Translations under genes and position numbers: made by a program | Notes under the pieces: model-generated | Told to the model about the DNA's origin: nothing | Seen by the model: the letters and a program-made list of their open reading frames with translations, nothing else | Database searches by the model: none | Source of the DNA: Alphaproteobacteria bacterium | GTDB lineage: Bacteria > Pseudomonadota > Alphaproteobacteria > Sphingomonadales > SMXR01 | Reading direction: 5' to 3' | NCBI GenBank assembly: GCA_030634465.1 | Contig: DAOWAS010000001.1 | Span: 3,780-67,779, forward strand | DNA length: 64,000 nt | In this document: positions 1 through 64,000 of the stretch, piece by piece | How positions within the stretch are numbered: the first letter of the stretch is position 1 | Layout of the letters: the number at the start of each line of letters is the position of its first letter

Positions 1-2169
1 TTATGGCGCAAGTTACCCGGCGCACGTTCTGCGGGTCGGGTGCAATCGGTTTGCCTTCGTATAATTTGTGACCGTGAGCGTGAAATTGAAATTTTTGAAC
101 CGCAAGAATATTGGAGCGTGATTAGTAATTTAAAGTCTGAGGCGGGCGATGCCCTAGCAGCTAGACTTTATAGCCTGAATGGCAACACCATTAAAAAACA
201 CGACATAAACAACGAAGCCACAGCAATGGCGGCGGTTGAGGCCATTAAAAACAGCAAGTTTAAAGTTGCCACGGTTAAGAAAAAACCAACAAAACGCAAC
301 CCATACGCACCGTTTATCACATCAACCTTACAGCAAGAGGCCGCAAGAAAATTAGGTTTCACAGCCCGCCACACCATGAGTGTCGCCCAAGCGCTGTACG
401 AAGGTAAAACCATAAAAGGTGAACCAACTGGTTTAATAACCTATATGCGTACTGACGGTGTTACTATGGCGGGTGAGGCCATTAATGCCACCCGCAATCT
501 AATAGCGGAAAACTATGGCAAACAATATGTGCCTGACAGCCCACGCATGTACAAAAGCAAGGTTAAAAACGCCCAAGAAGGCCATGAGGCCATTCGCCCA
601 ACAAACTTTAACCTGCCACCAAACAGCGTTAAGTCTGTTTTGGATAATGATGAGTTCAGGCTTTATGACTTAATTTGGAAACGCACACTTGCTTGCCAAA
701 TGGCAAGTGCGCAAATGGAACAAACAAGCGTTGATATTGCCAATGCTGATGCCAGCGTTAACCTGCGTGTAAGTGGCACGGTTGTTGTGTTTGACGGGTT
801 TTTAAAGCTGTATCAGGAAAGTTCTGATGACGACGACAAAAAAGATGATGAAACCCGCCTGCCCGCCCTTAAAGAGGGCGAGGCTATCGAACTGGTGTCA
901 GTAGACCCCAAACAACATTTCACCGACCCGCCACCACGTTTTTCCGAAGCTAGTTTGGTTAAAAAAATGGAAGAGCTGGGCATTGGTCGTCCGTCTACAT
1001 ATGCATCTACGCTTTCAGTGTTGCGCCAAAGAAACTATGTAACAATGGAAAACAAACGCTTTGTGCCAGATGACAAAGGTCAAATTGTTACAGCGTTTTT
1101 AGAAGCATTTTTTGGTAAATATGTTGAATATGACTTCACCGCCGAATTGGAAACCGATCTTGATTTGGTTTCAGCAGGTGATGCCAAATGGTTAGAAATT
1201 CTAGAAAATTTCTGGAAACCGTTCCACAAAGTAACCGAAGATGTGATGGAAATTCGCACCAAAGATATTTTAGATGCCTTGAACGATTATTTGGCACCGC
1301 ACATTTTCAAGCAAACAGAAGAAGGCGTTGACCCACGCAAATGCCCGACTTGTGATGATGGCATGTTAAGCCTGAAAACCAGCAAGCACGGCGCATTTAT
1401 TGGTTGCACCAACTATCCTGAATGTAGCTACACCAGAAAAATGTCTGGCAATGGCGCTGATGGTGGCTTGGAAAATGGCAATCAGATTTTGGGCATTGAC
1501 CCTGAAACCGAGCTGGAAGTTAGCTTGCGTGATGGTCGTTTTGGCCCATATTTACAAATTGGTGAAATGGAAAAAGGTGGCCCTAAACCACCACGTGCCA
1601 GTATTCCAAAAGACATGTCACCCGATACTGTTGACTTTGAAATGGCGTTAAAGCTGTTGTCATTGCCACGAGAAATTGGCCCGCACCCTGAAACTGGTAA
1701 AATGATAACAACTGCAATTGGTCGTTTTGGCCCATACCTAAAGCACGATGGTGCATTTGCCAGCCTGTCATCCACCGAAGAGGTGTTTAGTGTGGGTGCT
1801 AACCGCGCCGTAACATTGCTAGCAGAAGCAAAGCTGAAGAAAAAAGGCCCACAAGCCCTGAAAGAACTGGGTAAACACCCAAGCGATGATGGTATAATTC
1901 AGGTTATGGATGGTCGTTACGGCCCCTATGTAAAGCATGGCAAAACCAATGCCACATTGCCAAAAGGCACAACACCCGACAACGTGACGTTAGAACAAGC
2001 AATTGAGCTAATAGATGCCAAAGTGGCAAAGGGTGGCAAAAAACCAGCGAAAAAGAAGGCCGCTAAGAAGAAACCAGCAAAGAAAAAAGCAGCAGCTAAA
2101 AAGAAAGCTCCTGCTAAGAAAAAGGCACCTGCTAAAAAGAAAGCTACTGCTAAGAAAAAAGCTGATTAA
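1..2169 (+). CDS. topA: DNA topoisomerase I, 5' end outside window
   Basis: Frame 1 is open from nt 1 (LWRKLPGARSAGRVQSV... is conserved topo IA core), so the listed Met at 40 is internal. It has a C-terminal Zn-ribbon (CPTCDDG...GCTNYPEC) and repeated GRFGPY motifs, and ends in a Lys/Ala-rich tail. Confidence 0.95.
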   Translation, partial: LWRKLPGARSAGRVQSVCLRIICDREREIEIFEPQEYWSVISNLKSEAGDALAARLYSLNGNTIKKHDINNEATAMAAVEAIKNSKFKVATVKKKPTKRNPYAPFITSTLQQEAARKLGFTARHTMSVAQALYEGKTIKGEPTGLITYMRTDGVTMAGEAINATRNLIAENYGKQYVPDSPRMYKSKVKNAQEGHEAIRPTNFNLPPNSVKSVLDNDEFRLYDLIWKRTLACQMASAQMEQTSVDIANADASVNLRVSGTVVVFDGFLKLYQESSDDDDKKDDETRLPALKEGEAIELVSVDPKQHFTDPPPRFSEASLVKKMEELGIGRPSTYASTLSVLRQRNYVTMENKRFVPDDKGQIVTAFLEAFFGKYVEYDFTAELETDLDLVSAGDAKWLEILENFWKPFHKVTEDVMEIRTKDILDALNDYLAPHIFKQTEEGVDPRKCPTCDDGMLSLKTSKHGAFIGCTNYPECSYTRKMSGNGADGGLENGNQILGIDPETELEVSLRDGRFGPYLQIGEMEKGGPKPPRASIPKDMSPDTVDFEMALKLLSLPREIGPHPETGKMITTAIGRFGPYLKHDGAFASLSSTEEVFSVGANRAVTLLAEAKLKKKGPQALKELGKHPSDDGIIQVMDGRYGPYVKHGKTNATLPKGTTPDNVTLEQAIELIDAKVAKGGKKPAKKKAAKKKPAKKKAAAKKKAPAKKKAPAKKKATAKKKAD

Positions 2170-2171
2170 CG

Positions 2172-4463
2172 GTGCCAAAAGGCTCAAAAAAAGCTCCCTT
2201 CCCCAGTAAGGATGAAATTTTAGAATTTCTGAAAACTGGCGGGCAAAAGCCCAATAAAAGGGAAATTGCCCGAGCCTTTCACATTCGTGGTGATGAGCGT
2301 GTGCGCCTGAAAATGCTGTTGGCTGAAATGGCCGATGAAGGCCTGATTGAAAAAGATACAAAAAAAGACCTGCGCCCCAAAGGGGTTCTGCCGCCTGTTA
2401 GCGTGGTGGAAATTACTGGCATTGACCGCTACGGCGATTTGCGTGCCGCACCCGTTAAATGGCCTTTAAACGATGGTGAAGCATCAGACCCACCAAGAAT
2501 ATTTATGGTAACTAGCAAACGGCAAGGTGCAACCTTAGCGAAGGGCGACCAAGCACTGGTGCGTTTAAGCCCATCCAAAGACCGTGAGGGTTTTTATTAT
2601 TCAGCCCGCATTATAAAGGCGCTAGATAACAGCCAGCCTGAAACCACCATTGGTATTTATAAAGAACACTACCACCGGGGCAAAACTGAGGGTCGTTTGC
2701 ACCCCGTTAGCCGCAAAGAAAAACACGAATATATCATCAGCAAATCTGACAAGGGCAGCGCCACAGAGGGTGCATTGGTCAGGGCGTCTATTTTACCCTA
2801 TAAAAGCGGCAAGGCATATGGCCTGCGCCATGCCAAGGTGTTGGAAAACCTGAACGATTTGACCGCACCAAAGTCAATTTCGCTAATTGCCCTATACCAA
2901 AATGAAATTCCCATTGAGTTTTCAGACGAAGCCGCAAAAGAAGCAGAAAATGCCAAGGCATTAACCACAAAAGACTTGGGCGGCAAAAGCAAAAGGGTTG
3001 ACCTAACCGGGCTGGCGTTCATTACCATTGACCCACACGATGCTAGGGACCATGACGATGCTATTTTAGCGCGACCTGACGACAACCCCGCCAACAAAGG
3101 CGGCTGGGTCATTGCCGTGGCAATCGCCGATGTATCGCACTATGTATGCAGTGGCAGTGCTTTAGACAAAGACGCTAGGTTGCGGGGCAACAGTTGTTAT
3201 TTGCCAGACCGTGTGGTGCCAATGTTGCCTGAGAAGCTTTCCACCGACCTATGTTCGCTAAAACCTGGCGTGGAACGCCCGGCAATGGTGGCGCATATAT
3301 GGATTGACAAAAATGGGGTTAAGCTTCGCCAGAAATTTGAGCGTGCAATTATAAAATCAATAGCCAATGTGCACTATCAAGAGGTGCAAGCGGCAATTGA
3401 TGGCGATACCAACGAAAACACCCTGCCCCTATTGGATAATGTATTAAAACCATTATACAGCGCGTTTCACGCCCTTGATCGCGAGCGCACAGCCAGACAG
3501 CCGTTGGATTTAGAACTGCCAGAACGTAAAGTTATTCTGGACGACGACGGTAATGTGAAAGATATTATTAAAAGAGATCGTTTGCTGAGCCACCGTCTGG
3601 TTGAAGAATATATGATTTTAGCCAATGTGGCGGCGGCGGAAGCTTTGGAGCAAAAACACACACCATGCATGTACCGTGTGCATGACGAACCTAGCTTTGA
3701 AAAAATTGATGGTTTGCGAGAATTTCTCGCCTCACTCGAAATCAGCCTAGCCAAAGGTCAGGTGCTTAAGCCTAAAACTTTCAATACTATTTTGAGAAAA
3801 GTAGAAGGTGAAACATACCAAGACCTAGTTAATCAGGTGGTTTTACGCAGCCAAACGCAAGCATATTACAGCCCCGAAAACCACGGTCACTTTGGCCTAG
3901 CCCTACCTAAATATGGGCATTTCACATCGCCCATCAGGCGCTATTCTGATGTTTTGGTGCATCGGGGGTTAATTAGCGCCTATGGCTTGGGTGATGATGG
4001 CTTGAGCAAAGACGATAAAGCAAAAATGACTGAACTGGGCGAGGCTATATCCATAACTGAACGCCGCGCTATGGCGGCTGAACGCCAAACCACTGACCGT
4101 TATTTGGCAGCCTACATGAACGAAAGAGTTGGTGAAGAGCTGGAAGGACGTATTTCAGGAGTGACCAGATTTGGTCTTTTTGTAACACTTGAGCCATCAG
4201 GCGCAGATGGCCTGATACCAATTTCCAGCATTGGGTCAGATTATTACGACCATGATGAAACCCACCACCAGTTAGTCGGCAGACGAAGCGGCAAACGCTA
4301 CCGTTTGGGCGACACGGTTTCGGTTAGACTGTTAGAGGCCGATGCTATTTCAGGCAGCCTCAGGTTCGAATTGTTAGAAGAAGGTGTTTCAAAAAAAGCG
4401 CCAAAACGACAAAAATATGGTCAGAAAAAATTTAAAAAAGGTCGCCACAAACATAGGCGATAA
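2172..4463 (+). CDS. rnr: Ribonuclease R (RNB family 3'-5' exoribonuclease)
   Basis: 763-aa ORF with a GTG start 2 nt after the topA stop. It has the RNB catalytic motif ITIDPHDARDHDDA, a C-terminal S1-like domain (GRISGVTRFGLFV) and a basic tail. Confidence 0.92.
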   Translation: MPKGSKKAPFPSKDEILEFLKTGGQKPNKREIARAFHIRGDERVRLKMLLAEMADEGLIEKDTKKDLRPKGVLPPVSVVEITGIDRYGDLRAAPVKWPLNDGEASDPPRIFMVTSKRQGATLAKGDQALVRLSPSKDREGFYYSARIIKALDNSQPETTIGIYKEHYHRGKTEGRLHPVSRKEKHEYIISKSDKGSATEGALVRASILPYKSGKAYGLRHAKVLENLNDLTAPKSISLIALYQNEIPIEFSDEAAKEAENAKALTTKDLGGKSKRVDLTGLAFITIDPHDARDHDDAILARPDDNPANKGGWVIAVAIADVSHYVCSGSALDKDARLRGNSCYLPDRVVPMLPEKLSTDLCSLKPGVERPAMVAHIWIDKNGVKLRQKFERAIIKSIANVHYQEVQAAIDGDTNENTLPLLDNVLKPLYSAFHALDRERTARQPLDLELPERKVILDDDGNVKDIIKRDRLLSHRLVEEYMILANVAAAEALEQKHTPCMYRVHDEPSFEKIDGLREFLASLEISLAKGQVLKPKTFNTILRKVEGETYQDLVNQVVLRSQTQAYYSPENHGHFGLALPKYGHFTSPIRRYSDVLVHRGLISAYGLGDDGLSKDDKAKMTELGEAISITERRAMAAERQTTDRYLAAYMNERVGEELEGRISGVTRFGLFVTLEPSGADGLIPISSIGSDYYDHDETHHQLVGRRSGKRYRLGDTVSVRLLEADAISGSLRFELLEEGVSKKAPKRQKYGQKKFKKGRHKHRR

Positions 4464-4523
4464 TTTTATATGGCTAAAACATGGTATTTTTAGCTAAACA
4501 GTGTAAAAAAAACATAACTTCAC

Positions 4524-4551
4524 TTGACATAACCCGCCCCATGACTATTGT
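4524..4551 (+). promoter_or_regulatory. Candidate sigma-70 promoter for rpmG
   Basis: TTGACA (4524-4529), a 16-nt spacer, then TATTGT (4546-4551), about 100 nt upstream of the rpmG ATG. Confidence 0.3.
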
Positions 4552-4650
4552 CTGCGTTTCATTTCGCATGCTAAAAAATTATGGCGGCAAAATAGAAATT
4601 AGAATTTTAAGAACTAAGTCGTAAAGACTGCTAATATTGGAACTTGGATC

Positions 4651-4818
4651 ATGGCCAAACCAACCGCATTAAAAATTAAATTAGTAAGCACAGCCGACAC
4701 TGGCTATTACTATGTAACCACAAAGAACCCACGTACATTAACCGAAAAAATGGTTAAGCGTAAGTATGACCCCGTTGTCAGAAAACATGTTGAGTTCAAA
4801 GAAGCTAAAATTAAATAG
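4651..4818 (+). CDS. rpmG: 50S ribosomal protein L33
   Basis: My own translation gives [55 protein letters not shown] (55 aa), below the 60-aa track cutoff. This is a typical L33 sequence (STA.TG.FY.T.KN....KL...KYDP..RKHV.F.E.K). Confidence 0.93.
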
Positions 4819-4853
4819 CTTCTGTCAGCGTTACTAAATAACTAATCTGTAGG

Positions 4854-4882
4854 GAAACTGGCTTTTAGCCGGTTTCTTTTTT
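4854..4882. terminator. Bidirectional rho-independent terminator between convergent rpmG and pleD
   Basis: GAAACTGGC-TTTTA-GCCGGTTTC hairpin (9-bp stem with one G-U) followed by TTTTTT on the + strand. An A-run precedes it for the opposite strand only weakly. It overlaps the pleD stop. Confidence 0.55.
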
Positions 4883-6248
4883 AATCAGAGATAATTACGC
4901 AGTTTCTGCCGCTTTCCTTAGCCTGATACAGTGCTGTGTCAGCCCTTCTTAGAAGCTCTTTTGCATTAACCTCATCACCAACCATTGTAACCAGACCTAT
5001 ACTGGTGGTTACTTGTATGGGTGACTTATTGCCTGATATTAAAAATGGTAAATCAGCCGTGGTTGCTCGCAACCGCTCTGAAATATGTACAGCGTCGGCT
5101 GATCTGGTATCAGGCATGATGATAACAAACTCCTCCCCACCGTAACGAGCGGCTAAGTCAACACCGCGAATATTGCGTGCAATGCGCTGGGAAAACTCCT
5201 GCAAAACCTCATCACCCGAGGCATGACCATAATTATCATTCACCAGTTTGAAGTTATCCAAATCCATCATAACCAGAGATATTTCTTTACCTGTGCTTTT
5301 GGCGGCCTTTACCAGTGTATCCAGATGGCTAGACATATAATGACGATTATAAAGCCCTGTAACCGCATCTGTTGTTGCCAGTTGCAGGCTTAAATGCAGA
5401 TTTTCTCGTAACTGCTCGGCATAGCGCTTGCGTTTTATTTGGGTTTTAACACGTGCGATAAGCTCCAACTCGTCCGCAGGGGCAATAAGATAGTCATTTA
5501 CCCCCATCTCCAGTGCCTTAACCAAAAGCTGGGTGTTGTTGTTATCAACCACAACCAAAATTGGGAGCTGGCGAGTTTCCTCATACGAACGCATTTGCGA
5601 GCAGACCCTTAAACCATCAGTTTCTGACATCAGCAAGTTTATGATAACCAAATCATAATCGCGCTCCCTGATTTTGCTAATAACATCTTTACCGCCGCCC
5701 AAATGGTGCAGCTTGCCAATAAGCTTCAAATCACTAGCAAGTTTTTTTGCTGAAACAGGGTCTTCGTCCAATAATAAAATTTGCGTATTGCCAGGGTCAA
5801 AATTAAATTCCGCCATGCCTTTGGTAGCGCCAAGAGACATTTCAGTGCTTTCACGGTTTCTAATTTCGTCCATGGTAACCTTAAGACGGACTAACGAGCG
5901 AACCCTTGCAAACAGGGCAACATCCTCAACTGGTTTTGTTAAAAAGTCGTCAGCACCAGCGTCCAAACCAGCAATACGATCGCTTTGTTTGTCCAGTGCA
6001 GTTACCATAACAACGGGGATATGTGCGGTTTTGCTATCGCCTTTTATGCGCTTGCATACTTCAAAGCCATTCATACCCGGCATCATAACATCTAACAGCA
6101 CAATATCTGGCATTTCACGGTGAATAAGCTCCAGCGCCTCAGGCCCTGAGGTCGCTGTCATAACATCAAAATACTCACCCAGAAGCTTAGCTTCCAGAAG
6201 CTTAACGTTAGGCAGGACATCATCTACAACTAGGACACGTGCTGTCAC
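4881..6248 (-). CDS. pleD: Response regulator diguanylate cyclase PleD (REC-REC-GGDEF)
   Basis: Two receiver domains. The first carries the acceptor context DIVLLDVMMPGMNG; the second is degenerate. The C-terminal GGDEF domain has an active GGEEF and an RxxD I-site (RGVDLAARYGGEEF). It lies immediately downstream of divK, as in Caulobacter. Confidence 0.9.
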   Translation of the reverse strand: MTARVLVVDDVLPNVKLLEAKLLGEYFDVMTATSGPEALELIHREMPDIVLLDVMMPGMNGFEVCKRIKGDSKTAHIPVVMVTALDKQSDRIAGLDAGADDFLTKPVEDVALFARVRSLVRLKVTMDEIRNRESTEMSLGATKGMAEFNFDPGNTQILLLDEDPVSAKKLASDLKLIGKLHHLGGGKDVISKIRERDYDLVIINLLMSETDGLRVCSQMRSYEETRQLPILVVVDNNNTQLLVKALEMGVNDYLIAPADELELIARVKTQIKRKRYAEQLRENLHLSLQLATTDAVTGLYNRHYMSSHLDTLVKAAKSTGKEISLVMMDLDNFKLVNDNYGHASGDEVLQEFSQRIARNIRGVDLAARYGGEEFVIIMPDTRSADAVHISERLRATTADLPFLISGNKSPIQVTTSIGLVTMVGDEVNAKELLRRADTALYQAKESGRNCVIISD

Positions 6249-6252
6249 TTAA

Positions 6253-6618
6253 TTACCCCGTAAACTGTTTAATTGTATCAAGGAAAAGGTTAACTGATAT
6301 TGGTTTGGCAATATATGCTTCACAGCCCCCATCACGGATTTTTTCTTCATCGCCCTTCATGGCAAATGCGGTCACAGCCACAATTGGAATGGAGCGAAGT
6401 TCATCATCTTCTTTTATCCACTTAGTTACCTCTAGGCCAGAAACCTCAGGCAACTGAATGTCCATCAATATCAAGTCTGGCTTGTGTTCTTTCGCCAAAT
6501 CCAAAGCAGACATGCCATCCCTCGTTTGAATAGTGGCATAGTCATGCGCTTCCAACAGGTCACAAAAAAGCTTCATATTCAGCTCATTGTCTTCAACAAT
6601 AAGAATTTTTTTAGTCAT
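6253..6618 (-). CDS. divK: Single-domain cell-cycle response regulator DivK
   Basis: 121-aa stand-alone receiver ([13 protein letters not shown]...[14 protein letters not shown]...[22 protein letters not shown]), in an operon with pleD. Confidence 0.88.
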
Positions 6619-6889
6619 TACCCTTTAAACCTTCATACACAACTCTGGTTGCACTCAGTATTTCTATAATAATACTACAGAGTTAATCATATCTAAAAAT
6701 TAACAAATAAAAGACTTGGAACTTAACTCTACCCTATATTTATTCCCGCAAAAGTTTAAACTAGCCTTAGCGGATAGGAATTTTGATCAAAAAATTGTGA
6801 TTATAATATGACATCCCCATATATGCCCCCAATCGACAAGCAAGTTAACCCTTCTTGGCTTATATGTACACAAACTTAACTAACATGGT

Positions 6890-7564
6890 ATGAATATGCG
6901 TCTAGACCAAAATATTTCAGAGCAGATTGAAGCCATAAAGCTTAAAGAAAACAAACCTTTAATCATTTCCGATGCTGATGAGGTTTTAGTTCATTTTGCC
7001 TCGCCTTTAGAGCAATTTTTCGACACTAATAACATGTCTATTTCATTCACCAGCTATAAACTGTTTGGCAACGTGCATTTTAAAGATAGCAAAAAGGCGG
7101 TTTCCAAGGGACAAATACTTGAACTTTTGCAAAGCTTTTTCATTGAAAAGGTTCATACCTGCCCACCAGTTGAGGGGGTAAAAACGGCTTTAGACAGTTT
7201 AAAAGAAAAATATCAAATAATAATTTTGACCAACACCCCCCATGAGGCAAAAGAACGTCGCATCAAAGCACTTAAGGGTTTGGGTTTAGATTTTCCTTTA
7301 ATTTCTAACGATGGTCACAAGGGTTTGGCTGTGCGTGAAATATGTAAAAACCTTAACGCACCTGCGCTTTTCTTAGATGACATCCCCCACCATCATACCT
7401 CAGTGGCGGAACATGCCCCGCACGTGCACCGCATTCACTTTGTTGCTGACACACGTCTAGCAAAGCTATTGCCCCCTGCGGCTGACAGCCACGAACGAAT
7501 TGACAACTGGGCTGATGCTGAGGCGTATATTTCTAAATATTTTAGAGATTATCTCTCACGCTAG
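6890..7564 (+). CDS. HAD-superfamily hydrolase-like protein, function unknown
   Basis: HAD motif I ISDADEVL (DxDxV), motif II IIILTNT and motif IV FLDD. No closer family was recognised. Confidence 0.55.
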   Translation: MNMRLDQNISEQIEAIKLKENKPLIISDADEVLVHFASPLEQFFDTNNMSISFTSYKLFGNVHFKDSKKAVSKGQILELLQSFFIEKVHTCPPVEGVKTALDSLKEKYQIIILTNTPHEAKERRIKALKGLGLDFPLISNDGHKGLAVREICKNLNAPALFLDDIPHHHTSVAEHAPHVHRIHFVADTRLAKLLPPAADSHERIDNWADAEAYISKYFRDYLSR

Positions 7565-7574
7565 TTAGCTGTTT

Positions 7575-7838
7575 TTTATAGCTCACGGCTGTCGCAGATA
7601 AATCTGCTTCGCCTGCGCATACGCTTCGTATTAACTCGGACGGGCATGCGCCCTACGTTACTCAGCTCATATTACAACTAACTGGGTGTGTTGCCGTTAG
7701 ATAAAAAATGGACGAGTAGCTATAATAGCTATGAGGACTAGCGACCAAGCGGGAGCGCAGCCTGCGTGGCGCCAAAGGGCGTAAGCCCTGAACGCAATAA
7801 GCCACGGCGAAGATTTAGCTTCTGCCGTGAGCTATAAA
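7575..7838. repeat. 264-bp long imperfect inverted repeat (MITE-like element or structured RNA locus)
   Basis: Perfect 15-bp termini: TTTATAGCTCACGGC (7575-7589) and GCCGTGAGCTATAAA (7824-7838). Arm similarity continues inward with indels. There is a central 15-nt palindrome TAGCTATAATAGCTA (7717-7731). No credible ORF lies inside. Confidence 0.6.
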
Positions 7839-7981
7839 TTATCCCAAAAACCCTTTTTTACCTGCCAAGCAAATATGTCATGGCAAAAACTTCCCATTAT
7901 CCAACTATTTCTCCCAATAAAAAGGCCATCCCCTTGGAATATAAGCATTTTTTATATTGGCACAGTTAATGCATTCTAACC

Positions 7982-8713
7982 ATGCAAGAACGACCCTTTA
8001 TTTTGGAGACGATTATGAACCGTTCAGCCATACTTGCTGAGAAGCTATCAGAAAACTACAGCCCCTATGTTGGCAGGCTGGCTGAACGCTTGGTCAACAG
8101 CAGTCAGAAAAATAATGACATTATCAACGAAGGCAGTTGGGGTCTTATTGAAGAGATATTTGGTTTTGCTATTGAGGCTGAACGTCAGCTTATTGAGCAA
8201 GAAGATAAGATAACCCTGTTAGAGGGCCTGTCATCAACCGATGACCTTACAGGCTTAGCAAACAGGCGTGGTCTTTTAGAATTTTTAGATGGTAGCATTG
8301 CCCGCGCACGTCGCCACGGTCGCCGTGGTATTGTTGGCTATTTTGACCTAGACTGGTTTAAAGACATTAACGACACCCTTGGTCACCAAGCAGGTGACGA
8401 GGTGTTAAAACATGTGGGTGATGTTCTTTCACAAAATATCAGACGGTGCGACCTTGCCGCAAGACCAGGTGGCGATGAGTTTATTGTAGTGTTAGATGGT
8501 GCCGAATTAGACCTTGGTACCGAGCGGTTGAAATTTATTCAAAACATTATCAACACCGTGCCATTTAACAATAAAGGCCTGCCAGTTGACCTGAACATCA
8601 GCCTTGGTTTTTCATATTTCAGCGCCAGTTCTGACCCACTAAAAATATTGGAAGAGGCAGACCAAGCAATGTACAGCCAAAAGGGTGAACCTTTGAAAAA
8701 AACTGCCCACTAA
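7982..8713 (+). CDS. Diguanylate cyclase (GGDEF domain) with no recognisable sensor domain
   Basis: GGDEF domain with an active-site GGDEF and an RxxD I-site (RRCDLAARPGGDEF). The N-terminal ~80 aa are predicted helical only. An alternative start at ATG 8015 has a better SD (GGAG 8 nt upstream). Confidence 0.85.
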   Translation: MQERPFILETIMNRSAILAEKLSENYSPYVGRLAERLVNSSQKNNDIINEGSWGLIEEIFGFAIEAERQLIEQEDKITLLEGLSSTDDLTGLANRRGLLEFLDGSIARARRHGRRGIVGYFDLDWFKDINDTLGHQAGDEVLKHVGDVLSQNIRRCDLAARPGGDEFIVVLDGAELDLGTERLKFIQNIINTVPFNNKGLPVDLNISLGFSYFSASSDPLKILEEADQAMYSQKGEPLKKTAH

Positions 8714-8764
8714 TTGCTGAAACTGCTATAAAGCCCTCTCAAAATAATTTGAAAGGGTTTTTCC

Positions 8765-9226
8765 ATGTCTATAGAGCAAAAAATACAAGAACTAGGCCTT
8801 AACCTGCCCACCCCTGCCGTGGCTGTTGCCAACTATGTGCCGTTTGTCATTACGGGCAATTTGGTTAGTATTTCAGGGCAACTTCCTATGGGACCAGACG
8901 GCCCGATATATACTGGAAAAGTTGGTGATGATGTCACCCCAGAACAAGCTGTAGAGGCGGCACAGCAGTGCGCCTTAAATATTATTGCCCAACTAAAGCT
9001 GGCATTAGATGGCGACTTAAGCCGTGTTAATCAGGTGGTTCGTTTGGGCGGGTTTGTAAACTGTGTCGATGGCTTTTCGGGACAACCAGCAATTATTAAC
9101 GGTGCATCTGACCTTATGGTGGCACTGTTTGGTGACAAGGGTCGGCACTCACGCGCGGCAGTTGGGGTTAACGCCCTGCCCCTTAATGTTCCTGTGGAGA
9201 TTGATGCCCTAATTGAGATAAAATAA
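8765..9226 (+). CDS. RidA/YjgF family reactive-intermediate deaminase-like protein
   Basis: 153 aa with the YjgF/UK114 family pattern, including the C-terminal AAVGVNALPLNVPVEIDALIEI. Confidence 0.75.
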   Translation: MSIEQKIQELGLNLPTPAVAVANYVPFVITGNLVSISGQLPMGPDGPIYTGKVGDDVTPEQAVEAAQQCALNIIAQLKLALDGDLSRVNQVVRLGGFVNCVDGFSGQPAIINGASDLMVALFGDKGRHSRAAVGVNALPLNVPVEIDALIEIK

Positions 9227-9229
9227 TTT

Positions 9230-10399
9230 ATGGCAAAAAACACCCCATTAATCTTGGAACTTGCCCGCAACACTGCTGAAATTTCGCCATCTGACTGGCA
9301 AGCATGCGCGGGAGACGACAACCCGTTTTTAAGTCATGCTTTCTTACTAGCATTAGAAAACAGCAATTGCCTAAGCGAGGAAAATGGCTGGCTGACCTGC
9401 CACGGGGTGGTGAAAAACTCAGATGGTGACATTGTTGGAATATTGCCAGGTTTTATAAAGCACCATTCCATGGGTGAATATGTTTTTGACCAAAATTGGG
9501 CGCAGGCTTATGAAGCCGCAGGTGGGCATTATTACCCTAAATATTTATCGGCAATTCCCTTTACCCCTGTGGGTACAAAAAAACTGCTGATAAACAAAAA
9601 CCTGGCGGAAAATGATGCTGAACAGGTTCGGGATAAACTGTTAGAGGCACCCAAAGATATTATTAAAAAACTTGGGCTTTCGTCTTTTCACGCGACTTTC
9701 CTCAAAGAAAACGAAGCAAAACTGTTCGAGGGAAATGGCTATTTAATTCGTAACGATGCCCAATACCATTGGCAAAACAATGGTTATAAAAGCTTTGAAG
9801 AATTTTTAGACACCTTAACATCCCGCAAGCGAAAAACCATCAAACGTGAGCGTTACCTTGCCCTTAACGGTGGGGACGAACCACTGACCATAGACATAGT
9901 TACAGGTGCTGAAATAACTGAGGCACACTGGGATCATTTTTATAATTTTTATCTTTCCACATCCATGAACAAATGGGGCAGACCATATTTAACCCGTGAG
10001 TTTTTCTCGGAACTTGGCAAAACCATGGCTGAAAAAATTGTCCTGATATTTGCCAAACGCAGCGAAAATATAATTGCGGGCGCATTAAATTTTTTGGGCG
10101 ACAACACGCTTTATGGGCGCAACTGGGGGGCAAGCGAACACCACCCGTTTTTACATTTTGAGGTGTGCTATTATCAGGCTATTGAATTTGCCATAAAACA
10201 CGGGCTTAAAACTGTTGAGGCTGGTGCGCAGGGCGAACATAAAATAGCCAGAGGGTACGTGCCGAAAAAAACTTACTCAGCGCATTATTTCCAAGCACAA
10301 TCATTTCATGATGCCGTGGGCAAATTTTTAAACGACGAAAAACAGACAATCGAGCATTATATAAAAAACGCCAGCGAGCTTACTCCGTTCAAAAAATAA
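9230..10399 (+). CDS. FemAB-like / DUF482 N-acetyltransferase family protein
   Basis: 389 aa. From memory it matches the conserved alphaproteobacterial DUF482 family (HFEVCYY, EAGAQGEHKIARGY motifs). Confidence 0.6.
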   Translation: MAKNTPLILELARNTAEISPSDWQACAGDDNPFLSHAFLLALENSNCLSEENGWLTCHGVVKNSDGDIVGILPGFIKHHSMGEYVFDQNWAQAYEAAGGHYYPKYLSAIPFTPVGTKKLLINKNLAENDAEQVRDKLLEAPKDIIKKLGLSSFHATFLKENEAKLFEGNGYLIRNDAQYHWQNNGYKSFEEFLDTLTSRKRKTIKRERYLALNGGDEPLTIDIVTGAEITEAHWDHFYNFYLSTSMNKWGRPYLTREFFSELGKTMAEKIVLIFAKRSENIIAGALNFLGDNTLYGRNWGASEHHPFLHFEVCYYQAIEFAIKHGLKTVEAGAQGEHKIARGYVPKKTYSAHYFQAQSFHDAVGKFLNDEKQTIEHYIKNASELTPFKK

Positions 10400-10407
10400 G
10401 GGTGTTT

Positions 10408-12774
10408 TTATTTAGATGCCTTAGCTTTTTTCTTTGTTGTCTTTTTCTTAGCAGTTTTTTTGCTGGCTTTTGGTTTGCTCGTAGCACTAACACCTGCCAC
10501 CACTTCAAACACTAACTCATTATTTTTTTCGTGTACCTGCACTTCGCCGCCTTTGACCAGTTTGCCAAATAACAATTCGTCAGCCAACGGCTTTTTAATA
10601 TACTCTTGGATAACCCTGCCAAGTGGACGGGCGCCAAACTGTTTGTCATAGCCCTTTTTAGCCAGCCATTTTTTGGCATTGTCATCAAGGGCAATGTGAA
10701 CATTACGGTCACCCAACTGCATTTCTAGCTCTAAAATAAACTTCTCAACCACTTTTGAAATAACCTCAGGTGACAAGTTGGCAAAGCTTATGGTGGCATC
10801 CAAACGGTTGCGGAACTCAGGTGTGAACAAGCGTTTTATGGCCTCTTTATCATCACCCACACGCTCTTCACGGCCAAAACCAATGGCAGATTTTTCCAAC
10901 TCGCTGGCACCTGCATTTGTGGTCATTATCAGCACCACATTCCTAAAGTCCACATGCTTGCCGTTATGGTCGGTCAGGGTGCCATTATCCATAACCTGCA
11001 ACAAAATATTAAACAGGTCTGGGTGCGCCTTTTCCACCTCGTCCAGCAATAAAATTGAATGGGGGTGCTGGTCTATGGCATCGGTCAACAAACCACCTTG
11101 GTCAAAACCAACATAGCCTGGCGGTGCGCCAATAAGCCGTGAAATTGAATGCCGCTCCATATATTCTGACATATCAAAACGGTGCAGTTCCATGCCCATA
11201 ACGTGGGACAATTGCCGCGCCACCTCGGTTTTACCCACCCCTGTGGGGCCTGAAAATAAATAACTGCCAATTGGCTTGTTAGGGTCACGCAGACCTGCTC
11301 TTGCCAGCTTTATAGACGCGGCCAAGGCATCAATGGCGGTATCTTGCCCAAAGACAACGTGCTTCAGGTCTTTAGCAAGGTTTTTCATAATACGCTTATC
11401 ATCACGAGAAACAGATTTTGGCGGTATACGGGCAATGCTGGCAATTACGTTTTCAACGTCTTTTACACTTATGTTCACCTTGCGCTTACCCTTGGGTAAT
11501 AGCATTTGCGCGGCACCTACCTCGTCAATTACATCAATTGCCTTATCGGGCAATTTGCGGTCACTAATATAGCGCGCCGAAAGGTCAACCGCAGCTTTAA
11601 TGGCATCGTTTGAATATTTAACCCCGTGATATTTTTCATAATAAGGCTTTAGCCCCATCATAATTTTAACCGCATCATCTATGGATGGCTCCAAAACATC
11701 AATTTTTTGAAAACGACGCAACAAAGCGCGGTCTTTTTCAAAGTGCGAGCGAAACTCTTTATATGTGGTTGAACCCATGCAACGAAGCTGCCCTGATGCC
11801 AAAGCAGGCTTTAAAAGGTTAGAGGCATCCATAGCACCACCACTGGTGGCACCAGCACCAATAACAGTGTGAATTTCATCGATAAACAACACTGCGTCTT
11901 CGTGTTCTTCCAATTCCTTAACCACACCTTTTAAGCGTTCTTCAAAGTCACCACGGTATCTGGTTCCAGCTAACAATGCGCCCATATCAAGCGAATAAAC
12001 CGTAGTGTTTTTCAACACTTCTGGCACATTTCCATTAACAATATTAAGGGCCAAACCCTCAGCCAGCGCGGTTTTGCCCACCCCGCTTGAACCCACAAAC
12101 AATGGATTGTTTTTGGTGCGGCGACATAAAATTTGCACTGCACGGTCAATTTCAGCCTCACGACCAATAAGTGGATCAATGCGCCCATCTTGGGCTTTTT
12201 TGTTCAGGTCAACACAGTAACTGCCAAGGGCGCTAGTGTCTTCTTTACCGCCCATATCATCGCCGTGCTGTTCTTGACCTTCATCGCCTTCATGCTCAAT
12301 TCCGCTAACAGCTTTGTTTTCGCTGTAGCCTGATGCCTTGGCAATGCCGTGGGAAATGTAGCTAACGGCATCTAACCGCGTCATGTCCTGCTGTTGCAAG
12401 AAAAACACCGCATTGCTTTCACGCTCGGAAAACAGCGCCACCAAAACATTCGCACCTGTTGTTTCGGTTCGGCCTGAGCTTTGCACATGCAATATTGCTC
12501 GCTGTATAACCCGTTGAAAACCAGCAGTTGGCGTGGTTTCCAACTCATCTTCCTTAATGGTCAGGCTTTCCATTTCATGCTCTAGATAATGCTCTAGCTT
12601 TGCACGAAGTATTTCAACATCCACATTACACGCCCGCAAAACCGCCGCACCATCTTGGTCATCTATCAGGCTTAATAACAAATGCTCTAGCGTGGCATAC
12701 TCATGGCGCCTGCTACTGGCATCAGCCAAGGCGCGGTGGAGGGTGTCTTCTAACAATGGTGAAAAACTAGCCAT
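10408..12774 (-). CDS. clpA: ATP-dependent Clp protease ATP-binding subunit ClpA
   Basis: 788 aa with an N-terminal Clp_N repeat and two AAA+ modules (Walker A GSSGVGKT and GPTGVGKT). It lies downstream of clpS and carries an extra Lys-rich C-terminal tail. Confidence 0.95.
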
Positions 12775-12810
12775 TTAAAATCCTATAATTCTTATTTTTC
12801 TTAGCTCTTT

Positions 12811-13212
12811 TTACGCTTCTTCCAAAGTGCATTGCAGTGGGTGTTCGTGCTTCTTTGCCAAGTCCAGCACATGGGTAACTTTTGTCTCTGCCACCTCGAA
12901 TGTAAAAACACCACATACTCCCACACCCTTGGTGTGTACCTGCAACATTACGTCAGTTGCGTCTTCGATGGATAGCCTGAAGTATTTTTGCAAAACATAA
13001 ATAACAAAGTCCATCGGAGTATAATCGTCATTCAATAACAAAACCTTATACATGGATGGTTTTTTAGTTTTGACCTTAGGCTTGGTAATTGTACCAGTGC
13101 CACGGTCATCGTTGCGGTCATTATCGTGGTGACGGTCGTGATCATCTCCGTCATCATGGTTGTCACCCATGCGGGGGATAATTTCATTGCTATATTTATT
13201 ATTATTTTTCAA
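12811..13212 (-). CDS. clpS: ATP-dependent Clp protease adaptor ClpS with extended His/Asp-rich N-terminus
   Basis: The core [25 protein letters not shown] is canonical ClpS. It is preceded by ~52 aa including [23 protein letters not shown]. Confidence 0.9.
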
Positions 13213-13259
13213 AACTTAATCTCTTTATTTCAACTCTTTGAATATTGGCATCTATATTT

Positions 13260-13718
13260 TTATTTCAACAAAATATCTTTGGCTTCGTTTATTTCTTTAG
13301 CTTGATAAGTGCTACCACCTTGGTCGGGGTGATATTTTTTCATTAGCTTTTTGTGGGCTTTTTTAATTTCACCCTCGTTAGCATTTACATTCACACCCAA
13401 AACATCTGCCGCATTTTCTTTGCTCATTGATGTTCTGTTATCTACGTTACCACCTGTTTGGCCGCTTCTGCCATTCATTTGCCGCCACAGGTTTTTCACC
13501 ATACGATAACGCTGATAGGCAACAAATGCACCAAACAATGTGGGTACGGACAGCACAAACCTGCCGCTTGCAAACAACCCTATAGTAGCTATTACAAACA
13601 GCAAAAATACGACAAAAGCCAAAACTACTTTAATGTTTTTTGGTGTAGTTTCGGTTAACCATTTTATAAACAGCAGACCCATACCTAAAACAAACAGACC
13701 TGCAACGAAATATGCCAT
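13260..13718 (-). CDS. Membrane-anchored J-domain protein (DjlA-like, short)
   Basis: Two N-terminal hydrophobic helices. The C-terminal J domain has an HPD motif (KKAHKKLMKKYHPDQGGS...INEAKDILL). Confidence 0.75.
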   Translation of the reverse strand: MAYFVAGLFVLGMGLLFIKWLTETTPKNIKVVLAFVVFLLFVIATIGLFASGRFVLSVPTLFGAFVAYQRYRMVKNLWRQMNGRSGQTGGNVDNRTSMSKENAADVLGVNVNANEGEIKKAHKKLMKKYHPDQGGSTYQAKEINEAKDILLK

Positions 13719-13906
13719 TTTTCTTCCTAAAACTTAGCCTAGTGTAATATTATCGCCCATAATAAATTTTTGAAACGTCAAAAGGGTGGTTTTTGTCTTT
13801 TTTGCAACACTAATACACTTACTTGCGGGCATTACATTACAAAATACTATATATGGGGATAAAAAATTACTTCAATGGTATATTAAAAATCCTGTTTTTT
13901 AAGGAT

Positions 13907-14788
13907 ATGGGCAAAATGATTAAAAAGAACTTCATAGGGCTTGGCTTGATACTGGTCTTTGCTTTTTTTCTGCCCACATCCACCGCTATTACTCTGGTGG
14001 AAAATGCCCATAGTAATCTGTTTTTTGGCGACCGCATTTCATACCTAAACCATCACCCTGCCAATACTCAAAAAACACCACCTATTTTTTCACTAGATCA
14101 AAGACAAAATGTTGAGCGTAATTTTCTGGCTAACCTGCCAAAAAACTTGGAACAAATGGATGTTAAAACCCGCAAAAATCAATTTGTCGCCACTCTTTTA
14201 CCGCTAATATTAAGGGTTAATGAGCTGATAGTTGAAGAGCGGGAACAAGTTAAGTTTCTTATGGCTAAACAGTGGCTTAGCTTTAATGAAGAAACATGGC
14301 TGTTGCAAACTGCCCTGCGCTACAAACTATCCAATGATAGTGTTTCAAGCATAGATGTTTCAGAACTTTTACTGCGTATGAATACCATTCCACCCTCCCT
14401 TGCCCTTGCCCAAGCGGCAATTGAAAGTGGTTGGGGTACATCGCGTTTTGCCCAGCAAGCCAACGCACTTTACGGGCAATGGACGTGGAGCGACACTGAC
14501 AGTGCTGGTCTGGTGCCAAGTGGCCGAGCTGAGGGCGAGCGTCACCGCATTAAGTCTTTTGCTTATCTTATACAATCGGTTCGTGCTTATGCCCTTAACC
14601 TAAACTCGCACAATGCTTATGCTGATTTTCGCACCACCAGAGCATTAGATAATGATGGCAATGATCTGACCAATACATTGATTGCATATTCCACCCGCAG
14701 AGAGGCATATGTGCAGGACTTACAAGCAATTATCCGCACCAACCAATTTGCAAAGCTTGACCAAATGCTGCTAACCCCAGCATTGTAA
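13907..14788 (+). CDS. Glucosaminidase-domain (Bax/FlgJ-like) secreted peptidoglycan hydrolase
   Basis: Muramidase/glucosaminidase signature LALAQAAIESGWGTSRFAQQANALYGQW. The signal-like N-terminus MIKKNFIGLGLILVFAFF suggests a start at 13907 or 13916 rather than the track TTG at 13823. Confidence 0.75.
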   Translation: MGKMIKKNFIGLGLILVFAFFLPTSTAITLVENAHSNLFFGDRISYLNHHPANTQKTPPIFSLDQRQNVERNFLANLPKNLEQMDVKTRKNQFVATLLPLILRVNELIVEEREQVKFLMAKQWLSFNEETWLLQTALRYKLSNDSVSSIDVSELLLRMNTIPPSLALAQAAIESGWGTSRFAQQANALYGQWTWSDTDSAGLVPSGRAEGERHRIKSFAYLIQSVRAYALNLNSHNAYADFRTTRALDNDGNDLTNTLIAYSTRREAYVQDLQAIIRTNQFAKLDQMLLTPAL

Positions 14789-14796
14789 GGTAAATT

Positions 14797-15648
14797 ATGA
14801 CCCAGAAAAACATAGCCATAATACGAAACGTAACAGACCTGCGCCAAACCATTGCTAAATGGCGGGCTGAAGGTCACAGCATTGGCTTGGTGCCAACCAT
14901 GGGTGCATTGCACGCGGGGCATCTGTCGCTTGTTACTAAAATGCTTGGGCAAACTGATAAGGTTATCGCCAGCATTTTTGTAAACCCCAAGCAATTTGGT
15001 GCTGGTGAAGATTTAGACCGTTATCCAAAAAACGAAGATGCTGATTGCAAAATGCTAAGCGAAACTGGCGCCCACGCCGTGTTTATTCCTGATTGTGCGA
15101 GCATTTACCCTGAGGGTTTTTCTACCAACATCACCGTGGCAGGGCTAAGCGATGACCTGTGTGGCAAAGCTAGACCGGGGCATTTTGATGGTGTTTCAAC
15201 CATAGTCACCAAGCTTCTAGTGCAGGCCATGCCTGATGTGGCTATTTTTGGCGAAAAGGACTTTCAACAACTGGCGGTTATAAAGCGGTTGCAACAAGAC
15301 CTTGACCTGCCCACTAAAATTATCAGCGGTGCTATTGTGCGTGAGGATGATGGCTTGGCACTATCATCACGCAATGCCTATTTAACTGCTGATGAGCGTA
15401 AAATTGCCGCTTTATTGTCAGCAACGCTAAAACAAGCAGTTGCTAGGGCAAATGCGGGTGAAGACCTGCGGGTTATAGAAGCTGAAAGCACGCTGTACCT
15501 TTTAAAAGCTGGCTTTAAAGCGGTGGACTATTTTAGTTTTGTTGACGCAAACACCTTAAAACAAGTTAATGACCTTAGCGGGCAGACAAGGGTTTTAGTC
15601 GCCGCCCACTTGGGCAAAACTCGTTTGATAGACAATTTTGCTGTTTAA
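14797..15648 (+). CDS. panC: Pantoate--beta-alanine ligase
   Basis: 283 aa with VPTMGALHAGHLSL (HxGH nucleotidyltransferase motif) and family-typical length. Confidence 0.93.
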   Translation: MTQKNIAIIRNVTDLRQTIAKWRAEGHSIGLVPTMGALHAGHLSLVTKMLGQTDKVIASIFVNPKQFGAGEDLDRYPKNEDADCKMLSETGAHAVFIPDCASIYPEGFSTNITVAGLSDDLCGKARPGHFDGVSTIVTKLLVQAMPDVAIFGEKDFQQLAVIKRLQQDLDLPTKIISGAIVREDDGLALSSRNAYLTADERKIAALLSATLKQAVARANAGEDLRVIEAESTLYLLKAGFKAVDYFSFVDANTLKQVNDLSGQTRVLVAAHLGKTRLIDNFAV

Positions 15649-15657
15649 TTAGCTAAA

Positions 15658-16860
15658 TCAAACCCGCTCAATAATAATGGCGATACCCTGCCCCACACCA
15701 ATACACATGGTTGCCAGAGCATATTTACCTTGAGTTTCTTCCAACTGGTGCATGGCTGTCAGCACCAAACGCGCACCCGACATGCCAAGTGGATGCCCAA
15801 GGGCAATGGCACCACCATTTGGGTTTACCCTGCTGTCATCATCTGCCAAACCTAGCTGACGGGTTACCGCCAAACCTTGCGCGGCAAAGGCTTCGTTCAG
15901 CTCAATAACATCCATGTCTTTTAGGGTTAAGCCAGTTTGTTTTAACAATTTTTCCGTGGCGGGTGCAGGGCCAATGCCCATAATGCGTGGCGGCACACCA
16001 GCAACGGCGGACGCGATAACCTTTGCCCGCGGGGTTAGGCCATGTGCCTCAGCCCCACTTGCACTTGCCAACAACAACGCACATGCTCCATCGTTCACGC
16101 CTGATGCATTGCCCGCAGTTATCGAACCACCTTGTCTAAACGGTGTGCCAAGGCTCGCTAATTTTTCTAAGCTAGACAGCCGTGGGTGTTCATCCACCGT
16201 AAACATTGCGGTTTCCTTGCGATTAATACGCACTTCAACAGGGACAATTTCTTTGGCTAAACGACCACTAGCAATGGCGGCGGCGGCCTTTTCTTGTGAG
16301 CGGAGGGCAAAGGCATCTTGATCTTGGCGTGAGATGTTAAATTCAACAGCCACATTTTCTGCAGTTTCAGGCATGCTATCAATGCCGAAGTTTTTCTCCA
16401 TCAGTTTGTTTACAAATCGCCAACCAATGGTGGTGTCGTACATTTCTGCATTACGAGAAAATGCTGTGTCTGCCTTTGGCATTACAAATGGTGCACGGGT
16501 CATGCTTTCAACCCCGCCTGCTAGCATCAGTTCAGCCTCGCCAGACTTTATCGCGCGCGAGCAACCCGCCACAGCATCCATGCCAGAACCACACAAACGG
16601 TTTATGGTGGCGCCTGGCACGCTAGTGCCAAGCCCTGCTAACAGTGCCGCCATGCGGGCAACATTGCGGTTGTCTTCGCCTGCTTGGTTGGCACAGCCCA
16701 TCAACACATCATCCACAGCATCCCAGTTAACACCTGCGTTACGCTCTTTTAATGCTTTTAATGGAATAGCCGCCAAATCGTCAGCCCTGACACCTTTTAA
16801 GCTACCACCAAAACGACCAATTGGTGTGCGCACACCATCACAAATAAACGCCTCAGACAT
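15658..16860 (-). CDS. paaJ: 3-oxoadipyl-CoA / 3-oxo-5,6-dehydrosuberyl-CoA thiolase
   Basis: 400-aa thiolase with the catalytic Cys context NRLCGSGMDA and C-terminal CIGVGQGIA. The assignment to paaJ rests on adjacency to paaG/paaI/paaZ. Confidence 0.8.
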   Translation of the reverse strand: MSEAFICDGVRTPIGRFGGSLKGVRADDLAAIPLKALKERNAGVNWDAVDDVLMGCANQAGEDNRNVARMAALLAGLGTSVPGATINRLCGSGMDAVAGCSRAIKSGEAELMLAGGVESMTRAPFVMPKADTAFSRNAEMYDTTIGWRFVNKLMEKNFGIDSMPETAENVAVEFNISRQDQDAFALRSQEKAAAAIASGRLAKEIVPVEVRINRKETAMFTVDEHPRLSSLEKLASLGTPFRQGGSITAGNASGVNDGACALLLASASGAEAHGLTPRAKVIASAVAGVPPRIMGIGPAPATEKLLKQTGLTLKDMDVIELNEAFAAQGLAVTRQLGLADDDSRVNPNGGAIALGHPLGMSGARLVLTAMHQLEETQGKYALATMCIGVGQGIAIIIERV

Positions 16861-16880
16861 ATCCTCGCTCCACTTATTTA

Positions 16881-17702
16881 TTATTTCTTATTTGTTTTTT
16901 TACCTGTGAACACAGGGCTTCTTTTTTCCATAAAGGCGGCAACGCCTTCCATATAATCGTCGCTTTCACCCGCCTGCTTTTGGCTTTCAGCCTCTAACGC
17001 CAATTGGGTGTGGTAATCATTCCCTAATGAGGCATTTAACGCCCGCTTGGTCAGGGTTAGGCCCCATGTTGGCCCTGTGGCTAACTTTTCAGCCATGCTT
17101 ACCGCAGCAGCCATAAAACTATCATCAGGCAGACATTTCCATATCATGCCCCAGTTTTCAGCATCGCTTGCGGACAAAGCCTCGCCCAACAATGTTAAGC
17201 CCTTGGCTCGTGCCATACCCACACTGCGCGGCAGGTTATAAGTGCCACCACAGTCTGGCACCAGACCAATTTTTGAGAAAACCTGAATAAACTTTGCGCT
17301 TTCACTTGCCACCACAATATCGCAAGCAAGGGCAATGTTTGCCCCTGCCCCTGCGGCAACACCGTTTACGGCACAAATGGTGGGAATATCTAATTTTTCC
17401 AAACGTTCCAAAACAGGGTGATAACCATTTAGCAAATTGTCCGACAGGTCATAACGCTCACCTTCTGGCAATGGGGCTCGCGCGCCCAAATCTTGCCCAG
17501 CACAAAAACCACGCCCAGCCCCTGTTAACAGTAATGTCCTGACATCAGAATTTGCGGCAATTTCATCCAAGGCCGAGGCAAGCTCACCCAACATTTCCAT
17601 GGTGCAGGCATTTAGCTTTTCGGGTCGGTTCAGGGTAAGTGTGGCAACCCCGTTTGAAACATCCATTAAAATTGTTTTGTAAGCCATAAAATAATCACCC
17701 AT
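16881..17702 (-). CDS. paaG: 2-(1,2-epoxy-1,2-dihydrophenyl)acetyl-CoA isomerase (crotonase family)
   Basis: Strong resemblance to E. coli PaaG blocks from memory (TLTLNRPEKLN, LLLTGAGRGFCAGQDL, CAVNGVAAGAGANIALACDIV, KIGLVPDCGGT, FMEKRSPVFTGK). The start may be the Met 5 codons downstream. Confidence 0.85.
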   Translation of the reverse strand: MGDYFMAYKTILMDVSNGVATLTLNRPEKLNACTMEMLGELASALDEIAANSDVRTLLLTGAGRGFCAGQDLGARAPLPEGERYDLSDNLLNGYHPVLERLEKLDIPTICAVNGVAAGAGANIALACDIVVASESAKFIQVFSKIGLVPDCGGTYNLPRSVGMARAKGLTLLGEALSASDAENWGMIWKCLPDDSFMAAAVSMAEKLATGPTWGLTLTKRALNASLGNDYHTQLALEAESQKQAGESDDYMEGVAAFMEKRSPVFTGKKTNKK

Positions 17703-17793
17703 AAATAAGCCCAGCTTTTCCTTGTCATTGTGTGAAACGAACGCTAGCTTTTGTCAATGTTTGCTGGAAACATTTAAGTAAAAAGGCGATCTC

Positions 17794-18231
17794 ATGAAAA
17801 ACCCCGATAAAGATTTTCTAGAAAAATTTAAAAATGGTGATGTGGACAAAAATGCCACCATACCCAGCCCTATCGGTGAATATTTACAAGCCAGCATCAT
17901 AGATGTTGACGATGATGCCTACAAGCTAAGCATGGGGTTTGAAGGGCAAGACCATATGTATAATGGTGCGGGGGTTATTCAGGGCGGCATATTAACCAGC
18001 ATGTTGGACACCACCATGGCGTTTAACGTGCTTAGCCATGTTAAGCTCGAGCAAAGCACCGCAACCATCAGCATTAATACTGACTTTTTAAATGCCGCAA
18101 AAACTGGCTCTTTTGTGGCTGAGGCCGAGATAACCCGCATGGGTCGCAACATTGCTTTTGCCAAAGCTACGCTTAAGAATGCTGAGGGTACGCTTATCGC
18201 TTCAGCCACGGCGAACTTTGCTATTTCATAA
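17794..18231 (+). CDS. paaI: PaaI-family hotdog-fold acyl-CoA thioesterase
   Basis: 145 aa with a hotdog thioesterase pattern (NGAGVIQGGILTSMLDTTMA...RMGRNIAFAKATL). Context is within paa genes. Confidence 0.7.
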   Translation: MKNPDKDFLEKFKNGDVDKNATIPSPIGEYLQASIIDVDDDAYKLSMGFEGQDHMYNGAGVIQGGILTSMLDTTMAFNVLSHVKLEQSTATISINTDFLNAAKTGSFVAEAEITRMGRNIAFAKATLKNAEGTLIASATANFAIS

Positions 18232-18336
18232 CAGCTTTTTAATTCCTATAAGCACAGCAATTCATTGACTGGTCGGTCGGTGAATGTATGCTAGTAGCAA
18301 GTTCACGTTCACCCTTATTTTTCAAAGGTTACCGCC

Positions 18337-20370
18337 ATGACACTAAAAAGTTATGCCCAAGGACAATGGTTTGAAGGCAAAGATGAAAATTCAGCACCAT
18401 TACATAATGCCATAACTGGCGATAACATTGGCTCTGTAAGCAGTGCTGGCCTGAACTTCAAAGAAATGACCGATTACGCCCGCGATGTTGGTGGTAAAAA
18501 CTTGCTGGCAATGAGCATGCACGAACGTGCCATGATGCTGAAAAATCTGGCAAAGTTTTTGGATGAATGCAAACAAGAATTTTACGACCTGTCATACGCC
18601 ACAGGGGCAACAAAGGGCGACAGTTGGGTTGATATTGATGGTGGCATCGCTACATTTTTTGTCTATTCCTCCAAAGGACGGCGCGAACTGGCTGATGAAA
18701 ACATTGTTCTTGATGGTAATTTAGAGCAAATTTCCCGCGAAGGCACATTTTTAGGGCAACACGTTATGGTGCCAATGAAGGGTGTTGCGGTTCACATTAA
18801 CGCCTTTAACTTCCCTGTTTGGGGCATGATGGAAAAACTAGCCCCCACATTGCTTGCAGGGCTACCTGCCATTGTAAAACCAGCCACATCCACATCATAC
18901 CTGACCAAAGCTGTGTTTGAAAAAATGATCGAAAGCGGCTTGTTGCCAGAAGGTGCCATTCAACTTATTTGCGGCAGTGTTGGCGACCTGCTTAGCCACC
19001 TGACATGCCAAGATGTGGTTTCGTTTACGGGCTCGGCTTGGACAGCATCAAAACTGACATCTCACCCCACAATAATGTCGGAAAATGTACGTTTTGTGGC
19101 TGAGTGCGACAGTTTAAACTGTTCAATTTTGGGTGAAGATGCCGCCCCAGACACCGAAGAATTTAAGCTATATGTAAAAGAAGTAGTACGAGAGATGACC
19201 GTAAAGGCAGGGCAAAAATGTACTGCTATCAGACGCGCCATTGTGCCAGAAAAATATTCCGCGTCGGTGGTAACAGCACTGCAGGAAATATTAGGTAAAA
19301 CCACCATGGGCGACCCCACCATTGAGGGGGTTCGCATGGGTGCACTTGCCAGCATTTCACAGCGTGATGAGGTGCGTGAAAGGGTTGAGGAACTGTCAGC
19401 CGAGAATGAAATTGTCCACGGCGATGTTGATAATTTCACCATTAAAGGCGGCAACCGCGACAAAGGTGCGTTTTTCCCACCAATTTTAATGCTGTGTAAC
19501 GAACCATTTAAAAAACTAAAAGTTCACAACACCGAAGCATTTGGCCCTGTGGCAACGGTTATTCCATATAAAAACAATGCTGAGGCCATTACCCTAGCCA
19601 ATATGGGCGAAGGATCGCTAGTGGCAAGTGTGTTTTCCAAGGACAAAGCCGTGGTGAAAGAGCTGGTTATGGGCATTGGCCCTTACCACGGGCGCATTGC
19701 GGTTATTAACGAAGACTGCGCTAAGGAAAGCACTGGTCATGGTTCGCCCTTGCCACACTTAAAACATGGTGGCCCCGGTCGTGCTGGTGGCGGTGAAGAG
19801 CTTGGCGGTATTTTAGCGGTAAAACACTATATGCAACGTGTGGCCTTGCAAGGCTCGCCCGATATTTTAACTGGTACTACCAACAAGTTCATTAAAGGAG
19901 CCGAAACCAAAGAGTTAAACGAGCATCCGTTTCGCAAAAACTTCCACGCTATTAATGTGGGTGATAGTTTGTTTACAAAGTCACGCGAAGTAACACTGAA
20001 AGATGTTGAACATTTCGCCCACTTTACTGGCGACGAGTTTTACGCCCATATGTTAGAGGAAGCAGCGGCGGCAAACCCGTTTTTTGAAGGCCGTGTTGCC
20101 CACGGTTATTTAATACTATCTTTCGCCGCAGGGCTGTTTGTTGACCCCGAGCCAGGGCCAGTTTTAGCTAATTACGGCCTGAACGACCTGCAGTTCCAAC
20201 AGCCACTTTACCCCGGCGACAGCATGTCGGTGCGCCTGACCTGCAAACAAAAAATTCCCCGCGCCGAGCAAATTTACGGCGAAGTGCGTTGGGATGTGGA
20301 AGCAACAAACCAAGACGGCGAAACCGTTGCCACATACGAACTGTTAACCCTGAACGCGTATGAGGGCTAA
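18337..20370 (+). CDS. paaZ: Bifunctional oxepin-CoA hydrolase / 3-oxo-5,6-dehydrosuberyl-CoA semialdehyde dehydrogenase
   Basis: 677 aa. The N-terminal aldehyde dehydrogenase domain (catalytic GQKCTA) is fused to a C-terminal MaoC-like hydratase domain, the same architecture and length as E. coli PaaZ. Confidence 0.88.
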   Translation: MTLKSYAQGQWFEGKDENSAPLHNAITGDNIGSVSSAGLNFKEMTDYARDVGGKNLLAMSMHERAMMLKNLAKFLDECKQEFYDLSYATGATKGDSWVDIDGGIATFFVYSSKGRRELADENIVLDGNLEQISREGTFLGQHVMVPMKGVAVHINAFNFPVWGMMEKLAPTLLAGLPAIVKPATSTSYLTKAVFEKMIESGLLPEGAIQLICGSVGDLLSHLTCQDVVSFTGSAWTASKLTSHPTIMSENVRFVAECDSLNCSILGEDAAPDTEEFKLYVKEVVREMTVKAGQKCTAIRRAIVPEKYSASVVTALQEILGKTTMGDPTIEGVRMGALASISQRDEVRERVEELSAENEIVHGDVDNFTIKGGNRDKGAFFPPILMLCNEPFKKLKVHNTEAFGPVATVIPYKNNAEAITLANMGEGSLVASVFSKDKAVVKELVMGIGPYHGRIAVINEDCAKESTGHGSPLPHLKHGGPGRAGGGEELGGILAVKHYMQRVALQGSPDILTGTTNKFIKGAETKELNEHPFRKNFHAINVGDSLFTKSREVTLKDVEHFAHFTGDEFYAHMLEEAAAANPFFEGRVAHGYLILSFAAGLFVDPEPGPVLANYGLNDLQFQQPLYPGDSMSVRLTCKQKIPRAEQIYGEVRWDVEATNQDGETVATYELLTLNAYEG

Positions 20371-20379
20371 AGCTTAAAA

Positions 20380-20991
20380 ATGGCAAGACCACAAGCAGCA
20401 AATTACGACCAGCGCCAACAATTTATATTGGACGAGGCGGCTAAACTTATTGCCTCACACGGTTTTCATGGTTCGTCCGTTAGTGACCTTGCAAAGCAAT
20501 GCGGCATATCCAAGTCGTTGATTTATCACTATTTCCCATCGAAAGAAGCCATATTATTTGCCGTAATGTCTAGCTATACCAAAGACCTGTTAAAAACTGT
20601 GGAAGAAGCCGCAACTGCGGGTGATGATATAAGCGGGACCTTCCACGCTACTGTAGAAAGCCTGATGGAAAACTACAAATCTGCAGGGCCAAAACACCGA
20701 GTTTTGTTGCAAGAGCTAGACAAGCTTTCCGAGCCAAACCGGAAAGAAATTGTTGAAAATGAAGATAGAATAAAAAATATCATCAAAGGGCAAATTGCTA
20801 AATTTAACCCGCAAAAACCTGCGGATGATCCGCAAAACACCGCCCTAACCATGCTGTTTTTGGGCATGGTAAACTGGACCCATACATGGTTTAAGCCTGA
20901 GGGCCAAATCTCAAGTCAAGAATTAGCGACAATGGCGGCAGAGATTTTCGAAAACGGTGTGCGTACCTTAGCTAAGAAAAGTGATCGCTGA
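20380..20991 (+). CDS. TetR/AcrR family transcriptional regulator (candidate PaaR)
   Basis: N-terminal TetR HTH (GFHGSSVSDLAKQCGISKSLIYHYFPSKEAIL). It starts 10 nt after paaZ. Confidence 0.85.
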   Translation: MARPQAANYDQRQQFILDEAAKLIASHGFHGSSVSDLAKQCGISKSLIYHYFPSKEAILFAVMSSYTKDLLKTVEEAATAGDDISGTFHATVESLMENYKSAGPKHRVLLQELDKLSEPNRKEIVENEDRIKNIIKGQIAKFNPQKPADDPQNTALTMLFLGMVNWTHTWFKPEGQISSQELATMAAEIFENGVRTLAKKSDR

Positions 20992-20996
20992 AAAAA

Positions 20997-22196
20997 CTAA
21001 TCGTTTTTCAAAACTTTAGTAATGCTATCCAACACATATTGCATATTGCCCGCGTTTAACCCCGCAATGGAAACACGGCTACTACCCAGCATATAAATTG
21101 AATGTTCTTTTTTCAGGATTGCAACCTGTTCAGGGTCTAAACCCAAAAATGAAAACATGCCGCGCTCACGCTCAATGAAAGAAAAGTCACGGTTAAACCC
21201 GCTAGCCGCCAAACCTTTTACCAGTTCAACACGCAGGGTCTTAATACGGTGGCGCATTTCAGCAACTTCGCCCATCCACATGGTTTTAAGGGCTTCGTCC
21301 TCCAATATTCTGCGGACAATGGCGGCACCATGTGCAGGTGGCATTGAATACATGCCGCGAATAACATTTAATAGTTGAGAATAGGCAATGTCGGCCTGTT
21401 TGGTGTTTTTTGAAAGAATAAACGCAGTACCAACACGCTCGCGGTAAAGACCAAAGTTTTTCGAACACGATTGTGCCACAACCATTTCTTCAACATGATT
21501 TGCCATCACACGAACGCCAATGGCGTCTTCCTCAACACCGTCACCAAAGCCTTGGTAAGCAATGTCGATAAACGGGGTGAAGCCTTTTAAATTTGCCAGT
21601 TTTGCCAGTGCATGCCACTGGGTTTCATCTAAATCAGCACCACATGGGTTATGGCAACAGCCATGCAATAAAACCAGATCACCCTTGCCCACATGTGACA
21701 GGGTTTCCATCATTTCATCAAAATCTATACTGTGGGTTTCATAGTTATAATATGGGTATTCTCTTATTTTTAAACCAGCTTCACCCAATAATGGCATGTG
21801 GTTTGCCCATGTGGGGTTGCTGACCCAAATGGTAGCGTCGGGATTACAACGCACTAAAAACTCTGCCAACACCCGTAACGCACCACAACCACCGGGGGTT
21901 TGCACTGCACGCACACGGTCATTATCCACCTCAGCACTGTCTGTGCCAAACAGCAGTTTTATCATGGCTTGGTTATAGGCAACTTCGCCTGCGCCACCTA
22001 AATATTCCTTGGTGTTTTCTTCACGAATGCGTCTTTGCTCGGCCTCTCGTACAGCCTCTAAAATTGGAGTTTTGCCCTGTTCGTTTCTATAAACACCCAC
22101 GCCAAGGTCAACTTTTAACGAGCTTTCATCAGCCTTAAATTCGTTGATCAAACCTAATATTGGATCAGGATCTAGGGGTTTTAAATTTTCAAACAT
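20997..22196 (-). CDS. Aspartate/aromatic amino acid aminotransferase (AspC/TyrB class I)
   Basis: 399 aa with the PLP-lysine context SCSKNFGLYRERVG and N-terminal DPILGL...DLGVGVY, typical of the AspC/TyrB family. Confidence 0.88.
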   Translation of the reverse strand: MFENLKPLDPDPILGLINEFKADESSLKVDLGVGVYRNEQGKTPILEAVREAEQRRIREENTKEYLGGAGEVAYNQAMIKLLFGTDSAEVDNDRVRAVQTPGGCGALRVLAEFLVRCNPDATIWVSNPTWANHMPLLGEAGLKIREYPYYNYETHSIDFDEMMETLSHVGKGDLVLLHGCCHNPCGADLDETQWHALAKLANLKGFTPFIDIAYQGFGDGVEEDAIGVRVMANHVEEMVVAQSCSKNFGLYRERVGTAFILSKNTKQADIAYSQLLNVIRGMYSMPPAHGAAIVRRILEDEALKTMWMGEVAEMRHRIKTLRVELVKGLAASGFNRDFSFIERERGMFSFLGLDPEQVAILKKEHSIYMLGSSRVSIAGLNAGNMQYVLDSITKVLKND

Positions 22197-22260
22197 GGGT
22201 GTGTCCTTTGTTTATTTTATTGGGTGCAGGCTAGCGTATTGACGCAATTATTGCACAAGT

Positions 22261-25200
22261 TTAGCAAGATTTAGCAAGCTTTTCCAATTGCTTATAAAAT
22301 ATTTTTATTGCCTTTTCTTTAACAACGCCGTAACCGCGCACCTCATATGGCAATTTCGCTAGCTTAATAGCCTGATCGTAATTGTCAGTGTTTACAGTTT
22401 TCAGCATATTTTCAATGCTAGACAAATAATCATCGCGCAAGGTTATCTCTAACCGTCTGTCATGCCCGTAAGTAAATGGGTCAATGGCTGTGCCACGCAC
22501 ACCTTTCAGGCGTTTTAAAATTTTGAAAACAAACATCATCCACGGGCCCAGTTTAATTTTCTTGGGGCGGCCTTGGGTGTCTCTGGCAAGGGGCAATAAC
22601 GGCGGAGCCAAATAAAAACTAACCTTATAATTGCCTGCAAAGTTTTGCTTTAGCTGATCCCTAAATTTATCATCACAATAAAGTCGCGCTATTTCATACT
22701 CGTCTTTATAGGCCATTACCTTAAAGGCATTGTCAGCCACGGCACGGGTTAGATTTAGTTCATCCGTGGTTAAACCCTCATCAAGTTTACGCACCCGCGC
22801 CACTAAATCAGTATATTTATTGGCATATGCTTTATTTTGATATTCGGTTAAATATTTTTGCCTGCGGGCAATAACATCATCTAACGTCTCAGGTTTTGGC
22901 GGGGTAATGCCTGCAAGTTCCTGAACCAAGGCTGCATCGTTTACTAGCAAACGACCCCAGTTAAATGCTTGCAGGTTACTGTCCACCGCCACACCATTAA
23001 GCTTAAATGCCTGTTCAATTGCCGCTAAGCTGATGGGAACCAAACCTTTTTGCCACGCCAAACCAAGCGTCATAACATTGGCAAATATACTGTCGCCCAT
23101 AAGTGCGGTGGCAAGCTTGTTTGATGCCAGCTCGGTTAGATGATCACCATCAACCGCGTTTTTCAACAGGGTGGTTCTGTCATCAGCGCCCATGTCGGCA
23201 TCGCGGTTTAGAACATAATCTGCGGTGGGAATTTCGGTTGTGTTTAAAACAATGTTGGTTTTGCCGTGGCGCAACACTGACAAGGCTTTATCCGATGTTG
23301 CCACCACCAGATCGCAGGCTATTAGGGCATCAGCACCACCCACATCAATACGCACTTGGTTCAGTTCACTTGGGGTTTTAGCCAAACGAACATAGCTTAA
23401 AACTGAGCCACCTTTTTGGGCAAAACCCATAAAGTCTAGAACGCTAGCGCCCTTACCCTCTAAATGTGCCGCCATGGTAATAATAGCACCTATGGTAACA
23501 ACACCTGTGCCACCCACACCTGACACTAAAATATCAAAGGGCTTGTCCAAATTAGACATGTTAGGCAACGGCAGGTTTTTAAAATGATCTGCTAGCTCGT
23601 GTGTTTGTTTGGGTTTGTTTTTGCGCAACTCGCCACCCTCAATAGCCACAAACGATGGGCAAAACCCTTCCACACATGAGAAATCTTTATTACAGCTATG
23701 CTGGTCAATTTGGCGCTTGCGGCCAAATGGTGTTTCCAACGGCACCACAGACAGGCAGTTGGACTGTACCGAACAATCGCCGCACCCTTCACACACTTGC
23801 GGGTTAATGAACACGCGCTTGGCAGGGTCGGGGTATAGACCGCGTTTGCGTTTACGGCGTTTTTCGGTGGCGCAGGCTTGGTCATATATTAAAACTGTAA
23901 CGCCTTTTATTGATCTAAGCTCGCGTTGCACCGTATCAAGCTCATTTCTGTGGTTAAAACTAGTATTTTTTGGAAAAATAGACAGATCTGTATATTTTTC
24001 AGGCTCATCACTAACAACAGCAATGCGCCCCACCCCTTCAGCCCGCACTTGCTGGGCAATTGCATGCACGCTTAGGGTGCCATCAACAGGCTGACCGCCA
24101 GTCATAGCCACAGCATCGTTGAACAAAATTTTGTACGTAATATTTACATTTGCCGCAATTGCTTGGCGAATTGCCATTGAACCTGAATGGAAATATGTAC
24201 CATCACCAAGGTTTTGAAACATATGATCTGAATTAATATAAGGAAACTTGCCAACCCAATTTATACCTTCGCCACCCATTTGGATAAGGCCTTCGGTTTT
24301 TTTATCCATCCAATTAGCCATGAAATGACAGCCAATGCCCGCCATAGCTTCGCTACCATCTGGCAATTTGGTTGAGGTGTTGTGCGGACAGCCAGAACAA
24401 AAATATGGCATACGCTTAACCGTACCGGGGTCATGGGCGGTAATACCAGTGTCGGACAGTTCTGCCAAACACGGCACCAAGTTCATATCGCCCAACACAC
24501 CTTGCAAGCGTTTGGCTATTATGGGGGCGAGATAGCTTGGTGAAAGCTCTGCCGTCCATGTGATAAGCTCATTATCACTTTCGTCAAACTTGCCAACAAT
24601 CAGGTCTGGTCGCCTGCCCTTATGGCTATAAATAAATTCTTTAAGCTGGCTTTCAATAATGCCGCGCTTTTCTTCCACCACTAAAATTTCTTTTTTGCCG
24701 CTCATAAACTCTGACAGACCTTGGGTCTCTAGCGGCCAAACCAAACCAACCTTATAAATATCAATACCAAGGTCACGGCAACGCTGCTCGTCCAAGCCCA
24801 AATATGACAAAGCCTCCATCAGGTCAGAATGTGCCTTGCCACTGGTAACAATGCCAAAACTGGCAGCTTCAACATTGTAAATTTGCTTATCAATTGGGTT
24901 AGCACGGGCAAAGGCCAAAACAGCCTTTACCTTTGGCACCATGCGGGCTTCAATTTGCGGACCGGGGTAATCAGGCCAACGATAGTGCAGACCCTCAGGC
25001 GGAGTTTCAAAATCATCAGGGATGTTAAATGTTGGTAACGGTGCCACCGCAACCGATGCCGCACTTTCAACAGTTTCAGAAATGGCCTTAAAACCAACCC
25101 ACATGCCTGAATAGCGGGAAAGAGCATAACCCCATAAGCCGTAACTTTCATATTCTTCAATGTTCGTTGGGCTGATAATTGGCATGTACCACGCCATGAA

Positions 25201-25740
25201 GGCCACGTCCGACTGGTGCGACATGGACGACGACACACAACCATGATCGTCCCCCGCCACCACAAGCACCCCGCCGTGAGGCGACGAGCCGTAACCATTG
25301 CCGTGTTTTATAGCATCGCCCGCACGGTCAACACCGGGCCCTTTGCCGTACCACATGGCAAAAACACCATCTACGTTTTTATTGGGGTCGCTTTCAACTT
25401 GCTGGGTGCCAAGCACCGCAGTTGCCGCCAAGTCTTCGTTTAGGGCGGGTAAAAAACGAATACTGTTATCATCCAAAAAACTTTGCGCCTGCCACAACGA
25501 CAGGTCAACACCGCCCAAGGGCGAGCCACGATAACCAGAAATAAAACCTGAGCTATCTATGCCATCACGGTCATCAATTCGCTTTTGCTGCAATAATATA
25601 CGCACCAAGGCTTGCGTACCCGTAAGAAAAATTTGCCCTGTTTGGTTTACATAGCGATCATCCAACTGATAGTTGGCATCAATAGTTAGCTTATTGTTTT
25701 TCTGAGAATTATCCATAAACCTAAGAGTGACCTTTTTCAA
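22261..25740 (-). CDS. Fused indolepyruvate/arylpyruvate:ferredoxin oxidoreductase (IorA-IorB type)
   Basis: 1159 aa with a TPP-binding region, a 4Fe-4S ferredoxin-type Cys cluster (CEGCGDCSVQSNC) and a C-terminal IorB-like domain. The track start is TTG; an alternative ATG at 25716 (MDNSQ...) is possible. Confidence 0.85.
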   Translation of the reverse strand: MKKVTLRFMDNSQKNNKLTIDANYQLDDRYVNQTGQIFLTGTQALVRILLQQKRIDDRDGIDSSGFISGYRGSPLGGVDLSLWQAQSFLDDNSIRFLPALNEDLAATAVLGTQQVESDPNKNVDGVFAMWYGKGPGVDRAGDAIKHGNGYGSSPHGGVLVVAGDDHGCVSSSMSHQSDVAFMAWYMPIISPTNIEEYESYGLWGYALSRYSGMWVGFKAISETVESAASVAVAPLPTFNIPDDFETPPEGLHYRWPDYPGPQIEARMVPKVKAVLAFARANPIDKQIYNVEAASFGIVTSGKAHSDLMEALSYLGLDEQRCRDLGIDIYKVGLVWPLETQGLSEFMSGKKEILVVEEKRGIIESQLKEFIYSHKGRRPDLIVGKFDESDNELITWTAELSPSYLAPIIAKRLQGVLGDMNLVPCLAELSDTGITAHDPGTVKRMPYFCSGCPHNTSTKLPDGSEAMAGIGCHFMANWMDKKTEGLIQMGGEGINWVGKFPYINSDHMFQNLGDGTYFHSGSMAIRQAIAANVNITYKILFNDAVAMTGGQPVDGTLSVHAIAQQVRAEGVGRIAVVSDEPEKYTDLSIFPKNTSFNHRNELDTVQRELRSIKGVTVLIYDQACATEKRRKRKRGLYPDPAKRVFINPQVCEGCGDCSVQSNCLSVVPLETPFGRKRQIDQHSCNKDFSCVEGFCPSFVAIEGGELRKNKPKQTHELADHFKNLPLPNMSNLDKPFDILVSGVGGTGVVTIGAIITMAAHLEGKGASVLDFMGFAQKGGSVLSYVRLAKTPSELNQVRIDVGGADALIACDLVVATSDKALSVLRHGKTNIVLNTTEIPTADYVLNRDADMGADDRTTLLKNAVDGDHLTELASNKLATALMGDSIFANVMTLGLAWQKGLVPISLAAIEQAFKLNGVAVDSNLQAFNWGRLLVNDAALVQELAGITPPKPETLDDVIARRQKYLTEYQNKAYANKYTDLVARVRKLDEGLTTDELNLTRAVADNAFKVMAYKDEYEIARLYCDDKFRDQLKQNFAGNYKVSFYLAPPLLPLARDTQGRPKKIKLGPWMMFVFKILKRLKGVRGTAIDPFTYGHDRRLEITLRDDYLSSIENMLKTVNTDNYDQAIKLAKLPYEVRGYGVVKEKAIKIFYKQLEKLAKSC

Positions 25741-25828
25741 AACATGCGATTGAACCAGACGTAAGTATAGACTTTTTTAGAATGAAGGTGTTTTCATTTT
25801 TATTGTAAAATTCACACATTATGGTAAT

Positions 25829-25859
25829 ATATTTCATATAAATTAATAATATGAAATAT
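25829..25859. promoter_or_regulatory. Perfect 11-bp inverted repeat in the divergent IOR / Lrp promoter region (candidate Lrp operator)
   Basis: ATATTTCATAT (25829-25839), a 9-bp AT spacer, then ATATGAAATAT (25849-25859). It is centred ~50 bp upstream of the lrp-family ATG. Confidence 0.45.
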
Positions 25860-25895
25860 TTACATCACATAGCCTAAGTTAATGAAAAAATAATT

Positions 25896-26348
25896 ATGGA
25901 CAATATTGATAAAAAAATTCTCAACGCCCTGCAGGTTGATGGCAGAATAACCAATCAGAACCTAGCTGAAAAGGTTGGCATATCATCAGCCGCATGCTGG
26001 CGCCGTACCAAGGCAATGGAGAAAAATGGCACCATTAAAAAATACATGGCAATTGTAAACGCTAAAACCGTTGGTCATGGCCTGTGCATTTTTGTTAACA
26101 TTTCGCTGACACGTCACTCCAAGGAAAATGCCGAAGAATTTGCCAAGGCCGCCCACCTGCGCCCAGAGGTGCAGGAATGTTATGCCGTAACAGGCGATGC
26201 CGACTTCATGCTAAGGGTTATGGTTCCTGACATTGACGCCTACGACAAGTTTTTGGAAGACTTTTTGTTCACACTAGAAGGCATATCGCAAGTGCGCTCA
26301 AACTTTGCCCTGCGTGAGATAAAGTTTGATACAAGCATACCGCTATAA
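25896..26348 (+). CDS. Lrp/AsnC family transcriptional regulator
   Basis: 150 aa: DNIDKKILNALQVDGRITNQNLAEKVGISSAACWRR HTH plus a C-terminal RAM/AsnC ligand domain. Confidence 0.92.
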   Translation: MDNIDKKILNALQVDGRITNQNLAEKVGISSAACWRRTKAMEKNGTIKKYMAIVNAKTVGHGLCIFVNISLTRHSKENAEEFAKAAHLRPEVQECYAVTGDADFMLRVMVPDIDAYDKFLEDFLFTLEGISQVRSNFALREIKFDTSIPL

Positions 26349-26358
26349 CTGAATATAA

Positions 26359-26619
26359 TTACAGATCTGTAGGTTCTGTTTGACGAAGAATACGCCGATA
26401 TGGCATTGGCGCCCGCCTTGTTATGCCATGCAAACCACGGTTAAGCAGGCTGAACCTACCCCTCATACCCTGAACCACACGAGCGAAACGTGGTACGGTT
26501 GGCACCAACAGCACAATAGACAGCGTTAAAAAAACAATGCCGAACGGAATGGGGGTTAAAATTCCAACCACACCGATGATGAAAAACACCACTCCTAAAG
26601 CTATAAAAATATATCTCAT
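26359..26619 (-). CDS. Small two-helix membrane protein, function unknown
   Basis: The hydrophobic N-terminus MRYIFIALGVVFFIIGVVGILTPIPFGIVFLTLSIVLLV is followed by an Arg-rich tail. ATG 26619 has a GGTGAG SD 7-8 nt upstream. The longer track ORF (to 26688) adds a non-hydrophobic leader. Confidence 0.5.
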   Translation of the reverse strand: MRYIFIALGVVFFIIGVVGILTPIPFGIVFLTLSIVLLVPTVPRFARVVQGMRGRFSLLNRGLHGITRRAPMPYRRILRQTEPTDL

Positions 26620-26771
26620 TTTAATCTCACCATTTGCACACCAGATAACTATATCAAAATGATATATGCATGTCCACATTTCTTTCAAACTACTGACTAA
26701 AAAAAATTGTATATTAATAACTATTGCGTATTATAGAATTTGAATTTTAACCTAATAGACAGAAGTGTTTT

Positions 26772-27137
26772 ATGGAACAGCCAAAAAATATACTAATTGT
26801 TGACGACAGTAAAGTTGCCCGCATGATGACCACCCGTATTGTAAAACAAGTTTACCCTGACATTGAAGTGTTAGAGGCTGATAGCGGCGAGCAGTCCCTT
26901 CAAATGCTGGAGACATCAGAACCTGACCTTATTTTGATGGATATAAACATGGGCGGCATTGATGGTGTTGAAACCTCGTCTATGATTTTAACGGCAAACC
27001 CCGATCAAAACATTGCAGTTTGTTCAGCAAACATTCAAAGCGGCATACAAGACAAGGTTACCGCACTTGGCATTACGTTTATTCCGAAACCCATAATGGT
27101 TGATAAGTTAAAAGCGTTTGTTGCAACCTGCAAATAA
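26772..27137 (+). CDS. CheY-like single-domain response regulator
   Basis: 121 aa with receiver residues DD (ILIVDDSK), the phospho-acceptor context DLILMDINMGGIDG, a Ser in AVCSAN and a Lys in FIPKP. Confidence 0.88.
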   Translation: MEQPKNILIVDDSKVARMMTTRIVKQVYPDIEVLEADSGEQSLQMLETSEPDLILMDINMGGIDGVETSSMILTANPDQNIAVCSANIQSGIQDKVTALGITFIPKPIMVDKLKAFVATCK

Positions 27138-27195
27138 ATAGCGCTTAAGCAAACAATTAAGAATAACTTCAATAGTAAAGAAGCCAAGTAAGTAA

Positions 27196-27816
27196 ATGAA
27201 GAACACCTGGACTAAATTGGAAGTAGATGCCCTTACCGAGTTCTTTAACTTAGGACTGGGTAGAGCCGCCGCAACCCTGAATGAGATTAGCGGGCAGGAT
27301 ATTGACATGTGTACACCACACATAGAATTTTGCCCAACCAGTGATGTGCTAAAGCACGTCACAACAGCCGATGGCGAGCTTATTATCTCCATAAAGCTAG
27401 ATTTTGACGGGGTAATTTACGGCGACAGCTTCCTTATTTTTCCTGAAAGCGAAGGGCTTAAGCTTGTTGGGGTTATTTTGGGTGACGAGACCCCAGAAGC
27501 AGACCGTGCTGAATATTTGGAAGACACCCTGAACGAATTGGGCAACATTATCCTTAATGCTTGCCTGTCATCGTTCTGCGATACCTTAAGCTTCACCCTA
27601 GACAATGGCCTTCCACAATATAGCAAAGACGACCATGGCGGTTTCATTAAAAAACTGGGGCAGGTTGAAAACAGCTTGGGCATTGTGGCCGAGGTTGAGT
27701 TTAAGCTACACGAAAGTGACATTGCAGGTCACATAATTATATTCATGGAACAAGGCTCCATCGCATCACTTCGGGTTAAGGTTGCCCACTTTGTAAGAGA
27801 GATATACGATGCCTGA
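27196..27816 (+). CDS. CheC-family CheY-P phosphatase
   Basis: Two exact copies of the CheC active-site consensus D/S-X3-E-X2-N-X22-P: D11-E15-N18-P41 (DALTEFFN...P) and D110-E114-N117-P140 (DTLNELGN...P). Confidence 0.8.
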   Translation: MKNTWTKLEVDALTEFFNLGLGRAAATLNEISGQDIDMCTPHIEFCPTSDVLKHVTTADGELIISIKLDFDGVIYGDSFLIFPESEGLKLVGVILGDETPEADRAEYLEDTLNELGNIILNACLSSFCDTLSFTLDNGLPQYSKDDHGGFIKKLGQVENSLGIVAEVEFKLHESDIAGHIIIFMEQGSIASLRVKVAHFVREIYDA

Positions 27817-27818
27817 TC

Positions 27819-29216
27819 TTACTTTTCTTTAGCCGGCCACGCTTCCCTATCAATATCCAAATCTGAAAATTTATCCACGTCCAGAACAGGCGATGTTTTG
27901 CCTTCTTTTAACTGTGCATCAAAGTCTGCCAGCACCCGCTGTGCCACTTTAAACAGCATGGTCAGGGCAAACAGGTTAACTAGCGCCAAAATACCCATGG
28001 AAAAATCGGTAAAGCTCAACACCGTTGTAAGGTCTTGTTGCGCCCCCCAAAACACCAAAAACAATAATGAAATCCGAAAGCCAATGAATACCATTTTATT
28101 TTCGCCTGAGAAGAAATCAATGGCAGTTTCACCCAAATAATAATTATAAACTATTGAGGTAACTACAAAAAATCCCAGCGCTACGCTTAAAAATTGTGAG
28201 GCATAGATACCAATATGCTCAGCCAGTGACAGTTGGGTAAGCACCAAACCCTCCACGTCTGAACCTGGTGTGTAGGCATCAGAAAGCAAAATAATGGCCG
28301 CTGTTGCGGTGCAAATTACAATGGTATCAACAAACACACCTAGCGCCTGCGCCAAGCCTTGTGTTGATGGGTGGTGCACATTGGCAGCAGCGGCGGCAAC
28401 TGTGGTGCTGCCCAAGCCTGCCTCGTTAGAAAACAACCCACGCCTCACACCAAAACCAATGGCCGCGCCAATGCCCCCGCCCACAGCTTGGTTAAGGCCA
28501 AAAGCGCTATCAATAATTGAGCTAAACACACCAGGCATTTCAGATAGGTTTGTGGCAATCACATAAAATGCGATCAACACATATCCTAACGCCATAATAG
28601 GAACCATAACGTCAGTGAAATGGGTAATGCGTTTAATACCGCCAAAAATAATCGTGGCAATAAAGAGCGACAAACCTATGCCCGTGGTTATGGTGGGCAC
28701 ATCAAATGCCTCTTGAAATGAGGCCGCAAGAGCAAATGACTGCATAATATTGAAGGCAAAACCAAAGGTGATAATGAGCAAAATGGCATAAAGGCTAGCC
28801 AGCCAATTCCACTTTTTCCCCATGCCATAACGAATATAATTTTGGGGGCCACCACGGTATTCATTACCCTCACGGCGCTTAAACAGTTGGGCTAAGGTGC
28901 TTTCATAATAACTAGTGGCCATGCCTAGAAGAGCGGTCACCCACATCCAAAAAACCGCCCCCGGCCCGCCAAGAGTAATAGCCACCGCAACGCCAATAAT
29001 ATTACCACTGCCAACACGCCCGCCAATACTTAAAAGCACAGCCTCTATTGAGCTAACGCCAGTATCACTATCGGGCTTTTCTTTAAGCATGGTGAACATG
29101 TTGCGAAAATATCTAAACTGGGCAAAGCGTGATGCCAGAGTGAAAAATACGCCAAAACCCACTAAAATATAAACCAGCGCCAACCAGATAAAATCCGTTA
29201 ATTCAACAAGCATCAT
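27819..29216 (-). CDS. Alanine/glycine:cation (sodium) symporter, AGCS family
   Basis: 465-aa polytopic membrane protein with AGCS-family blocks (GGPGAVFWMW, FSNEAGLGS). Confidence 0.88.
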   Translation of the reverse strand: MMLVELTDFIWLALVYILVGFGVFFTLASRFAQFRYFRNMFTMLKEKPDSDTGVSSIEAVLLSIGGRVGSGNIIGVAVAITLGGPGAVFWMWVTALLGMATSYYESTLAQLFKRREGNEYRGGPQNYIRYGMGKKWNWLASLYAILLIITFGFAFNIMQSFALAASFQEAFDVPTITTGIGLSLFIATIIFGGIKRITHFTDVMVPIMALGYVLIAFYVIATNLSEMPGVFSSIIDSAFGLNQAVGGGIGAAIGFGVRRGLFSNEAGLGSTTVAAAAANVHHPSTQGLAQALGVFVDTIVICTATAAIILLSDAYTPGSDVEGLVLTQLSLAEHIGIYASQFLSVALGFFVVTSIVYNYYLGETAIDFFSGENKMVFIGFRISLLFLVFWGAQQDLTTVLSFTDFSMGILALVNLFALTMLFKVAQRVLADFDAQLKEGKTSPVLDVDKFSDLDIDREAWPAKEK

Positions 29217-29312
29217 TACCCCTAACTATTTTAATATTATAAAATACATTTGTAGTTTTCTGGCACCACCATATGATATGTAAATGATGTGTAATAGTAA
29301 AAAATTATTCTG

Positions 29313-30137
29313 ATGAAATTTATGGCAGATAAAATTACAATTCTAGCTTGTCAAATTGAAGTACCAAACTTCTCTGATGCCAAAAGCCGAGATGCGCACA
29401 ACAAACGTGTGGCGGGTCTTATTGACACCAAGCTTAGTAAAAAACACTGCGACTTGGTGGTTATGCCTGAGCTAAGCAGTTTGGATTACAGTATAGATGC
29501 TTTTGAAAACCTTACAGAACTAGCTGAAAGCACCACTGGTTCTAGCTTTACTATATTTTCCAGCCTAGCTAAAAAACACAAATCCACGCTTGTTTATGGC
29601 ATTGCCAGGCGGGGAGAGAATGGCGCCTATATTTCACAAATAATTGTAGGTCCCGATGGTAAATTAGATGGCTATTATGATAAAATACATCTGGCTAAGA
29701 TTAAAAATTCCCATGAAAATATTTTCTTTAAAGACGGCAATAAAACCCTTTGCATCAACATTAGAGGTTTTAAAATTTCTCCGATTATTTGTTATGATAT
29801 TCGCTTTCCCGAACTTAGCCGCAAACTGGCAATTAAAGATGGGGTAGAAGTTATTCTTCATTGTGGTGCTTATAAAAAAGACCCTACATTTTATAGCTGG
29901 CATTCCTTTGCCATTACCCGCGCGCTTGAAAATCAGGTTTACTTTCTCAGCCTCAATAGGGCGGGTAAAGATTTTGGCCATTCAATATTTTGCGAACCGT
30001 GGGTTGATGAGGAAACACCACCCTTTAAATTTAATTCATCTGAACAGCTAGAAATATTTGAATTACGAAAAGATCGTGTTAACAATGCCCGTGAAAAAAT
30101 AACCTTCTTGAAAGATAGAAAACCAAATTTATATTAG
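29313..30137 (+). CDS. Carbon-nitrogen hydrolase (nitrilase superfamily) protein
   Basis: Glu-Lys-Cys triad contexts VVMPELS, YDKIHLAK and PIICYDIRFPE. 274 aa. Confidence 0.8.
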   Translation: MKFMADKITILACQIEVPNFSDAKSRDAHNKRVAGLIDTKLSKKHCDLVVMPELSSLDYSIDAFENLTELAESTTGSSFTIFSSLAKKHKSTLVYGIARRGENGAYISQIIVGPDGKLDGYYDKIHLAKIKNSHENIFFKDGNKTLCINIRGFKISPIICYDIRFPELSRKLAIKDGVEVILHCGAYKKDPTFYSWHSFAITRALENQVYFLSLNRAGKDFGHSIFCEPWVDEETPPFKFNSSEQLEIFELRKDRVNNAREKITFLKDRKPNLY

Positions 30138-30161
30138 GTTTAATATCAGGATAAAAATATA

Positions 30162-33100
30162 ATGACAGCTCAGGCAAATAACCTAAAAACAACCCGCTTA
30201 GCACTACAAAAAGCCAAGCTTGAAGACGAGAACAAGGCTATTTCAGCACTTTTGGAAACTTATCCATTAAGCGAAAAGGCCAGAGCAAACATAAGCGCAA
30301 AAGCTCACGGTATTGTCAGCCGCTCGCGGGCAATGACAGCCGAACGCGGCACTTTAGATGCCTTCATGCAGGAATTTGGGCTTTCCAACCAAGAGGGTGT
30401 TGCCCTCATGTGCTTGGCTGAAGCGTTGTTGCGCATTCCCGACAGCCAAACCCAAGACAAACTTATTGCCGAAAAATTAGCCTCTGGAAATTGGGGTGAG
30501 CACCGCGGGCAGTCTGAAAACATGTTTGTTAACGCATCCGTATGGGCGCTTATGCTTACGGGTGGTGTGGTAAAAATGGATAAAAAAACATACGAAAACC
30601 CTGCCAGTTGGGTCAAAGGCATGGTTGGCAAAATGGGCGAGCCTGTAATTCGCGAAGCCACAAACAAAGCCATGAAAATTATGGGCAAGCAGTTTGTTTT
30701 TGGCCGCAATATGGCTGAGGCTCTTAAGCGTAAGAAAAAATCAGCAGATGACCGCCAGCTTTTCTCGTTCGATATGCTAGGCGAAGGTGCGCGCACCCAA
30801 GATGCCGCAGACCGTTACCAAGAGCTATACCTGACCGCCATTAAAGATGTTGGCGAAGACAGTAAAAAAAATCCGACTAATGGACATCAAAACAAATCTG
30901 CGGTTTCTATCAAACTATCCGCCCTGCACCCACGTTATGACACCACCCAGCACAGCCGTGTTATAGATGAGCTACTTCCGCGCATTAAAGAACAAGCATT
31001 GTTGGCAAAGTCATACGACATTGGTCTGACAATTGATGCTGAAGAGGCTGACCGTCTGGACATTTCACTGGACATTCTAGAGGTGCTAGCCAAAGACCCC
31101 GATCTGGCAAACTGGCAAGGACTTGGTTTAGCTGTGCAGGCATATCAAAAACGCTCAATTTATGTAATTAACTGGTTAGAAAACCTGTCTAACGAAACAG
31201 GGCGCACTTTTCCTGTGCGCTTGGTTAAGGGGGCTTATTGGGATACTGAAATTAAGCACGCCCAAGAGCTTGGCCTTACTGATTATCCAGTGTGGACCAG
31301 AAAAGCATCTACCGACATATCCTACATAGCATGTGCGGCAAAAATGCTGGCGGCGAAACAGGCGTTTTATTGCCAGTTTGCCACCCATAACGCCTATACC
31401 ATTGCCGCCATTGCCAACATGGCGACAAAAGAAGACACCTCCAGAATGGAGTTTCAAAAGCTCCACGGCATGGGTGATTTGTTATACACTGCGGTATCAG
31501 CAGAATTAAGCGCCAACATAGCTGTGCGCACATACGCCCCTGTTGGCAAGCACGAAGACCTGTTGCCATATTTGGTAAGACGGTTATTGGAAAATGGCGC
31601 AAACTCGTCATTTGTAAACCGCTTTATGGACGAAAAAACCCCCATTGAAGAAATAATAAAAGATCCGTTTGTTGCCGTATCTGGCTTTAAAATCAAACGT
31701 CACCACGGCATTCCAAAACCTGCCCAACTATATAGTGACCGTAAAAACTCAAACGGCATTGACCTTAGAGATGGTCTTGCCTTTGCCAATTTGGAAGCTA
31801 AAATTAAGGCTATTCCAAACAAGCCGTTTTTAGCCCATTCAATTGTAGCTGGTGAAAAGTGCGGCGCTAAAGGCACAGTAATTACCAACCCCACCACAGG
31901 GGAAGAAATTGGTCAGGCATTTTATGCTAACGACGCTGATATCGAAAATGCCATACAACTAGCACACGACACCCAAGTTTCGTGGGACGATATTGGTGGC
32001 GACAAACGCGCTGAAATTTTAGAGCGTGTTGCTGAGCTGATAGAAAAAAACATACATACCTTCCTTGATATTCTAACCCGTGAGGCTGGCAAAACATTTG
32101 AAGATGGCATTTCCGAAGTTCGTGAAGCCGCAGATTTTTGCCGTTTCTACGCCAAAGAAGCCCGTAACAAATTTGCCCAACCACAGGTATTAGAAGGCCC
32201 CACAGGTGAGCGGAACGAAATTTCCCTGCATGGTCGCGGGGTGTTTTTCTGCATTGCCCCGTGGAACTTCCCCTTGGCTATTTTTGCAGGCCAAGTTGCC
32301 GCAGCACTGGCGGCGGGCAATACGGTGTTGGCAAAACCAGCCGAGCAAACTCCGTTTGTTGCCATGAAGGCCATCGAACTGTTCCTAGAAGCTGGCGTGC
32401 CAAGTGCGGCTGTGCATCTTATTTTAGGCAAGGGTTCAAAGCTTGGCGCTAAAATAACCCCAGACCTGCGCATTTCAGGGGTGTCCTTAACAGGTTCAAC
32501 CGCCACCGCAAAAATTATCAACAAAACCTTGGCAGAAAAAGACGGCCCCATTAACCGTTTCATTGCTGAAACTGGCGGGCAAAATGTAATGATTGTCGAC
32601 AGCTCTGCCCTACCCGAACAGGTTAGTGACGATGTTATGCGCTCAGCCTTCGGCAGTGCTGGTCAGCGTTGCTCTGCCCTTAGGGTATTGTTCGTACAAG
32701 ACAGCATCGCAGACAATGTTATTACCATGCTTAAAGGTGCCATTGCTGAGCTGAGCATTGGCGACCCTGCAATGTTAAGCACAGATGTTGGCCCCATTAT
32801 TGATGTGGGCGAGCGTGCGGGTCTGTTAAAACACATTGCCCACATGGACAAGGAAGCCAAACTTATAGCCAAAGCAACCCTGCCTGATGGCTTTGAAAAT
32901 GGTGCATTTTTAGCCCCGCATATTTATGAAATATCGTCCCTAAGCATGCTTGAAGATGAAGAGTTTGGCCCTATTTTACATGTGGTGCGATATTCCGCAG
33001 ACGATTTGGATCAGGTTATGCAAGATATTGTAAACACAGGGTTCGGCCTGACATTTGGGGTGCATTCCCGCATTGAAGGTCGCTGGCTTGAGCTATTTAA

Positions 33101-33314
33101 AAAGCACAAGGTTGGCAACACCTATATAAACCGCAATATGATCGGTGCGGTGGTGGGTGTGCAACCATTTGGTGGCGAAGGCCTGTCTGGTACAGGGCCA
33201 AAAGCAGGTGGTCCGCACTATTTATACGGGTTTGCTACCGAGCGGGTCATGAGCGTGAACACAGCCGCCATTGGTGGCAACACCGACCTGTTTCAGCTTA
33301 ATGAAAACGAATAA
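30162..33314 (+). CDS. putA: Bifunctional proline dehydrogenase / 1-pyrroline-5-carboxylate dehydrogenase
   Basis: 1050 aa: a PRODH barrel followed by an ALDH domain (FIAETGGQNVMIVD, GQRCSALR). There is no N-terminal RHH DNA-binding domain (short PutA type). Confidence 0.95.
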   Translation: MTAQANNLKTTRLALQKAKLEDENKAISALLETYPLSEKARANISAKAHGIVSRSRAMTAERGTLDAFMQEFGLSNQEGVALMCLAEALLRIPDSQTQDKLIAEKLASGNWGEHRGQSENMFVNASVWALMLTGGVVKMDKKTYENPASWVKGMVGKMGEPVIREATNKAMKIMGKQFVFGRNMAEALKRKKKSADDRQLFSFDMLGEGARTQDAADRYQELYLTAIKDVGEDSKKNPTNGHQNKSAVSIKLSALHPRYDTTQHSRVIDELLPRIKEQALLAKSYDIGLTIDAEEADRLDISLDILEVLAKDPDLANWQGLGLAVQAYQKRSIYVINWLENLSNETGRTFPVRLVKGAYWDTEIKHAQELGLTDYPVWTRKASTDISYIACAAKMLAAKQAFYCQFATHNAYTIAAIANMATKEDTSRMEFQKLHGMGDLLYTAVSAELSANIAVRTYAPVGKHEDLLPYLVRRLLENGANSSFVNRFMDEKTPIEEIIKDPFVAVSGFKIKRHHGIPKPAQLYSDRKNSNGIDLRDGLAFANLEAKIKAIPNKPFLAHSIVAGEKCGAKGTVITNPTTGEEIGQAFYANDADIENAIQLAHDTQVSWDDIGGDKRAEILERVAELIEKNIHTFLDILTREAGKTFEDGISEVREAADFCRFYAKEARNKFAQPQVLEGPTGERNEISLHGRGVFFCIAPWNFPLAIFAGQVAAALAAGNTVLAKPAEQTPFVAMKAIELFLEAGVPSAAVHLILGKGSKLGAKITPDLRISGVSLTGSTATAKIINKTLAEKDGPINRFIAETGGQNVMIVDSSALPEQVSDDVMRSAFGSAGQRCSALRVLFVQDSIADNVITMLKGAIAELSIGDPAMLSTDVGPIIDVGERAGLLKHIAHMDKEAKLIAKATLPDGFENGAFLAPHIYEISSLSMLEDEEFGPILHVVRYSADDLDQVMQDIVNTGFGLTFGVHSRIEGRWLELFKKHKVGNTYINRNMIGAVVGVQPFGGEGLSGTGPKAGGPHYLYGFATERVMSVNTAAIGGNTDLFQLNENE

Positions 33315-33437
33315 GCTGGCTGTATGTTGCGCATGTCACTCATAAGCCAAATGGACTTTTTTATAAAATTATGCTAGGAATGCACTGTAAAGTTACATTG
33401 AGTTTGGGGGGGATATCTAAAACCTTGGAGAAGGCAA

Positions 33438-33833
33438 ATGATAAAATTCCAAATTTCTATTCCAAAATTTCTGCTAGTTTTTATCTTTCTGTATGCATCA
33501 ATCACACCTGCTAACCTATCTGCCCAACACTTGGCGCAGGCTGGTATAACTGACCTTACGGCCTGTGCCGACATGACCATGACCGATCTATATGATAGTG
33601 ATGGGTGGAGCTATGGTGTTGACTATTATGCTAACAACACCTGCAATGATAGACCCATTTGTTTTTATACACGCACAACCATAGCGGATAATGTAACAGG
33701 AAGTGTGCACCCGGGTCCGTTATTACTTCAGGCCAATGAGCGATATATAAAATTGGGTGGTTTTGTATCATCTGATGGTAAAAGCGCATGGAAGGTCAAC
33801 GTCAAATATATGGCCGACGATTCCTGCTACTAA
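33438..33833 (+). CDS. Hypothetical secreted Cys-containing protein
   Basis: 131 aa with a good SD (GGAGAAGG), an N-terminal signal-like segment (FLLVFIFLYASITPANLSA) and 5 Cys in the mature part. No family was recognised. Confidence 0.5.
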   Translation: MIKFQISIPKFLLVFIFLYASITPANLSAQHLAQAGITDLTACADMTMTDLYDSDGWSYGVDYYANNTCNDRPICFYTRTTIADNVTGSVHPGPLLLQANERYIKLGGFVSSDGKSAWKVNVKYMADDSCY

Positions 33834-33858
33834 AGTAAATATAATACACTGAACTAAG

Positions 33859-35010
33859 CTAACCAAAGCTGTCTTTGCGTGAAATGTTAATGTGACGGTG
33901 AATGGCAACTGAAAAAATCAGACCATAAGCTATCATCACCGTCATCATTGCCGAACCACCATATGAAACCAACGGCAACGGCACCCCAACCACAGGCAAC
34001 AGCCCCATAACCATGGCGATGTTAATAAACACATACAGAAAAACAACCAAGCTAAGACCTGCGGCGAGCAAGCGCCCAAACTGCGAGCGACATGTAAGCG
34101 AAACCACAACACCGTAACCAATAACTATCATAAACAGGGTTAAAATGCCCAAACCACCCACCATGCCAAACTCTTCTGCCAGCACAGTAAAAATAAAATC
34201 AGTTTTCATTTCAGGCAAAAAGTTTAACTGGCTTTGCGTGCCTTCCATAAAGCCCTTGCCCCATGTACCGCCCGAACCAAGAGCAATTTTTGACTGTAAA
34301 ATTTGATAACCAGCACCAAGAGGGTCACGTTCAGGGTTTAAAAATGTCAGCACCCGCTCTTTCTGATAATTTTGCATAAAGTTCCACGCCACAGGTATTG
34401 ATGCAATTGAGAGAATAAAACCAACCACAAACAACCATGCTCTGGCACCTGCCAAAAACAAAACCCCAATACCACCCGCCGATAGCAAAATAGCCGTGCC
34501 TAAATCTGGTTGTCTAACCACCAGCACCGCAGGTAAAGCAACAATCATTAAGGGAATAATCAGGCTTGTCAGTTTCTTGGTTTCAAACAGGGTTAGGCTG
34601 TGGAAATACCTTGCTATCGCAAGTATAACCGCAACTTTAATAAGTTCCGATGGCTGCAAACGTATCACCCCCAAGTCAAGCCAACGGGTGCCGCCCATTC
34701 CTGTAACACCAGCAAACTCCACCCATAACAACATTCCTATGCCAATAAAATATAATGGATAGGCAAAGCGCATCCACCAGCGGATATCGATCATGGCAAT
34801 AAAAACCATCAGCAAAAACATTGCCACAAAACGTGTGATATGCCGCGATGCCCACGGGTCCATATTGCCACCCGCAACCGAATACAACATCGCCGTACCT
34901 GTCAGGGCAATGGCAACAAGCACCAAAACCACAATCCAGTTCATGTCACGTAGCTTCTGCAAAGGCGATTTTTTCACGCTTTTCTGGCCAAACATTAAAC
35001 TGCCACCCAT
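33859..35010 (-). CDS. rodA: Rod shape-determining peptidoglycan glycosyltransferase RodA (SEDS family)
   Basis: 383-aa polytopic FtsW/RodA/SpoVE protein (PSELIK, TDFIF, LPLVSYGGS). It abuts the mrdA stop. Confidence 0.93.
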   Translation of the reverse strand: MGGSLMFGQKSVKKSPLQKLRDMNWIVVLVLVAIALTGTAMLYSVAGGNMDPWASRHITRFVAMFLLMVFIAMIDIRWWMRFAYPLYFIGIGMLLWVEFAGVTGMGGTRWLDLGVIRLQPSELIKVAVILAIARYFHSLTLFETKKLTSLIIPLMIVALPAVLVVRQPDLGTAILLSAGGIGVLFLAGARAWLFVVGFILSIASIPVAWNFMQNYQKERVLTFLNPERDPLGAGYQILQSKIALGSGGTWGKGFMEGTQSQLNFLPEMKTDFIFTVLAEEFGMVGGLGILTLFMIVIGYGVVVSLTCRSQFGRLLAAGLSLVVFLYVFINIAMVMGLLPVVGVPLPLVSYGGSAMMTVMIAYGLIFSVAIHRHINISRKDSFG

Positions 35011-36885
35011 TTACGCCTCCTGCTCATTTGTTGATGAAGAAGGTTTGCGGCTCAAAGTCGGGGTTGCTGATGGATCTAAATCTAGAACCTTGTTCATAAT
35101 ATCCTTGCCAATTGGCGCCGCAACGCTTGAGCCACCACCACCATGTTCCACCAATACTGAAATAGCATAACGTGGGTTATCCGCAGGGGCAAAGCCCACA
35201 AATACAGCGTGGTCACGCTCTTCCCACGGCTCGATACCACGGTTTTCCAAGCCCTCATCACGCTGTTGTTGGGTAATGGCACGAACCTGCGATGTGCCTG
35301 TTTTGCCCGCCATTGAACGGCCACGACCACGTAGGCGTGAACCATAGGCAGTACCGCCCGGTTCATGAACCTTTTCCATGCCGCGCCGCACATATGCCAA
35401 ATGCCTGTCGTTTAAATTCATTTCTATTTTACTTGGCGCATCAAGCACCACGCCACCAACTGAATGAACCAAGCGTGGCTCTATGGCTGTTTTACCATTA
35501 GCCAAACGTGCGGTCATTACGGCTAGTTGCAATGGCGTTGTCAAAACAGCACCCTGACCAATGCCAACAATTAAGGTTTCACCAGCGCGCCACCCTGTAC
35601 CATATTGCTCACGTTTCCACGCAGGTGTTGGCAACAAACCTGCCATTTGCCCTGGTAAACCAATATCGTATGACGTGCCAAGGCCAAGCTCAGATGCCAT
35701 TTCATTAATTTTGTTAATGCCGACACGGTTAGCAATGTCATAAAAATAAACATCACAAGAATGAGCTATGGCATCGACCAGATTAACCTTGCCGTGGCCG
35801 TCTTCTTTCCAGCAATGGAAAATACGATCACCAAACTCGTGCTTTCCTGTGCATTCAATGCGTTCATTGGCATTAATCACCCCTGCTTTTAATGCCGCCA
35901 TTGCCACTGCCATTTTAAAGGTAGAGCCCGGTGGGTATTGGCCTGAGGTTGCTTTGTTAACCAGTGGGTGTCTATTGTCCATTCGCAGGCTGTCCCATTC
36001 CTGACGGGAAAAACCTAAGTTAAAATCGTTTGAATCGTAATTTGGGGTTGAATGCATGGCTATTACATCACCATTTTCCACATCCATAACCACAACCGCT
36101 GCACTATGCTCGCCCAAACGTTCATGAACAAATTTTTGCAACTCAAGATCTAGGGTAAGCACAACCTCGTCACCCTCAGTGCCGTCTTGTCTGGCTAGCT
36201 CACGAATAACACGGCCATATGCGTTCACTTCTTCTCTGGCATCACCGGCCTGACCACGCAGCGCATTGTCAAAAGTTTTTTCCAAGCCACCACGACCAAC
36301 CTTAAAACCCGGAAGTGCTAACGCGGGGTCATTATCAGCCGACCTGTCGCCACCAGTTACGGGGCCAACATAACCCACCACATGGCTTACCGCCTGACCG
36401 TGTGGGTAAAATCTGGTCTCACCTGCATCTGGTTTAATACCAGGCAAATGCGGGATATCTACATTAATTTTGGCAAACTCTTCCCATGTCAGATTTTCGG
36501 CAACAGTAACGGGCAAAAATGCGCGCTGTCTGGCAACCTGACGTTTGATACGGTCTATATTCGACGTGGTTAAAGGGTAAACAAGTTGCAAATGCTGCAA
36601 GGTTTGCTCCATATCGCCCGCCTGTTCAGGAATAAGAAAAACCCTGTAGTCTTTTCTGTTGGTGGCTAGTTGCCTTCCCGCACGGTCTAATATCTCGCCC
36701 CTTGTGGGCGATAAAATGCGCATGGAAACGCGGTTGTCCTCAGCCAGCATGGTGTACTGGCTACTTTCAATCACAGCCAGATAATACATTCTGCCAGCCA
36801 GAACCGTTGCCAAGGCCAACTGACCACCGCCTAAAAGCAATGCTCTTCGTGTATAAAGCCTGAAACGATCGCCTTCGGTTTCCAT
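35011..36885 (-). CDS. mrdA: Penicillin-binding protein 2 (elongasome transpeptidase)
   Basis: 624 aa with the transpeptidase motifs STFK (PGSTFKM) and KTGT (AGKTGTS). It lies between mreD and rodA. Confidence 0.93.
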   Translation of the reverse strand: METEGDRFRLYTRRALLLGGGQLALATVLAGRMYYLAVIESSQYTMLAEDNRVSMRILSPTRGEILDRAGRQLATNRKDYRVFLIPEQAGDMEQTLQHLQLVYPLTTSNIDRIKRQVARQRAFLPVTVAENLTWEEFAKINVDIPHLPGIKPDAGETRFYPHGQAVSHVVGYVGPVTGGDRSADNDPALALPGFKVGRGGLEKTFDNALRGQAGDAREEVNAYGRVIRELARQDGTEGDEVVLTLDLELQKFVHERLGEHSAAVVVMDVENGDVIAMHSTPNYDSNDFNLGFSRQEWDSLRMDNRHPLVNKATSGQYPPGSTFKMAVAMAALKAGVINANERIECTGKHEFGDRIFHCWKEDGHGKVNLVDAIAHSCDVYFYDIANRVGINKINEMASELGLGTSYDIGLPGQMAGLLPTPAWKREQYGTGWRAGETLIVGIGQGAVLTTPLQLAVMTARLANGKTAIEPRLVHSVGGVVLDAPSKIEMNLNDRHLAYVRRGMEKVHEPGGTAYGSRLRGRGRSMAGKTGTSQVRAITQQQRDEGLENRGIEPWEERDHAVFVGFAPADNPRYAISVLVEHGGGGSSVAAPIGKDIMNKVLDLDPSATPTLSRKPSSSTNEQEA

Positions 36886-36910
36886 AATGCCTCACTTAAC
36901 AACAATGGTG

Positions 36911-37441
36911 CTATCTGGTTTTTAGTCTTTTTCTTAACGAACCAAAAACAGCCCCTAAAATAGGATAGGACAGCATGGTTACAATTGCTTGAGACATTAA
37001 CGGCCACATGGACAAAAAGTCACTAGCGTAAACGCTTTCCAACATCCATCTGAAAATTGCCGTACCAATGCATATAAAGCAAAACCCAGCCCAACCGACC
37101 AAAAATGACTGGTTAATAAAAAATCTTCTTTGATTAGCCAAACCAGCAGCCACTGCCAATAAAACAATTGAGTTCAAACCCGCAGGCCCCATGGTGACCA
37201 TGTCTTCAAACAGCCCCAATAAAAACACCAAGGCAAATGGAACGTAACGCCGCCCATTTAAAACCCAATAATAAACAAATATCAAACTGACAAAAGGCAT
37301 ATACATGCCCAAAACCTCAACCCGCAAAGGCAGCCTGAATATTAAAATAAGCAACATTGCCAAAATAACAGGGAAGAAAAACTTAATACCAATAGCACTT
37401 TTGTTTTGTATAGGACTTAACATATCACTGCGTCCCCCCAT
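36911..37441 (-). CDS. mreD: Rod shape-determining protein MreD
   Basis: Small polytopic membrane protein directly after mreC. An alternative ATG at 37423 lies 1 nt after the mreC stop and avoids the 17-nt overlap. Confidence 0.8.
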   Translation of the reverse strand: MGGRSDMLSPIQNKSAIGIKFFFPVILAMLLILIFRLPLRVEVLGMYMPFVSLIFVYYWVLNGRRYVPFALVFLLGLFEDMVTMGPAGLNSIVLLAVAAGLANQRRFFINQSFLVGWAGFCFICIGTAIFRWMLESVYASDFLSMWPLMSQAIVTMLSYPILGAVFGSLRKRLKTR

Positions 37442-38312
37442 CTTGGTCTTGATTGTCGCCTTCAGGTCGCGGCTCTAAAGCAATAGCGTCATAATCCAGC
37501 ACCCTGATAAAATCTAAATGGTTCAGATCTGCGGCAGGTGACACTATAATATTATCGCTTTCCACATGGGTGACTATTGCCACCAACAGATCTGGCGGAT
37601 ATGCCCGCCCATTACCAGATGTAAACAAACGATCCCCCATTCTGATATCAGCATCCACAGGATAAAACATCAAACGCATCATGTCATCATTTTGACCAAC
37701 AACCATGGCGTTCTGGTTTGTACGTTCAACCCGCACAGGCACACGAGAGTTAAGATCATTTATCATTAAAACCCGAGCAGAACTGTTACCAGTTAAAATT
37801 GCCCGTCCCACAACCCCATTTTCATCGACAACAGGGCGACCATCTCTAATGCCATCAGCGTGGCCTTTATCTATCAACAGACTGCGAACATATGGCCCGC
37901 CAGTAACACCAATTACACGTGCGGTTACCAGTGTTGAAACACCAAAATCGCCACCGCTTAACAGCTCTTTCAAGCGCCTGTTTTCCAACGATAACACCTG
38001 CGCCACACCAACCCATTCTTTAAGGGTCTGGTTTTCAGCTCGTAATTCCTGATTAAGCTTAAAAACCCTGACCACATTATCAAACCAATGAAGTCCATCG
38101 TTGGTCCAGATAATGGGGGTGCCAAGCCCTTCAATTACAGGGGAAATAACATCGCCAACAAAACGTCTAGCTTTGTTCATGCTATCAGTTTCGATCATGC
38201 TTGATATGAAAATAACCAAAGACAAAAACAAATAGAAGCCCACGCCAAAAGTTTGGCCCTGCTTTCTAAATAAAGCGCCAGTTGCCCCTGTTTTTTGTGA
38301 GGGATGTCGCAC
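37425..38312 (-). CDS. mreC: Rod shape-determining protein MreC
   Basis: 295 aa with an N-terminal anchor, a coiled coil (LNQELRAENQTLKEW) and beta-barrel repeats. It sits between mreB and mreD. Confidence 0.9.
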   Translation of the reverse strand: MRHPSQKTGATGALFRKQGQTFGVGFYLFLSLVIFISSMIETDSMNKARRFVGDVISPVIEGLGTPIIWTNDGLHWFDNVVRVFKLNQELRAENQTLKEWVGVAQVLSLENRRLKELLSGGDFGVSTLVTARVIGVTGGPYVRSLLIDKGHADGIRDGRPVVDENGVVGRAILTGNSSARVLMINDLNSRVPVRVERTNQNAMVVGQNDDMMRLMFYPVDADIRMGDRLFTSGNGRAYPPDLLVAIVTHVESDNIIVSPAADLNHLDFIRVLDYDAIALEPRPEGDNQDQDGGTQ

Positions 38313-38365
38313 GTTTATCTCCCTCGAACATAGCTGGGGAATATCCCGGTTAAAATTTTATGCTT

Positions 38366-39400
<1,035 letters not shown>

Positions 39401-39541
39401 TTAAACCCAATCCCTTAATAAAAAAAACATGTAAAAAGAACACACAAGAAGCGTTACCCTTAACCTTGAGAAGTTTCAAGCATTCTCTTAAAAAAACATA
39501 GTTAACCATATAATAAAACTAAGAAAATGCCAAACGCAATA

Positions 39542-40531
39542 CTAGCTTTTCAACCACGGCAGCATTACCCGCACCTTATCGCCCGCAGGTTCAATTGGGT
39601 GGGCGGCATCTTTTGCTCGCTCCTGCTTGATAATTTTCCCGCCATTTTCCACATCGTCTAAAAAGCTTTTGGCAAATTTACCTGATTGCACATCGGCTAA
39701 AATAGCCTGCATTTCTGCCCGCACGTCTGCGCTAACAATACGTTGACCCGCAGTGTAGCCGCCAAATTCTGCGGTGTTTGAAATGGCTTTGTCCATATGT
39801 TCCAAACCACCCTCCCACAACAGGTCGGCAATTTGCTTCACCTCATGCAGGCATTCAATATAGGCAACCTCAGGGGCATAGCCCGCATCCACCAATGTTT
39901 CAAAGCCAGCCTTTATTAATGCGGGTATGCCGCCACATAAAATTGCCTGTTCGGAAAAAAGATCGGTTTCACACTCTTCAGCAAAAGAAGATGCTAAAAT
40001 TCCTGCGCGCCCACCGCCAATTGCACCCGCATATGCTATTGCCAGCTCAGCCCCATTGCCGCGCCTATCCTGCGCCACCCCATACAAACACGGCATGCCC
40101 AAACCTTTTTCGTATAATTCACGCAAAGTTTTACCCGGCCCTTTTGGCGCAACCATTATCACGTCTAGGTCATCTCTTGGTTTTAACAGGTTAAACCGTA
40201 TGGAAAAACCGTGGGAAAAACCTATGGCTGAGTTTGGCTTTAGGTTTTCGTGCAAATGCTCGTCATAAATTTTACCGTGCACTTCATCTGGCGCCAACAA
40301 CATGGTCAGGTCGGCCTGCTTTGCCGCACTGGCAATATCCGCAACCGTAAAACCATCAGCAACCGCAAGGGCGTGACTGGCACTGCCAGACCTGAGGGCA
40401 ATAATAACCTTAACCCCACTATCACGCAGGTTTAGCGCCTGCGCCTTGGCTTGGTTGCCATAACCCACAATGGCAACAGTTCTTTCCAAAATGGGTTTAA
40501 TTGAAATGTCAGCATCTTTTAAAACATTCAT
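39542..40531 (-). CDS. ilvC: Ketol-acid reductoisomerase (class I)
   Basis: 329 aa with the NADP-binding VAIVGYGNQAKAQALNLRDSG. The start overlaps the miaA stop (ATGA). Confidence 0.92.
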   Translation of the reverse strand: MNVLKDADISIKPILERTVAIVGYGNQAKAQALNLRDSGVKVIIALRSGSASHALAVADGFTVADIASAAKQADLTMLLAPDEVHGKIYDEHLHENLKPNSAIGFSHGFSIRFNLLKPRDDLDVIMVAPKGPGKTLRELYEKGLGMPCLYGVAQDRRGNGAELAIAYAGAIGGGRAGILASSFAEECETDLFSEQAILCGGIPALIKAGFETLVDAGYAPEVAYIECLHEVKQIADLLWEGGLEHMDKAISNTAEFGGYTAGQRIVSADVRAEMQAILADVQSGKFAKSFLDDVENGGKIIKQERAKDAAHPIEPAGDKVRVMLPWLKS

Positions 40532-41466
40532 AACTCTAGTGCCTTTAATAGCTCGTCTGTAGGTAGCTTCTTCATATCATCAGGTGAAACCCGCCTCCAG
40601 TTTGGAAACTGGTTGCGCAACCATGTCATTTGCCTTTTAGCATAGCGCCTTGTCAGTGTCTGCGCCTCGGTTATGCATTCATCCAAATTTTTATCACCCT
40701 TTAAATGTTCCATAAACGATGGCACGCCAAGCGCCTTCATTGCCAAACTGTCTGGGGCTATGTGCATGGTTTGCAACTGGCGTACTTCATCTAACGCACC
40801 CTCAGCCACCATTTCGACCAAGCGCTTGTTAATGCGGTCGTAGGTTTCATCTCGTGGGCGTTCCACCACCAGTTTTAATATTTGCCCATTTGCATCTAGT
40901 GCCTGCAAGCCACCCGACTGGGGCTTTTTTTGCCATTCTAATAGCGAAACGCCTGTGCTTCTAAACACCTCAAGCGCGCGGGCAAGACGCTGACCGTCAG
41001 CTTTATTCAGTTGCGCCGCCATATCAGGGTCTTCTGCCAGCAACAGTTTGTAAATATGTTCGGCACCACGGCCTTCCAACATTGTTCTGACATCACCACG
41101 AATAGCACCATCAATTTCAGGTATTTGGTTTAGGCCATCTAGAAGTGATTTAAAATAAAGCCCTGTACCACCCACCAATATTGGTACTGAGCCTGCTTTT
41201 TCAGCTTTAGCAATTTCCGCCATGGCATCATCGTGCCAATGGGCTACGGAATAATTAGCGTCAGGGTTTAAAAAGCCATACAGCTTGTGCGGTACACCCT
41301 GCATTTCAGCGTCACTGGGGCGGGCAGATAATATTTGCAAGGTGTTATAAACCTGCATACTGTCGGCGTTTATAATGGTGCCACCGATAGCTTTTGCCAC
41401 AGCCAGCGCCAAACCAGACTTGCCACTGGCGGTTGCCCCTGCAATGAATATAACCTTTGCTGACAT
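40528..41466 (-). CDS. miaA: tRNA dimethylallyltransferase
   Basis: 312 aa with the P-loop IAGATASGKS and MiaA blocks (DSMQVY, PHKLYGF, VGGTGLYFKSL). Confidence 0.93.
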   Translation of the reverse strand: MSAKVIFIAGATASGKSGLALAVAKAIGGTIINADSMQVYNTLQILSARPSDAEMQGVPHKLYGFLNPDANYSVAHWHDDAMAEIAKAEKAGSVPILVGGTGLYFKSLLDGLNQIPEIDGAIRGDVRTMLEGRGAEHIYKLLLAEDPDMAAQLNKADGQRLARALEVFRSTGVSLLEWQKKPQSGGLQALDANGQILKLVVERPRDETYDRINKRLVEMVAEGALDEVRQLQTMHIAPDSLAMKALGVPSFMEHLKGDKNLDECITEAQTLTRRYAKRQMTWLRNQFPNWRRVSPDDMKKLPTDELLKALEL

Positions 41467-41549
41467 TTTTTGCTTCTTTAACCCTCTTCAAAAACTACAC
41501 TAATTGATATAGAAGAACACATAACTAGCAACAAGAAAGAAAGCCCACC

Positions 41550-42458
41550 ATGAAAATAGTTGTCACCATTGTTAGCAACCCGCAATCATTTCCCCTTACG
41601 GGCGATGTGGTGGCTGGTGCAGTTAGAGCAATTGAGGCTGAGGGTGGCAAGTTAACATCCAAAACCATTCTTTCAGACAACGAAGCTGTGGATTTATTTT
41701 TTAGCGACATAGAGCAGGCGGTGGCAAAAAGTGCCTTAAGCAAGCTTTTCACCGCCATGCCACTGGATTTTTTCTGTTCTGATTATTCGCCAAACAGCAA
41801 CCGTAAGAAAAAAATGCTGGTTGCCGACATGGACAGTACAATACTGACGGTTGAGTGCATTGATGAAATTGCCGACATGCTGGGCATTAAACAACAAGTA
41901 TCCCAAATTACCGAAGCAGCCATGCGCGGCGAATTGGACTTTTCAGCATCGCTTATTCAGCGCGTGGCATTGTTAAAGGGCTTGCCAGCAGAAAAGCTTG
42001 ATGAAGTGTATAAAACCCACATACACCTGTCGAAAGGTGCCAAAACATTGGTTAAAACCATGGCTAGCAATGGTGCCAGCACCCATTTATTATCTGGCGG
42101 CTTTACATATTTTAGTGAAAAAGTGGCAGTTGAGGTTGGCTTTACCCACAACCATGCCAATGTTTTAGAGATTGAAAATGGCGTTTTAACTGGCAAAGTA
42201 ACCGAGCCAATTTTACACGCTGATAGCAAGCGTGAATTGCTTGTTGCCGCAAGAGAGCAATATAAACTGGGTAAAGATGATGTTTTGGCGGTGGGTGATG
42301 GCGCCAATGATATTCCCATGATTTTAGAGGCAGGTTTGGGCGTGGCATATATGGCAAAACCAAAAACTGCGGAACAGGCCACCGCCGCCATTAACCACAC
42401 AAGCTTGGAAACTTTATTGTTTTATCAAGGATATAAAAAAGCGGAGTTCACTAACTAA
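41550..42458 (+). CDS. serB: Phosphoserine phosphatase
   Basis: An N-terminal ACT-like region plus a HAD core with VADMDSTIL (DxDST), SGGF and GDGANDIPM. Confidence 0.9.
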   Translation: MKIVVTIVSNPQSFPLTGDVVAGAVRAIEAEGGKLTSKTILSDNEAVDLFFSDIEQAVAKSALSKLFTAMPLDFFCSDYSPNSNRKKKMLVADMDSTILTVECIDEIADMLGIKQQVSQITEAAMRGELDFSASLIQRVALLKGLPAEKLDEVYKTHIHLSKGAKTLVKTMASNGASTHLLSGGFTYFSEKVAVEVGFTHNHANVLEIENGVLTGKVTEPILHADSKRELLVAAREQYKLGKDDVLAVGDGANDIPMILEAGLGVAYMAKPKTAEQATAAINHTSLETLLFYQGYKKAEFTN

Positions 42459-42506
42459 AGCAAACCCCGCCCATTTAATTAATTTTTATTCTTCGTTTAT
42501 TTTCTA

Positions 42507-44042
42507 TTATTCATCCCGAGGCATTTTAACTGGAACAAGAAAGTAGCTTCCAGCTCGGTAAATGCGGAACAATACGGCCTTGCGACCAGCATCTTCAGCT
42601 CTGGCAATGGCATCTTCAAGCTCATCAACCTCGCTAACATCACGCTGGTTCACCTGCACAATAACATCACCTGGGCGAATGCCACTTTGTGCCGCATCAG
42701 ACGAGCGTGACAGGTTAGAAACCAACAAGCCTTCAATATCGCTTGGGATTTTAAACTGTTCATTCAAGGCATCGGTTAGTGGTGAAATGCGCATTCCCAA
42801 AATTTCATTTTGAACCGGCTTTTCTTCTTCTGCCTCTTCTTTCTCAGCTTCTTCTTCTGCCTCGTCTGCACCTTTTTCAGCAGTTACCAAGGTCAGAACT
42901 ATTTCTTCACCATTACGCCAAATGTTTACCTCTACCTCTGCGTTAGCACCAGTGTTGGCAACAATGCGTGGCAAGTCGTTCACTTCTTTGACATGCTCGC
43001 CGTTAAAGTGGGTAATAACATCATAAGGCAAAATACCTGCTGCTTCTGCTGGGCCGCCTTCGGTTACATCGCCAACAATAGCGCCTTCGGTGCTTTCATA
43101 GCCAATGCTATCAGCTGTGTCGCCAGTAGCAGGCTGAATGGAAACACCAATCCAACCACGGATAGGGCGACCAAACTCCATCAAATGCGCAACAGTGCGC
43201 TCGACATCGTTTGAAGGAATAGAAAAACCAATGCCAATATTGCCGCCATTAGGGGTGTAAATCATGGTGTTCACGCCAATAACCTTACCGTCCATGTCAA
43301 ACAATGGCCCGCCTGAGTTACCGCGGTTAATAGATGCATCGGTTTGAATAAAGTCGTCATACGGCCCTGCTCTAATACGGCGGTGACGTGCTGAGATAAT
43401 GCCAGCAGTTACCGAACCACCAAGACCAAACGGATTACCAATGGATATAACCCATTGACCAACACGAATATCGTCACTGTTGGAAAATTTAAGCGGTTCA
43501 AACTCTTCGTCCGCGTCAACCTTCAATAGGGCAATATCTAGGTCAGTATCACGACCAATAATTTCGGCGGTATATTCATCGCCCTCACTGGTGGTAATGC
43601 TAACCTCGGAGGCATCAGCAATAACGTGGTTGTTAGTTACCAAATAACCGTCCTTGGTTATGAAAAAACCCGAACCAACTGAAACACGTGGGGTTTCTGG
43701 GGCTTGCTCTCTACGGCGATTATTAAACTGTTCGAAAAACTCTTGGAACGGTGACCCAGGTGCCAGTTCGGGCATTGCTCTGGTTTCATCCTCATCAGGC
43801 ACAGCCTGAGTAGATGAAATGTTCACCACACTTGGGCTTAGCTTTTCAGCAAGATCAACAAAATTATCAGGGGCGCCGCGCGCAATAGCTGACTGCCACG
43901 GGCTTAGAAAAAGCGTTGCAAAAGCAATTATTGTTAACAACAATAATAATGCCCTTGTCATATTTTGCGGAGCAGTATTTTCGCGTACTGCCACACGGCT
44001 TTCATTTTTTAATGGCGATATTTTATTATAATTCATTCTCAA
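42507..44042 (-). CDS. degP: Periplasmic serine endoprotease, DegP/HtrA (Do) family
   Basis: Trypsin-like domain with GNSGGPL and two PDZ domains. An unusual acidic linker (ADEAEEEAEKEEAEEEKP) separates the PDZ domains. Confidence 0.9.
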   Translation of the reverse strand: MRMNYNKISPLKNESRVAVRENTAPQNMTRALLLLLTIIAFATLFLSPWQSAIARGAPDNFVDLAEKLSPSVVNISSTQAVPDEDETRAMPELAPGSPFQEFFEQFNNRRREQAPETPRVSVGSGFFITKDGYLVTNNHVIADASEVSITTSEGDEYTAEIIGRDTDLDIALLKVDADEEFEPLKFSNSDDIRVGQWVISIGNPFGLGGSVTAGIISARHRRIRAGPYDDFIQTDASINRGNSGGPLFDMDGKVIGVNTMIYTPNGGNIGIGFSIPSNDVERTVAHLMEFGRPIRGWIGVSIQPATGDTADSIGYESTEGAIVGDVTEGGPAEAAGILPYDVITHFNGEHVKEVNDLPRIVANTGANAEVEVNIWRNGEEIVLTLVTAEKGADEAEEEAEKEEAEEEKPVQNEILGMRISPLTDALNEQFKIPSDIEGLLVSNLSRSSDAAQSGIRPGDVIVQVNQRDVSEVDELEDAIARAEDAGRKAVLFRIYRAGSYFLVPVKMPRDE

Positions 44043-44123
44043 ACTTTTCCTTTTGACTTTTCCTTAGCCCTACCCCTAGCACAAATAGTAATTAAACTAA
44101 TATGCTTAATATATTTCATTTAT

Positions 44124-44154
44124 TCCAAGTGTCCGCAATATTGCGTCCAAGTGT
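44124..44154. promoter_or_regulatory. Composite repeat motif upstream of degP
   Basis: TCCAAGTGT (44124-44132), a perfect 12-bp palindrome CGCAATATTGCG (44134-44145), then TCCAAGTGT (44146-44154). It lies 82-112 nt upstream of the degP ATG. Confidence 0.35.
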
Positions 44155-44211
44155 TAGTAAAATGCGATAAAGCCGCACATTTACTATGAAATGCACGACT
44201 TTATCTTAATT

Positions 44212-44403
44212 TTATTTGGCTAACCAAACAATGAAAACACCAACAGCAACGGCTACTAGCCCCACATCTCTTACTTTGCTATCGGGCATTTCCAAAAGCT
44301 TAGCAACGGTTCGTTTCATTCCGCTTGGAAAAAGAGCATATAACAATCCCTCTAACACAAACACCAAACCAATAGCGCTTAGTACCACACTGCCAGTTTC
44401 CAC
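44212..44403 (-). CDS. DUF2065-family small membrane protein
   Basis: 63 aa with two helices and the LEGLLYALFP motif. It has the conserved position between hflC and degP. Confidence 0.8.
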   Translation of the reverse strand: METGSVVLSAIGLVFVLEGLLYALFPSGMKRTVAKLLEMPDSKVRDVGLVAVAVGVFIVWLAK

Positions 44404-44421
44404 TAATTCAACGCCTCTCTA

Positions 44422-45291
44422 TTAGTTCTTGCCTTCCAAACCACCGAAGTACTTAAAGAACTCGCTATCGGGTGATATCATCAAAGTTGTATCAGCACCT
44501 GTTAACGCTCCTCTATAGGCTTCCATAGTACGGTAAAAATCAAAGAACTCTTCATCTGTTGAAAAAGCATCAGCAAAAATACGAACACTTTCACCATCGC
44601 CCTCACCACGAAGAATTTGCGCATCACGCTCAGCTTCAGCGATAAGAATGGTGCGAGAGCGCTCAGCTTCAGCACGAATACGAACTGCTTGCTCTTGACC
44701 CAATGCTCTGGCTTCACGGGCTTCACGCTCGCGTTCTGTTTGCATACGGGCATAAATGGCCTGTGAGTTAGCCGCAGGCAGATCAGCATGCAAAATACGC
44801 ACATCAACCACCTCAATACCCCAAGCATGAGCTTCGGTGTTAACAGCCTCACGAATGGCTAGCATCATATTGCTACGCTCACCTGAAAGCAGGCTTATGA
44901 ATGTCTGGTTACCCAAAACCTCCCTAACGTTTGATGATAACAACGTTGCCAACTGGCTAGTTGCCCGCATAACAGTTCTTTGTGTTTGGTAGGTAAGCAA
45001 TGGGTCAATAATGCGGAAACGTGCCACACTATCAACAACCAAACGTTTCTGGTCAGAAGCAATAACCTCCTGCGGTTGCATGTCCAAGTTTAGAATGCGT
45101 TTATCTAAATAAAGAACCTGTTGCAAATAAGGAATTTTAAAATGCAGACCTGGCTCTTTAACGGTTTGCTTTGGATTACCAAACTGAATAACTAGCGCTT
45201 GCTCTCGTTCAGTAACAACAAAAACAGATTGTACAGCTGTTACTAACACAGCAAGCAAAACAATGATTTTTATAAATGGGTTTTTAAACAT
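44422..45291 (-). CDS. hflC: FtsH protease modulator HflC
   Basis: 289-aa SPFH/band-7 protein directly after hflK. Confidence 0.92.
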   Translation of the reverse strand: MFKNPFIKIIVLLAVLVTAVQSVFVVTEREQALVIQFGNPKQTVKEPGLHFKIPYLQQVLYLDKRILNLDMQPQEVIASDQKRLVVDSVARFRIIDPLLTYQTQRTVMRATSQLATLLSSNVREVLGNQTFISLLSGERSNMMLAIREAVNTEAHAWGIEVVDVRILHADLPAANSQAIYARMQTEREREAREARALGQEQAVRIRAEAERSRTILIAEAERDAQILRGEGDGESVRIFADAFSTDEEFFDFYRTMEAYRGALTGADTTLMISPDSEFFKYFGGLEGKN

Positions 45292-45293
45292 AT

Positions 45294-46397
45294 CTATTGC
45301 CCTCCTCTGTTATTACTTCGGTTTTGCAATTCGGGTAGCGGTAAATATGGCACCACCCCTTCTGTTGCATTCTCATCCAATATAACCTTGTTCATGCCTG
45401 TTAAAATTTCCTGCATGGTTTCCAAATACATACGCTTGCGTGTCACGTCTTTTGCCAGCGCATACTCTTTATAAACAGACATGAAGCGAGATGCCTCACC
45501 CTGCGCTCTGGCTACGACCTCGGCTTTATACGCCTCGGCTTCCAAAATCATTTTTTGTGCCTGACCGCGGGCTTCTGGCACGATAGAATTGGCATAAGAT
45601 TCTGCTTGGTTCTGGAAACGCTCTTTATCGGCCTCAGCAGCCTGAACATCACGGAAAGCTTCAATAACCTGCTCAGGCGGGTCAACCTTCTCTAGCTTCA
45701 CATCAGTAATTTGTATGCCAGCACCATATCCATTAAGCACGCTTTGAGTTAGCTCCTGCACTTCTCTTTGAATAGCACCACGATCTTCGGTTAAGGCGCG
45801 CTCAATAGGGGTGCGACCAATAACTTCACGCATGGCACTCTCAGCCACAACTTTAATGGTTAGTGTTTGCGGTTCTTGAATATTAAACAAGAACTGACCT
45901 GCATCTTCTACCCGCCAAAACACGGTGAACTCAATATCAACAATGTTTTCATCGCCAGTTAACATCAGGCTTTCATTAAGATAATTTGCCTGTGTGCGAC
46001 CACGACGGGTTACAACTGGGTCAGACCTGAAACCAACATCAATACGGTTAATGGATGTTACATTGGGTAACAGAACTGTTTCAATTGGGTATGGTAAATG
46101 CATATGAAAACCAGGAGTTGTGGTTTCTGTCCATTCGCCAAAGCGCATAACAACGCCTTGCTGGCTGGGTTGCACTGTGTAAATGCCTGTAGAAATCCAC
46201 AAAAGCAAAAGCACCAAAAGCCCTAATAATAAAGATGTTTTGCCACCACCACCGGGTAACATGCCTTTTAACTTCTTTTGACCTTGGCGAATTAGCTCGT
46301 CAATGTCTGGTGGCTGCTGTCCACCACCACGTGGGCCACGTGGTCCGCCGCCGCCGCCCCAAGGATTTTGATTACCGCCATTATTATCCCATGACAT
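45294..46397 (-). CDS. hflK: FtsH protease modulator HflK
   Basis: 367 aa with a Gly-rich N-terminus (NPWGGGGGPRGPRGGG), one TM helix and an SPFH domain. Confidence 0.92.
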   Translation of the reverse strand: MSWDNNGGNQNPWGGGGGPRGPRGGGQQPPDIDELIRQGQKKLKGMLPGGGGKTSLLLGLLVLLLLWISTGIYTVQPSQQGVVMRFGEWTETTTPGFHMHLPYPIETVLLPNVTSINRIDVGFRSDPVVTRRGRTQANYLNESLMLTGDENIVDIEFTVFWRVEDAGQFLFNIQEPQTLTIKVVAESAMREVIGRTPIERALTEDRGAIQREVQELTQSVLNGYGAGIQITDVKLEKVDPPEQVIEAFRDVQAAEADKERFQNQAESYANSIVPEARGQAQKMILEAEAYKAEVVARAQGEASRFMSVYKEYALAKDVTRKRMYLETMQEILTGMNKVILDENATEGVVPYLPLPELQNRSNNRGGQ

Positions 46398-46550
46398 CAG
46401 ATATCTCCCGCTTCATTGTTATATTTAATTGTTATATTTAGTTTTACCCCAACCCCACATGCCTGTGTGACAATGGGTCATGCCCTTATATATGTTACAT
46501 ATGCCCCACCTGCAATGATAAGCGTACGGAAAAGAGAAAAATAATAAAAA

Positions 46551-46609
46551 TATGTAAAGGGTGCTTGACATTGCGTATTTGGCGATTTATGTAAAGGAAG
46601 CTTAACATT
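46551..46609. promoter_or_regulatory. Two tandem 22-bp operator-like repeats overlapping a candidate promoter
   Basis: TATGTAAAGGGTGCTTGACATT (46551-46572) and TATGTAAAGGAAGCTTAACATT (46588-46609) are 19/22 identical. Each is an imperfect dyad ATGTnAAG-N4-CTTnACAT. The first contains TTGACA (46565-46570), with TATGTA 17 nt downstream. Confidence 0.45.
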
Positions 46610-46631
46610 AAATAAAAAAAGGATTTATAGA

Positions 46632-47018
46632 GTGCCAACAAATTCACAAAATTGCCACATGAGAAACTTCCTCATATTCATATCAATATATGCTGTAACA
46701 CTTTGGTTTTCTATTTCTTACATCAAAGGTGCCGCAGAGATAGGCACCACAGAAACGGTCATATCAATTAGCCCTATCATACCAATTTTATTTGCCACAA
46801 GATCACTATTAAAATCTATTAGCAATATGGATGAAATGCAAAAACGAGTTAACCAAGAAGCTATGACAACTTCTGCCATCATTGTGGGTGTTTTAAGCTT
46901 CGCTTATAGCTTTTTAGAGAATGCGGGCTTTCCTGAAATTAAAATTCTGTGGGTATTGCCAGCGCTTATTTTTGTTTGGTCAGTAGCAAAAATTCAAATA
47001 TACAAGCGCCTTTCATGA
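46632..47018 (+). CDS. Hypothetical multi-pass membrane protein
   Basis: 128 aa with about 4 hydrophobic segments. The stop overlaps the start of the downstream HTH gene (ATGA). AT-rich codon usage. Confidence 0.5.
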   Translation: MPTNSQNCHMRNFLIFISIYAVTLWFSISYIKGAAEIGTTETVISISPIIPILFATRSLLKSISNMDEMQKRVNQEAMTTSAIIVGVLSFAYSFLENAGFPEIKILWVLPALIFVWSVAKIQIYKRLS

Positions 47019-47203
47019 AAAACCTTATCAAGCAACTCAGGAAAGAACGTGAGCTTTCTCAAGCAGCACTTGGTGAGCAACTAGGGGTATCGCGGCAAAC
47101 AATTATTGCGCTGGAAAATGGAAAATATGACCCTAGCTTACCACTTGCTTTTTCCATAGCGGCCCTGTTTGAAAGAAAAATTGAAGATATATTCCTACCA
47201 TAG
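47015..47203 (+). CDS. Short XRE/Cro-family helix-turn-helix transcriptional regulator
   Basis: 62 aa: MKNLIKQLRKERELSQAALGEQLGVSRQTIIALENGKYDPSLPLAFSIAALF, a canonical HTH_3-type fold. The track ORF 46949-47203 includes an upstream out-of-context extension. Confidence 0.85.
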   Translation: MKNLIKQLRKERELSQAALGEQLGVSRQTIIALENGKYDPSLPLAFSIAALFERKIEDIFLP

Positions 47204-47338
47204 CTAATTGCTTCCCTACTGAAGCAGAAGGGCTTATTGAAATTTTCTAATTTAATAGTGCAAAAATATAAAAACGTGCTAAATGCTAGAAACACATAAG
47301 CCCTTCAGTGCAATTGAAAATTAACAAATGGGAATGCC

Positions 47339-48478
47339 ATGACCGAGCTAAGCAATGAACTAATTCTAGACACTTTAAAAACTGTTATTGACCCAGAAAG
47401 CGGCAAAGACATCGTTAGTTTAGGTCTTGTTTCTGGCATAGTTATTAAAGGGGCTAATGTTGGTTTTGCGTTAGATATTGGTAGCGGTGACCCCAAGGCA
47501 AAAGAACCCCTGCGCCAAGCGGCTGAAGATGCTGTTAAGGCCATTAAGGGTGTAATGTCCGCAAGTGTATTGCTAACTGCTGAACGCGAGGCAGGCTCAC
47601 AACAGCCAGAAGGCGGACATGCAGAACATAGCCATGAAGGGCACAGCCATGCCCCACAAAGCGCACCTAATCAAAGCCCCGGCGGCAGACAAGCACCACC
47701 GCCACCACCAAAAATTGAGCTACCAACTGTTAAGGCTATCATTGCCGTTGCCAGTGGCAAGGGCGGTGTGGGCAAATCCACCGTGGCGGTAAACCTAGCA
47801 TTAGCACTTAAAAAATTAGGCAAATCAGTTGGTCTTTTGGATGCTGATATTTACGGCCCATCACAACCGCGCATGTTGGGTGCGGGCGGGCAACGTCCGC
47901 AAGCTGATGATGAGCGTATAAACCCTGTTGAAGCGTATGGCATAAAGTCCATGTCCATGGGCTATCTGATAGAAGAAGACGCACCGATGATTTGGCGTGG
48001 GCCAATGGTTGCAGGTGCATTGTCGCAATTATTTAGCGATGTTAACTGGGGCGATCTGGACATTTTGGTGGTTGATATGCCACCGGGAACTGGTGACGCC
48101 CAACTAACACTGGCACAACGAGTGCCAGTTGCAGGTGCGGTAATTGTTTCCACCCCGCAAGATATTGCCCTGATAGATGCCCGCAAAGGCATTGAGATGT
48201 TCAAAAAGGTTGAAATTCCCATTTTAGGCATTGTTGAAAACATGTCAGTATTCCACTGCCCTAAATGTGGTGAAAGCACCCATATTTTTGGCGCTGGTGG
48301 AGCCAAGGCAACGGCCAAAAAATTAAACACTGAATTTTTGGGTGAAATTCCATTGCACCTGAGCATTCGTGAAACATCAGATGCGGGTAAGCCAATTGTC
48401 GCCACCGACCCCGATAGTGTTGAGGCCAAGGCATTTATAGACATTGCCGAAAAAGTTATAGCGGGCCTAAAAAGTTAG
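47339..48478 (+). CDS. apbC: Fe-S cluster carrier ATPase Mrp/ApbC with N-terminal DUF59/MIP18 domain
   Basis: Deviant Walker A ASGKGGVGKST and a CPxC (CPKCG) motif. The N-terminal DUF59-like domain has TVIDPESGKDIVSLGLV. A His-rich linker joins the domains. Confidence 0.92.
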   Translation: MTELSNELILDTLKTVIDPESGKDIVSLGLVSGIVIKGANVGFALDIGSGDPKAKEPLRQAAEDAVKAIKGVMSASVLLTAEREAGSQQPEGGHAEHSHEGHSHAPQSAPNQSPGGRQAPPPPPKIELPTVKAIIAVASGKGGVGKSTVAVNLALALKKLGKSVGLLDADIYGPSQPRMLGAGGQRPQADDERINPVEAYGIKSMSMGYLIEEDAPMIWRGPMVAGALSQLFSDVNWGDLDILVVDMPPGTGDAQLTLAQRVPVAGAVIVSTPQDIALIDARKGIEMFKKVEIPILGIVENMSVFHCPKCGESTHIFGAGGAKATAKKLNTEFLGEIPLHLSIRETSDAGKPIVATDPDSVEAKAFIDIAEKVIAGLKS

Positions 48479-48503
48479 GACATCAGGGTTAGTAGTTTAA
48501 AAC

Positions 48504-49031
48504 CTATTCAAACGGGTTGCTGTAGGGTGCGGGGTTGCTGTTACCCATGTCGAACACAACTTTCCACTGACCATCGCTTTGCTTGAACCAAATGCTAACA
48601 TATTTACCGTGGCTAAGAATTTTCTCACCTTGGTAATCTGTGCTCTCATAAACATAACGACCGTATGTATAGCCCATGCGGCTACCCTCTGGCAGGAAAC
48701 CACCGAGTGGTGTCCACTTAAGGGTGTAGATACCCGCCGCCTGCATATCTCGTAAAATTGCTGGCAGACCGTGTAAAAACTCGCCACCATTAACAGGCGA
48801 TATGGCACCATCAGCCATATATGTTTGAAATGCCACAATGGCACCGCTTTCAACCGAAAGAGCTGAGAACTTTGTATCAAGATCCATCAATTTACCTAAA
48901 CTATCAGGAAAATCATGGTCTAAACCTTGCATCTCAGGTATTGGCTGTAGTTGGGATTGGGCATAGGAGGCATTTGGAACTAAAAACAGACAAAAAACTA
49001 TAATAGCTATTATTCTGCTTGTTTTTATCAT
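48504..49031 (-). CDS. Secreted NTF2-like (DUF4440/SnoaL-like) protein
   Basis: Signal peptide IIAIIVFCLFLVPNASYA. The C-terminal GKYVSIWFKQSDGQWKVVFD is typical of DUF4440-type folds. Confidence 0.5.
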   Translation of the reverse strand: MIKTSRIIAIIVFCLFLVPNASYAQSQLQPIPEMQGLDHDFPDSLGKLMDLDTKFSALSVESGAIVAFQTYMADGAISPVNGGEFLHGLPAILRDMQAAGIYTLKWTPLGGFLPEGSRMGYTYGRYVYESTDYQGEKILSHGKYVSIWFKQSDGQWKVVFDMGNSNPAPYSNPFE

Positions 49032-49035
49032 GCCA

Positions 49036-49524
49036 CTATCTTTCCAATGTTACGAAACTATATGCAGGGCTGTCGCCCTCAGCTGCAAATAACTCTCTGT
49101 GGGTTTCAGTCCACTCATTTTTGTCAAAAACAAAGCTAGCATCACCCTCAGGTTTTGCGTGAACTTCGGTCAGGTAAATGCAATTTACCACATCCATCGC
49201 CATATTGTAAATTTCAGCCCCGCCAATGACCATAACCTCGTCGGTTTCCTTGCTGGCAACCTCAAAAGCATGGTCCATACTGCACACCACTACGGCACCA
49301 TCAGCCGTGTAGCTTTCATTCCGCGTTACCACAATGTTAGTGCGCCCAGGCAACACCCGACCAATGCTGTCAAAGGTTTTGCGCCCCATAACAATGGGGT
49401 GACCCATGGTTTTTTCTTTAAAAAACTTCAGGTCAGCAGGAATGCTCCACGGCAGGTCACCATTTTTACCAATGACACCATTGTCCGCCACCGCAACAAC
49501 AAAGCTGATTTTCATTTCACTCAT
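49036..49524 (-). CDS. folA: Dihydrofolate reductase
   Basis: 162 aa: IGKNGDLPW...MGRKTFDSIGRVLPGRTNIVVTR...VIGGAEIY. It abuts the thyA stop. Confidence 0.95.
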   Translation of the reverse strand: MSEMKISFVVAVADNGVIGKNGDLPWSIPADLKFFKEKTMGHPIVMGRKTFDSIGRVLPGRTNIVVTRNESYTADGAVVVCSMDHAFEVASKETDEVMVIGGAEIYNMAMDVVNCIYLTEVHAKPEGDASFVFDKNEWTETHRELFAAEGDSPAYSFVTLER

Positions 49525-50319
49525 TTAAACACTTACCTCAGCTTTAATATGTGGATGGGGGTCATAGTTAACCAGTTCAAAGTCATCTATGGTGAAATCG
49601 AAAATACTGGTTATATCAGGGTTTATTTTCATAGTGGGTAATGGCTTAGTTTCACGAGTTAATTGCAGGTCTGTTTGCTCTAAATGGTTGGAATATAAGT
49701 GAGCATCGCCAAAGCTGTGAATAAACTCGCCAACTTCCAAGCCTGTTACCTGCGCCACCATCATGGTCAGCAAGGCGTATGAGGCAATGTTAAACGGCAC
49801 CCCCAAAAACACATCGGCTGAACGTTGGTATAACTGGCACGACAATTTGCCATCAGCCACATAAAACTGAAACAGACAATGACACGGCGGCAAGGCCATA
49901 TTATCAACATCCGCCACATTCCATGCGCAAACAATTAAACGTCTGGAGTTTGGGTTATTTTTAATTTGCTCAACCACTTGGCTTAACTGGTCAATTTTTC
50001 TGCCATCTGGTGCCGGCCATGACCGCCATTGATAGCCATAAACAGGGCCAAGATCGCCGTTTTCATCGGCCCAATCGTCCCAAATACGAACTTTATTGTC
50101 TTGCAGGTATTTTACATTGGTATCGCCCGCAATAAACCACAGCAATTCATGGATAATTGAACGTAAATGCAGCTTTTTAGTAGTTAAAACAGGAAAACCT
50201 TTGCTTAAATCAAAACGCATTTGGTGGCCAAACACACTGGTTGTACCAGTTCCTGTTCTATCACCCTTAAAATTACCGTCCTCACGAATATGACGCAATA
50301 GATCTAGATAGGCCTTCAT
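49525..50319 (-). CDS. thyA: Thymidylate synthase (ThyA)
   Basis: 264 aa from [11 protein letters not shown]... with the catalytic PPCH ([11 protein letters not shown]). The 17 extra N-terminal codons in the track ORF (to 50370) are not family-like. Confidence 0.95.
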
Positions 50320-50445
50320 AAAACTGCACCCCACTAAAATAAGAATTGTCTTTTGATAGCACAGCACCAAACATGGTCAAGCCGTTAGTAGGCAAATACA
50401 TAAAATTCTTTCCTTGACCCAAATGACCTTCATAATCATATTTGG

Positions 50446-51159
50446 ATGATGAGCAATATTCAAAAATTCAAGGCTATTTCTTTCGATTGTTATGGCACGC
50501 TTATCAACTGGGAAAAAGGTCTGCTTGCCACCCTCAAGCCGTGGTTAGAGGCTGAAGGTAAAAACATTGCTGATGATGATATTTTAAAAGCATTTGCCCT
50601 CCATGAAAGCGAAGAACAAGCCGAAGTGCAAAGCGCACCCTACCCTGAGATTTTAGAAGGTGTGCATCTTGCTCTGGCTCGCGAATTTAAAGTAAAATCT
50701 AGCCGCCAACTGCGTGAAGAGTTTATGCACAGTGTTGGTAACTGGCCTGCGTTTGACGACACTGTGGAAGCATTGAAGTCACTAAAAAAGGATTATAAAC
50801 TTATTATCCTGTCAAACGTGGATAATGCCTCATTCGCCAAAACAGCAAAAAAACTAGGCGTGGAATTTGACGCTGTTTACACGGCTGAGGATATTTGCTC
50901 ATACAAGCCACAAAAGGCCAATTTTAGATATTTGCTAGAACACGCCAAGGCTGACCTAGGGCTTAAAAAAAGCGATATTCTCCACACTGCACAATCGCTA
51001 TTTCACGACCATGTGCCAGCGCAAGGCTTTGGCCTTAAAACCTGTTGGATAGACAGACGTGGTGATGATGGCGGAGCAACGAACAAGCCCAAAACACCCG
51101 TAAAACCCCACTGGACGTTTGCTTCCCTGACCGAATTTGCCCAAGCAATGAAGAAATAG
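50446..51159 (+). CDS. HAD-family hydrolase (haloacid dehalogenase type II-like)
   Basis: Motif I ISFDCYGTLINW, motif II ILSNV, and SYKPQK lysine. Confidence 0.75.
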   Translation: MMSNIQKFKAISFDCYGTLINWEKGLLATLKPWLEAEGKNIADDDILKAFALHESEEQAEVQSAPYPEILEGVHLALAREFKVKSSRQLREEFMHSVGNWPAFDDTVEALKSLKKDYKLIILSNVDNASFAKTAKKLGVEFDAVYTAEDICSYKPQKANFRYLLEHAKADLGLKKSDILHTAQSLFHDHVPAQGFGLKTCWIDRRGDDGGATNKPKTPVKPHWTFASLTEFAQAMKK

Positions 51160-51237
51160 CCTAAAAATAAAATTTCAATTAATCTCGCAAATCAGCACAC
51201 TAAGCCTTTAAAAACCCATAATACTACCCTATATAGA

Positions 51238-51598
51238 GGGTGCTAGCTTGCTAGCTATGGCGATAAACGACGTATGTAATAGACATTTCGGACCCGGGGG
51301 CGGTACCCGGCGCCTCCACCATAAGTATTTGTAATATAAAGCTTTATAGCGAACAAATATTTATGTGGGGGCGAAATAGGATCGACGGATGTTCAAAGAT
51401 ACGAATCTTTTGCTCGGCATGATACCGCCGTGATGGGTCACTTTTTTAGATGCCAATGATAACGAGGCTCTAGCAATTGCTGCATAACTAACTGCCTAAC
51501 GGCACGAAGTTAAGCAAAAATAGCGCGGTCGTGGGATGTAACCGGGCAACAGAATACAATTCCCGCGGTTTGGGTGGTGCCGGGCAACAGAAACCACC
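51238..51598 (+). ncRNA. ssrA: Two-piece (circularly permuted) tmRNA: acceptor piece, excised intervening hairpin, coding piece
   Basis: The acceptor piece ends with a T-arm CCGGG-GGCGGTA-CCCGG then CGCCTCC-ACCA (to 51321). The coding piece starts GGGGGCGAAATAGGATCGACGG (51367). This forms a 7-bp acceptor stem with the G3:U pair. The tag ORF GCC AAT GAT AAC GAG GCT CTA GCA ATT GCT GCA TAA (51452-51487) encodes ANDNEALAIAA. Outer boundaries are approximate. Confidence 0.9.
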
Positions 51599-51599
51599 C

Positions 51600-51624
51600 A
51601 CTTACTTATTAATAGTAAGTTTTA
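51600..51624 (+). terminator. Possible terminator after ssrA
   Basis: ACTTACT-TATTAAT-AGTAAGT hairpin followed by TTT(A). The stem is AT-rich and the T-run short. Confidence 0.3.
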
Positions 51625-51651
51625 GGGGTTAATAAATAAAAAGAGACTTGC

Positions 51652-52248
51652 ATGTCAGATCAGTACTTTGACTATGACCAGATGATACAAGAAGCGCTAA
51701 AAGGTGTTGTTGTAAAAATTCTGGAAGACGTATCGCAAAACGGACTAAAGGGTGACCATCATTATTATGTGGCCTTTCGCACCCATGACGAGGGGGTGCA
51801 AATCCCGCCACAATTAAAACAACGCTACCCAGATGAAATGACTATTGTTATTCAGCATCGCTATTGGGGGCTAAACATACAAAAAAAATATTTCGAAATT
51901 GGCCTTAGCTTTGACAATAAGCCAGAGCTGTTGGTTATTCCGTATGCGGCTATTATCGGCTTTGTTGACCCTACGGCACAGTTTGCCTTGCAGTTTGAAG
52001 ATGCCCAAGACGTGGCCTCTAACGACACTGGTGTAGAGGATGGCGCAACATCTGATGCGGTTATTGAAGTGGGTTTTGAGAACGCGGTAGAAGATATAAA
52101 AGAAGCTGATAGCAAAGACATCTCACCTGCCAAAGACGGGCCACCCGCCAAAAACACTAAGGCCGCTAAAAACACGAAAGCTACTAAAGACACTGGCAAC
52201 GATGCCCCAAAAGTTATTACCTTGGATGCATTCCGTAAAAAGAAATAA
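51652..52248 (+). CDS. sspB: ClpXP adaptor SspB (alpha-proteobacterial type)
   Basis: The N-terminal domain parallels the SspB fold (HHYYVAFRTHDEGVQIP...MTIVIQHRYWGL...IPYAAIIGFVDP). It has a disordered acidic/Lys linker and a C-terminal ClpX-binding-like tail LDAFRKKK. Confidence 0.8.
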   Translation: MSDQYFDYDQMIQEALKGVVVKILEDVSQNGLKGDHHYYVAFRTHDEGVQIPPQLKQRYPDEMTIVIQHRYWGLNIQKKYFEIGLSFDNKPELLVIPYAAIIGFVDPTAQFALQFEDAQDVASNDTGVEDGATSDAVIEVGFENAVEDIKEADSKDISPAKDGPPAKNTKAAKNTKATKDTGNDAPKVITLDAFRKKK

Positions 52249-52257
52249 GGACAACTC

Positions 52258-53658
52258 ATGTCAAATAACGAAACCCGTACAGAAACAGACAGTTTTGGCC
52301 CACTTGAAGTACCAAGTGACAAATATTGGGGGGCGCAGACACAGCGTTCATCAATAAACTTTCCAATTGGCATTGAAACCATGCCCCCTGCGGTTATTCG
52401 TGCCTTAGGCATTATCAAACAGGCGGCGGCAAAAACCAACTTCGCCATGGATAATTTGGATAAAAAAACCACAGACGCCATTGTCCAAGCCGCCCAAGAC
52501 GTTATAGAAAACAAACTAGACGACCATTTTCCCCTAGTGGTTTGGCAAACTGGTTCGGGCACACAAAGCAACATGAACGCCAACGAAGTTATTGCCAACC
52601 GTGCCATTGAAATTTTAGGTGGTGTTTTGGGCTCAAAAGACCCTGTGCATCCAAACGACCATTGTAACCGTTCACAATCGTCAAACGACACATTTCCCAC
52701 CGCCATGCACATTGCCACTGCTGAAGAAATTAATGCCAGCCTAGTGCCCGCAATGGAAAAACTGCATAAAGTGTTAGACGAAAAAGCAAAAGCATTTAAA
52801 GACATTATCAAAATTGGCCGCACCCATTTGCAAGACGCAACCCCGCTAACACTAGGCCAAGAGTTTTCGGGTTATGCCACCCAGCTTAAAAACGGCATAC
52901 GCCGTGTTAAAGCCACCCTGCCCGCCATTTACGAACTAGCCCAAGGTGGCACTGCTGTGGGTACAGGGCTTAACACCAAAAAAGGTTTTGCTGAGCATTT
53001 CGCAGGCGAAGTAGCCACCATAACTGGCCTGCCATTTATCACTGCACCAAATAAATTTGAAGCTCTCGCCAGCCACGACGCCATGGTTGAGGCATCAGGT
53101 GCATTAAACACCGTTGCGGTTTCGTTTATGAAAATTGCCAACGACATTCGCTTGCTAGGTTCTGGCCCACGTTGTGGTTTGGGCGAGCTTAAATTGCCTG
53201 AAAACGAACCCGGTTCGTCAATTATGCCAGGCAAGGTTAACCCCACCCAGTGCGAAGCCCTGACCATGGTTTGTACACAGGTTATGGGCAACCACACCAC
53301 GGTTACCGTTGCAGGTTCGCAAGGGCATATGGAGCTAAACGTATTTAAACCGGTTATTGTTTATAACGTTCTACAATCCATAAAACTATTGGCTGAAGGT
53401 GCGGAAAGCTTTACCGATCGCTGTGTTTCAGGAATTGAGGCTGACGAAGAAAATATCGAAAAAATTATGAACGAAAGCCTGATGCTAGTTACAGCTCTAG
53501 CCCCTGAAATTGGTTACGATAATGCCACCAAGGTTGCAAAACACGCCCACAAAACAGGCTCAACCCTGTTGGCTGCGGCATTAGACTTAGGGTTGGTTAC
53601 CGAAGAACGCTTTAAAGAAGTAGTTCGCCCTGAAAAAATGATCGGTCCAGATGATTAG
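52258..53658 (+). CDS. fumC: Class II fumarate hydratase
   Basis: 466 aa with the signature [15 protein letters not shown]. Confidence 0.97.
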
Positions 53659-53684
53659 GAGCCAAATGTTTAGGAGTCAGTGCG

Positions 53685-53921
53685 ATTAAAAACTCAACAA
53701 AAATAGAAAAACACTCTTTAAAAATTGCTGGTCACACAACCAGCATTTCCATAGAGGGTATTTTTTGGGAAGTTTTAAAAGACATCGCCAAAGAAAAGGG
53801 TAAAAGCCTAAACGCCTTGGTTGAGGAAATTGACCTAGGTCGCATGAGCGCAGATGACCCTAGTAACCTGTCTAGCAGTTTACGAGTATTTGTTATGGCC
53901 TGGATGCAACGAAAGTCTTAG
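53685..53921 (+). CDS. Ribbon-helix-helix (RHH_4-like) small protein; start codon non-canonical or unresolved
   Basis: My own translation gives ...IKNSTKIEKHSLKIAGHTTSISIEGIFWEVLKDIAKEKGKSLNALVEEIDLGRMSADDPSNLSSSLRVFVMAWMQRKS. The (K/R)S(V/L).IAGH.TS(I/V)S.E..FW pattern is typical of this family. There is no ATG/GTG/TTG in frame after the upstream stop. ATT at 53685 has AGGAG 8 nt upstream. Confidence 0.65.
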   Translation: MKNSTKIEKHSLKIAGHTTSISIEGIFWEVLKDIAKEKGKSLNALVEEIDLGRMSADDPSNLSSSLRVFVMAWMQRKS

Positions 53922-56900
53922 CTAATCATCGTCAGGTGTTTGCTCTGGTTGTGGTCGTGGTTGCAGCAAATCTAACAATGTATCAATAATTACATCAGCA
54001 GGGTCAACGCGACCTGCGGGATCGACTGGATCAACCTCAGGTTCTTGAGCAGGGGCTTCTTGCGGCTGAGTTTGTGTCGGTGTCTGTGTCGGTGTCGGAA
54101 TGCCAAAAATAGCACCTATGCCACCCTCACCGCCTGTAATGCTATCCAAAAGCGACGAGGCAAAACGCTCACCCATAAATGCCCGCAACCTGTCGGTTCG
54201 ATAATTTATAGTTGGGTTATCAATATCGCCCGCAATATCAACCCCAATTGGTGGCACGTCACGCACTGGTGGCGCGGCAATTTCCTCAATGGTTATCTGA
54301 CCAGTGGCATCTCGCACCTCTCTGGTTTGGGGTGCAGTTGCTGGTAGTGCTACCTCGTTAAACTTAATACTGCCTGTGCCTGTCATGGTCCACTGGGGCA
54401 GGTCTAGCCGCATTCTGCCATCAACATCAGCACCTTCGATATCTGCAGTTATATTGCGGGCAGAAAACACCCCACGTTCACCAACAAAATTAGTTCTGAT
54501 GTTGCCAAATGGGGTCTCGCCTCCACCTAAACTATTTCCTAATAGCGATAAGAAATCTGGCAAACTGTTTAGCCGCGCCAAACGCCGTGAAATACGGTCT
54601 ATATCAATGCCTTTTATAACGCCGTTTTGCGCCCAAATTTCAACATTGCCATTTAACGACGACACCGCATCATACTGGCTAATGCCGCTAAAGCTGACAT
54701 CAGACCTAAGCGACAAGCTGCCCGTGGCAGGGCTAATGGCGGCACTGGCTTCTAACGCCTGTTTTAGGCTGGCCTCTTCCATGGTTATGGCAACACTGCC
54801 CTTAGGCACATTGTTCACATCCATTCTAAGTTGCCCCAAAACACGACCACCAAACATTTTTCCTTTAAAGTCTGTAATGTTTAAAACGCCGTTTTCCAAA
54901 CGTGCTTTAAACTGCGGTTCCATATAACGATATTTGTCATAGCTAATTTCTTGACCATCAAAACCAATATCAATGTCAATTTCACGCATCCAATTTAGCT
55001 CAAACGGGTTTCTAGACCAGCGTCTGCCCCCTGCGGCTTTTACCGCTGTTGCCCCTGTGCTTGAGTTTCCTAAAAAGCGTGAAAGCGGCAAACCATCAAT
55101 AGACAATGTGCCTGATAGCTTTGGTCGCACCCCATTATCGTCATAACGCATGTCCAAACCATATCTGGTGGGGCCAAACAACCCAACCATATCGCTGCTT
55201 TGATAGACACCCTCACCACCACTGATATTAGCAATTAACTGGAAGCGACCCAAACGATCCCCATTAGGGCTAAAGCCAAAACCAAGGGCATCAGACACAT
55301 TCATAAACCTTGCGTGGTTGGCCTCAACCTCTAAATTAAATGTTGGTTGCTCGGCATTGGTATCTATCATGCCAACCATGGTCATGCGCCCACCAATTAT
55401 ATCTACAGTTAGGTTGCTTTCTAATGCGTCGGGCGTTCCCTTTAAGCCGCCCGCCACTGTAAAGCCCATGCCGTCACCGTGCATATCAAGCGGCAGGTCC
55501 ATACGTCTGATAAAATCTTGATGATCATCGCCAGAAACCGAAATTCTGACATCCATTTGTTGCGGCGTTGGGCTTAGGCCACCCAAATACCCGTTTAGCG
55601 AATAGTTGGCATGGGCGGCGCGCCCTTCAATATTTAAGTTCACTTGGCTTAAAGTGCCATCAACATGGCCTTTTAGGGACACTGCCGCCAGTTTATAAAC
55701 ATCCACAGGCAGCTCAACCCCCGCCCAGCGTGTTAATGCCGCCAAACTTGGGCTTTCCATATCCATAGATAAATTAAAGCGTGGCGTGCTGCCAATGCCC
55801 TCAACCGTTCCTGACAGGTTGCCCTTAACCCCTTTGAAATCCGTGGTGCTAAAACTGGCAATGGTCAAACGGTTTTCTGCTAACCTACTGTCCAAATTAA
55901 AATCAGTGAAACGAGCATCTCCAACACTAAACTTATCAGCTTTTAGCTTCAACACGGCGCTCAAGCCCTGAAGCGGCGACAAGACATCTTCAATGGCTTT
56001 TGTGGTTTCAGCCCATGTTCTGCCATCACCACTAGTTTGTTGCTTGGGTGGAAAATATTTTTCAATATCCAAATTGCTCAAACTAATGTCGGCTTTATAT
56101 ATTGGCTCACCGTTACCTTCTACCGCCATATTGCCACTATATTGAATGCCGTCTAACTGGCCTGTTGCGCCACTTATGGCGAAACTATCAAGACCTACAT
56201 TTATAATACTTCTTAAAGAAAAACCTTTTAGGCGTTCAGTTGGGATTTCGCTTAAATCTTGCCCCAGCCATGTTAAGCTCGTGCGAATATTGTTACTGTT
56301 AAGGTCTAAATTGCCCCTAAACACTGGGTTTGCGCCCACATTAAAGCCACCACTGAGCTTTACCTCGGTATTGCCGGGCAAAAGTGAAGCGGCCTCATCA
56401 ACACGTAGCTTGGTGCCATCAAAATAGCCCTTGGCACTGGTTCGTCTTGCCACCTCGCCAGCATAATTAACCAAGCCAACTTCTAATTTATAGTTTATTT
56501 TGAACTGATTGCTAGTGGCACTAGTGGCGATTGTTGGGCTTGCCACTGTAGTGGTGCTGGCTAGTGACACATTTTCTTGTCGCCAATTTTCAACCGTTAC
56601 ACTGTTTAGTTTAAGCGAAACATCAGCAGTGGCACCACCCTCAGCTTCAGGAGAAACCAGCAGCTCACCCTCACCAGTTGTTTCGCCAACCTTCAGGGCA
56701 AATGATCGTGCGGTTATGCGCGCCTTGGTCAACACCAAGGGTGCTGACAGCTCAAAACCTTTATCCAAATTTAGCGGAAACTCGTCTGGTTCAGTGCCGT
56801 TTGCTAGTAACATAAGGCCTGCCGCCACCTCGCCCAAGTTACCACCTGCGGCCTTAAATTGGCCTGATGCCGCAGATGCCGCACCATCTAAAACCACAGT

Positions 56901-57593
56901 TGCTTGAAAATTAATGCCCGGATTTTGCCCCGCTACAATTAAGTTTAGTGACAAAGGAAAACTGCGTGAGGTTTCAATACGGCCTGAGGTAGCCTCAAGC
57001 TCAAAACCAACACCACCATAAGAATATGATGAATTTATACTAAATGGCCCCTTGGCACTATCCGCCCTTAAAACTGCATCGATATTTTTAAAAACATCTG
57101 TGCGACCTAAAACAGCATCGTTATAATGCACCTCAAGGTCATCTATAGATACATGGTCAAAACGCATGTCATCAGCATTGCTGGGTGTGGCTTCATTTTC
57201 TTCGGGTAATAAAAACTGCCAATTGGCAATACCATCAGCATTTCGCTCTAATGTTAGCACACCACCTTTTAAAACCAGACTTTTAGCCTCAATCCGCCCC
57301 ATAACAAGGGCGATAAAGCCAACATTAATGCCTAAACTATCTAATTTCAAAAATGGTGCACCAGTTGGATCTAAAAGGGTTATATCCCCAGCCGCCAAGG
57401 CGGGTGATGGCAACAACCTAACCACCAAATTGCCACCTATGTTTATACGGTGGCCCGTTTGTGAGTATATGGTGTCGGTTACTTCTGTTTTATATTCATT
57501 CCAGTTTAAAAACCCTGGAATAGAGGCAATAATGCCTACAATAATAGCAACAATAGCAACAAAATATATCAGGCCTTTTTTCACTACACTCAA
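53922..57593 (-). CDS. AsmA-family large envelope protein
   Basis: 1223 aa with an N-terminal anchor and the AsmA-type start (FLNWNEYKTEVTDTIYSQTGHRINIGGNLVVRLLPSPAL). The body is long and beta-rich. The C-terminal tail is Pro/Thr/Gln-rich. Confidence 0.8.
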   Translation of the reverse strand: MSVVKKGLIYFVAIVAIIVGIIASIPGFLNWNEYKTEVTDTIYSQTGHRINIGGNLVVRLLPSPALAAGDITLLDPTGAPFLKLDSLGINVGFIALVMGRIEAKSLVLKGGVLTLERNADGIANWQFLLPEENEATPSNADDMRFDHVSIDDLEVHYNDAVLGRTDVFKNIDAVLRADSAKGPFSINSSYSYGGVGFELEATSGRIETSRSFPLSLNLIVAGQNPGINFQATVVLDGAASAASGQFKAAGGNLGEVAAGLMLLANGTEPDEFPLNLDKGFELSAPLVLTKARITARSFALKVGETTGEGELLVSPEAEGGATADVSLKLNSVTVENWRQENVSLASTTTVASPTIATSATSNQFKINYKLEVGLVNYAGEVARRTSAKGYFDGTKLRVDEAASLLPGNTEVKLSGGFNVGANPVFRGNLDLNSNNIRTSLTWLGQDLSEIPTERLKGFSLRSIINVGLDSFAISGATGQLDGIQYSGNMAVEGNGEPIYKADISLSNLDIEKYFPPKQQTSGDGRTWAETTKAIEDVLSPLQGLSAVLKLKADKFSVGDARFTDFNLDSRLAENRLTIASFSTTDFKGVKGNLSGTVEGIGSTPRFNLSMDMESPSLAALTRWAGVELPVDVYKLAAVSLKGHVDGTLSQVNLNIEGRAAHANYSLNGYLGGLSPTPQQMDVRISVSGDDHQDFIRRMDLPLDMHGDGMGFTVAGGLKGTPDALESNLTVDIIGGRMTMVGMIDTNAEQPTFNLEVEANHARFMNVSDALGFGFSPNGDRLGRFQLIANISGGEGVYQSSDMVGLFGPTRYGLDMRYDDNGVRPKLSGTLSIDGLPLSRFLGNSSTGATAVKAAGGRRWSRNPFELNWMREIDIDIGFDGQEISYDKYRYMEPQFKARLENGVLNITDFKGKMFGGRVLGQLRMDVNNVPKGSVAITMEEASLKQALEASAAISPATGSLSLRSDVSFSGISQYDAVSSLNGNVEIWAQNGVIKGIDIDRISRRLARLNSLPDFLSLLGNSLGGGETPFGNIRTNFVGERGVFSARNITADIEGADVDGRMRLDLPQWTMTGTGSIKFNEVALPATAPQTREVRDATGQITIEEIAAPPVRDVPPIGVDIAGDIDNPTINYRTDRLRAFMGERFASSLLDSITGGEGGIGAIFGIPTPTQTPTQTQPQEAPAQEPEVDPVDPAGRVDPADVIIDTLLDLLQPRPQPEQTPDDD

Positions 57594-57822
57594 ACCCCTT
57601 AAACATTACACCAAGCATATTGACAGTAATTTAGCACATGGCGCTAGTTTTGCGTAAAAATATGAATTTTTTATGATTTAATAATTAGAATTTTAATGTA
57701 ACTAAATAAAACAAAATAAAATGCCTTTATGCCGAATTGCCCCTAGCGATGCAAAACAGCCTAATGTAGGTTAGGTTTTATTCAGCCAGAAAAACCAAAC
57801 AAACCAGAAAAAAGTAACCAAA

Positions 57823-60165
57823 ATGAACCAAGACCCATTTTCTATGGATAACTATACTCCACCAAGGGAGGCGCCAAAACCAACAGTTGGCGTTAGTGCT
57901 GGTGCGGATGCCCCATATTTGACTGGTCTTAACCCTGAACAAAAACAAGCGGTTGAAAGTTTAGATGGCCCGCTTTTGGTACTAGCTGGTGCTGGCACGG
58001 GCAAAACCCGAGTTTTGACCACACGGTTAACCCACTTGCTAACCACAGGCAAGGCCGCCCCTGGCGAGGTGTTAGCGCTGACATTTACCAACAAAGCCGC
58101 ACAAGAAATGCAGGAACGAGTTTCGCGCATGATAGGCCGCCCCACAGGACATATGGCGGTTGGTACCTTCCATTCCATTGCCGCGCGGTTGTTACGCCCC
58201 CATGCCACGCTTGTTGGGCTGTCAGCTGATTTCACAATTTTAGATAGCGACGATCAAATTCGCCTGTTGAAACATATTTTAAAAGAACAAAACATTGATA
58301 ACAAAGAACACCCAGCCAAAAACATGGCGGGGTTGATAGATATGTGGAAAAACAAAGCCCTGACCCCTGATAAAGTTTCAAAAGATGATGCTTTTCATTT
58401 TGCTGATGGTAAGGGCAAGAAAATTTACGATATTTACCAACGGCGCTTGTTAACCCTGAACGCCTGCGACTTTGGTGACTTGCTGTTGCACATGTTAACC
58501 CTGCTTCAGAAAAACCCTGATGTTTTAGCTCAGTACCAAAACCGCTTTCGCTACATTATGGTTGATGAGTATCAAGATACCAACACGGTGCAATATTTGT
58601 GGTTACGGCTATTGGCACAAAAACACAAAAACATTTGCTGTGTGGGTGACGATGACCAAAGCATATATGGTTGGCGTGGGGCTGAAGTTGGTAATATTTT
58701 AAAGTTTGAACAAGATTTTCCCGGTGCAAAAACAGTCAGATTAGAGCAGAACTATCGCTCTACCGCTCACATTTTGGGGGCGGCTTCTGGGCTTATTTCC
58801 ACCAACACAGGGCGCTTAGGCAAAACCCTGTGGACTGATATTGATGGTGGCGACAAAGTAAGCGTTATGGGTGTGTGGGATGGCCGTGAAGAAGCCCGCA
58901 TTGTGGGTGAAGAAATAGAAGCCCAACAACGAAAAAAGGTTCCTTTAAGCGAAATGGCTGTTTTAGTGCGTGCGGGTTCGCAAATGCGTGCTTTTGAAGA
59001 CAATTTTCTTAGCCTTGGCCTGCCTTACCGCGTTATTGGCGGACCGAGGTTTTACGAACGGCAAGAAATTCGCGATGCTTTGGCTTATTTAAAAATTATT
59101 GCCCAGCCTAAGTTCGACCCTGCTTTCGAGCGCATTATAAATGTGCCAAAGCGTGGTTTTGGCGCCACCAGCCTGCAAAAATTGCACATTATTGCCCGTG
59201 ACAAAAACATACCGCTTTACACTGCGGCTGAGGAGGTTATTGAACACAGCCTTATGCCAAGCAAACCATGCGCCACCCTTAACAGCCTGTTGGCAATGTT
59301 TGAAAAGTGGCGCGAGCAAGCCCAAACCTTAAAACTTGATCAGTTGATGGATGAGATACTGGAGACATCAGGCCTGATAGAAATGTGGAAGGCCGACAAA
59401 GACATAAAAGCCGAAGGCCGTATTGAAAACCTGCAAGAGCTGGTTCGTGCCATGGGCGAATATGAAACGCTGGATGAGTTTTTAGAACATATCAGTCTGG
59501 TTATGGAAAACTCGCAAGGTGCGGGCGCTGATAGCGTTTCTATAATGACCTTGCATGGGTCAAAAGGGCTTGAGTTTGATCTGGTTTTTCTGCCCGGTTG
59601 GGAAGAAACCATGTTTCCATCGCATAAATCTATCGATGAAAAAGGCTTATCTGGGTTGGAAGAAGAACGCCGTCTGGCATATGTTGGCCTGACCCGAGCA
59701 AAGAAAAAAGCACATGTGTTATACGCAGGGTCGCGCTTGGTGTTTGGGCAGTGGCTAACCTTGTTGCCATCACGCTTTATTAATGAACTGCCAGATGAAC
59801 ACTGTGAACGCACCAGTGCATTAACTACGCAAACATATGAGCAGCAAGGCATTGGCGAGGCAGGAGCAGATACAGGGTACGCTGAGAAAACCACATCAAA
59901 ACCGTGGGCCAGTTATTATAACCCAAGTTGGAAAAAGTCACACACCGAAACCCGACAAACAAGAATTGCCAAAGGCAAACCCAGACAAGCAAGAAAAAAA
60001 CCATCCAAGCAAACTGCAACAAGTAGCTATGCTATTGGCGAGCGGGTTTTCCATGAAAAGTTTGGGTACGGCATTGTTGAAGATATTGAGGGTGATGTTT
60101 TGGAAATTAAGTTTGATAACTCAGACAATAAAAAGATTGTCGATGATTATGTGTCGCGCCCATGA
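57823..60165 (+). CDS. uvrD: ATP-dependent DNA helicase, UvrD/Rep/PcrA family
   Basis: 780-aa SF1 helicase with motifs AGAGTGKT, VDEYQDTN and TLHGSKGLEF, plus a C-terminal Tudor-like segment. Confidence 0.9.
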   Translation: MNQDPFSMDNYTPPREAPKPTVGVSAGADAPYLTGLNPEQKQAVESLDGPLLVLAGAGTGKTRVLTTRLTHLLTTGKAAPGEVLALTFTNKAAQEMQERVSRMIGRPTGHMAVGTFHSIAARLLRPHATLVGLSADFTILDSDDQIRLLKHILKEQNIDNKEHPAKNMAGLIDMWKNKALTPDKVSKDDAFHFADGKGKKIYDIYQRRLLTLNACDFGDLLLHMLTLLQKNPDVLAQYQNRFRYIMVDEYQDTNTVQYLWLRLLAQKHKNICCVGDDDQSIYGWRGAEVGNILKFEQDFPGAKTVRLEQNYRSTAHILGAASGLISTNTGRLGKTLWTDIDGGDKVSVMGVWDGREEARIVGEEIEAQQRKKVPLSEMAVLVRAGSQMRAFEDNFLSLGLPYRVIGGPRFYERQEIRDALAYLKIIAQPKFDPAFERIINVPKRGFGATSLQKLHIIARDKNIPLYTAAEEVIEHSLMPSKPCATLNSLLAMFEKWREQAQTLKLDQLMDEILETSGLIEMWKADKDIKAEGRIENLQELVRAMGEYETLDEFLEHISLVMENSQGAGADSVSIMTLHGSKGLEFDLVFLPGWEETMFPSHKSIDEKGLSGLEEERRLAYVGLTRAKKKAHVLYAGSRLVFGQWLTLLPSRFINELPDEHCERTSALTTQTYEQQGIGEAGADTGYAEKTTSKPWASYYNPSWKKSHTETRQTRIAKGKPRQARKKPSKQTATSSYAIGERVFHEKFGYGIVEDIEGDVLEIKFDNSDNKKIVDDYVSRP

Positions 60166-61103
60166 GTAATGAGAAAAAAATGAGTAATACATCAAACATA
60201 AAAACTTGGCATGCCAAGTTTAGCATTGATGAGGGTTTAATCACCCCCTTGCAAGATTTTATAAACTGGCCTTATGCACTGAATAGCGAGCCAACAATTT
60301 CGTGTTTTGAAATTGAGGGAACAAAAAACTGGCTAGTTGAAATTTTCACCGATTTTAACCCAACCTCAGAACAAATAGATATTATTCATGACCACCTGTG
60401 CCAGTTAACAGGCAGCAGTTTGCCTGATATCGCATTTTCCCCATTAGAAGAAAAAAACTGGGTGGCGGAAAGTCAAAAACAACAAGTGCCAATTAAAGCA
60501 GGTAGGTTTTTGTGCTATGCAAGCCACCATGACATAAGCCAAACAATGAATGAAAACACCATTCCATTATTGATGGATGCGGGGCAGGCATTTGGCACTG
60601 GCGAGCATGAAACCACCTTTGGCTGTTTGAAGGCAATTGACCAGTTAGCCGATGAAATATCGCCAAAAAATATATTAGATATGGGCACGGGAACAGGCCT
60701 ACTTGCCATGGCGGCATATAAAATTTGGCCTGTGGCAACCTTAGCCACCGATAACGACCCCATTGCCATAGATGTGTGCCGTGAAAACTTGGCAAAGAAT
60801 AACGTTAAAGAATGTAACACTGGTCAGGAAAATGGCATTGCGCTGTTGCTCAGCGAAGGGTTTGAAAACCCTTATTTTCACACATCTGCCAAGTTTGACC
60901 TGATTATAGCAAACATTTTAGCAAACCCGCTTATGGCACTAGCACCTGAAATGAAGGCAAATTTAGCAAATAATGGTATAATAATTCTTTCCGGCATCTT
61001 AACAACACAAGCAGAGGTTGTAAGAAAAGCTTATGAAAAACAATCGCTTACACTCAAATTTCAAATTGACGATAATAATTGGAGCATTTTAATCTTTTAT
61101 TAG
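60162..61103 (+). CDS. prmA: Ribosomal protein L11 methyltransferase
   Basis: SAM-binding LDMGTGTGLLAMAA and the PrmA-type FGTGEHETT motif. The ATG overlaps the uvrD stop (ATGA); an alternative ATG lies at 60180. Confidence 0.88.
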   Translation: MSNEKKMSNTSNIKTWHAKFSIDEGLITPLQDFINWPYALNSEPTISCFEIEGTKNWLVEIFTDFNPTSEQIDIIHDHLCQLTGSSLPDIAFSPLEEKNWVAESQKQQVPIKAGRFLCYASHHDISQTMNENTIPLLMDAGQAFGTGEHETTFGCLKAIDQLADEISPKNILDMGTGTGLLAMAAYKIWPVATLATDNDPIAIDVCRENLAKNNVKECNTGQENGIALLLSEGFENPYFHTSAKFDLIIANILANPLMALAPEMKANLANNGIIILSGILTTQAEVVRKAYEKQSLTLKFQIDDNNWSILIFY

Positions 61104-61116
61104 TAGATATATTCTA

Positions 61117-61680
61117 GTGAACAGCCCTACTATTAAGTTCTGCTATGGGTGTTCTAAGAAGATGAATGATAAAGTAAAAGATTTAGCGATAAAGAAAACT
61201 TCCCTTTCTAAAGGGTGGAACTTTTATTTATTGCCTATTGATGTACCGGCAGAAACATTTGATGTTTATGAGCCTATGATTAAACTTTGGCGCTCAAAAT
61301 TTACTCAAAATGGAATAAAGCTACCATCGTGGAAATCTTTCAGCTTTTCTGAGTTTAAAGGCTGGCATCACCATATTTGCCTTTCGCAAATGGATGAAAA
61401 AGAGCAAGTACCACGGTGGCGAATAATGTCTACAGGCTTAGTTAAAATTGTTCATGATGACTTTACTGGTGACACCATAGACAAGGCTGTGCCTCCAGCA
61501 ACTAAAGAAGACATTAAAGAAAAAATTAAAGCTATGATAGAAGGCCCGCTTATTGGCATGACCACAGGTACGTTAAAAACCTTAGCCAACAAAGATATGC
61601 AATTCACATCATTAGAACTGCCCATTTCAAGTGATGGCGAAAAGGTAGATCAGTTTATTCACATTATATCTTTAGATTAA
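61117..61680 (+). CDS. Hypothetical protein, possibly PAS_5/DUF1457-like
   Basis: 187 aa and AT-rich. The W(R)SK...PSW..F....F.GW...I pattern loosely recalls alphaproteobacterial PAS_5 proteins. The start is uncertain (GTG 61117 or ATG 61162). Confidence 0.35.
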   Translation: MNSPTIKFCYGCSKKMNDKVKDLAIKKTSLSKGWNFYLLPIDVPAETFDVYEPMIKLWRSKFTQNGIKLPSWKSFSFSEFKGWHHHICLSQMDEKEQVPRWRIMSTGLVKIVHDDFTGDTIDKAVPPATKEDIKEKIKAMIEGPLIGMTTGTLKTLANKDMQFTSLELPISSDGEKVDQFIHIISLD

Positions 61681-61693
61681 ACCCAAAGACACG

Positions 61694-64000
<2,307 letters not shown>

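Follow-up and report, generated by a model that had tools for sequence, protein, structure and literature searches.

An inverted-repeat element between HAD hydrolase and diguanylate cyclase genes is probably a MITE of an uncultured marine alphaproteobacterium

The 64-kb stretch of DNA analysed here (the window) is alphaproteobacterial core genome, with a permuted alpha-type tmRNA, a GC content of 45%, and housekeeping genes in all 52 of its large ORFs (e.g. topA, rnr, pleD-divK, clpA-clpS, mreBC, putA, ligA, and uvrD). Neither a transposase nor an integrase or RAYT gene was found within these 64 kb. Near one end of the window, a gene for a HAD-family hydrolase is followed on the same strand by a gene for a GGDEF diguanylate cyclase, whose product is identical to an NCBI-listed protein from a MAG labelled 'Sphingomonadales bacterium', and a 264-bp inverted-repeat element occupies much of the spacer between the two (Table 1). 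Read as its longest ORF, the cyclase gene would begin at 7982; in public gene calls and in all orthologues the start is the ATG at 8015, which is preceded by GGAGAC and is probably the start of the gene. The public protein collection records the HAD protein at the length given in Table 1; an exact look-up of the 224-aa HAD ORF found no record, and the same was true of the ligase ORF.

Table 1. Features of the HAD-GGDEF locus and of the empty FemAB-like/clpA site, in window coordinates
Feature	Coordinates	Strand	Remarks
HAD-family hydrolase gene (upstream)	6896..7564	+	222 aa in public protein collection
X-type repeat terminus TATCTCTCACGCTAG	7550..7564	+	encodes the last four HAD codons and stop (Y L S R stop)
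Inverted-repeat element (MITE-like)	7575..7838	.	264 bp; from inverted repeat and between-locus comparison
Left terminal inverted repeat TTTATAGCTCACGGC	7575..7589	+	perfect 15 bp with right end
Left subterminal hairpin GCAGA-TAAA-TCTGC	7594..7607	+	from arm comparison and fold
GGGC-ATGC-GCCC hairpin, left arm	7642..7653	+	
Hypervariable internal patch	7665..7707	.	replaced in L032, 15 nt shorter
Central palindrome TAGCTATAATAGCTA	7717..7731	.	contains TATAAT (7721-7726); 17 nt, GTAGCTATAATAGCTAC, in L032
Conserved core block	7727..7810	.	approximately 97-100% identical in window, L032, and second-locus copy L036
GGGC-GTAA-GCCC hairpin, right arm	7777..7788	+	
Right terminal hairpin, approximately 34 nt	7800..7833	+	AGC-CACGGC-GAAG pairs with CTTC-T-GCCGTG-AGCT
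Right subterminal hairpin GAAG-ATTTAG-CTTC	7809..7822	+	
Right terminal inverted repeat GCCGTGAGCTATAAA	7824..7838	+	variants GCCGCGAGCTATAAA in L032, GCCATGAGCTATA in L036
Sigma-54-type promoter box TGGCAC-AGTTA-ATGC of the cyclase gene	7958..7972	+	downstream of and outside the element
GGDEF diguanylate cyclase gene	8015..8713	+	232 aa from ATG 8015
Empty target site	10400..10416	.	8-nt spacer and stop-codon region, convergent FemAB-like/clpA

The element begins at the 11th nucleotide past the HAD stop codon (TAG, 7562-7564) and is bounded by a perfect inverted repeat in which all 15 bp match, both as originally predicted. A second-order Markov model predicts 0.08 perfect inverted repeats of 15 bp within 400 nt per 64 kb. 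The terminal 15-mer occurs nowhere else in the 64-kb window with up to two mismatches allowed, and blastn of the element against the window returned the self-match only. The ends read TA/TAGCTC...GAGCTA/TA, and comparison between loci places the homologous core at approximately 7577-7836, with TA flanking each side. In two other copies, on contigs L032 and L036, the terminal repeat is kept with one substitution. The only other long inverted repeat in the window, of 14 bp (31105/31370), falls within a putA-like coding sequence, and we dismissed it as a chance occurrence.

Homology between the two arms had been described as extending for approximately 95 nt, which overstates it. It is clear for approximately 40 nt, consisting of the terminal repeat followed by AG.TAAATCT and then CTTCGCC, beyond which it becomes patchy and partly non-collinear because of an extra hairpin of approximately 40 nt on the right arm. 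When the 15-nt ends are removed, the arm alignment is of marginal significance (score 28 vs 20.7 +/- 4.1, with 64 of 1000 shuffles as good). As a whole, the element folds more stably than its shuffled versions (z = -4.2 and -3.9 for RNA of the two strands, -4.2 for DNA), and each terminus also folds as a local hairpin of 35-45 nt, one strand of which is the terminal repeat. The right terminal hairpin is the clearest case, with a self-inverted score of 32 vs 18.2 +/- 3.1 (none of 500 shuffles as good) and a DNA fold of -11.6 kcal/mol. The element is longer in open frame than the original limit of approximately 23 codons, with a 47-codon GTG ORF on the minus strand (7662-7805), and a search of its six-frame translation, including this ORF, against 5.8 billion proteins found no homologue.

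Internally, the element is built of small modules. The two GGGC-N4-GCCC hairpins of the original prediction are present at 7642-7653 (GGGCATGCGCCC) and 7777-7788 (GGGCGTAAGCCC), as is the central palindrome, whose TATAAT has TAGATA 17 nt upstream. The left and right subterminal hairpins differ by one compensated pair (C-G vs A-T). In L032 and L036 the inner sequence of the right subterminal hairpin is swapped, with a GGC...GCC-closed hairpin retained. Moreover, the motif ATA-N-S-Y-CACGG recurs in several modules, and the conserved core block carries the blocks AGCTAYGAGG, TGCGTGGC, and GCCACGG, which are common to a second, shorter repeat type described below (X-type). The hypervariable patch holds both the TAGATA '-35' hexamer and a look-alike of the terminal repeat (7693-7707), neither of which is conserved. 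We rejected both this look-alike and a model of two tandem half-elements, since L032 does not conserve the patch and an alignment of direct halves was not significant.

Gene order around the locus (rpmG, pleD, divK, HAD, GGDEF, YjgF-like, FemAB-like, and clpA) is shared with five loci from related species, whose cyclase orthologues are 79-86% identical; the cyclase gene, previously described as an orphan, is syntenic in all relatives. The HAD-GGDEF spacer measures 450 nt here vs 172-189 nt in these loci (L004, L005, L006, L015, and L016), and none of the five has the element in its orthologous spacer. Since the difference in spacer length approximates the size of the element and synteny is identical, the element of approximately 260 bp is an insertion, and the spacers of the other species are too diverged to place its insertion point at the HAD locus to the nucleotide.

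Contigs of the same species were found through exact-protein look-ups and cluster members, and derive from three samples of one study (SAMN18200496, SAMN18200497, and SAMN18200499), with identities to the window of 99.4-99.9% (sample ...496), 96.5% (sample ...497), and 94.1% (sample ...499). All of the comparison sequences are short metagenome contigs, for which chimeric assembly is formally possible. On contig L017 the element is identical to the window copy. At the HAD-GGDEF site, contig L032 (sample ...499) has a variant allele, in which 7611-7664 and 7708-7800 are approximately 98% identical to the window, the patch at 7665-7707 is replaced by sequence 15 nt shorter, the interior of the right subterminal hairpin is replaced, and the terminal repeat has one substitution. 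Contig L036, also from sample ...499, contains a second copy of the element at a different locus (nhmmer E = 2e-18), where it is inverted and directly follows the FemAB-like stop codon. This copy is approximately 97% identical over 7727-7810 and has its own version of the hairpin as well as the terminal repeat GCCATGAGCTATA; as both differ from those of L032 in the same sample, it is a separate copy and not a mis-join. Overall, the copies are mosaics in which blocks of 97-100% identity stand beside replaced hairpin loops.

The second locus also helps to define the ends of the element. The two loci cease to be homologous at ...GAGCTATA, so that the end of the element lies no more than 2 nt from the inverted-repeat boundary and has TA on its outer side. 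In addition, Logan contig L018 (k = 31) breaks off exactly 30 nt (k-1) inside the left arm, where a repeat boundary at 7575 would end it; with low coverage in that sample, this contig end is supportive only. TA (or TATA) flanks both ends of the window copy. Of the second copy only one junction is assembled, and the flanks are AT-rich. The left flank at the HAD locus has GCTGTTTTTT in common with the FemAB-side flank of the L036 copy, which could reflect a target preference, or else recombinational co-transfer of flanking DNA instead of transposition.

A second insertion hotspot is the 8-nt spacer that separates the convergent FemAB-like and clpA genes. The window has no insert there; L001, from a 99.4%-identical strain, carries an X-type repeat (region compared, L001:2557-2644), and L036, from a 94%-identical strain, carries the inverted 264-type element (region compared, L036:1467-1589). 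The X-type junction in L001 fits insertion at the TA at window positions 10413-10414, and an insertion there would alter the last ClpA codons; no copy combined both junctions with an isogenic empty site. The occupied loci seen are only two, and lie just 2.6 kb apart.

The X-type repeat was found at both of these sites. In L033 (sample ...497), the HAD stop codon is followed by TATCTCTCACGCTAG, a small hairpin, and then CAGCTACGAGGTGCGTGGCATACGCCACGGTCAGCC..., in place of the 264-bp element, and in L001 (sample ...496) the same sequence lies directly 3' of the FemAB-like gene with a different small hairpin. The two repeats (L001:2570-2644 and L033:2020-2155) are 96% identical over 50 nt. The X-type repeat shares collinear blocks with 7722-7806 of the element (score 29.5 vs 18.8 +/- 3.3; none of 300 shuffles as good), and its terminus, TA followed by TCTCTCACGCTAG, resembles that of the element, TA followed by TAGCTCACGGCTG. 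In the window, the HAD gene itself ends in an X-type terminus, and its orthologues in other species have different C-terminal ends; repeat DNA therefore supplies the present HAD C-terminus, and the HAD site has been struck more than once. An open frame runs across the X-type repeat and is taken as non-coding because no protein homologue of it was found. A reading of the L033 tail as the 3' end of clpA was considered and rejected.

Outside the species, we found no relative of the element. Exact patterns of the arms or of the terminal-repeat pair had no match in GTDB species genomes; in JGI metagenomes they gave none and then 12 matches, which blastn indicated to be chance, and in IMG/VR 8 matches of 15-16 nt, also chance. 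X-type motif scans returned chance matches or none, and a 'distant' blastn search of plasmids and phages gave nothing below E = 0.9. The DNA collections searched were evidently without this species' own genome, and these negatives say little about copy number within it.

The original prediction proposed that the element might donate an outward promoter to the GGDEF gene. The TAGATA-17-TATAAT arrangement is oriented toward the cyclase gene and agrees with the consensus at 10 of 12 positions; sigma-70-like sites number 1 found vs 1.6 expected by chance. The promoter proposal is not supported, given this chance-level match, a -35 hexamer that is not conserved, and the presence of a separate promoter region further downstream. 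Specifically, the approximately 175 nt following the element (7839-8014) are conserved in all five related-species loci. The cyclase gene is therefore equipped with a promoter region of its own, undisturbed by the insertion. A sigma-54-type box lies within it, with counterparts in the element-free relatives (TGGCAC-N5-TTGC in L004, L005, L006, and L015; TGGCAT-N5-TTGC in L016). Judged from these sequences, the diguanylate cyclase could be RpoN-dependent, a candidate relationship worth testing. A conserved upstream block near the box (CCTGCCAAGCAAAT...TGGCA) could be an enhancer site.

The proposal of an sRNA or 5' leader controlling the cyclase gene likewise found no support, as the region has no Rfam match, the element is absent from relatives with the same gene, and the second copy, oppositely oriented, is found between two convergent genes. 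With E values of up to 10 admitted, the best Rfam matches overlapping the region had E values of at least 5.7 and at most 16 bits vs thresholds of 39-45, and at the gathering score Rfam returned only the tmRNA in the whole window. At the element, no terminator was called and no U-tract follows the stem. The element may have a cruciform or protein-binding role, and the data do not require one.

We conclude that the element is probably a miniature transposon of the MITE class, i.e. a non-coding, non-autonomous DNA transposon, belonging to a family not described before and residing in one uncultured marine alphaproteobacterial species. Of the earlier idea of a MITE-like element with an outward promoter, the MITE part is upheld by the absence of the element from the spacers of relatives and by the second, inverted copy elsewhere, and the promoter part is not. 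The traits of bacterial MITEs compiled in PMC2229807, namely terminal inverted repeats, TA ends, a long stem-loop, and lack of coding capacity, as well as filled and empty sites, at least two loci, and size variants built of blocks, all have their match here. The element falls within the small non-coding class of approximately 100-300 bp without a transposase gene (264 bp, longest ORF 47 codons), has terminal inverted repeats with 5'-TA-3' termini and a long stem-loop fold, and occurs in more than one dispersed copy with filled and empty sites, although it exceeds the 100-200 bp typical of bacterial MITEs.

We hypothesize that a transposase encoded elsewhere in the genome would bind the terminal repeats (TATAGCTCAYGGC) and move the element, that insertion would target TA in T-rich sequence at the very 3' ends of genes, and that recombination between copies would then shuffle the modules. 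At the HAD-GGDEF locus the element is most likely a neutral passenger. By analogy with Correia, ERIC, and REP sequences, it could, if co-transcribed with HAD, provide a long 3' stem-loop affecting mRNA decay or termination.

Among known systems, the Correia/NEMIS elements of Neisseria are likewise non-coding, with TA at both ends and long stem-loops. Correia terminal inverted repeats begin with TATAGC, and the agreement with our element is limited to these first six bases and does not extend over the 26-bp Correia terminal repeat. The element also differs from Correia sequences in length (264 bp vs 107-155 bp), in host (an alphaproteobacterium vs Neisseria), and in the tiny number of copies seen vs hundreds, and it contains no IHF site (WATCAANNNNTTR), which long-form Correia elements have at their centre. 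Size variants built of blocks, filled and empty sites between strains, and intergenic positions near gene ends are further features common to both (PMC2229807). The ERIC/IRU, RUP, and YPAL families resemble the element as small imperfect palindromes inserted near gene ends, and some of them are co-transcribed with or fused in frame to upstream genes, to which the X-type terminus in HAD may be compared. The element is, however, unrelated to them in sequence, longer, and bounded by perfect repeats of 15 bp vs 7-9 bp (Table 1 of PMC2229807).

The CcrM-associated intergenic repeats (CIRs) of Caulobacter and Brucella are similarly alphaproteobacterial, intergenic, and non-coding, and consist of two stem-loop arms with a linker. 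Conversely, CIRs are defined by a GANTC methylation site exposed in a loop and are without terminal inverted repeats, whereas the element has such repeats and no GANTC occurs within 7575-7838. REP, BIME, and REPIN sequences and the rhizobial RIME are mosaics of hairpin modules of varying make-up, placed at gene 3' ends or between convergent genes; REP-type palindromic units carry a 5' GTAG and go with a RAYT gene. Hairpin modules and a GTAG-containing block are present in the element. Yet the element is a unit of 264 bp bounded by inverted repeats and present in one copy per 64 kb, with no RAYT gene in the window.

A live, though unlikely, rival is that the repeats form a mosaic of palindromic units of the REP/BIME or REPIN kind. 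Recombination or a transposase of the RAYT type (Y1) would then have spread them, and not cut-and-paste, and the 'terminal repeat' would be the outer strand of two inverted hairpin units. The local hairpin of 35-45 nt at each end would fit such an arrangement, as would a modular family whose blocks are gained, lost, and swapped between copies, the recurrence of ATA-N-S-Y-CACGG in several modules, and the fact that both occupied sites adjoin the 3' end of a gene and that one is flanked by convergent genes. Moreover, the block best conserved in the 264-type and X-type repeats, AGCTACGAGG, contains GTAG on its other strand (CCTCGTAGCT). What speaks for a MITE instead is that the perfect match is inverted, not direct, and reaches the very ends of the element with TA outside, and that a unit of approximately 260 bp far exceeds the 20-40 nt of REP units; REPs are also usually very abundant, as opposed to one copy in 64 kb, and the window is without a RAYT gene. 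A further reading takes the element, mobile or not, as co-opted into regulation, whether by serving the GGDEF gene as an outward sigma-70 promoter or a 5' leader, or by acting on the HAD mRNA as a 3' stem-loop that terminates or stabilises it. The promoter-like match of 10 of 12 positions toward the cyclase gene, the very stable long hairpin immediately 3' of the HAD stop, and a HAD C-terminus and stop already derived from repeat DNA are all compatible with co-option, which we nonetheless consider quite improbable, given that such promoter-like matches are as numerous as chance predicts, that the -35 hexamer lies in the patch replaced in L032, and that the sigma-54-type promoter region of approximately 175 nt is conserved downstream in species with and without the element. 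Nor does a stem without a U-tract and without a called terminator, or a second copy inverted between convergent genes, favour a regulatory function.

A structured small RNA gene, or a one-off palindromic relic without mobility, is very unlikely. Although a fold z of approximately -4 on both strands and a GNRA-type loop (GTAA) on the right arm would suit a structured RNA, no Rfam family reaches E = 0.1, no pair of promoter and terminator is present, and the element is absent from all related species, while from copy to copy there is free replacement of loops and of one internal patch; a one-off relic is excluded by the second copy at another locus. Finally, and at long odds, the repeats might represent a modular system of hairpin cassettes directed to the extreme 3' ends of genes, whose C-termini and stop codons it would rewrite (in HAD, and potentially in ClpA). 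If true, the wholesale exchange of subterminal loops from copy to copy, with the closing stems kept, would point to an unusual mechanism of mobilisation or diversification, e.g. a Y1/RAYT-like or hairpin-guided enzyme with a T-run and TA as target, or alternatively domestication of the repeats as 3'-end mRNA elements.

Interpretation as a MITE accounts for an odd palindrome in a compact core-genome region without a new regulatory RNA, and would add a new MITE family from a poorly sampled marine alphaproteobacterial lineage in which insertions differ among strains 94-99% identical. It also provides a case in which repeat DNA supplies the last codons and stop of a conserved gene. In practical terms the gain is modest: the element may serve as a strain marker, and it accounts for several metagenome contigs that break at it. 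More generally, the locus advises caution, as TATAAT boxes inside AT-rich mobile palindromes are easily misread as promoters.

Several further observations concern the window as a whole. Other long intergenic gaps (263-379 nt) lie at 44043-44421, 47019-47338, and 53659-53921 and have no sequence in common with the element. GANTC, the CcrM/HinfI site, occurs 5 times (33819, 36032, 45598, 51403, and 53674) vs 110.5 +/- 9.6 expected from dinucleotide shuffles, an approximately 20-fold depletion that is still approximately 8-fold under a maximal-order Markov model, and the related-species loci L004 and L006 have 0 and 1 sites, respectively, in 6-7 kb. CCWGG, CCGG, and GCWGC are 2- to 6-fold depleted in the window. 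This depletion of sites suggests long-standing restriction pressure. The tmRNA gene is of the two-piece (permuted) alphaproteobacterial kind (51203-51563, 247.9 bits) and is adjoined by sspB at 51652-52248.
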